DNA from: Octopus vulgaris
Taxonomy: Eukaryota
Assembly (NCBI GenBank): GCA_951406725.2
Contig: OX597818.1
Coordinates: forward strand, 125,922,001-125,986,000
Length of the DNA stretch: 64,000 bases
Direction of reading: 5' to 3'
Position numbers and translations under genes: made by a program. How positions within the stretch are numbered: position 1 is the stretch's first letter; the number at the start of each line of letters is the position of its first letter. Below are positions 1 through 64,000 of this stretch, one piece after another. The notes beneath the pieces are model-generated. The model saw nothing but the letters and a program-made list of their open reading frames with translations. It ran no database searches and was not told the DNA's origin.

Positions 1-465
1 GCCTCTGATGTGTGCGTTGCACAATGGCGTTGCTGGTTATCACGTTTATAGACATTACAACTCGGCCATTGATAATTTCCATCTGAAACGTGTACAAATG
101 CATACAATTGGATAACTGTTGATTATCATAGATTTTGCCTTTTATCTCATTGAGTGTCCATCAATACTTTTCGGTACTTGTTAGGATAGCCAGTTTAGTC
201 GCCGACAACACAACCGTATACCAGGTTATACAGGACTGAATGTAATCGAGTAACAAATAATTAATTGGTAACATATAAGCCACATAACAATTAACCAGTA
301 GGATTCATTATTCGTTATGAAAAATTAATATTGAAATGTTATACAAATATTGTATAGAATATTTAAATATAATTTTCATCAGAATATAATAACCTGTTAT
401 TGTAAAGTTTACCCCTACTTTTTGACTGGGATAGATTGAGGAGCAGGTAAAGCTCGGTGTTAGTA

Positions 466-690
466 GAGGAGCGTAGTTTGGTGGTTAGGGTGGTTAACTC
501 ATGATCGTAAGATTGTGGTTTCGATTCCTGGACCGGGCGACGCGTTGTGTTTTGAGCAAAACACTTCATTTCATGTTGCTGACAAAAATGAGTAATCCTG
601 CAACAGACCGGCGTCCCATCCAGGTGTGGAATATATACGCCACGGAACCGAGAAACCGGCCCTTATTAGTCGGCGTGACTCGAAAAGGTA
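466..690 (+). mobile_element. tRNA-derived SINE, local family C
   Basis: A-box-like GTGGTTAGG, B-box GTTTCGATTCC, then GCGTTGTGTTTTGAGCAAAACACTT and GGCGTCCCATCCAG...GAAACCGGCCC, shared with copies at 8722, 26028 and 39555. Confidence 0.8.
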
Positions 691-879
691 ACTTTTTAAT
701 TTAAAGCCCTGAGTGACAGGCATTTGGATCAGCTTAAATAAACTATTACATTCTACTACGGTATTGTGCACTTTCTCATTAAGGGAACCTATACATACAT
801 ATATATGCACACACATATATACACAATAATGAATAATGATGATGATGATGATGATGATCTAAACCAAGAAAGGTGAAGT

Positions 880-2074
880 CAAATCGACGCTACGATCGTT
901 TCCGTAAACGAACGATTTTTTAAAAATCTCATATCTCTTACAATGTTATGTAATACCATCAATATATAGAAATATGCAATAATATTTTTTATTGTTAGAT
1001 CACTTCTTCAGGCATCTTCATTTGAAAAACATGATCAAGGAAAGAAACAAAAAAGAAAAACAAGGAGAGAGATAATAAGGGAAAGTATACCAGTTAGTGG
1101 TCAGTCAAGATAATTTGAAAGTAGAAATCGGGAGATGAGGGTGATAAAGAAAGGTATCAGAGTGTAAAAAGATAGAAGGAATACCGGTCTGATAGAGAGA
1201 GGGGTATAAAAATGTAGTTTTCTTTGCATTGTGGGCATGTGATGCTGTAGATATTTGTGTAGAGACTAGTTACGTCAAAGCTTACTAGTACTGTCTCTTT
1301 ATCTGCCTGTTCTGGGATAGGATTTAAGAAGTCCATGTCATCTCTGATGAAACTGGGAACTAATCTACATAAAGGTTTTTCAAATTATGTCCAACAAGTT
1401 GCTTATTCTTTGGGTGCTGGATGCTGGTCCTGCAACAATCAGATGCAATTTGAGATCAGTTGGTTAGGGAATCTTTATATATGGAGTATGGAGATCTTTT
1501 AAGTTGTTGCTGATCTGTTTGGATTTATGGATTTCAGGAAGGCCATAAAAATTACTTGTTTCCACTTCAAAATGGTTAGGTAATTCAATTCCTTTTTAGT
1601 TAACTCATCCTTGAATTTGTTGATAAATTTGCCAGTTTTGCTCCTAGTTCGATTATCAGCATTGCTATCTAATCTTCTGTAGAATTGCTGGTCACTGAAT
1701 TGTTCTAAGACCATTTCCCTGTAATGGGTCTTCTCCATTATTACAATGGCTCCTCCTTTGTCAGCTTCTTTAATGATTATAGATGAATCTTGAAGACATT
1801 CTAATGATTTTTTCCCCTCATCTGTAATATTTTGTTTTACAGGGTTTGTTGGAATGTTTGAATTAGCAGACCTTTTCAGGTATATTATATATTCCACCAG
1901 GTGTTTGTTTCTATTTATCGGAGGTTTAAAATCTGTTTTATTCTGCAAAAACGGTGGATCATCGTTGCCATTGTTAGGAAAGAACTCCCGTGGGCGAAGT
2001 CTTCTGTAGAATTCTTCAGTATCTGTTATAAAGTCTGTTGTGCTGGATTTAGGAGTTGGTGTGAATTTTAGACC

Positions 2075-2075
<1 letters not shown>
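880..2075 (-). mobile_element. Penelope-like retroelement relic (N-terminal RT fragment, internal deletion, pyrimidine-rich 3' region, HHR)
   Basis: Translation gives GLKFTPTP and IIIKEADKGGAIVIM (DKG motif). After frameshifts it gives FYGLPEIHK and LVSFDVTSLYTNI (RT motif A, ~1250-1290). The rest of the RT and the GIY-YIG domain are absent. Confidence 0.9.
886..1016 (-). ncRNA. Type I hammerhead ribozyme at the 3' end of the Penelope-like element
   Basis: Minus strand reads GATGC-CTGAAGA-(long stem/loop II)-GAAAC-GATC-GTA-GCGTC. Stem I is GATGC/GCGTC, stem III is the palindrome ACGATCGT, cleavage triplet GUA. Confidence 0.8.
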
Positions 2076-2107
<32 letters not shown>

Positions 2108-2135
2108 TGTATGTATGTATGTATGTATGTATGTA

Positions 2136-2166
<31 letters not shown>

Positions 2167-2261
2167 ATGTATGTATGTATACACTTATATAAATGTATAT
2201 ATATATATATATGTTTACATACATAGATACATCATATGAAAATAATCTGCAAGAAGATATG

Positions 2262-2306
<45 letters not shown>

Positions 2307-2829
2307 GAGTGTGTGTGCGTGCATGTGTGTATATAATCGTCACTAAAAGTGACTAAGGGTGCAAATATATACACATATATTTATACTCGCACACACACAT
2401 GTATATATGTGTGTGTGTCTGTATGTAGGGGTGTATATTTTTATATTTTATTTGGTTTTCATATTTTTCTTTTCTTTCAATGTATTTTATTTCAGTCCTC
2501 TTTAATTGTGTATTCTACAGGTCACAACTATTAACCTTTGTTCAAACAGAAAAGAGGTATTGAATAGGCGGACATTAGTAGTCCACATTTGTCGTCCTTG
2601 TAAATCTTGTAAAGACAGGATTTCCTCCATTACGACTTGTGTTTTCATAAGCTTTAGCCATTCTATTTTTATAGAGACAGTTGGGCGTTTTGTGACAGAG
2701 AACGACGTCTAAGCTATGTAATTGGATATAGTACACGGCGCGGATAACTTCAGGACTTTTGCGGCTCTCACCTTTATATTACCAGCCATTGTGAACGTGT
2801 CACATGACACCATATTATTGTTATTATTT

Positions 2830-2897
2830 TTACTACTACTACCACTACTACTACTACTACTACCATTACTACTACTACCACCACCACCACCACCACC

Positions 2898-2967
<70 letters not shown>

Positions 2968-3020
2968 TTATTACTGCTACTACTACTACTACTTCTACTA
3001 CTACTACTACCACCACTACT
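2830..3020. repeat. (TAC)n/(CAC)n compound microsatellite
   Basis: Directly visible; explains the poly-S/L/V/Y ORFs. Confidence 0.98.
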
Positions 3021-3503
3021 GTTATCATTACTATTTATTGTTATCATTACTATTTATTGTTGTTGCTGTTGTTTTCTTTTTTGTTGTTGTAAGCATTTTG
3101 GTTGCAGGGAAATAAAAATATTACAAAAGAGAAGAAAAAAAAATTGTGTACTTGAGAAAATAAAGCGGAAATGAAATAGGTACGTGTGTATGTACGCATG
3201 GGAGTATGCATGTGTGTAGCTATGCACTTATTAAGAGATGTATGTAAATATGTATGTATGTATGCAAGTCTGTATGGATGAATGTATAAGTTTATATATG
3301 TAAATATATACACCGAGTTTCAAATCCGAATGATTGTATATGTAATATATGTATACCTGCATAGAATTGTTATTGTATGAGTGTGTATAGAAAATATTTC
3401 ATAGTCGTCTGTATTGTATGCTCATAAATTACACATGCGTGCTTATATGTATGAACACACCGATACAGTTATGTATATGTATATATGTATTTATACCCAT
3501 GTG

Positions 3504-3550
<47 letters not shown>

Positions 3551-3636
3551 ATGTATGTACATATGTATGCATGTAGGAATATTTATATGCAGCTAAGCAT
3601 ATATATCTATCAATCTAACTATATATATGTATGTGA

Positions 3637-3672
<36 letters not shown>

Positions 3673-3797
3673 TTTAAAATAAGATAAAATCTTCATAAGA
3701 AATTATCAAGTAGTTAGCGTGAAAAAACCTCGTAAGAGAAAAAAATCCGCAAATTTTTTCAACTTGAAAATATTTATTTATATTATATAGTGCCCTC

Positions 3798-3874
<77 letters not shown>

Positions 3875-4089
3875 TACGCACATGCACACACACACACATA
3901 TTAGTAAACGCATATGTATATGCATATATATGTGTGTATTTATGTATATCTGTATATATGCACACACGTATACAAATATAAGAACATAGGCGTATGTATA
4001 TGAATGGATAAGAGGAAAAACAGATAAAAAGCAGGACGGAAAAGATAAAAGAGTATGTGTACGTGTGTGTATGTGGGTGTGCGTGAGTG

Positions 4090-4128
<39 letters not shown>

Positions 4129-4810
4129 CTGTGTGTGTAAATAACATAAATAATTCCAGCTTCTGGGTGTCTTTGTTGAACTTTAGGATACGAGAATTTG
4201 GGTAAAAGATATTGTCAACATAGAATAAACAAGGGCAACCTCAAACACTACTCACTCAGGAACAACACATCATATATGTATATATGTATAAATATATATA
4301 CCTACATATATACAGATATATATACATTTATGTATACATACATGTTGACACATATATAAGCATATAGACATGCACCTCTCTATATACACGCATATATAAG
4401 TAATGTACAGCGTGCTCACAATATGGCGACGGAGAGGGCGGTATGTTTTATTTTTTATTGGAAGTTATGTGGCATAATGGCCCGTGACTATCAGAGGACA
4501 ACGTCTTCTGACAGGTTAGCCAAAGATATTATTGATTTATTTGAAAGGAGTGTGCTTGTCAATGAAATTGAGAGAAAGTGGTTATAGCCGATCTTTAGAA
4601 ATCTGCTTTTCTTCTTAGATGAAAAAATAAACTGGCGTCTTTTTTGTACGCCCATTTGCGTGATCCATCCGCAGGCCGCCATTTACACAAATACATATAC
4701 ATATGAGTATATATGTTTGCAAATGTGTTTCTATATATATAATCGTATTCATAGATGCATACACGTTGACATATATGTATACATATGTATATATAAATAT
4801 ATGTATACAC

Positions 4811-4903
<93 letters not shown>

Positions 4904-5224
4904 TATATATATATACACAAATATAGAATCAGTCCCAGTTTATATGTACGACTTTTAGTTTGTATTTTGTTGGGTGTATGTTAGAAGTTTCATAAAGGAA
5001 TTTATTTGCAGTGGGTATTGGTTTTCTCAGTGGGTGTAATTTAGTTTAAGGCATGGAGTTATTTAATAGGAGATATAAAGCTTATATATATACGTCATCT
5101 CTTTATCAAATTCGCTTTCAAGTAAATTTGACAGAAGCTCTGCAGATCCTTGTCACACACATACGAGCGAACGCACACTCATATCTCTATATATAAGTGA
5201 ATGCGCGCACACACACACACACAA

Positions 5225-5266
<42 letters not shown>

Positions 5267-5334
5267 ACACACGCACACGTTTATATATAAATATATATAT
5301 ATATATATATTGGACTCTCCCGTTGAAGACGACA

Positions 5335-5608
5335 TTTGCGTGTTCAGCTTTTGCCGAACAACCTGTACAAATGATTTGCTTATAGTGATCGAATGTTCGT
5401 GCCGCACAGAAGCTCAGTGGCTCCATCGAATCGACGTTGTCTGAACAGGTACAAGGTGTGCCACGCGTCAGGTGTGGAAGTGATCGCAGTGTAACGTGAG
5501 ATGTAGTGTTTTGCCCAAAAGCATAATGCACGACCCGGTCTAGGAATTGAAACCACGATCACCAGATAGAGATTGCAGCACCCTAATCACCAAACCATGT
5601 CCTCTCAC
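5335..5608 (-). mobile_element. tRNA-derived SINE (family C-related head, different body)
   Basis: Reverse-complement head GGTGATTAGGGTG...GTGGTTTCAATTCCTAGACCGGG; similar head at 56540-56620. Confidence 0.65.
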
Positions 5609-5625
5609 TAACTCAAACACCCCCC

Positions 5626-5680
<55 letters not shown>

Positions 5681-5993
5681 AATAAAGGGTATAATTAATT
5701 AATTAATCAATAATAATTAATAATTTTACCAAGTAGTTCTATATGCTAAAATAGCCTTAATCGGTAGCCTTATACAAAAATTCTATGATTATATTTACCT
5801 ATGTGAATTAAAAATATTACTGTCTGGGAGATATCTTATGGTAGAGAAATAGTATTTAACTGCTATTTCTAAATGTCGGTATGTGGTGAAGCAATTTGCT
5901 GAACCCTAATTATAATTATGCTTATAATTATAGAATTTAAATATATATATAGAGAGATATAGATATAGATATGTATGTATGTATGTATGTATG

Positions 5994-6043
<50 letters not shown>

Positions 6044-6127
6044 CCTATCTATATATTCCATATCTTTCTGTATGCTTGGTTTTATATTCTTTATACCCTT
6101 AGATAATCTTTATGTCTGTACATGCAC

Positions 6128-6250
6128 GAGTTAGTGCTTTTTGTGGCTAATCAGTTGCTTTGACTCTTATCTCTAACAAAACTCGTACCCTTGTCACTTT
6201 GGTGACATTTCTAAATTCGCCTTTAGGTTTTATATTGCTAATAAGCCTCC
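6128..6250 (+). mobile_element. Fragment of the 18745-19580 HHR element family
   Basis: Aligns by eye with 19441-19572 (TTTTGTGG..CAGTTGCTTT..GTACCC..TGTCACTTT..ATTGCTAATAA). Confidence 0.7.
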
Positions 6251-6311
6251 TACATTATTTATATATGTGTGTGTGTGTGTGTAGTTGTTGAAGTGGTGTA
6301 CAGATATTGTA

Positions 6312-6469
6312 TATTAAGAAGAACGTGGCAGTCAGAATTTTGGACAATCTCTTATTAGCGCTTTCGTCCGGACAATCGAACTTTTCAAGATAGTTTGAAG
6401 AGTTGGCTGAACGAACGAAAGCGCTAATAATTATTCAAAATTCTGACTGTCCCCTTCTTCTTCTTAATA
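6312..6469. mobile_element. Fold-back element with two divergent degenerate HHRs
   Basis: Arm pairs TATTAAGAAGAA/TTCTTCTTAATA, CAGTCAGAATTTTG/CAAAATTCTGACTG, TTATTAGCGCTTTCGT/ACGAAAGCGCTAATAA. Cores TTGAAGA (plus) and TTGAAAA (minus), each followed by GAAAGCGCTA. Confidence 0.75.
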
Positions 6470-6480
6470 CATATATATGT

Positions 6481-6570
<90 letters not shown>

Positions 6571-6574
<4 letters not shown>

Positions 6575-6890
6575 CCTCGGGCCGACCAAAGCCTTGTGAG
6601 TGGATTTGGTAGACGGAAACTGAAAGAAGCCTGTTGTATATATGTATATATATATGTGTGTGTATGCGTGTGTATATGCTTATGTGTCTGTGTTTGTCCC
6701 TCTAGCATTGCTTGACAACCGATGCTGGTGTGTTTACGTCCCCGTCACTTAGCGGTTCGGCAAGAGAGACCGATAGAATAAGTACTGGGCTTACAAAGAA
6801 TAAGTCCCGGGGTCGATTTGCTCGATTAAAGGCGGTGCTCCAGCATGGCCGCAGTCAAATGACTGAAACAAGTAAACGAGTAAACGAGTA
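6571..6890 (+). mobile_element. SINE family A, 5'-truncated
   Basis: GCCTCGGGCCGACCAAAGCCTTGTGAG, internal TA tract, tail GGCGGTGCTCCAGCATGGCCGCAGTC...(GAGTAAAC)n. Confidence 0.9.
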
Positions 6891-6914
6891 ATATATATAT
6901 ATATTTATATATTT

Positions 6915-7116
6915 ATAAAGTTAATCCAAACAAGAAACACAAAAAACACAACAACGCGAGGACGTGGAACAAACATAGTATTATTGGACGCTCAGGAAAG
7001 AAGGAAAGAAGGAGGGTGTATCGTTTTGAGCGGAGCTCTTTGTCGGAAACATAGGAGAAGGAAAGATCCAGAGTAGGGGAGACAGATGAAAAAAATCGCC
7101 AACGGTACACACGAGG

Positions 7117-7120
<4 letters not shown>
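6915..7120 (-). mobile_element. ~205 bp (TA)n-embedded element with decayed minimal HHR
   Basis: Reverse complement of 60874-61080; HHR remnant at 7016-7050. Confidence 0.8.
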
Positions 7121-7159
<39 letters not shown>

Positions 7160-7195
7160 TGCATATACATATACATACGTACATATATATATAAA

Positions 7196-7244
<49 letters not shown>

Positions 7245-7249
7245 CTATA

Positions 7250-7301
<52 letters not shown>

Positions 7302-8721
7302 CATACATACATATACATATAGATAGTTAGTGCGCATGCACAGTAGAGTTCAAGGTCAATCTGCGCTAAGTGGCTTCACTCTGTGTGCTTTAGCTTTTAC
7401 TATGGCATCAGTCCAGAGACTCATTGATCAGACCTCAAATTTATGAATGTATATATTTGTATGTATGTATGTATGTATGTATGTATGTATGTATGTATGT
7501 ATATATTATGTATGTATTTTGTATCTATGTTTGTATGTATGTATGCCTTTTATACTTTCGAGAAAATGAATCATATACGAATATACTGTGACTTCAATAT
7601 TTGAATGCGTACATAATTTTATATCTATATCCGTATGTATATGCATGTGTGTCTGTGAGATCACTTGTGTGTGTATGTGTTCCCAATGAAGCTTATTTAA
7701 ATCGAAGGAAGAAAGTGCTACTCACATAGTAAATATAGTAAATACACACATACATATATGTGTGTATGTGTGCGTGTATATACGAGCGTGTGCCTTTATG
7801 TATCTGTTAGTATGAATAAAAATACAACGTTACACTGCTTAATTACATTCAAATACACTGTATAAAAAGCAAAAATTGATATGACTGAACGTCAAAAATT
7901 ATCATTTCATTTCTGAAGTATAGAAGATCATTTTGTCACATTTCTTTATTATTTCTTATCAAGTCAACGCTCCCATACCTTGAGAATAAGCGACAGCAAG
8001 TCTCCTGTCCGAAGAAATTCGCAAAGGTTTATACTAGAATCGAAGATGACAGATTTTCGCAGCCACACTGTCAAGTTCTCAGTTGCAATATCTCTCAAAT
8101 TATGAAACAGCTGTTTGATGTTTGTCTCACGTATTCTTTAACTGTTGAAATTCCGTTTCACGTGTATATTCCAGGGTTTTGACAGTTCTGCTGTCAAACT
8201 TCGTTGCTTCCTATTTCTTATGTGATAAAATTTCACAAATACATATAATAAAATTTTCTCATTCTTGTCATTATTATTTTGTTTTATTTCTGTGCTATAA
8301 ATGAGTTTTCCATATAATTAGTTGAATCTTACGTTTGCTGCTGGATCGGTTGTTTATATCAAACATGATAGAGACGGAGCGTACACTTCCGAAGAGCAGT
8401 AAAATAGTGGATATCAATTATTTTTTCTTTTGATTCAAGTAAAACAGATATGACCTTTTACGGGGCACCAGAGACTTATGGGTGGAAGTTGTCTTCAAGC
8501 CGGAGTCTTGGTTCTGATAATTACGACAGAATGGATTCTGCTTAAGACATCCAACGTGTCAGGTGTTAGCATTAAAACGAGTGTCAGAATAAATCTAAGC
8601 CTATCACTCGCTAGTTCTTTTAGTTGTTTAGCTCCTGATCAGCTCTGGACGACTAGACCTATGATCAAAGTGATTCCATCCATGACGCTCCCTTATTTTT
8701 GTGTATCTAAGAATACATTGT

Positions 8722-9046
8722 GGAGGTGCAATGGCCCAGTGGTTAGGGCAACGGACTCGCGGTCGGGTGATCGCGGTTTCGATTCCCAGACCGGGCTTTG
8801 TGTGTGTTTATTGAGCGAAAACACCTAAAAGCTCCACGATGCTCCGGTAGGGGGTGGTGGCGTCCCCTGTTGTACTTTTTCGCCAGAACTTTCTCTCACT
8901 CTCTCTTCCTGTTTCTTGAGTAACGCTACGATGGATTGGCGTCCCATCCAGCTGGATGGTGGGACACATACGCCACAGAAACCGGGAAACCGGGCCCATG
9001 AGCCTGGCTAGGCTTGAATAGGGTGACGAAATTGGTCGAAAGTTGG
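8722..9046 (+). mobile_element. SINE family C with 13 bp TSD, nested in an older repeat
   Basis: A/B boxes present; AAGAATACATTGT duplicated at 8709-8721 and 9047-9059; flanks resemble the reverse complement of 46345-46525. Confidence 0.85.
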
Positions 9047-9254
9047 AAGAATACATTGTCCAATACCCTTCCTTTTTCAAGATAATGGAGTGTGATTTGA
9101 GAAAGACAGGGCTGCTGTTTCTTACAGATTTGATAACTATGTTAAAGTTCCGTTGTTGGTAAGGATGCTGATGATGTCAGTGGTGTGTAGTGGTGCGTAT
9201 GTGTCCTTGTCTTCTTCAACCGTTTTGGAGCCCCAGATTAAGCAGATTTACAAT

Positions 9255-9660
9255 AAAAGACTTTCTAGCCGCATTGAAGACTAACTCGATAAAAGCCAAG
9301 ATAGACAAAAATCAGGAAGATTCCCAATGAAGGTTATTTAAATTAAAGGCAGAAAGTACTACTCACACAGTTAGTAAATATAGTATGTTGGCAAAAAAAG
9401 AATACAAGGTAAGACGTTACACCCTAGGGAGAATAATCCATTAGAAGTTATGTAGAAAGCTAGGATTTGGCCATACTGACAAGTGGTATGAACATGAACC
9501 TAGTAAAATGCTAGAAAGTAAGAAATATAAGATGTTGTGGGACTTTAACATTCAGACTGACACAGTAATAGAATCTAGAATGCCTGATTTAGTAGTAGTA
9601 GGCATACAGAATAGAAAGTGCCAGGTAATTGATTTTACAATCCCAAATGATTGGTATATA
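9255..9660 (+). pseudogene. R4/Dong-clade LINE fragment (decayed zinc knuckle plus restriction-like endonuclease)
   Basis: KWYEHEP...LWDFNIQTDTVIESRMPDLVVV...VIDFTIP, with in-frame stops upstream. Confidence 0.85.
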
Positions 9661-9810
9661 GTAAATAGTAAAGTACTAGGACCTAGTAACTGAGTTACAA
9701 CTATGTTTCTATCCGTGTGTATCGGTGTGTGTCAGTGTGAATGTGAGATCGTATTAATTTATTTAGTATTTCTATGTGTGTGTATCATGCTTTGAATTAG
9801 AACTCATGTA

Positions 9811-9975
9811 GTCGCAGGAGTGGTTGTGTAGTAAGTAGCTTGCTTACCAACCCCATGCTTCCGGGTTCAGTTCCACTGCATGGCACCTTGGGCAAGTGTC
9901 TTCTACTGTAGGTTCGGGCCGACCAAAGCCTTGTGGGTGGATTTAGTCGACGGAAACTGAAAAGAAGCCCATCGT
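9811..9975 (+). mobile_element. SINE family A, head and core only
   Basis: GCAGGAGTGGTTGTGTAGTAAG...GGGTTCAGTTCC...ACCTTGGGCAAGTGTC. Confidence 0.9.
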
Positions 9976-9995
9976 ATATATATAGATAAATATAC

Positions 9996-10094
<99 letters not shown>

Positions 10095-10096
10095 CA

Positions 10097-10355
10097 TGAT
10101 GGCCGTCCACTCGTGACCGAGGAAGACCATTGCCGACCTTCAGGAACATTGTGCGCTCTAGGACTAACTTATATTTTGTACTTGCGGCTCCGTTGGTGGC
10201 TAATGAGCCCTGCTCTTGACAAGCATACACGACTGCAAACATTGCAGACCAAGCTTTCCCCATTCACTATACGAGCCGTGTGCTTTCGCGCAGCTCGCTT
10301 AAGTTCTTCATGCTGGATACGTGCTCTCTGAAAAGTGTCGATCCCCTCTTTTGTG
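10097..10355 (-). mobile_element. RTE-type LINE 3' end
   Basis: Translates [22 protein letters not shown] (C-terminal zinc-finger-like motif); tail GGTCTTCCTCGGTCACGAGTGGACGGCCATCAT shared with 28366. Confidence 0.75.
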
Positions 10356-10368
10356 GATAAATATTCAT

Positions 10369-10582
10369 TATTCGTAGGTTAACCAGACTACCATTGGTTT
10401 CATGTTAAAGAAATATCTCTTAAGAATTATTAAAGTCTGTCACATGGAACGTTATTGTTCGTCTCCATCTTGGATGAAAACCTCTATTTTGGTGTTTTCA
10501 TCCAAGACAAAGACGAACACCAACGTTGAGAGATACCTTTCACAACTTGAAACCAACTCTAGTCTGGTTAACCCACGAACAA
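10369..10582. mobile_element. Fold-back element with decayed HHR halves
   Basis: Termini TTCGTAGGTTAACCAGACTA/TAGTCTGGTTAACCCACGAA; central hairpin TCTTGGATGAAAAC/GTTTTCATCCAAGA; minus strand has CAGAC...GAAACCAATGGTA-GTCTG. Confidence 0.75.
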
Positions 10583-10584
10583 AG

Positions 10585-10693
<109 letters not shown>

Positions 10694-11314
10694 AGAGAGT
10701 CACACACATATATTATGAATAGATACATACGATCATCCATAAAAAATACACACATATATGCATACATATCTGTGTGCATGTTAATACGCTTATCAACTTG
10801 CTGGGAGTGTGTGTGGTTAGATAGTTATGTGAGTGTGTGAGCATTCGTTCGAGCCTAAGTACACACAACACACATGCGCGACGAGCGTGTCATTTATTAG
10901 AGGAATAAACTTACGAGGTAGCGAGATTTACAATCAATTTGACAATATCTAAACAGTCACTTCGCAATGCCATATATTAAACCTGGCAACCAAGGCCCAC
11001 CTCTAGACCGTATGGCAGTCAACCATACATTCCAATTTTAGCGGTCAAAATTAATCTTGTCAAATACATTTTTTTTAATAGAGAGACGCCAAGGTAAATA
11101 CGAAGTAATAAATATCCACGCGGCATTAAACCAACGGTTAATCACGTGACAAATACGACATTCTGGGTCCACATTAATTAAAATGACTGATGTTATTTTA
11201 CTTTATATGTGTGTGTGTATGCATGTAACTGTGCACGCGTTTACACACACACACATACACGCATATACGCGCGCGCACACATATACATAGCTACATACAT
11301 ATATACATCAGTAT

Positions 11315-11359
<45 letters not shown>

Positions 11360-11425
11360 CATATAATATATACATTATACATACATGCATACATACATAT
11401 GTATTCGTGTGTGTGTGTGTGTCTG

Positions 11426-11456
<31 letters not shown>

Positions 11457-11794
11457 TGGTAGTTAGGTATGTATATACATACATGTATACACACATAGAC
11501 ACAGACTTGATGCGTAAAGTCCAAAATAAATATCTAGACATTTGTGTCGTATATTGGGGTATTTGACCTAGTGTTTAAATAAGTGGGATCTTTATCTTCA
11601 GGTTGTTTTGATTCCCGGCTTAGAAGGCGCCTTGTGACCTTGGTCAAGGAACTTACCTCTCGTTGCCCTAGTTCATTCAATTCGCGAAAAGGCGTTGCAA
11701 GTCTGACAAATTATCGTAAACGTAGCACGGCAGATGTAATGAGTGTAGGCGTTGCATCTACACCAAATAGTCTTGAGTTCAGTCTCACGGCATA

Positions 11795-12070
<276 letters not shown>

Positions 12071-12072
12071 TG

Positions 12073-12115
<43 letters not shown>

Positions 12116-13139
12116 GACACTGTCTCTGTGAAATATGTAAACCTCAGAACGCCAGTCTTTAGAGTGGATATATTAGTACAGCAAATACTCTATTGGAATC
12201 TTTCCATGCATTTACTGAAAGGACCAATCATTATTCATTGTATCACTCATCAGAAGATGATGATTGAAAAATACTACAGGATCATACTTTCATAATTTCA
12301 TTAAATTACTTAAAATATCGAATATTGATCATGGAAGATATACTCATATCGCAACAGTGCGAAAATATACACATCAAAAAGTTAACATGTGACTACTAAC
12401 TTAAAACCTTGCAGTGAAGCAAAATGTTGTTCAAAACCAAACGAATTAACGGAGAAACCTAACACACAAAAAACATCTTTGCCGAAAGAGGCTACAAAAA
12501 TTCAACCAGTATCTTAAGAGCAACGCAGATAACAAAACTATTTAAATTCTTGTAAATGCGAGTGTGAAAGTCTAGAAACGTCTGAATTTCGATTTCTGAA
12601 TTGAATTTTTCCAAACAAACCGCAAGAAACTGCTACAAATATATGAAAAATATATACGCGTACATATATATATATGTATAAATGCATACATACATACATA
12701 CATACATACATACATACATACATACATACATACATACATACATACATACATACACACACACAGACACACACATATTACGATAAATGTAAACAAACTAATA
12801 TTTGCATTAGAAGCGCTGAAATGTGTATTGTGAGATACAAATAATTTATAATAAGATAATAATAAAATATCCATACAAAGCCATGGCTGGTTGCTGACGT
12901 ATTTTCCCGCTTAGTATGGATATTTTCTCCTGTCTCATCTGTCCCATCAGCATTTGTGCGTTAGCACATAAATTATCGTATTTGTGTCTCCCTGTGTGTG
13001 TGCGTATGTGTGTGTGTAATGATATATATATATATACAGTAAGATTTTTCCATTTCCTTTTTCCTTACGCTAGCTTAAAACAGAGTCTTTCGACTATCAA
13101 ACACTATCAAACACTATCAAAATACTACTTCTTTTGTTA

Positions 13140-13455
13140 GGTTTGTCCGATAGCCGAAAGACCCTTTCTGTTTGTTATTTCCTTGTGTTTGTACATTCGT
13201 TTGCCTTGCCCAAGGGCTTCATGCCTTCAGCTTAAGCCTTTGGCTCAACTGGTTTCGAGTAGTACCAGAGAGGATTGGGGGAAACTACGTGGACATTTCG
13301 AGACTCCGACTGAAGAAGCAATTGGCTGCGAATGCTCCGTGTATCTAGTATTGTCCTGATTGCCGTTGTTGTGCTATCGTCCTTTTCCTACTTGGTACGT
13401 TTTGACGATTTCCGTTTGTTGTGTCTTTTACTTTTTATTTATCCATGCAGCGCTA
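13140..13455 (+). mobile_element. Unclassified (TA)n-adjacent element related to 55321-55531
   Basis: Shares GAAA..GACTGAAGA..CGAATG..CCGTTT(G)TTGTGTC order with the minus strand of 55321-55531. Confidence 0.45.
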
Positions 13456-13465
13456 CCTACAATTA

Positions 13466-13514
<49 letters not shown>

Positions 13515-13650
13515 TTATGAGATGTATTGATGTTATGGAGACCCAAAGGTGTCAGGTAATGCTGAGTAAGTGCTATGGACAGGCTATAGTTAAGCTTCAG
13601 GTTTGGTGATTCTGCGAATGAGGAGTCCAACATAGATCGTGTATTAGCAT

Positions 13651-13727
<77 letters not shown>

Positions 13728-13756
13728 AATATATATATGTATATATATGTATATAT

Positions 13757-16728
13757 GATTGATTGATTGATTGATTGATTCCAGTTCCAGCCTGTGAGCT
13801 GTGGCCATGCTGGGGCACCGCCATTTGGTGTTGCTACTTGGTTTTACTTCATGGGGGCTTTCTAGCAACTGCTATTTGGTGCATGAGAGAGTTCGATGCA
13901 GCTGCCCTCATCTGCCCCTCCTGCCGTGAAGTTGGTTCATCTGGGACACCAGACAGGAAGAGATCCAGCTTCATTTTAAAGACTTCTGTATCCACCCCAT
14001 GCAGGTCTCTCAGGTTCTTCGGGAGGATATTGAAGAGCTGTGGGCCTCGGAAGCCCAGGCTATCACAGAATCTTGTCCTACATCTTGATGGCAGGTTTGG
14101 AGTCCTAGGCACCACGCAGTGGCGCCCAGTTCTGGCATTTGTGTAACTCTCGATGCCAAAGTTCAGGACACTTCCCTCCAGGATCTTCCAGATGTATATT
14201 ATGGCATATCTTTCCCGCCTACGCTCCAGGGAGTATAATTTTAATCTCTTGAGTCTTTCCCAGTAGCTTACATTCTGCATAGAGGCTATCTTCTTTGTGT
14301 AGCTTCGTTGGATCGCCTCAAGTTCTGTGATCAACTTGACACTGGATGGTGACCATAGCTGAGAGCAATAGTCAAAGTGGCTTAGGACAAGTGTCTTCCA
14401 GAGGACCATCATGGTTTCTTGTTCTCTTGTTCTAAAGGTTCTAAGAATCCAGCCAGCCAGCCGTCTACATTTCACTGTCAGTTTAGCAACATGTACATGA
14501 AAGGTCGCGTCATCACTCATGTGAATACCCAGGTCACGCACTGATTGTGCCTCTGGGATTGCAATCCCTCCGGGTCCAGTGTATTCATTGGGTATTGCAT
14601 TCAGTTTTGCATGCTGATAGTATAAAGCTTGAAACTTTCCAGCATTGAACTGCATGCTATTCTTTTCAGCCCACTTGTATATTTCGTCCAGCTCACATTG
14701 CAGGTTTTTAGTGTCCTCAGGGTTCTGTATTGCCTGTGAAACTTTTGTATCATCTGCATAACTTGTGATCGTGGATCTCTGCGTGGCTGAGGGCATGTCT
14801 GAGAGGGCCATTATGAACAGTAGTGGTCCCAAAACAGTGCCCTGTGGAACACCACTCATTATTTGCGTGTTAATGGAAGTGGCCCCATTGGCTACTACCA
14901 CCTGACTTCTATTCTTCAGAAAGTCGTGAAGCCATTCTCCTAGTTTTCCAACTATGCCAAGATCACGCAACCTGTGACATATCATTCCGTGATCGACTTT
15001 ATCGAAGGCCTTTGCGAAGTCGAGATATATGACTTCCACATTTGAGTGGTTGAGCAGTTGTTTCAGCACCCAGTCATAGTGCTGCAGGAGCTGAGTTAAG
15101 CAGCTTCTTCCTGGTCGGAAACCATGTTGGGTGTCAGGCAGCAAGTCATTTTCTTCAAGGAAGGTGATTAGTTTCCTTCTGACTATTCGTTCCATGACCT
15201 TGCTGATGTGTGAGGTCAGAGAGATAGGTCTGTAGTTCTTTGCCTCCGCTCTGCTACCTCCTTTATGAATAGGGCATATTTTACCTTCCTTCAGTCCCCT
15301 TGGAAGTTTGCCAGCTGCAAGGAAGCTCTGAAAGAGGGACTGCAGTGGTCTTGCTAAGACTCTCTTACATACTTTTAGGAGGATTGCCGGGAATCCATCG
15401 GGGCCAGTAGCTGAGTCTATTTTCATTTCATCTATAGCCTTTATTACATCGTCTTCCTTTATCTCGATGTAACTTATCGTCGCCGCCTCTGATTCTATAT
15501 CTGCAGTGGTAAAGAAGTCAGTTGGATTGCTGATTTGGAAATGCCCAAGGGGTGGAGTGAAAACACTCTTGAATTGTTCATTCAGTATTTCACTTACCCT
15601 CATTGGTTTTCCTGTGAGTGTGCCATCCTTTTCAAGGAGTGGCCCTATCCTACAGTGCACTGTAGCCGTTTCTTTGGCATACCTGTAGAAAGCTCTGGGG
15701 TTAGTTTTTATGTTGTCTATAGCCCAGGCTTCTTTGTCTGCTCTTTCCTTCTCATGGGAAAGTTGCAGACAATTTTCAATTTCCAACAGTTTTATTTTCA
15801 GGCGGGACTTTTCACTACTTTCAATTTGTTTGTTTAGGCGATTTGAAATTTTTGTACGCCGTCTCATTAAAATTTTCCTCTCTCTGGGGATTTTGTTCTT
15901 GTGTACAGTGGCCTTTCTCTCTGGGACACATTTGTAGCATATGGCTTGCATTACAGACATGAATTGTTGAAGTATCATGTCGATGTCCGGCGAGGAGAGA
16001 CATTCAGGCCAGTTTTGTTTGAGGATCTCTTTCTCAATTTGTTTCCAGTTTGCCTTATTGAAGTTCAAGCTGGAAAGATTCTGAGGGTTTCTTGTAGGCT
16101 GCATGTCCGTGCTCTCTTTTGGCCCGTACATGGTCAGCTCTACCATGTTGTGATCCGAGAGTAGTGTCGGTGTCACTTTCACATTATGGATGAGATCCAT
16201 ATTATTTGTGAAGCAGAGATCCAGTGTGTTACCTGCTCTGGTTGGTTGCAGTATTACTTGCTCCATGTACAGGGTGTTGGTGAGGTTCAGGAGGGACCTC
16301 GCCTGTCCACGTTCACATCTTGTCATTCCTGGGAGAGAAAGGCCCTCGGGCCATCTGACATTCGGTAGATTGAAGTCTCCCATGAGAAGTACACTTATGT
16401 GTTGTTCTAATGTGGTTAGAACTTCTTCTATTTTTAAAAGGCAGTCCTCGAACTTGCCCATATGACTTGGGGCATCTGGAGGGCGATATGTAGCACACAC
16501 AACTACATAAAGTTGCCTTATGTGTACAATTAGTGTGTCACACACCGAGTTTGAGTATGACAAAAGGACCTGGGGTGTGAGGTCCCCACGGATGTACATA
16601 GCAACTCCTCCATGACTCCTTTCTTTCCTGTCGGTCCGTAGTACAACATACTGTGGTATGTGTAATTCCGCATCTGCTATGTCCGGTTTCAGATGCGTTT
16701 CTGTGAGTGCTATGCATAAGGCTTGATT
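13757..16728 (-). mobile_element. CR1-group LINE, 5'-truncated, young, embedded in (TA)n
   Basis: Intact ORF2 frame, short 3' UTR, (ATCA)n tail at 13757-13780, TA tracts on both sides. Confidence 0.95.
13849..16728 (-). CDS. LINE ORF2: APE endonuclease plus reverse transcriptase (no native start; frame stays open upstream of the ATG at 16599)
   Basis: EN motifs [31 protein letters not shown] motifs [41 protein letters not shown]-terminal LYSLERRR. Confidence 0.95.
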
Positions 16729-16749
16729 GCATGTATATATGTATATATG

Positions 16750-16781
<32 letters not shown>

Positions 16782-16809
16782 AATATATATATGTATATAT
16801 ATGTATATA

Positions 16810-16887
<78 letters not shown>

Positions 16888-16899
16888 AATTAAAAGAAT

Positions 16900-17340
16900 G
16901 AGACAAAAAATCCGAGGCTGTGAATAGTTTTCAGAACATTTATAAAGAGAAAGTCTTACAGATGTTTCCGGGATATTTTATATATCCCTTCATCAAAGGC
17001 GGTGCGAGAAAATGTTTAAGTAATAGTTATTATAGAGAAGATATGAAATACAGAGTGAAGTGGAGGAATGAAAACAGACGTGAGATACGTAAGGATATTG
17101 TATTAGCAGTTTTATTATTTAAGCAGAATGGTGAATATATAATTTTCCTGTACCTTGTGTGTAAGTTCCAAACTTATACATACACCATTCTGCTTAAATA
17201 ATGGAACCTCAAATACAATATCCTTATGTGCCTCACATCTATTTTTTTTCCTCCACTTCACTCTGTATTTCATGTCTTCTCTATAATAACTATTAAACAT
17301 TTTCTCGCACCGTCTCTGAAGAAGGGATATATAAAAAATA
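16900..17340. mobile_element. Fold-back element (~370 bp palindrome) with divergent HHRs
   Basis: 16973-17135 is the reverse complement of ~17178-17338; complete HHR on the left arm, truncated HHR (GTCT-CTGAAGA-AGGGATAT) at 17312-17335. Confidence 0.9.
16953..17000 (-). ncRNA. Minimal type I hammerhead (C3-to-U decayed copy)
   Basis: GCCT-TTGATGA-A-GGGATAT-ATAAA-ATATCCC-G-GAAAC-ATCT-GTA-AGAC. Confidence 0.75.
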
Positions 17341-18153
17341 TATATACGCAACCCTTTGCTGGCGTGTGTACATATAATAGAGAAAAGTAAGAGACTAATA
17401 AAGATTGCTTGCTTGAAAAGGGTTAATTGAAAAACGGACAGAAGCGTAAAGAAGCAGACATGAAGAAAAGCGAAGAAAGAACGAGAGAGTTGAAGTAGAA
17501 TATGAAGTGGAAAGTAACGAAAATTTAACAATTTACGTTAAGAGGAGGATTGGGAAGAATGAAAGAAATGAAAAAGAATGCAAAACATGTTCAATTAGTA
17601 GTTTCCAGATGATTATTTGTACTGTGTTACTTTGACTTCTACAAGTATATTTATTATTTTTATTGTGATTGTTATTGATGGTTTTTTGCTTTTATTTTAT
17701 TTTATTTTGTATATATATATATAATTTTGGTACTGATCTTCCACTTAAAACCATCAAGTGGTGGGTGTAGACCCCCTGGTTAATGAACAACGAAAAGGTA
17801 AATCCCTACATCAGATTAGACTGGCCCCCTGCTGAGAGACTCTTTTGGAATTCTGTACATATGAGTATATGTATATGAATATATATATGTGTGTGTCTGT
17901 ATGCATACACACAAATATGCATATATATATATACATACATACATACATACATATATACAAACATACATACATACATACATACATACATACAGACAGACAT
18001 ACATACATACATACATACATCCACGCATGCGCCTACGCACGCACACACACACATACTATATATATATATATTCACGTACACAGAGTGAAAGGGTAACAAG
18101 AACTTGATAGATATATATATGTGTGTGTGTGTGTGTTTGTATTTATATATAGG

Positions 18154-18215
<62 letters not shown>

Positions 18216-18883
18216 AAGAAAGAGAGATACACACATATATGCATATACGCTTACGTGCATGCATTTATACATACATAGAAATATGTACATGTGAACTTTG
18301 TGATTCCGCACATTTTTGTCTACCTAATTCACTCGCAATACACAATTATATTTTTATTCTTTTATCCTCTCATGCTTTACTATTCGGTCGTCGACGACTT
18401 TACCTTTTATTTTTTCAGATTCGATAAAATAAGAAACATTTTAGCACTGAGGTCGATGTAATCGATTTACCAGTCACCTAAAACTGCTGGCCTTGTGCCA
18501 AACTTTGAAATCATTCTTTCATCCGTCATCATCTCCAGAATAATGCCGTGATGCTGGAGTAAAGCCGATGCAATTGGTAATTATTTTAGGACAACTGTTT
18601 TTGTAGTTAATTTGTTGAATAAACGTCTTTGATGCTGCTTTCCTCAGTTAACGTTTTCACCGCCACAGTGAAACATCTGCATCGCATATCGTAGGGTATC
18701 CAGTCTTTTTTTGAATACATATATATATATATGTGTGTGTGTAAAATTAATAGAGGTCGCAAATGTGACAGAGGGTACTGACTTAGCAACTCTTTTGCTA
18801 AAAATGAGAGTTAAAACAACTCCAACGCCACAAAGCACTGAACTTAATGACTGACAAAGTGACGTTAATTCCCTACGTACATG

Positions 18884-18937
18884 GTCGGATCGTGATTTCG
18901 GATTTTGATGCAAACTATCTAAATCCTCATCAGCGAC
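18884..18937 (-). ncRNA. Minimal type I hammerhead, intact core
   Basis: GTCG-CTGATGA-GGATTT..AAATCC-GAAAT-CACG-ATC-CGAC. Confidence 0.85.
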
Positions 18938-19353
18938 TCTTTATACCTAAGATTAAACTCAACTACCGCTGTCAGTCTTATAAAGAAAACCGTTGAAAAC
19001 GTGTGCTGACTTTCAGAACGGTAAACGTGTAAACAACAAATTAAAAATGGTGGCTTATTAGCAATTAGAACCTAAAAGCAATATTAATAGAGGTCACACA
19101 AATGATGGAAGGTACTGACTAGCAAATCTTTTGCTAAAAATAAGAGTTAAAACACCTCCAAACCACAAAAGCAGTGAACTCAGAGGTGCTAGTCTGTGCC
19201 CACTGTTACTTTCCTGGCCTCTGTTAATATTGCTTTTAGGTTCTAATTGCTAATAAGCCAACTTTTTAATTTTTTGTTTACACTTTTACCGTTTTGAAAA
19301 TCAGCATATGTTTTCAACGGTAGAGATAGTTGTGTTTTACCGTAGGCGTTAAA

Positions 19354-19402
19354 AGTCACTGATGAGGATTAAGATGGTAAAATCCGAAGACGCGATCCGA
19401 CT
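19354..19402 (+). ncRNA. Minimal type I hammerhead, decayed
   Basis: AGTCA-CTGATGA-GGATT..AATCC-GAAG-ACGCG-ATC-CGACT. Confidence 0.7.
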
Positions 19403-19588
19403 ACGTACGCTAGGGGTGTTACTTACCTTTGACAGTCATTAAGTTCATTACTTTTGTGGATCTGCAGTTGCTTTAACACTTATTTTTAGCAAAACGAGGT
19501 GGTGGTCGGTACCCACTGTCACTTTTGTTACAACTACTAATTTTCCCTGTAGATTCTAATTGCTAATAATCCACCCATTTCATATATA

Positions 19589-19655
<67 letters not shown>

Positions 19656-20087
19656 GTGGGTGTAAGTTTATATACGTATATGCATACACATACGAACACA
19701 GCTACACATAAAACATATATGATGACTAACAACCTAAAGGACAATAGAGTTTTTCTCTCTCCTTGATCCGCTACATTTGTATGTTTTGTTTTTTTGTTGT
19801 ATTAACACGGCGGACAATTTATCTTGATGTTAACCAGATATCGTAGCTCCTCCACAGGGAGTGATACTTATTAATATAATAAATAATATCTTGAGAATTT
19901 ATTGTTCTGTTTTCTTTTGCTTCTTGCCTGCTACAAGAGGACTTTCGTCATGATAAATCTTCTGTGAACTACAGGTGGCGTTTACTCGAAGGCGTTTTCC
20001 AAAGTTGAACTCAAAACAATTTCAACTATGTAAGTATGAGTATGTATATGTGCTTATACATCTACATGTGAGTCTATATATATGTAC

Positions 20088-20118
<31 letters not shown>

Positions 20119-20258
20119 GATTACCTACATATGCATACGCAGCACAATAACGTTCTTTCATTCACAAGCACACGGACATCTCTATTCATCCATTCGTACA
20201 TACATATGTTACATATATTAGAAATGTGTGCGTATTTATGTGTATGTATGTATGTATG

Positions 20259-20350
<92 letters not shown>

Positions 20351-21269
20351 TGTATATATATATATATATATGCACATGTATATATATATATATACACATA
20401 TAGATATATATATATATTGGATAACTGATCTCCCATAGTGGGTTACCCTCATAACCCCTATCTTACTTTGTACTATACATATATATATATATGACATAAA
20501 ATAGATGCAAACTTATCCTCCCGAACTGTGTCAGTAATCTAATTTCAAACCTCATACTTTCTTTAGTTTCGACAACATTCATTTAACTCGCTTAAATCCT
20601 GTCGAAATTCCCACATTGTATGACTCATAATTTGTGGTATTTCTCTGTCACCTTCCTTTGAAACCTTAATAAGCTCTACATCTCATTATAACCGCTTTTC
20701 AGGGCCCGGAATTACTCAACGTCTGATCAACTAGTTTTCTTGAGTAACAAACATAGTAGCATTGAAAAAACGACTGTTTAACCGTTTAGTGATATCTTAG
20801 ACTCTAGTTTAACCTTTAGTCCATAGACGCATTGTTTTATCACTATAGAGATTTTTGCCCTTCGAAACTATTTCATTGTATTTTTACCAAAGCCCACCTG
20901 ACACGTCTCCCTTGTTTACAAATGCTGAGTGTCACACCTCTAAGCCCCAGTCATCACCTGACCACTATGCTCAATACTTGTTTCGTAATGTCGTTCTCCT
21001 ACAATTTTATTCCTATTCTCATTATTCTTGCAGATGTTAGGAAGATTTGATCCTCCGGGAAAGAAAGATTCTAGGAACTCGCTCTCAAACCCCTGACTAA
21101 ACGACACAAGTACGTTTGCATGTGGCTCTCTGAGAGGGTTAATTCACTTACGAGGCTAAATGTTGCTGGGAAAATATGGGTACTGTCTCCTAGAAAATGA
21201 AGTAAATTGAGCATCCAGTCTTCAGATGCACACTTCTGATAACATATAATTTAATGTTATCACAAAGCT

Positions 21270-21870
21270 GTTTACGTTCTCATCTCAAATCCAGTTGAGG
21301 TCAAATTTGCTTTTCATCATTCATGGCTCGATAAAATAAAAATATATCACTCAAGTACATGAGTAAATATAGTCAACTTATTTCCCATCTCATAATTCTG
21401 TACAATGTGTCTATATTAAAAACAATTGTTATTATTAGTCCCACTTAAGAGCGGCGAGTTAGCACGCCAGGCAAAATGTTCAGGGGTATTTCGTCTGTCT
21501 TTACGTTCTGAATTTAAATGCCACCTAAGTAGATTTTTGCCTTTCGTCCTTTCGGAGTTGATAAAATAAGTACTATTCGAGTACTGGAGTCGATGTAATC
21601 GACTTATCTTCTCCCCCGAAATTCCTGACCTTGTGCCAAAATTTGAGACCGTTACTAGTCATACTTTAGTCATAAAATATGTCAAAATTACATTCCACTC
21701 TTGCCATAAAATATATCAGTCAAAATATCGTTTGGTATTTATTCTGCAGCCTTATCTTCTGAATTCATATTCCAAGAGGCCAAGTATAACTTTCGTCTCT
21801 TTGAGGTCGTTATAATAAAATATCAGTCAAGTACTCAGATTGATTTACACTATTCAGTGCCTCCCTTAAA
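21270..21870 (+). mobile_element. Cluster of decayed SINE family B copies
   Basis: Repeated variants of GCCTTTCGTCCTTTCGGAGTTGATAAAATAAGTAC. Confidence 0.7.
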
Positions 21871-22606
21871 ATTTGTTTCCATATATAAAAAAAATCGAAA
21901 TTCTTATACCCTATTTTTCATCTGATAATTTCTTAAATAAGGTAAAGTCCACCGTGTGACAAAATGAATGAGAATTTAGATAGATGAAGATAGAAGCAAG
22001 TCGGTGCTGAATTTTAAAATATCATCACTAATGGTGGTCCTTAAATTGCAAAGTTGGCTTCCAGTAGAGAGATGTTGCTTTAAGGAGCTAAACCATGTGG
22101 GTTATATTTCCTCTCTTAAAGAGATAAACACATTGTGGGTGGCGACTAAGTGGGAAGTATGTTGATGCTTGCTAACAGGTTTTTTGTTTGTTTTGAATTT
22201 AATATAAAGATAGGAGTGTTGGTGTTACTAACATCATTGAATAAAAACGATAGTTGAAGTGGTATTTACGGTAGAAGTACTGATTTAAAATAAAATGCCT
22301 TGCGGTATCTAATTATATTACCTCTACATTATGAGTTCAAATTCCGTTGAGGTCGACTTTTGGTTTCGTCTTACAGAGATTCAATAAATAAAATATACTA
22401 GATAAGTACCGGAGGCGATTTAATCTGTGCCCCAACCACTCTGCGAAATGTGTTAGAAATTTATATCATTGGATATGGAAAAGAAGTGGAGTGCTAGGAG
22501 TGGTTGAGCACAGATGAACCATTTTACAATATTCTAGTTATGTCTCCCTACATTCTAAGTTCAAATTTCTCTAGGGACCACTTTAGAGTATTTTTCATTT
22601 ATCAGG

Positions 22607-24400
22607 GAGGGGTACGGTTATATATTAAGTTGCCGCACATGAAATGGGTACTTAGAAACAAATAAATGAAAAATATTTATAGTCATTATTTATTCATCAA
22701 AATAGGTTTCATTAGATTCAACAACTTTTATCCATCGGCTTCAGAGACTACCGTAAATCCTCGAGTATAATCCGCATTTTCCCCCAAAATTTAAAGGTCA
22801 AAATCCCTAGAGTGTACTATATACGAGGTTAAAAATGAAAATGATTTTCTAAACAATGTCCGAGTCTCTATTTGCTGTCCGGTAATGTTTATTTAGATGC
22901 ATTTTGTGATGTCGGGCGTAAAATACCTTAAGCGAAGCCTGAAAGCAATGAAGTCAAAAAATAATCATCCATAACATGCTGTAAGCAACATTTATTAAAC
23001 GTTATTACTGTTATTTCTTTATTTTCTGCAAACAAAATGCACAAAAAAGCTACACATTTGCATTATGTTATATTATACAATAATAATAAAGGACGTTACC
23101 GTATACATTTTTTACAAACCAAGGACGTTATATAGACCTCCTTGGTTCAAGTTAAAGAGTGGGGTTCGTATTATACACAAGATTTAGGTTTTTCAGAGGT
23201 ACATCCCCCTAAAAATCCATTGCGTTTTATACTCAAGGGCGGACTATACTCGAGGACTATACTATATATTCCTTCTTTAAAAAATCTTATTATTCTTTGA
23301 AGTTTAAACTGTTCATATGTTGTCATTAATACTTTCTTTGCATACTTTTTGTCACAGATGAAAACTCAAAATGGTGGAAGAAATGATAATCTGATGATAC
23401 AAGTCTGGAGAATATGGAGGATGAACCAATATTTCATAATTAACCTGCTGCAACTTTGCTGTGGTCTGATCGGCAATGAGGGATCTTGCATTATCATGCA
23501 AGAGTATAAGCCCGAGTCTGTTTATCAGTGCCGGATTTTTCTTGGTTAATTTGAAATTTATTTGCTCAATTTGCTGGCAGTTGTGTTGGGGTGCTACTGT
23601 TTTTCTCTATACCGCAGAAAGAAAAAAATTAATGATTTCTTGATAGCAACACCAAACAGTATCAACCTTAAATTTTTGTGTTGCGTAAAGAGGGTTTTGA
23701 AACATGTTCAGACGACTCTTCTGTATCTAGCCGCTGGAGAGGTGTTATACTGTTGTCATAAAAGACCCATTTTTTGTTACAGATGATTAATCTTTTCAAA
23801 AATGTTTCTTTTTCGTTTCTCGCAGAAAGAAAAGAACACTCTCTCAGACGACGCATCTTGTTTGCAACGCTTAATTCAAGTGGAAGAGATTTAGCCATCT
23901 TTTTCACTTTAATAACCGGTGCAATATGATGTCCTACAGATTCTTAGGGACCTTTAATTTATTGACAAGAGCTAGAACAGTTGATCTAAGATTAATCTCC
24001 GCAGCACATTTCAATGTTTTCTCATTACCCAATGATAGAGGGCGTCCATGGGGTGCATTATTCAGACACATGTTTCCAGATCAGAATTTTTTGAACCACC
24101 TTCCTGTTGTTGCAATGCACGTTCTTATCCCAAATGATGCGATGTTGATATTTTCGACAACTTCTGAAGCGGACAGCTTCTTTTATGGACAACATCTGCA
24201 AAAGCAAAGGAAAAACATTAAATGCTTCATAAAATAAGCAATCTGATAATGTATGTCAGCAATTAATGTAGAAAAATGTGTAGTAAGAGTTGATGCTTTA
24301 GACATTCACGAAGACAACTTTTAGAAGGTGTCCATTTTATGTAGAAAAAAAAACCTAATGCTTGTGTCGTAAATGCTCCTGCCGTACGAATATTTTGTAC
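22607..24400 (-). mobile_element. Decayed mariner transposon interrupted by a MITE
   Basis: Minus-strand peptides GRP and KRLIICNKKWVFYDN (IVTGDEKW-like); C-terminal RWIKVVESNETYFDE* at ~22690-22745. Confidence 0.8.
22751..23264. mobile_element. Non-autonomous Tc1/mariner-superfamily (pogo/Tc2-like) MITE
   Basis: TIRs CCGTAAATCCTCGAGTATAATCCGC / GCGGACTATACTCGAGGACTATAC; subterminal TATACTCGAG-like repeats; TA flank. Confidence 0.8.
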
Positions 24401-24996
24401 AATCTGCTAATTAGGAACGAATCATCAATAGAACTTATAGAAAATTATATAAAAATAGATACAGGATGGACATACATATAGATATACATATATACACGCA
24501 CACACATACGCTCGCACACGCTTTAGTACGCTCGCACGCATAAACACATGCACATGTACATATAGACATACAGATACATACGAGGCGATAAACGAACACG
24601 CACACACACACATTCACACAAACACACCTAAGGACATAAACTCGCATACACAAATATACACACAGACACGTACAGACTTTATATTTCAGTCTACACCACA
24701 ATATCCTCCATATTTCGTCCCTTGCAGTCGTAAAAAAAAATGTCCATGATTAAGAAACCTCTTCGGCTAAGTGCTTTCAATACCTTCAAAACAAACATTA
24801 CAACAGTCCTAAATGTTTCTCTATATATATTACCGATCTCATAACTATCGGTTCGGTCAATATACTCATATATGCCCCCCACTCCTATCCCAGTTTCCAC
24901 GGTGAATATTCAGTGGTTCAATCGACCGAACTTCTTTTTCTCAAGTTAACGAACCAACCTGATTTCTTATCACCCATATGCGACGGTATACAATAA

Positions 24997-25382
24997 GGCG
25001 GCGAGCTGGCAGAAACGTTAGCACGCCGGGCGAAATGCTCAGTGGTAATTCGTCTGCCGCTACGTTCTGAGTTCAAATTCCGCCGAGGTCCACTTTACCT
25101 TTCATCCTTTCGGGGTCGATTAAATAACTACCAGTTACGCACTGGGATCGATGTAATCGACTTAATCCGTTTATCTGTCCTTGTTTGTCCTCTCTGTGTT
25201 TAGCCCCTTGTGGGCAATAAAGAAATAGGTATTTCGTCTGGCGCTACGTTCTAAGTTCATCCTTTCGGGGTCAATTAAATAAGTACCAGTTACGTACTGG
25301 GGTCAATATAATCGATTTAATCCGTTTGTCTGTCCTTGTTTGCCCTCTTTGTGTTTAGCCCCTTGTGGGTAGTAAAGAAATA
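24997..25382 (+). mobile_element. SINE family B (Nin-domain-like core), 3' half duplicated, 11 bp TSD
   Basis: GGCGGCGAGCTGGCAGAAACGTTAG..GAGTTCAAATTCC..TTCATCCTTTCGGGGTCGA; GGTATACAATA at 24985-24995 and 25383-25393. Confidence 0.9.
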
Positions 25383-25448
25383 GGTATACAATAGACTGAC
25401 ATAACTGTGACTCTATAGGACAAAACTGGACTTTCTGAATTTCATATG

Positions 25449-25848
25449 TTTTATCTTTAATCTCTTACTTGTTTCAGTCATTAGACTGCGGCCATGCTGG
25501 GGCACCACCCTGAAGAAATTTTAGTCGAATGAATCGACCCCCTCACCAGGACTTACTTTTCAAAGTCTGGTAATTATTCTATCGTTGTCTTTTGCTGAAC
25601 CGCTAAGTTACGGGGGTCTTAAACAAACCTACACCAGTTGTGATGCGATGGTAGCGGAGACAAATACACACATACAAGCGCGCGCGTATATAATGCGACG
25701 GGCATTTTTCAGTTTCCGTATACCAAATCTACTCACAAGGCTTTGATGGACCCGAGGCTACAGTAGAAGACACTTGCCCAAGGTGCGATGCGGTGGTACT
25801 GAACCTGAAAACAGGGAGTTAGAAAGCAAACTTCTTACCACACAGCCT
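25449..25848 (-). mobile_element. SINE family A, full length, diverged
   Basis: Collinear with 38162-38576 and 59756-60143. Confidence 0.85.
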
Positions 25849-26027
25849 ATAAGATATTATCAAGTGGAGAATCTGGGTAAACGAGAGAGATCAAATGATC
25901 CTCTTAATCGACTATATTTAGCAACACCGAAGGCAAACTTGATCTGGGTGGGATTTGACTTCCAGTTCGACGTCTCATTCTCTTTGGTATAAGCAGTTTT
26001 AACATAGATATTATTTAACTCCAAGTG

Positions 26028-26342
26028 AAGGCGCGTGGCTGCGTGGTTAGAGTATTTGGCTCATAATCATAAGGTCGTAGGTTCGATTCTCGGTGGCGCG
26101 TTGTGTTCCTGAGCAAGATACTTTATTTCACGTCGCTCCAGTTAGCTCAGCTGGCAAAAATGAGTAGTACCTGTATTTCGAAGTGCCAACCTAGTCACAC
26201 TGTGCGTCACACTGAATCTCTGTGAGAACTTCATGAAGGATACGCGTGTCTGTGGAATGCTCATCCACTTGCACACGAATTTCACGAGCAGACTTTTTCC
26301 GTTGATCGGATCAATTAGAACACTTGTCGTCGTAAGCGACAG
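26028..26342 (+). mobile_element. SINE family C variant
   Basis: GAAGGCGCGTGGCTGCGTGGTTAG..GGTTCGATTCTC..GCGTTGTGTTCCTGAGCAAG. Confidence 0.8.
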
Positions 26343-26346
26343 AGTG

Positions 26347-26416
<70 letters not shown>

Positions 26417-26538
26417 AATGTCACCGTGATCACTGTGACCGACCAGGCTATTAGATGTTGCTACACATCGCTGGTCACAATGCGCTTCGCATTGTTTTAG
26501 CCTTCAAATGACGCCACCCCGCTGGCTAAGCGAGCAGG

Positions 26539-26605
<67 letters not shown>

Positions 26606-27054
26606 TCATCATCATCATCATCATCATTATCATTATTATTATTATCCTACGTGCTGGCAGAATCGTCAGAGCTTTGGAAATGCTTTGCATTTTTCGGCAC
26701 ACCTCTTTTGGGTCCTGTGTTCAAATCCTGCCGAGAACAACTTTAAGTGCCATACCTCCGACGTCGATAAAATAAGGTATCAACGATTGCCCCTCCCATC
26801 AAAATTGCTACTTTTGTCTCACAACTAACACAGCCACCTCTCAAAGCCTGCACAATCAATCGAAAGAGTTTCTATATGGTGGTAGCTTAATTTGATAGAA
26901 TTACCAAGCGAATTTCCCTCGAAAGGCATTGGATAGTATAGTCATGGGTATACAATGCTCAGTTGTTCGATGGGAATGTCATGACTAGAATAATTTTGCT
27001 CCCTGAGACTAACAGGGGAGCTTTATAATCTATTCCACTATAGACAAAATGCTT

Positions 27055-27247
27055 GAAAATTTGGAGGGGCAGGAGGAAGCTAGTCTATCCCATAGACCCC
27101 AGTCGGCAACTGGTACTTATTTTATTGACCCAGAAAGAGGAAGGCAAAGTCGACATCGGCGGAATTTGAACTCAGAACGTCAAGACTGGTGAAATTCCGT
27201 TAAGCATTTCGTCCGGTGCAGAGTCTATTCTGCTAGCTCACCGCCTT
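27055..27247 (-). mobile_element. SINE family B
   Basis: CTGGTACTTATTTTATTGACCC..GGCGGAATTTGAACTCAGAACGT..GCTCACCGCC. Confidence 0.85.
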
Positions 27248-27251
27248 GAAC

Positions 27252-27311
<60 letters not shown>

Positions 27312-28313
27312 TTTAACACATACACACAAAGAAATACAAACACACACACACGCACACTGATGTAGCAAATATTGGTTCTTAACATTGACTCAAAACAAAG
27401 CCACAAATATTTTGTCACTTCAATCGACCTGGTACTTGACCTGGAACTTACTTCATGCTTTATTGATCGATACTTGGAAAAAAAGAAAAGAAAAAATATC
27501 AAGCCATGGCTGGATTTATATGCATACTATCAAAAAACAATTTACTCTCCCAACGATTTAAAATATCACTTCAACAATTTTGCCAACAACTACGGCTAAT
27601 TCTACAATTACACACGCACTAGCGTTTATACGCACACACAAGGTGCACACAGACGTGCAAAGCACTGACAAACATACAAAATTAATGTTATTTTATCAAT
27701 TTATACGCTACAACCAGTGCCATCCTCCATTTAATGAACTATCCGGCCTTTGAAACGGTGTAAATGACATCACGTGTTAATAGCTATCTACGCTGAGTTA
27801 TGACGCACAAGAGGAATGTCGGATGTCTGGTTTCGGGTCCCATGTTAGTGTTAAACTCACATCGTGAACGCCATTTGAACTGTGAACTTTCTTTACGTTT
27901 GACACATAATGAATTACTTGATGACTTTTATACCTGAATAGACATACTTACATATTGACAGATGCATGCATTTATGCCTGTTAAGCGTATGTGTGTACGA
28001 GTGTATTAATGTATGTAATATTTGAATGCAAATATATGTATGTAAGAATGTATATGTGTGTAAATGTATGTAAGAATGTATATACATGTATGTATATATG
28101 TATTATATATACATAACAATATACATATATACTTAGACGGACAAAACTTATCTATAAGTCATGACTATGTGTATATGTGTTTGTGCACGTGTGCATGTGC
28201 GTGTGCTTATGTGTGTGTGTGTGTGAGTGAGAGTGAGTGTGTATATGTATGTGTGATTTGTGAAACTGCACATCCCTTACATGAGTATATATAATTCAGA
28301 CACACGCACACGT

Positions 28314-28365
<52 letters not shown>

Positions 28366-28367
<2 letters not shown>

Positions 28368-28610
28368 GATGGCGGTTCACTCGAGACCGAGGAAGACCGT
28401 CACTGACCACTGCCAATGCAAAAATGTTTGCAATGCTCAATCATGAGGCAATTGCACAAGCAGTCGGCTTCACCCCGGTTCGCGTCCGCACTTTTTCCAT
28501 GCTCGCTGCGGTGCCCTCCCACGCAACCGAGGATCGGCTAGTCCCCTTACTGACCATTGCACAACCTAAAATTCTAGAGCCCAATAATGTTTGCACAGCA
28601 CCTCGCAGAC
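28366..28610 (-). mobile_element. RTE-type LINE 3' end fragment
   Basis: ATGATGGCGGTTCACTCGAGACCGAGGAAGACC matches 10097-10130. Confidence 0.65.
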
Positions 28611-28663
28611 TCTCTCACACACGTACACACAGACACACACACATGCACATATATGTATATGTA

Positions 28664-28723
<60 letters not shown>

Positions 28724-28849
28724 GTGTTAAAATACTATTCCATAGCCATGCCAACAATCCAACATACCTCCATCATCAGCTGCCCCACGGATATCATTAT
28801 GGTTTCGACTCTTGGGCAGTACCATTCAATCCGGCGGTGTCAATACCGC

Positions 28850-29425
28850 TAAAATAAGCGTTGTTTGGAAACAAACAAACAAACCAAAGAAACCACAACT
28901 TTCAAAAACATTAATCCAATGTACAACCGTATCGATAAATATTCCATCACCCAACAACATCCATGAAGAAGCTGGCTTTTGAACTTGAAGTGGAACCCAA
29001 GACCATCAGAACAGCTGAGAATGATGACTTGGGCTTAAAGTTCTATACCAGGACACCGAGACACCTGCTGATAGAACCTATGAAGACCAGGAGACTGGAT
29101 AGGTGCAAAAAGGTTCTCGCATACTTCAAGAAGAACGGATCCACTGCGACAAGTTTTCTGACGATATCTCTGTGGATGCCGTTGAGAACCACAGAAACGA
29201 ATGATATATTGCGGAGTCAACAGCTGACGTCAATGCCACCTTCAGAACAAGACATCCAGCCCAGATCATGGCCTTCGGTGTTGTGACCTCCGATGGACGA
29301 AAGATGTCCATCTACTTCTACACACCCAGAGAAAAAGTGGGTGCTTATGTCTTCTAGAAGACACTGAGGTACCACGTCTTAACATGGCTCAAGGCCAACT
29401 ACCCGGAGGGCAACTATGTCTCGAC
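28850..29425 (+). pseudogene. Tc1/mariner-superfamily transposase relic (DD37D/maT-like)
   Basis: PTTSMKKLA..TIR...DLGLK; after a frameshift FRTRHPAQIMAFGVVTSDGRKM..WLKANYPEGNYV. Confidence 0.8.
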
Positions 29426-30123
29426 CTCGATGGAAATATGTAATGAAGTACAAATAATGTATACTAAATAATTTTTTTACGAATTACTTATTGCCCAATG
29501 CCCTCTTGGGTATTCTCGGGCGATTGAGACTGATGGGGCTTTTGTTGATTGCGAACGATCATATAGAAGGTGAAAAAAAAATGCAAGGGAAAATTCGTTG
29601 AAAAGAATTGCATATCTGAGAAATTTGAAAAATAACCGATTTGCAATGGGATTGAACGGTGAATATAGGAGCAGTTACAATCCAATATCGTGCACTACCT
29701 TCAGACTTTCCTTTGGCTCCAAGATTTAGAACAACAGATCAAATAAAAGTAGATTAAAAAAGAAAAATTAAAAAGGCTGGCCATTGCACTGAAGGAATTT
29801 AAATACGGATACAGGGCATAGTAGGAATAGTTGAGAAGTGATTATTTTACAGTTTGATTTGTGTCAAATATTCAAAAACATTAGTTCGAGACAAATAAGT
29901 AACCGAGAATGCAGGAATGCAAAAATTTAGTTTCTGGGAATAAGCTGTAGTGAAATTCGAGCTATTTTAAATAAATTGCGCCTGATGCATATATGTATAC
30001 GTGTAGGTGTGTATACATACACGCACACACGTACCCGCACACACACGCACAAACGTATATCAATCTATATATTTTGTGAACATTTGTGGCGCTGTTTAGA
30101 AAATCGGCTGTAACACTCACATC

Positions 30124-30340
30124 TTTCTTCTTCTTCTTCTTCTTCTTCTTCTTCTTCTTCTTCTTCTTCTTCTTCTTCTTCTTCTCCTTCTTCTTCTTCT
30201 TCTTCTTCTTCTTCTTCTCCTTCTTCTTCTTCGTCTTCTTCTTCTTCTTCTTCTTCTTCTTCTTCTTCTTCTTCTTCTTCTTCTTCTTCTTCTTCTTCTT
30301 CTTCTTCTTCTTCTTCTTCTTCTTCTTCTTCTTCTTCTTC
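30124..30340. repeat. (TTC)n / (GAA)n microsatellite
   Basis: Directly visible, about 70 units. Confidence 0.98.
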
Positions 30341-30484
30341 TCTGTTTCTTCCTTTCTCCCAATCCATTTCTCCGTATGTATATAACAAAGTACATATGTA
30401 CATATCTCTGTGTTTATATGGAGTTACAATGACCAATGCCACACAATAACCAGCAACATCAGCCTGATGAGGTTTCATCAGACT

Positions 30485-30530
30485 ACTTCTGAAGACACTT
30501 ATATAAGGGCGAAACCCTCGGTCGATATCC
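30485..30530 (+). ncRNA. Candidate decayed hammerhead
   Basis: CTGAAGA-CACTTATATAAGGGC-GAAACC-CTC-GGTC; stem I is poor. Confidence 0.55.
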
Positions 30531-30701
30531 AGCATTGAATATTCCAGTACCTTCCATAAATTTCTAATTTAAATAAATTTTCATTCATTTCTATTACGAT
30601 TAATTGTAAGAACAACCTGTTCACTTTTCACTCTCCCTCACAATCTCGCTCCCTTTTTATCTCCCCCTATCTCTCTCATCCTCTCTATCTCTTTATATAT
30701 A

Positions 30702-30828
30702 TAACGGGAAAGTTTACGAAAATAAACAAAAGACGAAGGCAGGTGGAGTACAAACAAACAAATGTATTAGTATAGCGCTCAGAAATAGAAAAAGTCTTTT
30801 ACGTTTCGAGCCTACGCTCTTCGACAGA
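30702..30828 (-). mobile_element. Short element with minimal HHR variant
   Basis: Minus strand CTGTCGAA-GAGC-GTAG-GCTC-GAAACGTA-AAAGAC; same architecture as 60947-60981. Confidence 0.65.
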
Positions 30829-30847
30829 TGTGGTGTGGTGTGTGTGT

Positions 30848-31190
30848 TTTAATCTTTTAACTTTTATTTGTTTCAGTCATTGTACTGCGGCCATGCTGGA
30901 ACATCGCCTTGAAGAATTTTCAGCTAATGTATCAACACCAGTATTTTGTTTTAAACCTGATACCTATTCTATCGAACGCTTTTACGGAACTGCTAATTTA
31001 CAGGGACGTACACACACCAGTTTCGGTTGTCAAGCTGTGGTGGAGGACAAACTTAGACACGTATGTATGCACGTATGTATTATTCGGCCTGGGATTACAG
31101 TAGAAGAGATTTGCTCAATGTGCTATGCAATAGAACTGAATCCTAAACCGCGAGAAAGCAAAGCAGCGAACATCATAACCAAATACCACC
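30848..31190 (-). mobile_element. SINE family A, diverged
   Basis: TGTTTCAGTCATTGTACTGCGGCCATGCTGGAACATCGCC. Confidence 0.75.
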
Positions 31191-31779
31191 TCCTACATAA
31201 ATAGAATTCTGATTAAACATTCATCATATATTTAATTAATATATAATGAAAATTATATAATTAAATCAATTTCAGATATTAATTCAGAAAAGACATAAAA
31301 TTCAAATATTTATAAATATTTATTGAAAATATATCAAGGTGCTATAAATGTATAACGCTAAAAGCTATTACAGCTGTCAGCTTGTTTTTTTTAATACGAA
31401 TAAAATACAAAATTTATTCAATGCAAATAAATTCTTGCTTCTATGTCACTCTTGTTTTAAAATGTAATCAAATTAAGAGACGATGATAAATATAAAAATA
31501 TATAATACCGTTCTTGAAAATTTGCTTAAAGTTGATAAAAAAATGGATATTAATTTAATAAAAATGCATAATCTCACATATCTACCTTAAGTGGCTGTAT
31601 GAGTGTACGTACGAATAAAGACAGACATACGCACGCGTGTATATATACATATATATTTATATACATACACACATTATATATATATGTATATAATATATAT
31701 ATATATATGCATATATATATATTCATGTAGATATATATATATATACATTCATACTTACTCACACACATACATATATACA

Positions 31780-31850
<71 letters not shown>

Positions 31851-32135
31851 ATATGGATATTGATGTATACATACATATATATAAATATGCATTCACATAC
31901 GTTGACAAGCAATCACGCGCACGCATATGCATATACAGTAGTCCAGAAACCCAGATAGATTTTATCGCAGAACACGAGATGTGAGAACATATATCCTATG
32001 TAAACAAATGCCATATTAGGGCGGGGTACTATAATACGCATAGGTTATATTAATAAACACTTTGCAGTCAGAGACTCATTTCATATAGATATATATATAT
32101 ATATATATATGAAATGAGTCTATGGCTGCAAAGTG

Positions 32136-32180
<45 letters not shown>

Positions 32181-32408
32181 TTTACAATCTTACATTCATA
32201 TACATAAATACATAAATACACACAGGCGCGCAAGCGTAGAAACGCACACACATACACACATGCATCACATCACACGCACACACACACACATACACACACA
32301 CATACATATATCAATGCTGGTGTGTACACAAAATTTTTACATCTTAGTTTCATACGTACCTATATATATTGATACGTGTGCGTCTCTCTCTCTCTCCCTT
32401 TGTATTGT

Positions 32409-32513
<105 letters not shown>

Positions 32514-32541
32514 CAACAGACAGACAGATAGACAGATATAT

Positions 32542-32643
<102 letters not shown>

Positions 32644-33149
32644 TGATTGATAGATATACATGCATATGTGTGAAGGAATAAATAAATTCAAAATCTTATG
32701 TTTCAAATTGTTATAAAATTCATTAAGTAAAATATAATTAACAAACAGCTATAAAATATTGCACCTCATTGTTTTGTAAACAAGAGTAAAAATGACTTTT
32801 GTGTTTCTATAAAGAGAAAAGAAAGAAAATTAGCTAATTTTCAAAACATGCATGATTTAATGTTCGTGTATCATTTTCATTGCTTTTGTTTAAAATAACG
32901 AATTAAACTTTTTTTCATACGTAAATGCTATGCAATTATCTAAATTGCCCTGTCATTGTGCTGAAGTCATATGTTTTTAGTTAATAAGTGGCTTGAAATA
33001 TTTTTTGTTTACTGTTAAATTTTATCTTATTCATTTGAATAGCAATGAGATTTTTGATGAATAGTAATGAAGGCCTGCAGCATGCTAAAGCAAACAGCTT
33101 TATGTTTCTGTATAAGAATTGATGACAAGATATGTTCATAACTATCTAA

Positions 33150-33543
33150 GGCGGCAAACTGGCAGAAACGTTAGCACGCCGGGCGAAATGCGTAGCCGTA
33201 TTTCGTCTGCCGTTACGTTCAGAGTTCAAATTCCGCCGAGGTCGACTTTGCTTTTAATCCTTTCGGGGTCGGGAAATTAAGTACCAGTTACGCACTGGGG
33301 TCGATATAATCGACTAATCCGTTTGTCTGTCCTCGTTTGTCCTCTCTGTGTTTAGCCCCTTGTGGGCAATAAAGAAATAGGTATTTCGTTGCCGCTACGT
33401 TCTAAGTTCAAATTCCGCCTAGGTCGACTTTGTCTTTCATCCTTTCGGAATTGATAAATTAACCACCAGTTGAGTACTGGAATTGATCTAATCGACTGGC
33501 TCCCTCCCCAAGAATTTTGGGCTTCGTGCCTAGAGTAGAATAG
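33150..33543 (+). mobile_element. SINE family B, 3' duplicated, 17 bp TSD
   Basis: GATATGTT(C/G)ATAACTAT at 33129-33145 and 33544-33560. Confidence 0.9.
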
Positions 33544-33624
33544 GATATGTTGATAACTATTTAGAGAAAATTTCAATTTAGTTGTTTAACTTCGTTAGTT
33601 TTATTTTAAATTTGCTAACATAGC

Positions 33625-33850
33625 TTTTTATCTTTTACTTGTTTTATGTCATTAGACTTCGGTTATGCTGGAGGCACTACCTTGAAAGGATTAGTTGAAT
33701 AAATTAGCCCCAGGAATTATTTTTATGTCTGGTTCTAATTCTCTTTGCCTCTTTAGCAGAACCGCTAAGTTACGGAGTCGTAAACAATCCAAAACCGGGT
33801 GTCAAGCGGTAAGGTAGAGGACAAACACAAGCATAAAACTACGCACATAC
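33625..33850 (-). mobile_element. SINE family A tail
   Basis: GAACCGCTAAGTTACGG; ATGCTGGAGGCACTACC. Confidence 0.7.
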
Positions 33851-33948
33851 ACATAGACATATGCACACTCATATATATATATATATATATATACGTGACA
33901 TCGGCGTCGTTATTGACTACGTTTTCACTTGGCTTGACGAGCACACTC

Positions 33949-34027
<79 letters not shown>

Positions 34028-34029
<2 letters not shown>

Positions 34030-34260
34030 GAGTGTGCTCATGAAGCCAAGTGAAATCGTATTCATGACCGATGCCGGTGTTACGTAACTGGTCCCCCGTG
34101 CCGGTGGCACGTAAAGAGCATCTATTGCACTCTTTGAGTGATTGGCGTTAGGAAGGGCATCCAACCGTAGAAACCATGCCAAAAACAGACTGGGACTTGA
34201 ACCTGCTCTCTGGCTTACCACTTCCAATCAAACCGTCTAATTCATGCCAGCATGGAAAGA
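34028..34260 (+). mobile_element. SINE-like body with RTE-UTR-like motif
   Basis: CGTGCCGGTGGCACG hairpin; GGCGTTAGGAAGGGCATCC; CATGCCAGCATGG (family link recalled, not searched). Confidence 0.55.
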
Positions 34261-34275
34261 GTATGCTACATGATG

Positions 34276-34348
<73 letters not shown>

Positions 34349-35640
34349 ACGGGCTTCTACACGGCTTCCGTTGGCCAAATTTCCAAATTATTCCCAAGGG
34401 ATTAGCAGGCTGGGATAATATAGACAAAGTGTCGCACAATGGGACTGAATTCGAATCCAAATCGTTGCAAAGTGAGTTTCTTAAGTATACAGTCATGCCG
34501 GCGCTTGTATTGTACATAAATATAAAAAATACATATTACTTAATCAGGTCACCGTGAAATGCTGAAGATGTAAATTAGTGTAGACATTACAACAAATTTC
34601 TAGTTTGTCATTCACTTAGATAGCAATCAACTATTTACTCTCTTCGTAGGTAAAAGAATGATGGGTAGTTATTTTCTGATAAGTGGTCAACAATTTGTGG
34701 AACATATCAAGATAATCATCGTTAGTTTTCCTGTGCTTCTCTATTTTAAAAAGTAGATTATACTTGTATGCAACTATAACAAAATGGCTACCAAAATAAC
34801 TGATATAAATGTTATATTTCTATAACTAAGTAAGCCAGAAAATACCTTGAACAGTATTCATATTGCTGCTTTACAATAGCTGCGGTGGAGCGTGTCATGC
34901 AAGGTGTTCAGGTTGCACAGTATTGCCACTTTATGCAGGTATGTTACGTTGAGTGAAGGGACGACCAAAATGGTTACTGCCCTCGACGGCCAAAATCCAC
35001 CCTAATCTACTGAATATTATCTACTTACATTTAATTGTAACTGTCTATTTAGCCACATAAAATAATACAGCATTTCGATATGTCAAAGCAGAGATCACCT
35101 TGAAAGATACAATGAAAATCCTTCATTTGATATTCTTGTATTCCATCATATTTATTAGAACATATTCCTTATATTCTCATAGATGTTACTAATTATAGTA
35201 ACACTTCGTTTTAAGATGTAATAACATACACAATAAATATACGAGAACATTCTGGTTGATCAAATATTATTCTTAAAATGATTTTTGATGTGGAAAAGTC
35301 CTTGTGTGTGGTGCCTTGAATAAAAGGTGTAAGTCATTCGCATTCGTTTGTCTTGTATTGAGCACTAAATGTGAATGGAATCTTTCACATCATTTGCACT
35401 TTATAAATGAAGAACAGAAAAAGAATACATACATACACATATGCATGTGTGTGTATGTGTGTGTACGTGTGTGCACGCGTACGTGTGTGCGTGTGTATGT
35501 AGTCATTATTATTATTAATACCATCTTCATCACAATCATTAGAAATTCAAAAATGCTTTAAAAACTCTCGCACGCACACACACACACACACGTATACATA
35601 CAAATATTTTAAAGGGTTTTATTTGTACTCGGTTCATTTA

Positions 35641-35880
35641 GGCGGTGAGGTGGCAGAAATGTTAGCATGGCGGATAAAATGCTTTGCGACGTTTCGTCCG
35701 TCCTTACGTTTTGAGTTCAAAATTTCGCCGAAATCGAGTTTGCCATTCACCCCTTTCGGGATCGATAAAATATGTACCAGTTGAATACTGGGGAGTGGGG
35801 GTGTCGATCACAGCGACCCCGCTCTCCCTCCCAAAAAATGTAATTTCAGATCTTGTACATATAGTAGAAAGAATTATTGT
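35641..35880 (+). mobile_element. SINE family B
   Basis: GGCGGTGAGGTGGCAGAAATGTTAG..CCCTTTCGGGATCGATAAAA. Confidence 0.8.
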
Positions 35881-36409
35881 TATTATTTTTGGCACAAGAA
35901 TAACAAGGCCCACTCTTTCATATTCTGTGTTTCTCTCATTATTGCTATATTTGTTATGCGTAATTGTTATCAATATTATTGTTACTGGCCTTTCCGTACT
36001 TGCTAGTGTTTTCTAGTATGATACTGCTTTTTTTTTTTCTTGTTAACGTCGTTGTAATTATTGCTGTGGTATGTTTAGAGTTATTCAGTTCTCTATTTTC
36101 CAAAGTTGACACAAATTTCTAGAAATAACAGGGTCACCTGCTACCGAAAAGCGAAAGAGATCCCCATGTGATGAAAATTCCGTATGGTTTCTGTTTGCAC
36201 TACGTAACAGGTTCAACAAGTCCAATATCTCACCGTTTACTGGTTCTTACGATTCCATCCCCATAGAAAATATTATCAGTAAACTTACGTTTTCCGTCTT
36301 ATACACACAACGATATCCAGATTCATATACAAATACATATATGAATGTGTCTTTCTAATCTCTGTTATTCACGGACTGCCTCGTTTTCTCTCTCACTCCC
36401 CCTCTCTCT

Positions 36410-36448
<39 letters not shown>

Positions 36449-36719
36449 TCTCTGTTATATATGTACACACACACACACACGTATGTATATATTATACCTT
36501 TATAAGACGAGGAGGTAAAAATGATTTGAAAGTTTCGGCCTGCTAGCATTCGTCGGAATGTCAGAAAACCGAAACTTTGAGTCACTATCACGCCGCTTTC
36601 TTGTTAAAGTATAATGAATATGTGGTTTATAAAAACTATAGGGTAACTTTCCAGTCTAATGTTAAATTGCTTTTATTGTAATTCGACATAGCAACAAACA
36701 TTAATATACTTTTGTGGAA

Positions 36720-36761
<42 letters not shown>

Positions 36762-37078
36762 TCAAGATAGAAAATGCTAAAATGATTTTATAAAAAACAT
36801 TTCAGTATCAGTCGTTGAGACTTTTTCAACTATAACAATTAAATAAATTAAAAGAAAAGTTTTTTTAAAAGAATATTTGTATAGTGTTCAAATACAAGTG
36901 GCATTTTCCTTGTTTCTGCCTGTCTCTGTCTCTCTTGTTTACTCTTGTGGGTTCGAGGTCCTTGTGAATTCTTGGTAGGGAAGAAGAAGAAGAAAAAGAA
37001 GGAGGAAGAGGAGGAGAAGATGGAATAATAATAATTTGGGAGTGCCGTGATAGTAGTATTTTGATGGTAAATACGCGC

Positions 37079-37116
<38 letters not shown>

Positions 37117-38161
37117 GTGTGTGCGTGTGTGTTTGTGTGTGTGTTTGTGTTATGGCAACCTTTGGCCACGGGATTTCCTGCTTACAATATTTGTAAAGTA
37201 TGACCACTCACTAATTTCGAGTTACGTTCTATAATTTGGCCCTTACGGAAACTGATAAGTTTTAAGAATCTAAAATCTACACTTTTTTTCAGCACAAAAA
37301 TCCATTTCTCGAGATTTTACCTAAGATGAAAAGTTATAATTCAGATACATAGATACTACCTATATATTGTTATAGCCTGTGTGTATTTTCGTTGTCTATG
37401 GATCGCAGTAAACATTAAGAGGTATGAAGTGGAATTTTCCATTGTGAATATTTGTGTGTGAGTTTGTTAATCTTTTCTCCAGTTACAATGAATTTCTCTT
37501 TCTATCTAACTGTCGATCGATCTTCTCAGTCAACCTTTGCTACCACCACTACCTCCCTTTTATATCATCACAACAACTGGAAACTTCAAAACGTATACAA
37601 TCACCGCCATTATCAACCCACCAGCTTCTTAATGACCAGCAACAGAAACAATACTAGTATGAACAAGATAAGCAACTCCATTTAAAATAAAAGACTATCA
37701 CATGAGATGATGTGGTGCCCTACTGCACTTTAAATGTTTAATGAAATGAATCGTCTTTGATCTCAAGTCATTGTATGCGTGTGTTGAAAGCTCCTGTTCC
37801 AAATGAGACAGCGTAATAATTAACGTTTGCTTTAGAACACCATATTAATTCATGCTCGTTCAACTTTCAAGTAGGTATGAAATATCGTTTGTTCTTCGAT
37901 TTTCACTTGGTATTATGTACATTGGAATAGATTAGAGAGTGCATATCCAAGATCAGATCAGAATAAAACTGGAAGTTAGCTTGGAATAAAACATCTTATC
38001 GTTACCTCATAAATTGCATAATCTTTACGCGTGTTCACTAGCAGGTACCAGTATGCAACGCGATAATCGTTACAAAGACGATGTGTGTGTATGTGTGTAT
38101 GGTTGTGTGTGTGTATGTGTGTTGTGTGCGTGTGTCTATGTATGTACTCCTCATGGAACCC

Positions 38162-38376
38162 TTACTCTTTTACTCTTTTATTTGTTTCAGCCATTTGACT
38201 GTGACCATGCTGAAGCACCGCCTTTAGTCGAGCAAATCGACCCCAGGACTTATTCTTTGTAAGCCTAGTACTTATTCTATCGGGTTTTTTTTGCCGAACC
38301 GCTAAGTTACGGGGACGTAAACATACAAGCATCGGTTGTCAAACGATAGTGGGGGGGAACAAACATAGACACACAA

Positions 38377-38413
<37 letters not shown>

Positions 38414-38576
38414 CGACGGGCTTCTTTCAGTTTCCGTCTACCAAATCCACTCACAAGGCTTTGGTCAGCCCGAGGCTATAGTAGAAGAGACTTGTCCAAG
38501 GTGCCACGCAGTGGGACTGAACCCAGAGCCATGTGGTTGTTAAGCAAGTTACTTACCACACAGCCACTCCTACGCC
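38162..38576 (-). mobile_element. SINE family A, full length
   Basis: Head GGCGTAGGAGTGGCTGTGTGGTAAG, core, TA tract and LINE-like tail all present. Confidence 0.92.
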
Positions 38577-39551
38577 TTGTTTATGATTTAAACATATATT
38601 CTATGCTTTTGATTCGAAAAAGAAACCGAATACGTCTTTGAGAAAATTCCGCCAAAGACTGAAACGCACCGTCAAAGGACAAACCTCTTCTTTTCCCGCA
38701 TATGCACGTGGGTGTATGTATACATTCGTGTTTGCATGTGTGCGTGTGTATGTGTGTATGCACGCGTGCTGTTTGGTCATAGTTACTTGTGGGTATGTGA
38801 AAGTTTATATTTGTGTCGTTATTACGCAAGCGTGCTTGGAATGAGTTTATGATTATGCCTATAAAGTTGGGTTATAAGAATAAAAAATTTAGAATTACTA
38901 ATTATAAGCACATGCACACACACATGCCTCTACAAAGATACATAGATATACTTAGGCAATTAGCCATGTGTTTATAATTAGTCATTTGTGTGTATATGTA
39001 TATGCATACTTTCTTTTTAATATCTTTTTCTGGCACGACTTACTTTTCAGGCCTAACAATGCATGTCATGTGCTTTTGCCTGAAATGCTGCTTTGTTGTA
39101 CTTATGAGCGAAAGAGATGGTTTTTTTTTTGCTGGTGATTGCGGAGGCTCTGCTAGTATTTGCGGTTCTCAGAATGATGATCTTCATGATGATGATGATG
39201 ATGATGTTGGTGGTGGTGGTGGTTGTAGGTCGCTGCTGCTATTGATGCTAAAAACGTTTTATCGTTAACGCTAAACTTTGACGAGACAGCAAAGAAAGTA
39301 GAAGATGCAGTGCAGTTTGTTCAGTGTTTTACAGTCATTTCCAGGTTATCATACGATCAGATAAATAAGCCATCGGTTCCGAGGTCAAATTATACGGGTT
39401 TTTAAGTACAAATGTTATCGCCCTGATCGGCTGAACTGCGTGAGATTCTTGCCTTTCTATAAAACATTAGCAACTTCCTTCACCGAAACGGTTTATGGCA
39501 TACATTTGTCTGGTCTGAATCCAAATTATAGAAATGTAAATGAATGATTTG

Positions 39552-39795
39552 TGAAGGTGTGTGGACTGTTGGTTAGGATGTTGCACTTACGATCACAAGG
39601 TTGTAGTTTCGAATCCTGGACCGAGCGGTACGTTGTGTTCTTGTGTAAAAACACTTCATTGCACATTGCTCCAGTCCGCTGCAAGTGAGAAACTCTGATA
39701 ATGGCCTTCCATTCAGGGAGGAAATTTGTGCTTCCGGTAAACTGTATGCCTTAGAAACCGTGTAACCCGCCCAGTGTTATGGGACTGGGACTAGC
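39552..39795 (+). mobile_element. SINE family C
   Basis: GTTTCGAATCCTGGACCG..GTTGTGTTCTTG..ACACTTCATT. Confidence 0.75.
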
Positions 39796-39817
39796 AACAA
39801 TAATAAACAGGGGGCTG

Positions 39818-39871
<54 letters not shown>

Positions 39872-39899
39872 GCTACTGCTGCTGCTGCTACTGCTGCTG

Positions 39900-39953
<54 letters not shown>

Positions 39954-39975
39954 ATAATAATAATAATAATAATAA

Positions 39976-40245
39976 TGGAAAATGAAGAAGGTGAAGATAA
40001 TGCTAATTATTGCTGGGTCCTTGGAGACAGTAGCAGAAGGAATCAATAGGAATATCAAGGAAATTGGAATAGAGTGTCCAGTAGAACTGTTACAAAAGAT
40101 GTGCCTCCTTGGCATGGCCAGAATAAACAAGAAAGTATTAGATGTTTGAAAAGAACGGAGAGCGTGGTACCGTAGGCTGCAGGTAGCAAGCCCGCTACGC
40201 GTGCAAGACTCCAGGACTTCCAACAAACTCTGTGATAAAAAGAAA
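39976..40245 (+). mobile_element. R4/Dong LINE 3' end inside a (TAA)/(TAC)n tract
   Basis: WKMKKVKIMLIIAGSLETV...VELLQKMCLLGMARINKKVLDV*, then a short UTR; triplet repeats on both sides. Confidence 0.8.
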
Positions 40246-40310
<65 letters not shown>

Positions 40311-40806
40311 ATACTACTAATTCTGGAATGATTTGGGGGCGCGCCGCTATACATTTCTCTCCATCTGACTTACGAACTTACGCAAATTTTTACCAATAAT
40401 ATACTATCGTTTATTGTTTTACTAAATTCAGCGTTTGCAATGTAGTTACGATAGGTAGTCATGAAGAATATTAATAGACTATATGTGGTTGAGACAGAAC
40501 ATGCCAATCAAGTCCTAAGGTTGACTCTACTGCTGCAAACAAAGAACCCACTGTTTTAAACATCTAAAACAATTTAAAAGTTTAATTCTTATTTTCTTGA
40601 ATTCACAATTTCTGTTAACGTTTACTTAACAGATGATTGTCGAAGATATTTGAATAGTATATCGTTGGAGTAAATCAATATGTTCCATGTTTAAAATATT
40701 TAGCTATACTCGTTAATGTACAGGACAAACCATTACTAGCTTTCTTGTATCCTATTGTTTACTGTTTACTATATTTTAATGAAATATATGTCAATGTATG
40801 AAATAC

Positions 40807-41040
<234 letters not shown>

Positions 41041-41069
41041 AAACTAATGGTGTGTGGAAATCAGTACGC

Positions 41070-41202
41070 TACCGTTTATTTCTGTCAAAATATTGAAGAC
41101 CTAATTGAACAAATTGATATTCCATACAAAGCTGGTGGCTAAAGATTGTTTATTGATTCTTCCACGAGACGCATGAAGCCAGTTGTTATTGCATAATGGA
41201 GC
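41070..41202 (+). pseudogene. DNA-transposase-like fragment
   Basis: VYFCQNIEDLIEQIDIPYKAGG*RLFIDSSTRRMKP(fs)LLHNG resembles the recalled WRLFIDSSKRSLKxVLLHNG transposase motif; superfamily uncertain. Confidence 0.6.
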
Positions 41203-41362
41203 ATCTGTAAATTCCATATAAACAGAATATTATTGTATAACTATTTTGAAGATATGAAAGTACGATAAAATAGCGTGAGAAAAATGTGAAAATGTTTTCT
41301 TTTGTGCTAATTTAACAGAGACAAGATACATACATACATATATGTATGTCTATATGTATATG

Positions 41363-41398
<36 letters not shown>

Positions 41399-41419
41399 TG
41401 TATGTATGTATGTATGTAT

Positions 41420-41497
<78 letters not shown>

Positions 41498-41619
41498 TTA
41501 ACTAATGAGGGTAGAAATTAATATTAATTAAATTAATATCAATTTAAGCCAGTGGCCTAGCATATTTTAAAAAAATCCAAAGATTCAGAAAATTATATCA
41601 CATACATTCCCCTTATATG

Positions 41620-41659
<40 letters not shown>

Positions 41660-42707
41660 CGTGTGTGTGCGCGCGTGTGTGTGTGTGTGGGGGTGTTAAT
41701 GTGTGAATGTTTGATGAATAAAATTGATAAATAAAAATTCATCAAATTTTTATTCCGGTCGACCTTTGGAGTAATGTGGTCCTAGGGACAGTATATAAAA
41801 TAGATAAATAAATAAAGGACTGAAATACTTTTTATCAGAGTTTAATTACCGCTGACTCGGAGCTAAATCACAACAGCAATAACAAAGAGGAGAGCAAGGA
41901 GAATAAGAACCTGTATCGCATGTTTTCCAGCCAAACTTTCTGCCCTTTTGGAACATACTCTTCAATAATGCCCTGTTACCATGCTACCTAGTAATGCCTT
42001 GTTATCATGCTATTCAATAATGCCACTGTTGCCCAAAACTCGTAGAGCTAATGGAAACAAATTTATAATTCATTTTATATTATCCTAGTCATGACTGGTA
42101 TCATCTTATCGAATCCGGATAAATTCGCGGATTAAGTCGAGCTTTATAGGATTTTAATTTATTAAGCAGAAGTTAGAAATTAATTGCTATATATTGAACA
42201 CAGATTTTCTTTTCATTACAATTCAGCTGTCTGAGTACCTAATACTCTTGCCTTGACATGAGCCCTCAGTTCCTTGATGAAGTCAAAAGGGCGCCCTTGT
42301 GACATGTGGTGTGTCATGGGCATTTTTAAACCTTGTGAAACCGATCCCTTTCCACGTCTGAACGCAGCGGATCTCCTCCAGAAACTGAAGTCAGACAGTT
42401 AGAAAAATGGCGTGAGAGAAAAAGAGACCCCAAAACGATGAAAGAGAAAACCTATCGATCCCAAAATGGTGAAATGAAATATTTGACTAGAAAACCTGAA
42501 TTATTCCTGCAAAGCAATTACAACGATAAACTAACGATGTTGCCAATCAATCGCTTTGAAACAACACTATATGAAACGAACTATAATTCACTGGTTTGTG
42601 GAACACACAAATGAAAACTCGCTCTTCATACCTTTATGTAGAGTATTCACGCACCTCCCTCTCTCTCTCTCTCTTTATCGCTTTCTCTCTTTTTCTGTCT
42701 CTCTCTA

Positions 42708-42739
<32 letters not shown>

Positions 42740-42740
<1 letters not shown>

Positions 42741-42932
42741 TTTTGTGTCTGCGTTTGTCGCCCTACCATCGCTTGAGAGCCAATGTTGGTGTGTTTATGT
42801 CCCCGTAACTTAGCGCAACTAGAATGAGTACTAGGCTTACAAAGAATAAGTCCTAGAGTCGATTTGCTCGACTAAAGACATTGTTCCAGCATGGCCGTAG
42901 TCAAATGACTGAAAAAAGTAGAAGAATAAAAG
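42740..42932 (+). mobile_element. SINE family A tail
   Basis: CCCCGTAACTTAGCG..GGCTTACAAAGAATAAGTCC..CCAGCATGGCCGTAGTCAAATGACTG. Confidence 0.85.
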
Positions 42933-43156
42933 TATGTGCGTGTGAGTGCGTGTGTATGGCATATACACGCATGTTTTTTTAACCATACAGTGTAAAGCTA
43001 TATACAATTATATAAATCGAAACTGTGGATGGAGCGGAAACATACAAAAGAACAATAGACACAAATAAAAGAGAGAAAAACTAATTTGGGTCGATATTTC
43101 TGTTCTGATTTCAGTTTAGATTAAAGAACGCATTACGTCATTTTATATGCCAACAT

Positions 43157-44000
43157 ATATATACAACTCTGTGTGTGTATGTATGTATGTATGTATGTAT
43201 GTATGTATGTATGTATGTATGTATGTATGTATGTATGTATGAATGTATGTATGTATGTAAGTATGTATGTATGTGTGTATGCATGTATGTATGTATGTAT
43301 GTGTGTATGTATGTATGTATGTATGTGTGTATGTATGTATGTATGCATGTATGTATGTATGCATATATGTATGTATGTATGAATGTATGTATGTACGTAT
43401 GTATGCATGTATGTATGTGTGTATGAATGATGTATGTATGTATGTATGTATGTATGTATGTATGTATGTATGTATGTATGTGTGTATGTATGTATGTATG
43501 TATGTATGGGTGGATGGACGGACTGATGGATGGATGTATAAATGTAAGTTAATAAGTCTGTATATATGTAGGTATGTTTATAAGTATGTATCTATATATA
43601 CATATATGTCAGTATGTATGTATGTATGAATGTATATATTATGTATATAAGTAAATACGTATGTATGTATGCATGTACCTACGTGTATATGTATATATGT
43701 AAGGAAGTATCTGTATATGCGTGTGTGTGCGTGTATATTTGTAAGTATGTATGCGTATATACATGCATGCATGTATGTATGCATATATGTGTGTGTATGT
43801 ATGCATATATGTGTGTGTATGTATATGTGCATGTATGTAAGTATGTGTATGTGTGTATGTATGCATGTATGTTATATATGTGTGTGTGTCAGTGTGTATA
43901 TGCATGTTTTTATGTATGTGTGTATGTATGGATGGATGTCTGTATGTGTGTTTGTGTATGTATGTATGTATGTATGTATGTATGTATGTATGTATGTATG
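43157..44000. repeat. Long degenerate (TATG)n array
   Basis: Directly visible. Confidence 0.97.
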
Positions 44001-44555
44001 GTTTAGGTTACGATCGTTGTATAGTTTGATGGTCTGGAATGCAGGAAGTAGGACGTGAAAGAAGAATGATGTGCAAGAATGTAAATGTTTGTCAGAATAA
44101 TATGTCAGAGTCATAAAATCAAAAGAGATAAGTCTTCAGCTAGGTGGAGTTCTCTTGAAATAGATGATGCCATTAAAAGAATTACCATTACAGTGTTGAC
44201 GTTCCTTGTCTAATTCTTTGTGTGCGCGTGCTGATTTAGTTGTAGGTACGTATGGGTATGTGAAAGGTTGTGTTTGTGTTGATATTACATAAGCTTGCTT
44301 GGAATGAATTTATAGTTACGCTTATAAAGTTGGGTTATAAGAATTAAATATTTAGAAGTACTAATTATAAACACATGCACACACCCCACACACACACGCA
44401 CGCATACACATACACACATACAGACACGCATACACGCGCGCTTACACAGGCATATATATGCATAGATGAAGAAGATAGATTTAGGCAATTAGTCACGTGT
44501 TTGTAATTAGTAATTTTTGTGTGTATATATGTACATACATGTATAGATATGTATG

Positions 44556-44588
<33 letters not shown>

Positions 44589-44929
44589 GTGTGTGTATGT
44601 GTGTGTGTGCGTGTATGTGTGTGTGTGTGCGTGCGTGTGTGGGCGTGCTTGCGTGTGTGTGTGTGTGAGTTTGTGTTTATATGTATATAGAAATGCATTG
44701 TCACATACTCACAAATGTAGATGTGTTTATTGAGTAACAGTTGACGCACTTCGTTCACAAAACTTTAATTAATGTTACAATATCTATTTCTCACTCTCTT
44801 TCTCTCTCTCTCTCTGTATATACACTCATACATACATACATACATACATACTTACATACATACATACATACATACATGCATACATACATACATACATACA
44901 TACATACATACATACATACATACATACAT

Positions 44930-44962
<33 letters not shown>

Positions 44963-47611
44963 TACATACATACATATTTCCATACATTCAATAACGTATT
45001 CTCTCTAAATAAAATGAAGGCAGATTCGGGCGTAAATATCCGATGGCTGTTGTTTTGTCATCCCTTTAGATGATGCGTATTCATTACACATACGATTCAC
45101 CTATATAAGGAAATTTTTAGACGCTGCGGTGTTTCAACCTTATTGTGTGTCTCCTCAGTCAAAGCTAACGATGAATCTGTCACAAATGATAAACTTTTGT
45201 TCATAGAAACCGGTAAACAAATCATTTGATGATGCGTGTTGATGTCAACTAAATCATTAGTAGTTTATAAGGTGGATGCAAAATAGTGATAATTTAAACA
45301 GTAACGTATCTATTTATCTTTTATATGTTTTGGCAGATTCGAATTTGAATAGCTGATCCCTATTCTTTTTCGTCATCGGACACTACTTTCTCAATTTAGA
45401 ACTTGTCTTTTCATTACACACGCCACCAGCTGGTGTAAAGTGGTTTTGAGGCAGTGCACATCAACAATTTATTTATTTAATTATTTATTTTTTGTGGGTT
45501 CCTTTAAGCAATAGCTTATACGAAATATGCAATACGTAGAAGAATTTATACGTAATATTCAATACAAAATAATACGCATGACTATGCCTTGTAAGAAGTC
45601 GTCCCCTGAAAATAGTTCTGTTCGAAGTATTTCAATTAATCATGTCCACTGGATATTAGATATCTCTGAAATGTGTGTACGTGTTTATAAAATATTGTTC
45701 TAAGTTATTTATCAGGTTAGTTACAGGCGATAGCATTCTAAGCGGTCTCAACTGAAATTAGAGTGCGCAGAGTTATCATCCTTACAATTTCTCGAAAAAA
45801 TAGCATTGGGTCGTATATACACTGTATTAACACAAGCTTATAAATGTTAGAAGAAAGTTTGTAATCCTTTTATTCAAAATTAATGTGATTTCTACCTTAT
45901 TCTTGTAATTCGAAAAAGCCGAAGAGCAAATTTAACCGTGTTGTGACTGAAATGTCAGTTCGTCATAGATCGTAGTTATTGATTTCTAACACAACAATTA
46001 TAGGTAAGTGATATAGCTGATGAAATCACACCCCACTCTTCCAGCAATTAGTGTCAACTATATTTTATCAACCCCGGGAAAATGAAAGGTGAAATTTTGC
46101 TTCATGACATTTGAACAACAGATGAGAATCAAGCGTAACTCAAAATTCCAAAAGTATTTACTTCAGAACTCCTCTATCATGAATGGTTCTAATATGATAA
46201 GGACGACAATATGAATTCTCTCTCGAGTACAAAGTTATGCTTTATAAGGCCAGATTATAGTTAATTGAACAGGGTGTAACCTTGGTAAACGTTGGAAGTA
46301 CTGAGAAGGAAAGAATCAAACTGAGCAATGTTGGAGATGATATGTAGTCGTTCACCCAGCAAGAAATAGTAACCAAATATCTCTCAAACCACACCCTACC
46401 GTCTTAAGGAGAGGGTATACAAGATAACGTAATTCGGACAATAACATGTCTAAAAAAGAAACATTGCATAGAATGCCTTTGATGATAGACCCGCTCGTCT
46501 AGGGCTGACCTAGGTTAAACAACTGTAGCTGCAGCAACAACAGCAACAACAACAATTACTACTACATAAATAAGTAATTCAAAGTATGTAATCTGGTGCT
46601 CTGGTGCTCTGTTGTCTCGAATACGCCAACGCCACAACTATAAAATAGTAAAACGAATGTCAAGAAAAATATCTAAAACATAAAGCGATAACATTTCCAT
46701 GTTATAAAATATTATTATTCACTGCCTGATAAATAAGTACATGTGTTTGCGAGAGATAAGGGAAAAAAATTAAAAGATACCTACTTTTTTTATTTTTGGA
46801 TCCCTTTATTTATCTGTATATTTATTTATTTTTTGTTAGTGCTGATTATTCATAAAAAGTTCATTGTATATGGTCAAACTTATGATTGTATCAAAAGAAG
46901 GAGCTAATGTTAGGAAAACGTTCAGTGATTGACGATAAGAATTGCACAATTGTGACGATAGACGTTGCGGTTGAAAATAAGATATGTACAAATTAACATT
47001 TGATCTTTATTATAACTAAGGGCATAACATGCTAACAGTCAAGTGACTGCAATAAACAACATGATACTATGGGAAAGCCTCTAAGTGGTTGCTAGATATG
47101 TTAGAAATACCAGTCATATCTAGCACAAATTATTAGTGACTTGGGTTAGGAATGTTCACGCACATTGCATAATGTAGTTCTGCATTGATAGAATAATCAC
47201 AGATGAGTTGTATTTAATCAGGAGTCCACTCAGCTAGGAGATGATTACTATACCCGACAGCAAACATATTGCAAACATAGAAAAATTTTAAACGCGGGTG
47301 TGGGTGGACATATACACGCATATATACTGAAATAGAGAACGAGGGACAAACTGGAAGAGAGAATAAGACAGGAAACTCTGAGTCTCGAAAGACTGGAGTA
47401 CCATCCCTGTAAAGTATTCTATTGTATACTTTGGCAACGCTTATAAACTCTTTCTATAGTCCTTAAAGCAAGAGAAGTATATATGTATATGTATACGCAT
47501 ATTGGTTGTTGTTCTATTGTTTTGAAATAATATGGATCATCTTGTGAATATGGTTTTTTTTAAAATTATGATGTAATAATAAGCCAACGACGGAAACAAA
47601 AAAGGCCTTCC

Positions 47612-47682
47612 AGTGCACATGAGACTCGAACCCAGACCTCTCTGCTTTCGTGACAAGAATACTACCATTACACTAGCGCACC
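47612..47682 (-). pseudogene. tRNA-like sequence (pseudo-tRNA) inside an inverted repeat
   Basis: GGTGCGC/GTGCACT acceptor stem, TAGTGTAATGGTAG A box, GGTTCGAGTC B box; anticodon loop CACGAAA is non-canonical. Confidence 0.6.
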
Positions 47683-47877
47683 AACCTTCTTAATTCCGTC
47701 TTAAAGCTTATAACGATTACTGCGCAATGTCGTTTCGAGTCCCACGTGCAGAGGAATACCTACATTTATCGGTCGAGGGCTTATGTGCCCCATTATTAGA
47801 CTATTTCCTATAGTCATCGCGCGGTGATCGCTATTAGCTTCAAGCTTATAAAATACTATTATTATTATTATATATTT

Positions 47878-49099
47878 ACAGGATTGTAAAAATTGACACT
47901 GCTTAACAAAAACCTTCGCAGTAATAAAGCATATGAAAGTTTGTTTACGAAAACAAACTACGAACTAATTATAGTTCTTAAATTTGACGGAATTGCGTAG
48001 GCTGGTGCACTTGTGTAATAGTAGCTTTCTTGTCGTGAAAACAAAGAGGTGTGGGTGCCAGATCTTTCGTCTGCAAAGTGTTAACGAGCTAGAGACTGAA
48101 GATGGAAACGTATCACTAGTATCAAAGCATAAAAGCATTCTAAATGCTCTGAAATCATCATAACATCTGAATTTATCCAGCAAGTTCAATAGACCATTGC
48201 TTACAATCCCAGAAAGTCCATGAGGTGAATTGCAAAAGATTTCCATGAGTCAGAAGGAACAGTCAGAAATGTTGTCCACGAAGACATCAGATATAAGTCT
48301 TATATGATGAGGAAAGGTTAATTTGTCAGAAAAAGCAAAAGAAAATCACAACATCAGATTTAAAAGGCTCTTAAACAAAGAGAAAAATCTAGCAGTAGAT
48401 TTGATTTGGTTTTTCTCAAACAAAAAATAAAACTTCGACCAAGATCAAAAAGTTAACAGAAGAAATGACAGACGCTGCGTGCATACGCTTCTGAAGTTCC
48501 AAGTGGTATGCCTACATAATTTCCTGCAACTGTCATGGTTTTAGGGGTTGTCAGCCATGAAGGACATGTCATGCCTCCTTACTTCTTTCCACAAGGCTTT
48601 AGAATTAACTTTGCCGCCTGCATTGAGGTCCTTGAAATAATTATTAAGCCCTGGATAGAAAGTGTATGCTATGGAAGGCCATATGTGTTTCAGTAAGCAC
48701 TATCACATATGGCTCTAGTAACACTGGAATGAATAGCTGAAAATTTTCCTCATCACATAACCCCTAACATTTGGCCTCCTGATTTCCCAGATCTCATGTG
48801 TACTGCTGTTGAGAGAGAGGTCAATGAACACGCCCATAACATCAAAGATTCTTTGAAAACTGCCATAGCCAAAATAATGCCCAAATTAACCACGACCACT
48901 TGATTCGAGCATGTAGATGATTTAGATCTCATATAGAAGCAATTAGTGAAGCTGAAGTGGCTTTATTGAATAGCATTATAGAAAAGAAGGTTTATTTTTA
49001 TCGTCATTTTTTGATAAATAAAGATATTATCTATCATTATATATCTGGGTTTTTTTTAATAAATATAAATCAGTCCTCGAATATCTTACGCACCCTGTA
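47878..49099 (+). mobile_element. Decayed DD37D/maT-like transposon
   Basis: FPATVMVLGVVSHEGHVMPPYFFPQG..KPWIESVCYGRPYVFQ..WPPDFPDL; right end CACCCTGTA; left boundary uncertain. Confidence 0.8.
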
Positions 49100-49381
49100 A
49101 ATATAGTAAAATAAGGATTCAGATACACTGAGGTACTTGTTGGCCTCGACAGACTTCAGCTACATTCCTGCTGTATTGTTGGGATATTCTTTTGTTTGTA
49201 AAATTACTTCTCGTCTGATTACGGTCTATTGCAATGCAGCAATGTTCTCATTCTTCTATTAAAAAGTTATGTAAGAAACATTTGTAATGACCTGACAATT
49301 ATCCATCGTATGTTATTATTCATATACATATGTATATATATGTATATATATATATATGTCTATATATATATATATATATAC

Positions 49382-49483
<102 letters not shown>

Positions 49484-49503
49484 ATATATGTATGTATATA
49501 TGC

Positions 49504-49555
<52 letters not shown>

Positions 49556-49994
49556 GCATATATATATATATATATTTGTTTATATGATATATAATTAAAT
49601 ACCTTACAAATGTACAAATATTTGAATACATCAGAATATGTGTGTGTAACTGTGTGTGTGTGCATGTGTATGTATGCGTGTGTATGTTTGTAGATGCGTA
49701 GCTAAATTATTCGAGGTTCTTTCTAAATGCAGTGGCTATATAATAGTTATACGACTTTAAAAATTTGATACAAGCACGTATACATGAAGCAATATATTTC
49801 GCCTACTTTCCAAATTTTCTTACAGTTGATATTTTTCGCAGAGAACGCTTTATTCTAAACTATTTCTGAAAATTACAGACAACAGATTTTCATGTTAAGT
49901 AGTTTTGTCATTAATTTGTACCCCATGCTGTCAAACTTGCCATTGGAAAATATTCGTAATGTATGATTTTATTAATTAACTCATCTAAAACTCG

Positions 49995-50160
49995 GCGTGC
50001 TTAACGGTATTTATTTTGGTTTTACATCCCGAGTTCAAATTCTACCATGGTCGACTTCGCTTTTCATCCTTTTGGGGTCGGTAAAATAAGCACCAGTCAA
50101 GCACAGGGATCGGCGTAACCCACTATCTCAACTCCCCACAAATATTAAACCTTCTGCCTT
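49995..50160 (+). mobile_element. SINE family B
   Basis: GAGTTCAAATTC..GGTCGACTTCGCTTTTCATCCTTTTGGGGTCG. Confidence 0.8.
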
Positions 50161-50413
50161 TGAATACAAAAAAAAAATGAATTAACTCATCTATATAGTG
50201 CTACTAGAAGCTTTAAAATGCTCAACTATATTTAGGCATTGGTTTAGCTAGGCGTGGAACCCTAATGAGAAATGGTGGTGATAGATGGGAGAAGATTGAA
50301 ATAGAAAATATACAACTATCTTTGTATTCGGGAATGTAGAATAAAATTATGACGGGATTCTCATCTTCCACTTAGATAGGAAGTGATTTGTTGTCAGGTT
50401 AATAATCTGAAGG

Positions 50414-50483
<70 letters not shown>

Positions 50484-50504
50484 CATTATTATTATTATTA
50501 TTAC

Positions 50505-50574
<70 letters not shown>

Positions 50575-50575
50575 T
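50414..50575. repeat. (ATT)n microsatellite
   Basis: Directly visible. Confidence 0.98.
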
Positions 50576-51273
50576 TAATTTTTTTTGTAGTAAAGTCTGT
50601 TGAATGAAAATTTGTTGGCGTATACATCTATATACACGTATAACAAAGTTTGGATTTTAAATTTAGTCTTAATTATATTAAGTTGTGGAACGTACATTTT
50701 CCTGTAAGTAAGACCGCCCCATGGTCTCAGCAGACAAAATGGGAAATGTGCTGCCTCGGAGGATGGCGAGGGAAAGGCAGAACAATGTTCTAGAAACTAC
50801 TTATGCGCAGTATTTTAGCTTTGAATATGGCATGTTATGCCGAAATATCAAGTGCAGAGACATTATTTCACACTAATCTTTAGCTTTTGGCTTTATTAAC
50901 TTATTTAACGCACATACACGTATGCATTCAGCAACATACACACATATATACGTACACACAGACATATACACACACAACACATACACTTAAATACTTGTAG
51001 ATGCATGCACATACATACTCATACACTTATACATACATACACACACAGACCGATGCAAACAGAAAGACACACATACACACACACACGCACACACATACAC
51101 TCACGCGCAAACACGCTCGCGCGCGCAGGCTTCGCTTTGTATATAGAATGAGGTGATATATGCTACCACATATTTAATGTAACAAATTTATACATAAATA
51201 CATCTACCTATGTATCCATTCATCTATATATGAATGTTCGTATGTACGAATAAATATACATGTACATAGACAT

Positions 51274-51330
<57 letters not shown>

Positions 51331-51808
51331 TACGTAAATGTATACCTGGAAGAATGTTCCCTATACACAATTTAAACTTATTCTCAGTGTATATACGATA
51401 ACATCACTTTGTTTATCAATGTTTAAAAGCTTTCAGCCCAGTATAGACAGAGTGATCTCCCTAACAACAGAATGTCTTTTTGTTATTTCACGAACAAAAA
51501 TATTCCAAACGTCACGTCTATTTTGTAAATGTTGTTTCCTAAAATTAACACTGTTATCACAAGATTGTATATATGCATGTACGTGTGCGTATACACGCGT
51601 GTGTACGCGTGTGTATATATGTGTATATGTGTATATGTATACATATATGTATATATATATATATATATTAAAAGGGAAAATATATATATATATGTTTATA
51701 TATATATACTAAAAGGGAGATCTCAGTAAAAACACAGCACTTGAAAGGCAAACACAGACAGGTAAGAAAGAATGAGATGACGGCAATCTATCATACAATT
51801 TTAAGTTA

Positions 51809-51899
51809 CCTACGGACGTACGTTTCGAAATCAAGTTTTAGGAAACATAAAAATTAGAAAATTCTACCTTACCCAAACTTCTTTTCTCGTCGGCGTAGG
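51809..51899 (-). ncRNA. Type I hammerhead with CCGACGA core variant
   Basis: CCTACG-CCGACGA-GAAA..TTTC-GAAAC-GTAC-GTC-CGTAGG. Confidence 0.8.
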
Positions 51900-51983
51900 A
51901 TACTACAATTATGAATAATTGTATATTAAATTTTGAGATACTATCTCAAAATTTAATATACAATTATTCATAATTGAAGTTAT

Positions 51984-52072
51984 CCTACGCCGACGAGAAA
52001 AGAAGTTTGTAAGGTAGAATTTTCTAATTATGCTTTCCTAAAACTTGATTTCGAAACGTAGCCGTCCGTAGG
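51984..52072 (+). ncRNA. Type I hammerhead with CCGACGA core variant
   Basis: CCTACG-CCGACGA-GAAA..TTTC-GAAAC-GTAGCC-GTC-CGTAGG. Confidence 0.8.
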
Positions 52073-52132
52073 TAACTTAAAATTGTATGATATATATATA
52101 TATATATATATTTCACCCTTTATTGTTACTGA

Positions 52133-52205
<73 letters not shown>

Positions 52206-52350
52206 ATTCCGTTGAATTAGGTACTTAAATTGAGGCACCTCATGCTTCGAGAGTTATGACAACAAAAACAATGTAAATACTTTGAGTTCCATTATTGATG
52301 TGAGTATGTTAAAACAGTGGTTTTATCCCTTATGTTTGAAGTCTATGTGG

Positions 52351-52418
52351 TCATCTGATGAGAACGGCTTATGTTTTTAGTAATCAATCAAAGAAGTTGC
52401 TTGAAACGGCGGTAAGGA
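52351..52418 (+). ncRNA. Type I hammerhead, mildly decayed
   Basis: TCAT-CTGATGA-GAACGGCTT..AAGTTGCTT-GAAAC-GGCG-GTA-AGGA. Confidence 0.7.
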
Positions 52419-52497
52419 ATCGACACTTGTATATATTCGATACTCATTTATATGTATGTGTAGACGGAAACTGAAAGTATCCCGTCGTATGAATATA

Positions 52498-52656
<159 letters not shown>

Positions 52657-52659
52657 GTT

Positions 52660-53770
52660 CTCTGAATTTTCACCGATGGAATGTGCGCGCACTTGATAAT
52701 TTCAACAATAAGCCAGAAAAGCGTTCTGCATTTGTGGGCTTAAAAATATTCCCTTGATATAGTTGCACTCTCTGTAACTCGTCCGTCTGGTGAGGGTCAA
52801 ATAAATGAACCTACTTATGGATATACTATCTTTTGGAGAGTCTGGTGTTGGGTTTGCTCTCAAGAATTCTGTAGTATCCTCCATTGCAGAATTCCCAAGT
52901 GGTATATCTGAACGAACCATGTCATGCCGTATAAAACTGACAAAAGGTAGGTGTCTTACCGTTGTCAGTATTTATTCACCAACAATGTCTCATTCTGATG
53001 AAACTGCAGGACAGTTTTATGATGACCAAGCACATGATATGAAAGATGTTTCTAGTGTTCGGGCCATGACAGAGGCAGAGAGCTGGACTGACCATTGTCT
53101 AGTGCGTGGAAATATGAATTTTTCCATAATGCCTAAAAGTTGTTAGTCTGGCTCTAAGGTACCCAAAAAGTCAAATGCTGTAAAACTTTAAATTCTCAAC
53201 CAACTTGCAAATATTCTACGATGCTATAGAAAATATCAATCTAGACCCAAACAATCTATGGGAAGATTTCAAAATAAAAGTATTTCAGCTTGCAAGATCG
53301 TCAGTGGGATATAAATCGCGTAAATCCAGTGACTGCTTCTCAGATAAATCAGCAGAAATTCATGATCTACTTTTAGGAAAACAAAACTTAGGTAATACAC
53401 TTCTTTCTCAATCCTTGAACCCCCAACTCAAACGAAACTCACAGAAAGTTGAAAGGGAAATTGCAAACTGCTCTAAGGAAAATTGAATAGGAATCGTGGA
53501 ATGATAGAGCAAAAGGGACACAAGAAGCAGCTGATAGAAATTACGTCAAGTCTTTGTACTCTTATGTTAAAATCTTCTTCAATAGCTCCAGTGGGAACAG
53601 GAAATGGACGTTTGATTCTGACTGACTCTGCTTCTATTCATAATCGCTGGGTAGAACATTTTCTGCACTTTTGAATAGATCATCATCCGCTGACGTAAGG
53701 ATGATAAAAAATATTGAACACCTTCCTGCTATAGAAGAGATATCATCTGAACAAACTCTAAATGACACTC
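52660..53770 (+). pseudogene. RTE-clade LINE endonuclease region, decayed
   Basis: WNVRAL, SGVGFALKNS, GISERTMSCR, VVSIYSPT, FYDD, WTDHCLV, RWVEHF spread across frameshifts. Confidence 0.85.
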
Positions 53771-53874
53771 AATATGTCTACACTAAATATATCTATTTCC
53801 AAGCCTTTAAGCGTTATTCCTATTCACCTATCACTCTATATCTCTCCACTATTATTTTCCTGCTAATTTCTGTC

Positions 53875-53962
53875 TTTCCCTGATGAGAAGATTGCATTGT
53901 TTTACACCATTTTATTCCTTCTGGAATAATACCAATATATTTTTCGAAACATATGTCGGAAA
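53875..53962 (+). ncRNA. Type I hammerhead, intact core
   Basis: TTTCC-CTGATGA-GAAGAT..ATTTTTC-GAAAC-ATAT-GTC-GGAAA; preceded by a pyrimidine-rich tract, followed by AATAAA and (TA)n. Confidence 0.88.
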
Positions 53963-53994
53963 TAAAATGATTTGAATAACACCTGCGTTTAACC

Positions 53995-54056
<62 letters not shown>

Positions 54057-54064
54057 ATACATAC

Positions 54065-54198
<134 letters not shown>

Positions 54199-54507
54199 GT
54201 GTATATGTATATAATCGTGAAAAAGAAGAACAATGATTTGAAATGAGGTCGGGCGAGAGGAGGGTATATGAAGAATCAACCAAACAAAGATGAAAAAGAT
54301 AAACACCAAAACAATGGATGAGTAATAACAAAAAATAAGTTGAAAAAGGAGGAGGATAACAAGAAAGGCGGAAAGAAAATGGAAGGCCACGGAAAATGAA
54401 AACAGCTCTGTTAAATTTTCATCAATGATTTTTGCTTTAACACCTAGTCTTCTGTTTTTCTATCTCAACTTTCTTAGTTAACTGCATGTAAGTTTTGGTA
54501 CCTTTTA

Positions 54508-54575
<68 letters not shown>

Positions 54576-54579
<4 letters not shown>

Positions 54580-55320
54580 GATATAGGATAAAATTTTTTT
54601 CGGGAAAAAAATTTTATCAATGGCCAACATATAAAAAAATGCCTTTAAGCTAAGATTTATACATAATTTACAAGATAAGGGCAGAAGAAAAAATTCTAAT
54701 GCCAAATATGCCGAAACAAAAAATTGTTGGTAACCATTATAATTTAGGCGTCTCGAAGCAAACCGATAGAAATTTCTAAAAAATTCGTTATTACCGTATT
54801 GGTCCAATTTCGGGGTTAATTCATAAGAAATTTTCCCCTCTTCAGCGGCAAATACGCGAGACATAAATGAAATACTTACTCATACCCATGGAAAAAGCAA
54901 GCACTAAGTCCTGAGCAGACTTAAGTACCCCAATTATATCCAAAATAGAAAAATCATCGGCGCACCTCGAGACACGTGCGATTCGAACTAGAAACTTTCA
55001 CAGAGTGATAGAATCCGGAAGTGAATACTAATCTATTTATAATTGATATAGGATAAAATTTTTTTCGGGGAAAAAACGAATTTTTTAGAGATTTCTATCG
55101 GCTTGCTTCGAGACGCATAAATTATAATGGTTATCAACAATTTTTTGTTTCGGCATATTTGGCATTAGAATTTTTCTTCTGCCCTTATCTTGTAAATTAT
55201 GTATAAATTTTACCTTGAAAGGCATTTTTTGATATGCTGGCCATTGACAAAATTTATTTCGGGAAAATTTTTTATCCTATATCAATTATAAATAGATTAG
55301 TGTTTACTTCCGGATTCTAT
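54576..55320. mobile_element. Retrozyme-like element: 465 nt terminally redundant monomer (-) plus inverted partial copy (+)
   Basis: AATTGATATAGGATAAAATTTTTT at 54576 and 55041; 55075-55320 is the reverse complement of 54576-54790 continuing into 55009-55040. Confidence 0.9.
54791..54851 (-). ncRNA. Type I hammerhead, intact core
   Basis: TTGCCG-CTGAAGA-GGGG..CCCC-GAAA-TTGG-A-CCAAT-A-CGGTAA. Confidence 0.9.
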
Positions 55321-55528
55321 GAGACAAGAACGCAAAACACTCAAATAGACGACACAAAAAAACGGACGGGTCATTCGAAGCCTCTAATCTTCAGTCAAGA
55401 ACCGAATCATCCTCGCAATTTCGGCTGATTAATCTTGAGATCGCTCCGATCCGGCCAGCCCCAAGGAAAAACTAAGCAACGAGCATTAGATTTCTTGGAA
55501 AAAAGGATCGAATATATACGAAACAAGG

Positions 55529-55531
<3 letters not shown>
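55321..55531 (-). mobile_element. Unclassified (TA)n-adjacent element; internal 60 bp recurs at 55909-55968
   Basis: CATTCG(A/G)AGCCTCTAATCTTCAGTCAAGAACCG occurs twice. Confidence 0.6.
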
Positions 55532-55599
<68 letters not shown>

Positions 55600-56694
55600 G
55601 TTTCTTTCAGAATCATTAAATCGTTGGATAAATTGTTTGTAGCATTTGTTCGAGTTATCAACGTTCTTAGATGAAATCTTGCCGAGGTTAATTTGAGATT
55701 TCATCCTTCCGCCGATAAAATAAAGTACCAGTCAAATACAAGATTGATAAAATCAACTACTCCCCTTCGCCACCGTTTCTACCTGTGAACCTCTATTATA
55801 AATAGTTATAATTGTTGGAGCATTGAATAAATGACTTGCGGTATGACGTTCTGAGTTCAAATCTGAGGCCAAATCTGTATTTCTATAGGGTCGTTCAAGT
55901 AAACTAACACATTCGGAGCCTCTAATCTTCAGTCAAGAACCGGATCATCCTCGCAATTGTCGGCTGATAAAAGTGCTGCCCGGCGGGAATGTCCACAATG
56001 TGTGCAAAGCGACGAAACCCTACTACACGCACTTATGCATTATCCGTACATTTGCTAACTTGTGTAGTTATGTCTTACCATTATTATCGCTTGTTGGTCA
56101 AACTTAGCAATCAGTTAATTCCATCGTATGGATCGCACCACCGTCTGCCTTTCGCAAGGCGGAGTAGGCAATGTTCTTCTGTCTAGTGTCTACGGCGAGA
56201 GAGATTGTGTATTGGTCGGGGATGAAAGAATTTGAACAAATGATTTTCTTTTCGGTTAAGCGCACTTAGATATTTTCCTGTCCCACTTTGAACGGAAAAT
56301 GCGGGAGATGAAGGAATTGCTCTCCCCCAATGATTAAATGTGACTGGAACTACCGTAAGCATGTACCAATAGACGGGATATCAAATGCTGGACGATATTT
56401 TTGCGCCCTTGGTAGTCAGTGTGATCCATGGGTTGTGGGATTCTTCGAGTGATTGTGGTTGAAGACTCTTCTTTGACATCCAATTATTGCCATACTTCGT
56501 GTAATATCTATACCTTTTAGCTAATCTCTCCCCTCAACGCATCGCTCGTCCCAGAATTCGAAACCACAATCTCACGATCATGTTTCTAATACCCTAACCA
56601 TTAAGCCATGTACCTGCCTTCACACATACACGTGTGTGTATGTATGTATGTATGTATGTATGTATGTATGTATGTATGTATGTATGTATGCATG

Positions 56695-56725
<31 letters not shown>

Positions 56726-56959
56726 TTAATAGTTGATGTAATATGTATAAATTGCAAGTTAATAGTGATGTTATTATATTTGCGGAGTACCTACAAATCA
56801 AATTCTTTGTCAAAACAAAAGTATTTCAAACCAGTGAGGAATTGGTTTCCAACAATACTGTTGTAACAGACACTACTTACGTCATGCCTGTTATTTAAAA
56901 AGGTGACGACTCGGTGCATCACTTGAAAGGTAATGTCTATTAATCTTCATTTTTTTATT

Positions 56960-57140
56960 TTGAGCCATACAGTGATTATCACCGATGGGACGAAGAAAGA
57001 GATGAAGACCCAAGTAGACATAGCGCACCACCTTCAAAATATATCTGAAGCAACTAGCATCACCTGGGAAACGCAGAGGACTAGCACAAAAAGAAAAATG
57101 GATTACTGGACACATAATACTGCTCAATGTACAAACTAAT
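56960..57140 (+). pseudogene. RTE-like LINE C-terminal relic
   Basis: PMGRRKR*RPK*T*RTT resembles PxGKRKRGRPKxTW. Confidence 0.5.
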
Positions 57141-58482
57141 TATACGGTAGGTAGTAAGACTAAGAAGACTAGTATTTTCGGAATCCTGGAAGCATTCCAA
57201 GTGAAAATAATTATTTCTCCAACGACGACAGTTGGAGAATATCTTAGAACTTTTCCTGGTAGATATTGCTGTCTGCTTCAATATCAATTAAGGAAAAACT
57301 CGTAGGTTCGTGATTCGTTGAAATCAGAGGAAGCGTTAACAACAATGTTCCAGATCATCAAAAGTGATTTGAAGATTGTTCTCTCAGATACCAAATAACG
57401 TAAAGCAAGAAAATTTTAAGACCGGTTTACCGAGAAGGAGGACGTTATATGAGGGAAGTATATAAGCAATTAGAGACAGGCTTCTTGTGATTTTTTCACT
57501 TAGTTGTTGCTGCTGCGGTTGAGGATATTACTGTGTTGTGTAAGGAGGAATTAACGAAACCAGTAGATACATTTATCATAAAGTATCAAACAATAAATGG
57601 TTTTATTGACGTTAACATTCACTTTAAGAAAAGCTAATCTGCTAGTGTGATACTCGCTACTTTTTGTTATCATTGTTATCGTTGCGGTGATGTTATTGTC
57701 TACACCGATGATAGGAATGATGATGACGTTTATGGTGATGATAACGACGACGATGATGATGATCACATTGTTTTTGGTTGTGGTGGTGATGACGATGACG
57801 ATGATGACGGCATTGTTGCAATCTGGAAGTGGAGAAAAAACGCAATACTGGAACAGTCTATAATCACATTATCGGCTTAAGGCGTCGAAAAAGCAATAAA
57901 AATAACTACTCAAGAGGGAATAAAGACATTATCGAAATTTGCCTTTAGTTTATACCGTCATGCCTTCGTCATCGTCGTGGGTTATGTTGCCCCAACCGCC
58001 ATCGTCTTCATTGTGATGATCACCATAATCATTGTCGTTTGCGTCTTCGTGGTTGTCACTGTTGCCACCATCATCATCACCACCATCACCACAACCACTA
58101 CCACCACCACAACCACCACCACCACCACCACTATTATCATCATCGTCGTCGTCACCATCATCATCATTTCTATCTAAGACTCTAACTCACACACAATAAC
58201 ATCGCAGCTCGACCACAATTTACTGGCACTAATAATACCCTTATATTGCCATCAGCAATACGATGCTGATGATTATCATGATGACATCATCGTATTCTTA
58301 AAGCATCTTCACCATACACTTCAGATTTTACCAACAATATTAAATTCTTTATAACTTTTCGTTATTTCCTTACTTTTTGATCCCGAGCTAAAATATATTT
58401 TGTAAAGATTTTTGTTTATCATGCATATATGGGCAAAATCGTATATATATTAATCGAAGTGTACAGTATTATATATCCATTA

Positions 58483-58573
58483 CGGATCTTACCAATCGGT
58501 TTCACGCTAGGGGTTCAACGGAATATTAGGTAACAGTCCGATTATGTAACCCTGCACTCATCAGAGGTAGCCG
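58483..58573 (-). ncRNA. Type I hammerhead, intact core
   Basis: ACCT-CTGATGA-GTGCAGGGTT..AACCCCTAGCGT-GAAACCG-AT-TGGTA-AGAT. Confidence 0.8.
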
Positions 58574-58899
58574 TTATATATATAAATTTTTGTTGATATC
58601 TTGAATACTAAACGTTATACAAACGTAAGACTTGGTCCACTAAAATATTCTAGGAAGGTACGTACGCAGTGAACATTTCAATCGTATTTATAGGCTACAT
58701 ACAAAGTTATGTTGAGTTATGTAGTTGGAGGTGCTTTCAACTGTATCATGGTTTATTGCAGGTACACGGAAATGTCAATTTAAGGTAATGAAACTAAGTA
58801 TTATCGTTATAATAACATTTTATTGTAATAATGAAATACGCCACTGAAGAATAGCAGCAAAAGTTATGAAATAAACACAATTAACTTGTTGGTGCTGTA

Positions 58900-59680
58900 C
58901 TTTATTTGTCTATGTAACTTCCTTGTTTAGAAATGACATCAAACAGTGTTTTGTCAACAGAAGCTGTTAGCCGACTAATCTAAGATGGTGGTCATGGTAC
59001 CAGCAACTGTTTTGATCTTTTCCCACAGGGCATCCTTCGATGAAAACTTGATACCTCCTTCATGCACGTTCCCCTTCGAGATCGACCAGAGCTGTTCGAC
59101 AGGGTTTAGGTCAGAAGAACAGGGAGGTTAAGACATGAGTGATTGGCCTGTAATTCCCAGAGTTGCGAGGATCGAAATCGTAACCTTGGCTGAATGTGAA
59201 GGAGCATTGTCATGCATAAAAATCAATCGCCGTCGACATGAGAGAGGCAGATCGTCTAACGACGCTGAAAAGTGCTCTCCCAGAAATGCGGTGTAGGTGT
59301 TGCTGTTGAGTTTGACACCTCCTGGCATTCGGAATGGCTCGACAAGTTCATATGATTCCCGCGCAAAACATGACACCACCACCTCTTTGTTGACGCCGAA
59401 TACAATGCGGGCGAGAGGCTCCAAAGGGTATCCAAACTTTGAACCGCCCGTCGGGACAATCCAGAGTAGCTCAGGCCTCATCCATGAAGAGGACATCATG
59501 GAAATTGATATTCATGTAGTTCCGTGCATCAAATATGGGCAAATAAAAACTAAAGATTTGTTTTGCTACAATGGTGTCAAGAGAGTCTGTAGCTTCACGG
59601 TTTGAGTTCCGCGAGTAGATTTCCAACATATTTCCGTCCAAGAGCACTACTACGAACTTCTATATTCAGCATCTCCAACT
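58900..59680 (-). pseudogene. Tc1-family (DD34E) transposase relic
   Basis: IFMHDNAPSHSAK...*PPCSSDLNPVEQLWSI. Confidence 0.85.
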
Positions 59681-59715
59681 GTCACCCTGTGTGTATGTGT
59701 ATATATATATGTACA

Positions 59716-59747
<32 letters not shown>

Positions 59748-59755
59748 TGCATATA

Positions 59756-60143
59756 TACTCTCTTTACTCTTTTACTTGTTTCAGTCTTTTGACTGCGGCC
59801 ATGCTGGAGCACCGCCTTTAATCGAGCAACTCGACCCCGGGACTTATTCTTTTGTAAGCCCAGTACTTATTCTATCGGTCTCTTTTGCTTAACGGGGACA
59901 TAAGCACACCAGCATCGGTTTTTCAAGCAATGCTAGGGGAACAAACACAGACACACGAACACACACACGCATATATATACATATATACGACGGGCTTCTT
60001 TCAGTTCCCGTCTACCAAATCCACTCACAAGGCTTTGGTCGGCCCGAGGCTATAGTAGAAGACACCTGCCCAATGTACCACGCAGTGGGACTGAACCCGG
60101 AACCATGTGGTTGGTAAACAAGCTACTTACCACACAGCCACTA
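59756..60143 (-). mobile_element. SINE family A, near full length
   Basis: Collinear with 38162-38576. Confidence 0.92.
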
Positions 60144-60157
60144 CATATCTGTATGTA

Positions 60158-60211
<54 letters not shown>

Positions 60212-60249
60212 CATACATACATACATACATACATACATACATACATACA

Positions 60250-60283
<34 letters not shown>

Positions 60284-60873
60284 CATATATGTGGGGGAGC
60301 ACGTGTGTTTGTGCGTGCATTCTGCGTCGCGCGCATATGCACATGCAAGGGTGTAGCATGCATGCAGTTACTAATATACTTCCATAATCGTACATTATAT
60401 CTAACAAGCAGGAGTCTTTGAAGAGTTCCGATCAGGAAAATTATTACAACTACTTGCTATTCCACGCTTCCGCGTAATGTGTGTACACCGGCACTTTAAT
60501 CTAAGACAGCTTCAAGTGCGTATATTAATTAATAATGTGTGTGTGTGTGCGTGTATGTGTGTGTGTGTGTAATTTTTGGGTGTATTGCCAATGCACATTA
60601 CGTTACTATAGTTATTAGGCCTACATATATTATGCTACCGCAAACTCCCATACTCTTATATTATACACATAAGGAAGTATAGCATTGCGATATATCAAAC
60701 GTTTCGAACACTTAAACAAATGTTTTAAAATCAATAGCTGTTAATTTATGATTGTTTACAGGCTGAGCCACTGTTGGAAATCTCTTGGGTTTAAAGTATC
60801 AGCACAAGTCTTGTATACCTTATACTTACATGTATGCATGTATACATACATACGTACATACATATTACATATA

Positions 60874-61080
60874 ATGTGACCTCGTGTGTACCGTTGGCGA
60901 TTTTTGTTCCTCTGTCTTCCCTTCTCTGGATCTTTCCTTCTCCTATGTTTCCGACGTAGAGCTCCGCTCGAAACGTTAAACCCTCCTTCCCTTCTTTCCT
61001 GAGCGTCCAATAATTCTATATTTGTTCCACGTCCTCGCGTTGTTGTGCTTTTTTGTGTTTTCTTGTTTGGATTAACTATA
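60874..61080 (+). mobile_element. ~205 bp element with minimal HHR variant
   Basis: GTTT-CCGACGTA-GAGC-TCC-GCTC-GAAACGTT-AAAC at 60947-60981; second copy at 6915-7120. Confidence 0.8.
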
Positions 61081-61811
61081 TATACATGTGTGTGTGTGTG
61101 CGTATGAATATATGTATATATACACGTACATATAAACACGATTGAATTTATAAACGTAACGGAAACATTATTCGATGCATGATGTGAAATGTAGTTATGT
61201 ATTTTTGAAGGAGGAGCTTCGTTGCTGCATTACTCCCCTTCAAACTTAAGATCAAGATAATTACACACACACATACACACACACACACTCATACACACAC
61301 ACACACACACACTTCAGCATACACACATTCAAACATACACAGAATCAAACATACACAGACTCAAGCATATACGGACTCAGGCATACACACACACACACAT
61401 ATATATATATATGTATGCACGTGTGTACTCATGCGCGTACGTATATTTGAGCAAGAGTTTATATATTTCAATTCTTTATATATGTATTTTTTTCTGATAT
61501 TATCCAAGGCAATAAAACACATACACATATCTATAAAATGTGGATGAAATGTCCTGAAATTCCATATCGAATGTTCAAGAAAGAAAAACCAAAAATTGAA
61601 TGTTAAAACCAAACATAATATTTTAACGCCTGAGCGGCTTTCTTAAGTTCTTTTATAATTTCTCTTCATCAATGGAATTCCAGATTTCCAGATATCACCG
61701 ACATTTTTTTTTCAGTTTAAAATTTGTTTTTATGTTACTTTATAGGAAATCGGATGCTCATCCCGACATTTGCACACACTTATTTCGTTTGGTTTTGTAC
61801 GTGTGTATGCT

Positions 61812-61864
<53 letters not shown>

Positions 61865-61881
61865 ATATATATATATACATG

Positions 61882-61913
<32 letters not shown>

Positions 61914-61919
61914 CATATT

Positions 61920-61965
<46 letters not shown>

Positions 61966-61970
61966 CATAC

Positions 61971-62085
<115 letters not shown>

Positions 62086-62142
62086 CACGCATATATAAAC
62101 GTATACATACACACATACATATGTATACATGTGCACACACAC

Positions 62143-62193
<51 letters not shown>

Positions 62194-62887
62194 CGTATAT
62201 GTGTGCGTGTGTATGCGTCTGTGTGTGTGTGTACGTGCAAGTGTATATGCAACTAATTTATATATGAATGCAACTGCAAGCATATGCATACTTCTATATT
62301 CTGACATTTACGCGTGCTCTATGTTAAGTGCAGGCGTGCTTGTGGCATATGTACGCCATCTCTTCTTTCTCTCTCTCATTCCCTCTCTGTCTCTTTCTCT
62401 CTCTCTCTCACATACTCTCTCTGTCACTCCTCCCTCTCTTTCTCTCTTCCTTTTGCCTTAATCTCTATATCACAGCGCTACTTTGCCTCCTTATTTCTGC
62501 ATCTCTGATCCCAAACCCTCCCCTCTGCTTCCATATTCTACCCAACTCCTTCATGCCATACATCGTTAATGAACAGCTTCCAACATTTCCTGTAGCCACT
62601 TCTCTGTTAAAATTCTTCATGCCTTCATTTTTCTTCGGATTGCCTTTGTTATGAAGCACCCCCCCCACTATCGAATAAAACATTCGAAAACACGTGTATA
62701 CACATATATACACAAGTCTATCAATACTCCTGCATTTATATCCTTCCACATGCATAAATATGCATAAATAAACACATGCACTGCTTATAATTACAAACGT
62801 ATCTACATGTATATACGCATACATAAAAGCATACAAACACATTCACTACATAAATATATACACGCAGAGATAACTTACATGCATAAA

Positions 62888-62960
<73 letters not shown>

Positions 62961-63037
62961 TATACATACATATATAAAATATTAAATACACACACACATA
63001 TATATATATATATATACATACATACATATATAAAATA

Positions 63038-63080
<43 letters not shown>

Positions 63081-63832
63081 CATAGACACACACACACAGG
63101 CGCGCACGTACCCTGCCCAACACATGTTTGCAATAAAGGAATTCCACGCTAATAATATTAGATAAATCCATTAAACCTGCGAATCTAACACAAACAATAG
63201 CAGCAGCAGCGGCAGAAGAAGCAGCAGCAGCAACAATGTTGATAATAGCAACATCAACAACTACAACAACATTGAGAAGAATAGCAACACCGCTGACAAT
63301 AACATTAACCACAACAATAGCATTAACAACAACAGCAAAGATGAAGATGAAGGAGACGACCAAAGAAGGTAGGTAGACGACGATGAAAGTGAATAACTGT
63401 TAGCAGAAGCTACTACAACAACAATAACAACAATAGCAACGATGGTAGCAGTATCAAAAAAGCACATTTCGCGGCTTTCTTTTTGTTCTTTTTTTTTATA
63501 ACCCATTTCTCAAGAATAAAAGCTTCGGGAATGAAAATTGTGAAATAAACAAGAATTGCATCAACAGCAACATTGCCATTAACGACGTTCAATATCAACG
63601 ACGACCACGGCGACACTGACATTAACAACAAGAGGAATATCAATAATAATAAAACCACGAATATTCCAGCACCATGGTCAACAACAAGATAAGACAACGA
63701 AGGAGCATCCACCACGCGGTCGTTCAACTTTGAAGAAACAAGTGCCAAATCTGCCTTAAATTACAGCCAACCATCTTTGAAAAAGACGTATTGGATAAAG
63801 TAGTCTTTCACAACATCCTAGAATTATTCATA

Positions 63833-64000
63833 TCTATTGAATAAAAACCGTTCTGTCTGTGTGTGTGTCTTCTAGGATCTCGGGCATCCTCCATCCAATT
63901 GCGCTCAAATTTGATATGAAGATACCGACGGTATCAGGGCGTGTAAACTCTTGAAACAATTACAAAAATCGATTCCAGGTGAAAATGCGATCGATAAAGC
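63833..64000 (+). mobile_element. Probable non-autonomous Helitron/Helentron-like 5' end (runs off the window)
   Basis: A|TCTATTGAATAAAA followed by TCTGTCTGTGTG and CTCAAATTTG, the typical layout of such elements. Confidence 0.45.

What the first reader, a model, noticed from the sequence alone, without database searches (positions are those of the whole stretch)
51789..52092. Best-preserved fold-back: twin hammerheads with non-canonical CCGACGA core
Seen: 1-nt spacer, perfect 6 bp stem I (CCTACG/CGTAGG), GUC sites, long stem II. Both arms have C at the normally conserved U4 position, as does the unrelated 60874 family, so it may be a natural core variant rather than decay (inference). As DNA it is a strong cruciform candidate.
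Basis: partly seen in the sequence, partly recalled or inferred. Interest (0 to 1): 0.75.

Follow-up and report, generated by a model that had tools for sequence, protein, structure and literature searches.

The report
Penelope-type fold-back with U4C hammerhead subfamily
This is one copy of an abundant animal repeat, likely the end of a Penelope-like retrotransposon that likely copied itself backwards on insertion; its odd hammerhead-ribozyme letter (C in place of U4) is shared by a minority of related copies, and whether that version still cuts RNA is untested.

Summary
The fold-back is there as described: arms match at 146 of 147 aligned bases plus 5 small gaps, each with a type I hammerhead pattern pointing outward. 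Public contigs show a high-copy family covering 51710-51943; family contigs run on past the centre into non-mirror sequence, so the fold-back belongs to this copy only. That family sequence holds a 7-bp inverted repeat at the fold point, which fits self-priming, a described habit of Penelope-like elements. Yet C4 is not single-copy decay: it makes up 35%, 8% and 5%, and 3 of 5 contigs in one RNA(?) run read CCGAUGA. C7 is nearly private (at most 0.02% in organism A) yet sits in both arms, so the arms are one template, not two witnesses. The two ribozymes lie on opposite strands; a read-through RNA is predicted to fold as one long hairpin instead. U4C is a known viroid variant. Verdict: known architecture with a modest, untested core variant.

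The parts
51710..51943 (-). Longer copy of the repeat's 3' end (family-covered stretch; true 3' end may lie further left)
   Evidence: 634, 410, 272 and 43 contigs of four runs lay on it; depth falls to about zero after 51943
51809..51899 (-). Left type I hammerhead pattern: 6-bp stem I, core CCGACGA (51893-51887), 60-nt stem II region, palindromic stem/loop III, GUC site ending 51815
51710..51788 (-). 3' extension present on the left copy only (tail-like, at least 79 nt)
   Evidence: covered by family contigs in all four runs; no mirror on the right
51942..52092 (+). Inverted, shorter copy (head-to-head); carries 4 of the 5 gap differences relative to the family
51984..52072 (+). Right type I hammerhead pattern: core CCGACGA 51990-51996, 56-nt stem II region, loop III palindrome broken by a 2-nt insertion, GUC site ending 52066
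51906..51976 (.). Perfect 35-bp palindrome around C51941; junction with a 2-nt overlap (51942-51943) of the two copies; its inner 7 bp match an inverted repeat already present in the family sequence
   Evidence: (loose ends behind 51943)
52093..52111 (.). (TA)n flank on the right; no target-site duplication can be read
51640..51709 (.). TA-rich microsatellite flank on the left

Best explanation
The fold-back is a single copy of a high-copy repeat end carrying a type I hammerhead pattern, likely the pseudo-LTR end of a Penelope-like element, and it likely arose when the newly made antisense strand folded onto a 7-bp inverted repeat in the family sequence and primed a copy of itself. Shown: family membership, the one-sided 3' extension, the non-mirror continuation of family copies past 51943, the 7-bp repeat, the shared private C7, and C4 in a minority subfamily. 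Inferred: insertion into (TA)n by a Penelope RT/GIY-YIG protein supplied in trans; first-strand synthesis from the 3' end to just past 51943; snap-back; second strand copied back to 51789; loss of about 10 nt at the hairpin tip. The U4C core most likely spread as a tolerated, slower ribozyme inside a subfamily whose copying does not strictly need cleavage; this copy is probably a dead insertion, since its two ribozymes are on opposite strands and a read-through RNA is predicted to form a 147-bp hairpin.
For: Family contigs cover 51710-51943 and continue behind 51943 with non-mirror letters in 8, 6, 4 and 2 contigs of the four runs; no joint was listed. In three of the four loose-end consensuses those letters include ATCTCAA, the reverse complement of 51933-51939 and the first 7 nt of the right arm (chance about 0.003 within 30 nt). 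Position 7 is C in both arms but at most 18.6 of 95,901 depth in X1, 0.37% in X4, 0.12% in X19, 0 in X5. Position 4: U in 64.9%, 92.0%, 95.1%, 51.3%; the rest is the window's C or letters under 4%. Depth arithmetic in X5 gives three contigs with C4+U7, one with U4+A7, one with U4+U7. Stem I end pair changes C-G to U-A on both sides (X4 75%/71%, X19 86%/83%, one X5 contig holds both). Head-to-head inverted pLTRs with a palindrome at the junction and a tail on one side are described and read as self-priming on an antisense strand (PMC3846280; PMC8557442). Palindromic helix III and dimer cleavage are typical of metazoan PLE hammerheads (PMC4209133); the left loop III self-pairs at -11.2 kcal/mol, the right at -3.1. 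Ribozyme-dead mutants did not block insertion in vitro for an anole PLE (PMC11167929). Read-through RNA: hairpin -208 vs hammerhead-constrained -98 kcal/mol. A PLE RT remnant lies at 1178-2074 and other hammerhead-bearing inverted ends lie in the window.
Against: No RT or GIY-YIG ORF was linked to this family: none is in the element, and the upstream family sequence was seen for 30 nt only. The one-sided extension is at least 79 nt, longer than the 30-40 bp tail described. No laid contig crosses the centre cleanly, so the palindrome is not independently confirmed. Contig depth is not a copy number, and laying at 80% likeness favours copies like the query. The two-sided stem changes are uneven in X1 (stem I 43% vs 11%; stem II 31% vs 2%). 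The other 13 core places show no variant, but 1.7 were expected and P(0)=0.17, so selection on the core is not shown. No cleavage data exist for any version.
Confidence: 0.7

Rival explanations
1. U4C is a selected, working core variant (a slow or protein-assisted ribozyme) that arose independently in two repeat families of this genome.
For: C4 depth in X1 is about 1,700 times that of the one low-depth contig left at position 7 (an upper bound); present in three organisms; 2 of 2 copies of the second family have C4; in X5 a C4 contig (depth 46.4) has one half, and an adjoining contig (46.5, 30-nt overlap) the other half, of an A-U to G-C change in stem II; U4C keeps a viroid infectious (PMC3088659).
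Against: Most depth has U4; U4C considerably lowers activity in vitro (same paper); core conservation is not significant here (P=0.17); C4 and C7 each make the hammerhead fold less favourable in silico, 2.3 kcal/mol above the ensemble for CUGAAGA against 4.4 for CCGAUGA and 6.1 for CCGACGA; both second-family copies are broken elsewhere in the core.
Confidence: 0.22
2. The inversion formed another way: two cDNAs primed from opposite target strands and joined at a 2-nt TA overlap, or a template switch during DNA replication or repair after insertion.
For: The two copies overlap by 2 nt at 51942-51943; an anole PLE protein nicks and extends both strands and starts at two sites (PMC11167929); snap-back needs a further loss of about 10 nt.
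Against: The 7-bp inverted repeat at exactly this point is unexplained by two independent cDNAs; several other fold-backs in the window are also hammerhead-bearing ends, which general DNA repair would not single out.
Confidence: 0.2
3. The right arm is a sequencing or assembly artefact (a long read turning back on itself).
For: No contig crosses the centre cleanly; 4 of 5 gap differences and the one substitution sit in the right arm and are not listed among family differences.
Against: The mirror stops after 151 nt and unique sequence resumes; older fold-backs in the window have arms only 72-83% alike, which an artefact would not give; the laid runs may lack this insertion, and the tool states that a hole proves nothing.
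Confidence: 0.07
4. It is a MITE or foldback DNA transposon whose unit is the whole palindrome.
For: Short, non-coding, long inverted repeats, TA flanks.
Against: Family contigs do not turn at the centre but continue into other sequence in all four runs; depth right of 51943 is about zero; the ends are unequal by at least 79 nt.
Confidence: 0.03

Closest known systems
Penelope-like element pLTRs with inverted 5'-truncated copy and one-sided tail (Adineta vaga Pen1-6, PMC3846280; overview in PMC8557442)
   Same: Head-to-head inversion, palindrome at the junction, extension on one side only, AT-rich or (TA)n target.
   Different: No ORF in this copy; extension at least 79 nt rather than 30-40; the autonomous partner was not found.
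Minimal/dimeric type I hammerheads of metazoan PLEs (PMC4209133)
   Same: Type I topology, short palindromic helix III, G10.1-C11.1 pair, GUC site.
   Different: Stem II region of 56-60 nt (about 17-25 nt in the 44 rows seen in its Fig. S2); no extra base between positions 9 and 10.1; C at position 4, whereas 44 of 44 rows seen have U4 (that descriptor required it).
Viroid hammerhead with U4C (Ambros and Flores 1998, as cited in PMC3088659)
   Same: The same core change in a natural ribozyme.
   Different: There a rare variant of an RNA replicon with measured activity; here a subfamily trait in animal genomic repeats, unmeasured.
Non-LTR retrozymes (PMC7229834; bioRxiv 10.64898/2026.07.22.740005)
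   Same: Non-coding animal repeats with type I hammerheads, proposed PLE derivatives.
   Different: Retrozymes are head-to-tail tandems that put two ribozymes on one RNA; here the copies are head-to-head on opposite strands.

Membership tests
Type I hammerhead ribozyme | Three helices around the core in type I order | tested here: met
   two-sided change in stem I
Type I hammerhead ribozyme | Conserved core CUGANGA / GAAA / NUH | tested here: not met
   This copy has C4; all other core letters are canonical. Most family depth meets the consensus
Type I hammerhead ribozyme | Match to an Rfam hammerhead model | tested here: not met
   the canonical long-stem-II motif at 53880 was missed too, so the test is insensitive here
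Type I hammerhead ribozyme | Self-cleavage after C17 | not testable with these tools
   Only contigs, no raw reads, were offered
Penelope-like element | RT of the PLE clade with GIY-YIG endonuclease, in cis or as partner | tested here: inconclusive
   None in the element; an unlinked PLE RT remnant at 1178-2074; no genome held
Penelope-like element | Hammerhead near the 3' end (pLTR) | tested here: met
   Cleavage site 26 nt and at least 105 nt from the two outer ends
Penelope-like element | Inverted 5'-truncated copy, palindromic junction, one-sided tail | tested here: met
   extension longer than the described 30-40 bp
Penelope-like element | Dispersed multi-copy family, AT-rich or microsatellite target | tested here: met
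   hundreds of variant contigs per DNA run; TA flanks; dispersal itself not mapped
Non-LTR retrozyme | Head-to-tail tandem units, each with a hammerhead | tested here: not met
   No tandem copy in the window; no go-back joint listed. The family elsewhere could not be tested
MITE / foldback DNA transposon | Terminal inverted repeats shared by all copies | tested here: not met
   Family contigs continue past the centre without mirroring

The most novel reading that the evidence does not exclude
Two unrelated Penelope-type families in this animal lineage independently fixed U4C in large subfamilies as a working, down-tuned or protein-rescued hammerhead; such CCGANGA ribozymes are invisible to the usual 'cuganga' descriptors, so a sizeable hidden class of genomic hammerheads has been missed.
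Probability: 0.2. Interest if true: 0.55.

Novelty: new variant of a known kind. Interest (0 to 1): 0.3.

Why it matters
If the CCGAUGA subfamily is inactive yet amplified, it is natural evidence that Penelope-type elements spread without ribozyme cleavage, a question left open in the papers read (PMC8557442, PMC11167929). If active, the hammerhead core consensus used for genome searches is too narrow. The 7-bp repeat at the fold point also gives a countable test of the self-priming model for Penelope inversions. The individual fold-back is an ordinary insertion.

Tried and rejected
Rfam: no hammerhead hit. No whole genome held, so no genome-wide copy count. Metagenome scan with a 19-nt core pattern gave 22 loci; none extends beyond about 21-31 nt and none continues as the element: chance. 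The second-family pattern found 0 in viral and 0 in prokaryote contigs; a PLE protein alignment found no viral locus. Run search: no RNA holder listed on record; X5 is only guessed to be RNA, so expression is not claimed. I laid 4 of 24 listed runs, on 51710-51975 only. Lack of contig cover over the centre is not used as evidence of absence. A-to-I editing as the source of C4/C7 was considered: A>G is the commonest change in X5 (9 places) but most are also in DNA runs, and this copy's near-private changes go both ways (51776, 51889 against 51851), so it was dropped. No match of a family motif in the supplement of PMC8557442 (line breaks could hide one); the octopus Naiad end shown there looks different by eye. 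The LINE protein search gave no organism names; the host stays 'animal, probably mollusc' (best named PLE hits are oysters; octopus-like only by recall). Three look-ups of earlier scan findings returned nothing. Lunse et al. 2017 and Ambros and Flores 1998 are not held.

Full report
Setting. The window is AT-rich animal DNA full of microsatellites, with a long LINE ORF (13849-16977) and a Penelope-type RT remnant (1178-2074 on the minus strand; 41 homologues, many with RT and GIY-YIG domains, best named ones from oysters). No whole genome is held. 'Octopus-like' is my recollection of the repeat landscape and comes from no call.

Observation. The fold-back is as described. Arms 51789-51940 and 51942-52092 match at 146 of 147 aligned bases with 5 gap events; 35 bp on each side of C51941 are perfect. 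Each arm carries a type I hammerhead pattern reading outward, with a 6-bp stem I, core CCGACGA, a 60- or 56-nt stem II region and a GUC site. My descriptor gives 6 relaxed hits in the window against 0.05 in 100 shuffles. Rfam models miss these motifs, and also the canonical one at 53880.

Family evidence. I laid contigs of 4 of 24 listed public runs (three coded organisms; one run guessed to be RNA) on 51710-51975 at 80% likeness; 634, 410, 272 and 43 contigs were laid. They cover 51710-51943, so the apparent left flank 51710-51788 belongs to the repeat and has no mirror on the right. Behind 51943, contigs of all four runs go on with non-mirror letters and no joint is listed: the family is not palindromic, this copy is. 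In the three DNA-like runs those letters contain ATCTCAA, the reverse complement of 51933-51939 and the start of the right arm (chance about 0.003); the two-contig consensus of X5 differs there. No contig crosses the centre cleanly; this neither confirms nor refutes the palindrome.

The core. By summed contig depth (not a copy number, and biased towards copies like the query) position 4 is U in 64.9% (X1), 92.0% (X4), 95.1% (X19) and 51.3% (X5); position 7 is U or A in 99.98%, 99.6%, 99.9% and 100%. Depth arithmetic phases X5: three contigs CCGAUGA, one CUGAAGA, one CUGAUGA. So C4 is a minority subfamily trait present in three organisms, while C7 is nearly private. Both arms share C7, so they descend from one template and are not two observations. 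The second family (60833-61082 and 6914-7165) has C4 in 2 of 2 copies, each damaged elsewhere in the core; I could not test it family-wide. Stem I shows a two-sided C-G to U-A change (X4 75/71%, X19 86/83%, but X1 43/11%), and stem II a possible A-U to G-C change linked to a C4 contig in X5 (but 31/2% in X1). The other 13 core places have no listed variant, against 1.7 expected from 30 variable places in 234 (P=0.17): selection is not shown.

Can this copy work? The two ribozymes are on opposite strands, so one RNA never holds both. A read-through RNA is predicted to form the long hairpin (-208 kcal/mol) rather than a hammerhead (-98). Alone, the left motif's hammerhead fold lies 6.1 kcal/mol above its ensemble, against 4.4 for CCGAUGA, 3.7 for CUGAUGA and 2.3 for CUGAAGA (secondary structure only). 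The left loop III can pair with a second molecule (-11.2 kcal/mol), the right barely (-3.1). As DNA, extruding the 35-bp arms costs about 10 kcal/mol without supercoiling; a cruciform is possible, not shown.

Mechanism. Inferred: a Penelope-type RT/endonuclease inserts the 3' end of the repeat at (TA)n; the antisense strand, made from about 51710 to just past 51943, folds on the 7-bp repeat and primes its own copy back to 51789; about 10 nt of loop are lost. This gives a head-to-head inversion, a palindromic junction, a one-sided extension and shared private letters. Rivals are two cDNAs joined at a TA overlap, later template switching, an assembly artefact, or a MITE (see rivals).

Literature seen. 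PMC3846280 (passages and Discussion) describes head-to-head inverted pLTRs with junction palindromes and reads them as self-priming. PMC8557442 (passages, supplement searches) gives the inverted copy, the 30-40 bp tail, (TA)n bias and the 'cuganga' descriptor, and notes that clades without canonical hammerheads still proliferate. PMC4209133 (main text parts 1-2 of 4; supplement file 2 part 2 of 3; file 1 not searchable) gives dimer-type PLE hammerheads, dual motifs on opposite strands, and U4 in 44 of 44 rows seen. PMC11167929 (parts 1-2 of 4): ribozyme mutants do not block insertion in vitro, and cleavage needs the protein. PMC3088659 (passages, section 8): U4C lowers activity in vitro but keeps a viroid infectious. 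PMC6765202, PMC7229834, PMC6962438: passages. bioRxiv 10.64898/2026.07.22.740005: part 1 of 5; its supplements were not seen. I found no report of a U4C subfamily in animal PLE hammerheads in searches (30 of 37 listed; 20 of 135 listed), 44, 45, 49 and 58, but Lunse et al. 2017, the paper most likely to hold such variants, was not available.

Verdict. Real, explained by a known Penelope-type structure. The one point beyond the known is that U4C is an amplified subfamily trait in one family and probably a second; whether it cuts is open. Novelty: new variant of a known kind; interest 0.3.

Noticed in passing
window 18743-19580: Older fold-back (arms 72% alike) with canonical CUGAUGA hammerhead cores pointing outward at 18933 (-) and 19359 (+), plus internal duplicated ends.
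   Followed up: partly
window 54566-55320: Hammerhead pattern with CUGAAGA at 54845 (-) inside an element with a 231-bp inverted duplication and a 57-bp inverted tail.
   Followed up: partly
window 53870-53995: Single canonical hammerhead pattern (CUGAUGA, 59-nt stem II region, palindromic loop III) ending at (TA)n: same build as the finding, other sequence; missed by Rfam.
   Followed up: partly
window 60833-61082 (+) and 6914-7165 (-): Second repeat family fitting the minimal PLE hammerhead layout, C4 in both copies, 89% alike, each with further core damage.
   Followed up: partly
window 16973-17339 and 6296-6484: Further fold-backs (83% and 76%); the first shows degenerate hammerhead-like cores by eye and abuts the 5' side of the LINE ORF.
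   Followed up: no
window 13849-16977 (-): Stop-free LINE ORF with AP endonuclease and RT; closest homologue 88% identical over 962 aa, unnamed.
   Followed up: partly
window 1178-2074 (-): Frameshifted Penelope-type RT remnant, about 52% identical to oyster proteins.
   Followed up: partly
window 51669-51701 and 52090-52122: The two flanks show a weak inverted likeness (85% over 33 nt, mostly TA plus a short purine-rich motif that also resembles 51710-51718); unexplained.
   Followed up: no
window 32046-32148 and 33892-34086: Short inverted repeats wrapped around (TA)n runs, without hammerhead cores.
   Followed up: no

What the first reader, a model, noticed from the sequence alone, without database searches (positions are those of the whole stretch)
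54576..55320. 465 nt monomer with intact HHR; inverted arm begins just past the cleavage site
Seen: the minus-strand unit has ~30 nt terminal redundancy. The plus-sense arm starts at AACGAATTTTT, about 7 nt after the predicted cut (AUA/CGGTAATAACGAATT), and runs across the monomer junction into ATAGATTAG..CCGGATTCTAT. Inference: that arm was copied from an RNA whose 5' end was made by self-cleavage, and the unit is circularly continuous.
Basis: partly seen in the sequence, partly recalled or inferred. Interest (0 to 1): 0.78.

Follow-up and report, generated by a model that had tools for sequence, protein, structure and literature searches.

The report
Hammerhead retrozyme with Penelope-type inverted insertion
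This is one copy of an abundant, non-coding 465-base jumping element with a self-cutting RNA motif, inserted into an (AT) microsatellite of an animal genome in the head-to-head layout already known for Penelope-like retroelements; one arm may stop at the ribozyme cut, but the few other copies seen do not show that as a rule.

Summary
A 465-nt non-coding unit (minus strand, 54573-55076, 39-nt redundancy) carries an intact type I hammerhead. A 92%-identical inverted arm (55069/55077-55320) starts 2-10 nt after the cut and runs 30 nt past the unit junction. Contigs from two organisms show a high-copy family ending on (TA)n, with the head-to-tail junction present as DNA. Partial tandem, inverted 5'-truncated copy, one-sided 30-40 nt tail and (TA)n target are the published signature of Penelope-like element (PLE) insertions; short non-coding hammerhead units are known as non-LTR retrozymes. 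The long arm crosses the cut and exceeds unit length, so its template was a circle or an uncleaved tandem; these cannot be told apart here. That self-cleavage made the short arm's end is possible for this copy (an 8-nt overlap reaches to 1 nt from the cut) but is not general in the small sample: 1 of 12 other inversion breakpoints lies within 12 nt of the cut (0.4 expected), and three other inverted hammerhead loci in the window cross their cuts. No circular RNA was shown. Verdict: new member of a known kind, with one testable lead on what PLE hammerheads do.

The parts
54513..54576 (.). (TA)n microsatellite, the target on which the long arm's 3' end lands
   Evidence: sequence; 21, 31 and 3 contigs in runs X2, X4, X8 have loose (TA)n-type letters before 54584 (table 7)
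54573..55037 (-). one full 465-nt non-coding unit; folds better than shuffles (z -5.3 linear, -4.9 as a circle)
55038..55076 (-). 39-nt 3' end of the preceding unit (partial tandem, a pseudo-LTR equivalent), broken off inside the unit's terminal 14-bp hairpin
   Evidence: 38 of 39 identical to 54573-54611; helix 54618/54587
54791..54851 (-). type I hammerhead ribozyme, intact core, cut between 54797 and 54796
55069..55076 (.). inversion centre: 8-nt imperfect overlap shared by both arms (7 of 8 and 6 of 8), reaching to 1 nt from the cut
55077..55290 (+). inverted, 5'-truncated second copy (unit 3' part, no hammerhead core), 92% identical to the long arm
55291..55320 (+). 30-nt 'tail': first 30 nt of the next unit, on this end only
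   Evidence: 28 of 30 identical to 55037-55008
55321..55535 (.). right flank, not similar to the unit, ending in another (TA)n; read as pre-existing target-side DNA (inference)
   Evidence: no match to the unit; 62 nt shared with 55910-55971

Best explanation
A non-autonomous, hammerhead-bearing 465-nt retroelement (non-LTR retrozyme or mini-PLE) mobilised in trans by a Penelope-like RT and GIY-YIG endonuclease. Shown: the anatomy, a high-copy family in two organisms, a recurrent 3' end on (TA)n, a head-to-tail junction in DNA, inverted joints in other copies. Inferred: the PLE enzyme nicks both strands at an AT-rich site and primes two cDNAs internally on the element RNA, one at the unit junction (long arm, 504 nt, through the uncut or religated hammerhead and over the junction) and one 30 nt further on (short arm with tail, about 250 nt). 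The two cDNA 3' ends join head-to-head through an 8-nt imperfect microhomology. Both arms came from one source lineage in one event and then decayed separately. The hammerhead probably cuts multimeric transcripts to unit length, which may circularise, as shown for other animal retrozymes; not shown here.
For: Every layout feature matches the PLE description in PMC8557442 (passages): partial tandem, inverted 5'-truncated copy, 30-40 bp tail at one end, (TA)n as preferred target. PMC11167929 (main text, parts 1-2 of 4) shows that a PLE protein nicks and extends both strands at AT-rich DNA and starts RT internally at two sites that bound the tail. Family data (4 of 24 listed runs laid): 3591 and 3196 contigs in two DNA? 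runs of organisms A and B; depth in all 30 bins; diverged contigs overlap from 54591 to 55039; 4 of 15 shown joints go back from the unit start to its end; 6 of 15 switch strand. The arms share two minority letters (54728, 54758), and at five near-fixed family positions only the long arm differs. A different family at 18743-19580 has the same layout with a unit of about 337 nt and a one-sided tail. A PLE-like RT fragment with GLKF and DKG motifs lies at 1502-2050 minus (motifs named). The longest frame in the unit has no Pfam match, and single-base indels are common in the family (table 4).
Against: The autonomous partner was not identified; the RT fragment has no Pfam match and only DUF8422 look-alikes in the Atlas. 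No genome was available, so tandem arrays with two or more hammerheads were not seen. Family variants do not favour the predicted fold: 16 keep and 11 break a pair, 11 are unpaired (38 of 40 shown rows, 105 in all), against 58% of transitions expected to keep a pair by chance. The isolated hammerhead does not beat shuffles (z -0.6) and its lowest-energy fold mispairs the core; the active fold costs 1.0 kcal/mol inside the unit. The tool does not give the polarity of the strand-switch joints; head-to-head is assumed. No target-site duplication can be read in a microsatellite.
Confidence: 0.78

Rival explanations
1. First reader's mechanism as a sub-step (compatible with the best explanation): the short arm ended here because RT ran off the 5'-OH end of a hammerhead-cleaved linear monomer, while the long arm was copied from the circular form, possibly the same molecule before it was cut.
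For: The arm can be extended at 6 of 8 letters to 1 nt from the cut, and the long arm's one mismatch is the short arm's letter. A cut-to-cut monomer holds exactly what the short arm needs (cut, junction, tail). The arms share two minority letters. In 6 of 6 other inversions one breakpoint lies 3' of the cut, and in 5 of 6 the other lies beyond it.
Against: Only 1 of 12 other breakpoints is within 12 nt of the cut (0.39 expected), and 6 of 6 has P=0.13 under a uniform model. Eight sites in the unit match the centre octamer at 6 of 8 or better, so microhomology alone can place the joint. The arms of loci 6296-6484, 18743-19580 and 51709-52085 run through their cuts. For the anole PLE, hammerhead mutants did not change insertion in vitro and no reads began or ended at the cut (PMC11167929). 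One copy picked after the fact is weak evidence.
Confidence: 0.3
2. The unit is the terminal repeat (pLTR), or a gutted deletion product, of an abundant autonomous PLE and not a self-standing short element.
For: PLE pLTRs carry type I hammerheads, and opposite-strand pairs 100-700 bp apart are described as probably truncated PLEs (PMC4209133). Retrozymes and pLTRs are related in Xenopus (bioRxiv 10.64898/2026.07.22.740005). 388 loose ends were not shown, so an upstream reading frame could be hidden there.
Against: Upstream of the unit lies its own 3' end, here and in contigs of both organisms (tables 5 and 5c). Diverged contigs bridge the inside of the unit from 54591 to 55039, so no rare deletion joint is apparent (table 8). 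None of the 24 shown loose ends reads as a common upstream continuation. The hammerhead has canonical helix sizes and no extra base before helix II, unlike the PLE minimal type.
Confidence: 0.15
3. A MITE-like or fold-back DNA element, or an assembly artefact beside a microsatellite.
For: Long inverted arms between (TA)n tracts.
Against: The arms differ at 17 of 218 columns, are unequal in length and meet at variable internal points in other copies. An intact hammerhead and a head-to-tail junction are not DNA-transposon traits. The family is present in contigs of independent runs.
Confidence: 0.03

Closest known systems
Metazoan non-LTR retrozymes (Cervera and de la Pena 2020, PMC7229834, parts 2-4 of 6 read; Li et al. 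2026, bioRxiv 10.64898/2026.07.22.740005, parts 1-3 of 5 read)
   Same: Short, non-coding, low-GC, highly self-paired unit with one canonical type I hammerhead; head-to-tail continuity; high copy number; PLEs proposed as helpers.
   Different: 465 nt is longer than the ~170-400 nt RNAs of the 2020 paper but inside the 51-972 bp range of the 2026 preprint. This copy is 1.08 units with one hammerhead plus an inverted arm and tail, not a tandem array. Circular RNA and self-cleavage untested.
Endonuclease-bearing Penelope-like elements: insertion layout (Craig et al. 2021, PMC8557442, passages read) and mechanism (Frangieh et al. 2024, PMC11167929, parts 1-2 of 4 read)
   Same: Partial tandem, inverted 5'-truncated copy at the 5' end, 30-40 nt tail on one end, (TA)n or AT-rich target, type I hammerhead.
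   Different: No RT/GIY-YIG reading frame: the repeating unit itself is only 465 nt. The hammerhead is canonical in helix sizes, not the minimal PLE type of PMC4209133 (parts 1-2 of 4 read).
Non-autonomous Chlamys PLEs such as MRC1 (passage in PMC8557442)
   Same: Non-coding elements that form pLTRs and head-to-tail insertions.
   Different: Green-algal; most Chlamys lack canonical hammerheads.

Membership tests
Type I hammerhead ribozyme | CUGANGA...GAAA...UH core with helices I-III, helix I open | tested here: met
   6/4/3+1 bp helices, no core change; 3 hits in the window against 0 in 200 shuffles
Type I hammerhead ribozyme | Rfam hammerhead model score | tested here: not met
   no Rfam match at gathering score or at E<=5; the long helix II may explain this (inference)
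Type I hammerhead ribozyme | self-cleavage; loop 1-loop 2 contact | not testable with these tools
   needs an in vitro assay; the helix III region is a near-palindrome that can self-dimerise at -8.9 kcal/mol
Metazoan non-LTR retrozyme | short non-coding low-GC unit with a type I hammerhead | tested here: met
   465 nt; longest frame without Pfam match; frequent single-base indels in the family
Metazoan non-LTR retrozyme | head-to-tail continuity and many genomic copies | tested here: met
   junction twice in this locus; go-back joints and more than 3000 contigs in each of two DNA? runs
Metazoan non-LTR retrozyme | tandem array with at least two complete hammerheads (the 'active' definition of the 2026 preprint) | tested here: inconclusive
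   not met at this locus (one hammerhead); for the family the contigs are too short and no genome is held
Metazoan non-LTR retrozyme | highly self-paired unit RNA | tested here: met
   z -5.3 linear, -4.9 circular; but no sign of selection on the fold in 38 variants
Metazoan non-LTR retrozyme | expressed as linear and circular monomers | not testable with these tools
   no listed run is on record as RNA and all are contigs
PLE-type insertion | partial tandem plus inverted 5'-truncated copy | tested here: met
   six strand-switch joints in other copies, polarity not given
PLE-type insertion | 30-40 bp tail on one end | tested here: met
   30 nt at 55291-55320 only
PLE-type insertion | (TA)n or AT-rich target | tested here: met
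   this locus and 21, 31 and 3 contigs with (TA)n-type letters at the same end
Autonomous PLE | RT plus GIY-YIG reading frame between pLTRs | tested here: not met
   no such frame in or next to the unit

The most novel reading that the evidence does not exclude
The locus is a fossil of both RNA forms of a retrozyme used in one insertion: the long arm by rolling reverse transcription round a 465-nt circle, the short arm by run-off at the ribozyme-made 5' end, perhaps of the same molecule after it was cut. If short arms across this very abundant family pile up at, and never pass, the cut, this would be genomic evidence that hammerhead cleavage acts in PLE-driven insertion in vivo. PMC8557442 calls that role still unclear, and in vitro work on the anole PLE found cleavage dispensable.
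Probability: 0.2. Interest if true: 0.62.

Novelty: new member of a known kind. Interest (0 to 1): 0.3.

Why it matters
The kind of element and the layout are known, so the locus alone is ordinary. It links two literatures in one place: a retrozyme-sized unit carrying the full PLE insertion signature (inverted arm, tail, (TA)n target) is structural support that retrozymes are moved by PLE enzymes, which the papers read argue from shared ribozymes, co-occurrence and pLTR similarity. The family is very abundant and the window holds several unrelated hammerhead families with the same layout, so this genome would allow a count of truncation points against the cut, a cheap test of what PLE hammerheads do. 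I found no description of this family or of such a count in eight answered library searches. The library lacks most subscription papers and Repbase/Dfam, and the supplement of PMC7229834 could not be read.

Tried and rejected
No genome is held for this window, so no genome-wide copy survey was possible. Rfam found no hammerhead. Exact-pattern scans of metagenome contigs and viral contigs gave 0 matches. Run search: 24 rows listed, 20 hold part of the unit, in 11 studies and five organism labels, none with half of the words; no RNA holder listed, which says nothing about expression. Two runs guessed to be RNA were laid (X8, X13): 151 and 31 contigs, one junction-crossing contig in X8 (depth 15, 19 letters on the short side), none listed in X13, and several ends on (TA)n as in genomic copies. 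Contigs cannot show RNA ends, level or circularity, so this is not used for or against a circle; 'places where many molecules begin or end' was empty for the same reason. Summed depth (about 10^4 to 6x10^5 per bin against 30-90 for single long contigs) was not turned into a copy number. Selection on the fold: not supported (rows 54949 and 54996 of the 40 shown were left out because they were absent or nearly so in the two DNA? runs). A coding role for the 100-codon open frame through the hammerhead was rejected: no Pfam match, indels in the second arm and in the family. The tail does not form a notable hairpin on its own (-2.5 kcal/mol). The CTGAAGA in the right flank (55321-55535) is not a hammerhead. 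Earlier-findings look-ups by sequence, by place and by one word set were empty. The first, whole-window repeat search was swamped by microsatellites. Two octopus/cephalopod repeat papers (PMC13282606, PMC8967140; term passages only) do not mention ribozymes in the main text; the one supplement listed for PMC13282606 was not opened.

Full report
Setting. The window is AT-rich (29-45% GC per 2-kb bin), full of (TA)n and (CA)n tracts, with an APE-RT LINE frame: an animal genome. The repeat content reminds me of octopus; this is recall and comes from no call. No whole genome is held.

Observation. Between a (TA)n tract ending at 54576 and position 55320 lie two arms. The long arm is on the minus strand: 55076 to 54573, 504 nt, one 465-nt unit preceded by the last 39 nt of another (38 of 39 identical). 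The short arm is on the plus strand from the inversion centre to 55320: the 3' part of the unit (17 differences in 218 columns) and then 30 nt across the junction (28 of 30 identical). The arms are head-to-head and both 3' ends point outwards. The unit has a complete type I hammerhead with the cut between 54797 and 54796. The motif scan gives 3 hits in the window and none in 200 local shuffles; Rfam does not list it. The unit folds far better than shuffles in the sense direction (-124.9 kcal/mol, z -5.3; as a circle -118.3, z -4.9 on 40 shuffles, the antisense circle -79.6). The hammerhead alone does not (z -0.6), and its active fold is 1.0 kcal/mol above the best fold of the 504-nt arm.

The inversion centre. 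The short arm is unambiguous from 55077, which is +10 after the cut. The eight letters 55069-55076 match the long arm at 7 of 8 and the short arm at 6 of 8, back to +2, and the long arm's one mismatch is the letter the short arm would give. The same overlap offers a plain alternative: a joint chosen by microhomology. Eight sites in the unit match this octamer at 6 of 8 or better, two of them the long arm's own site.

The family. Of 24 runs listed, 20 hold part of the unit, under five organism labels and 11 studies; none is on record as RNA. I laid four. Two DNA? runs of organisms A and B gave 3591 and 3196 contigs with depth in all 30 bins. Among 24 loose ends shown (388 not shown), 21, 31 and 3 contigs in three runs end on (TA)n-type letters at the same end as the long arm. 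Among 15 joints shown (4 not shown), four go back from the unit's start to its end, in both organisms and in one RNA? contig, so the head-to-tail junction exists as DNA in other copies. Six joints switch strand, each in one contig: 54639/54757, 54687/54847, 54722/54868, 54735/54883, 54746/54942, 54785/54912. Their polarity is not given; I assume head-to-head. Diverged contigs overlap from 54591 to 55039, so the unit is collinear across copies and not a rare deletion product. Of 13 variant rows checked in the stretch covered by both arms, the arms share two minority letters (54728, 54758), and at five near-fixed positions only the long arm departs from the family. This fits one insertion from one source lineage followed by separate decay (inference).

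None of the 12 breakpoints is within 10 nt after the cut, one is within 12 (0.39 expected, P=0.33), and five lie beyond the cut. In all six pairs one breakpoint stays 3' of the cut, which would fit a ceiling set by cleavage, but P=0.13 under a uniform model. The window gives further controls. Of seven BLAST rows for local inverted repeats (two of them this locus; one search lists two more short ones), three other loci carry hammerhead cores called by script: 51709-52085 (both arms, one core change), 18743-19580 (both arms, one with a core change) and 6296-6484 (one arm called). In these the inverted match runs through the cut. The 18.7-19.6 kb locus repeats the whole layout with a different sequence: a unit of about 337 nt, partial tandems on both arms, and a tail of about 35-40 nt on one. 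Starting at the cut is therefore not part of the layout in general.

What is known. PMC8557442 (passages) describes PLE insertions as partial tandems, often with an inverted 5'-truncated copy at the 5' end, a 30-40 bp tail at one end, (TA)n as preferred target, and hammerheads in the pLTRs whose function is still unclear. PMC11167929 (parts 1-2 of 4) shows a PLE protein nicking and extending both strands at AT-rich DNA, RT starting internally at two sites that bound the tail, no effect of hammerhead mutants on insertion, and no RNA reads ending at the cut. PMC4209133 (parts 1-2 of 4) notes opposite-strand hammerhead pairs 100-700 bp apart and proposes circular templates for more-than-unit copying. 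PMC7229834 (parts 2-4 of 6) defines animal non-LTR retrozymes and shows circles in coral, mussel and axolotl; its supplement could not be read. The 2026 preprint (parts 1-3 of 5) argues that retrozymes are non-autonomous PLE derivatives and found strong cleavage in one of nine dimers tested.

Mechanism. Most likely a PLE enzyme acting in trans nicked both strands at the edge of the (TA)n tract and primed two cDNAs inside the element RNA, at the junction and 30 nt beyond it. The long cDNA passed the hammerhead and the junction, which a cut-to-cut linear monomer cannot template; it needs a circle or an uncleaved tandem transcript, and I cannot tell which. The short cDNA stopped at or just before the cut, by run-off from a cleaved RNA (about 0.3) or by ordinary truncation and microhomology. 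The two ends were then joined. Shown: anatomy, family, recurrent 3' end, junction, inversions. Inferred: helper enzyme, double priming, template form. A candidate class of helper is present as a broken PLE-like RT fragment at 1502-2050 (GLKF and DKG motifs; no Pfam match; DUF8422 look-alikes with a low recognition score); no link to this family is shown.

Against my reading. Variants give no sign of selection on the predicted fold (16 keep, 11 break, 11 unpaired). No array with two hammerheads, no helper, no RNA and no cleavage were shown. Hidden loose ends could hold a link to a reading frame, so a pLTR origin keeps about 0.15.

Verdict. A real feature and a new member of a known kind: a retrozyme-sized non-autonomous element with a textbook PLE insertion. 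Interest 0.3. The open lead, that short arms end at the ribozyme cut, has probability about 0.2 and would deserve about 0.6.

Noticed in passing
window 18743-19580: Unrelated hammerhead family with the same layout: head-to-head arms about 70% identical, unit about 337 nt, hammerheads at 18933-18888 (-) and 19359-19397 (+, one core change), tail of about 35-40 nt on the plus arm, ends on microsatellites.
   Followed up: partly
window 51709-52085: Near-perfect head-to-head inversion (93%) between (TA)n tracts; both arms carry a hammerhead with the same core change (CCGACGA) and a long helix II; the left arm runs about 80 nt further. The shared change may be a family variant of the core.
   Followed up: partly
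window 6296-6484: Short inversion (76%) with a decayed minimal hammerhead and palindromic GCGC loop III, ending on (TA)n on the right.
   Followed up: partly
window 16973-17339: Inverted repeat (83%) beside a LINE; hammerhead-like core letters seen by eye but not called by the relaxed scan.
   Followed up: no
window 53880-53957 (+): Intact type I hammerhead with a long helix II region, ending about 40 nt later on a (TA)n tract, 600 nt from the studied locus; no similarity to the 465-nt unit.
   Followed up: partly
window 1502-2050 (-): Broken PLE-like RT N-terminal fragment (GLKF and DKG motifs), frameshifted downstream, starting at a microsatellite.
   Followed up: partly
window 13852-16977 (-): Long open frame with AP endonuclease and RT domains (Pfam PF14529, PF03372, PF00078): a possibly young LINE copy.
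   Followed up: no
window 55372-55432 and 55910-55971: 62-nt direct match (94%); the second copy runs into a frame with a CxxC...H motif that recalls the zinc-binding end of L1/Tx1 LINEs (the label is recalled, not tested).
   Followed up: no
strand-switch joints: The two breakpoints of each of the six inversions are 118-196 nt apart, never close together; this may be a detection bias or a feature of the mechanism.
   Followed up: no
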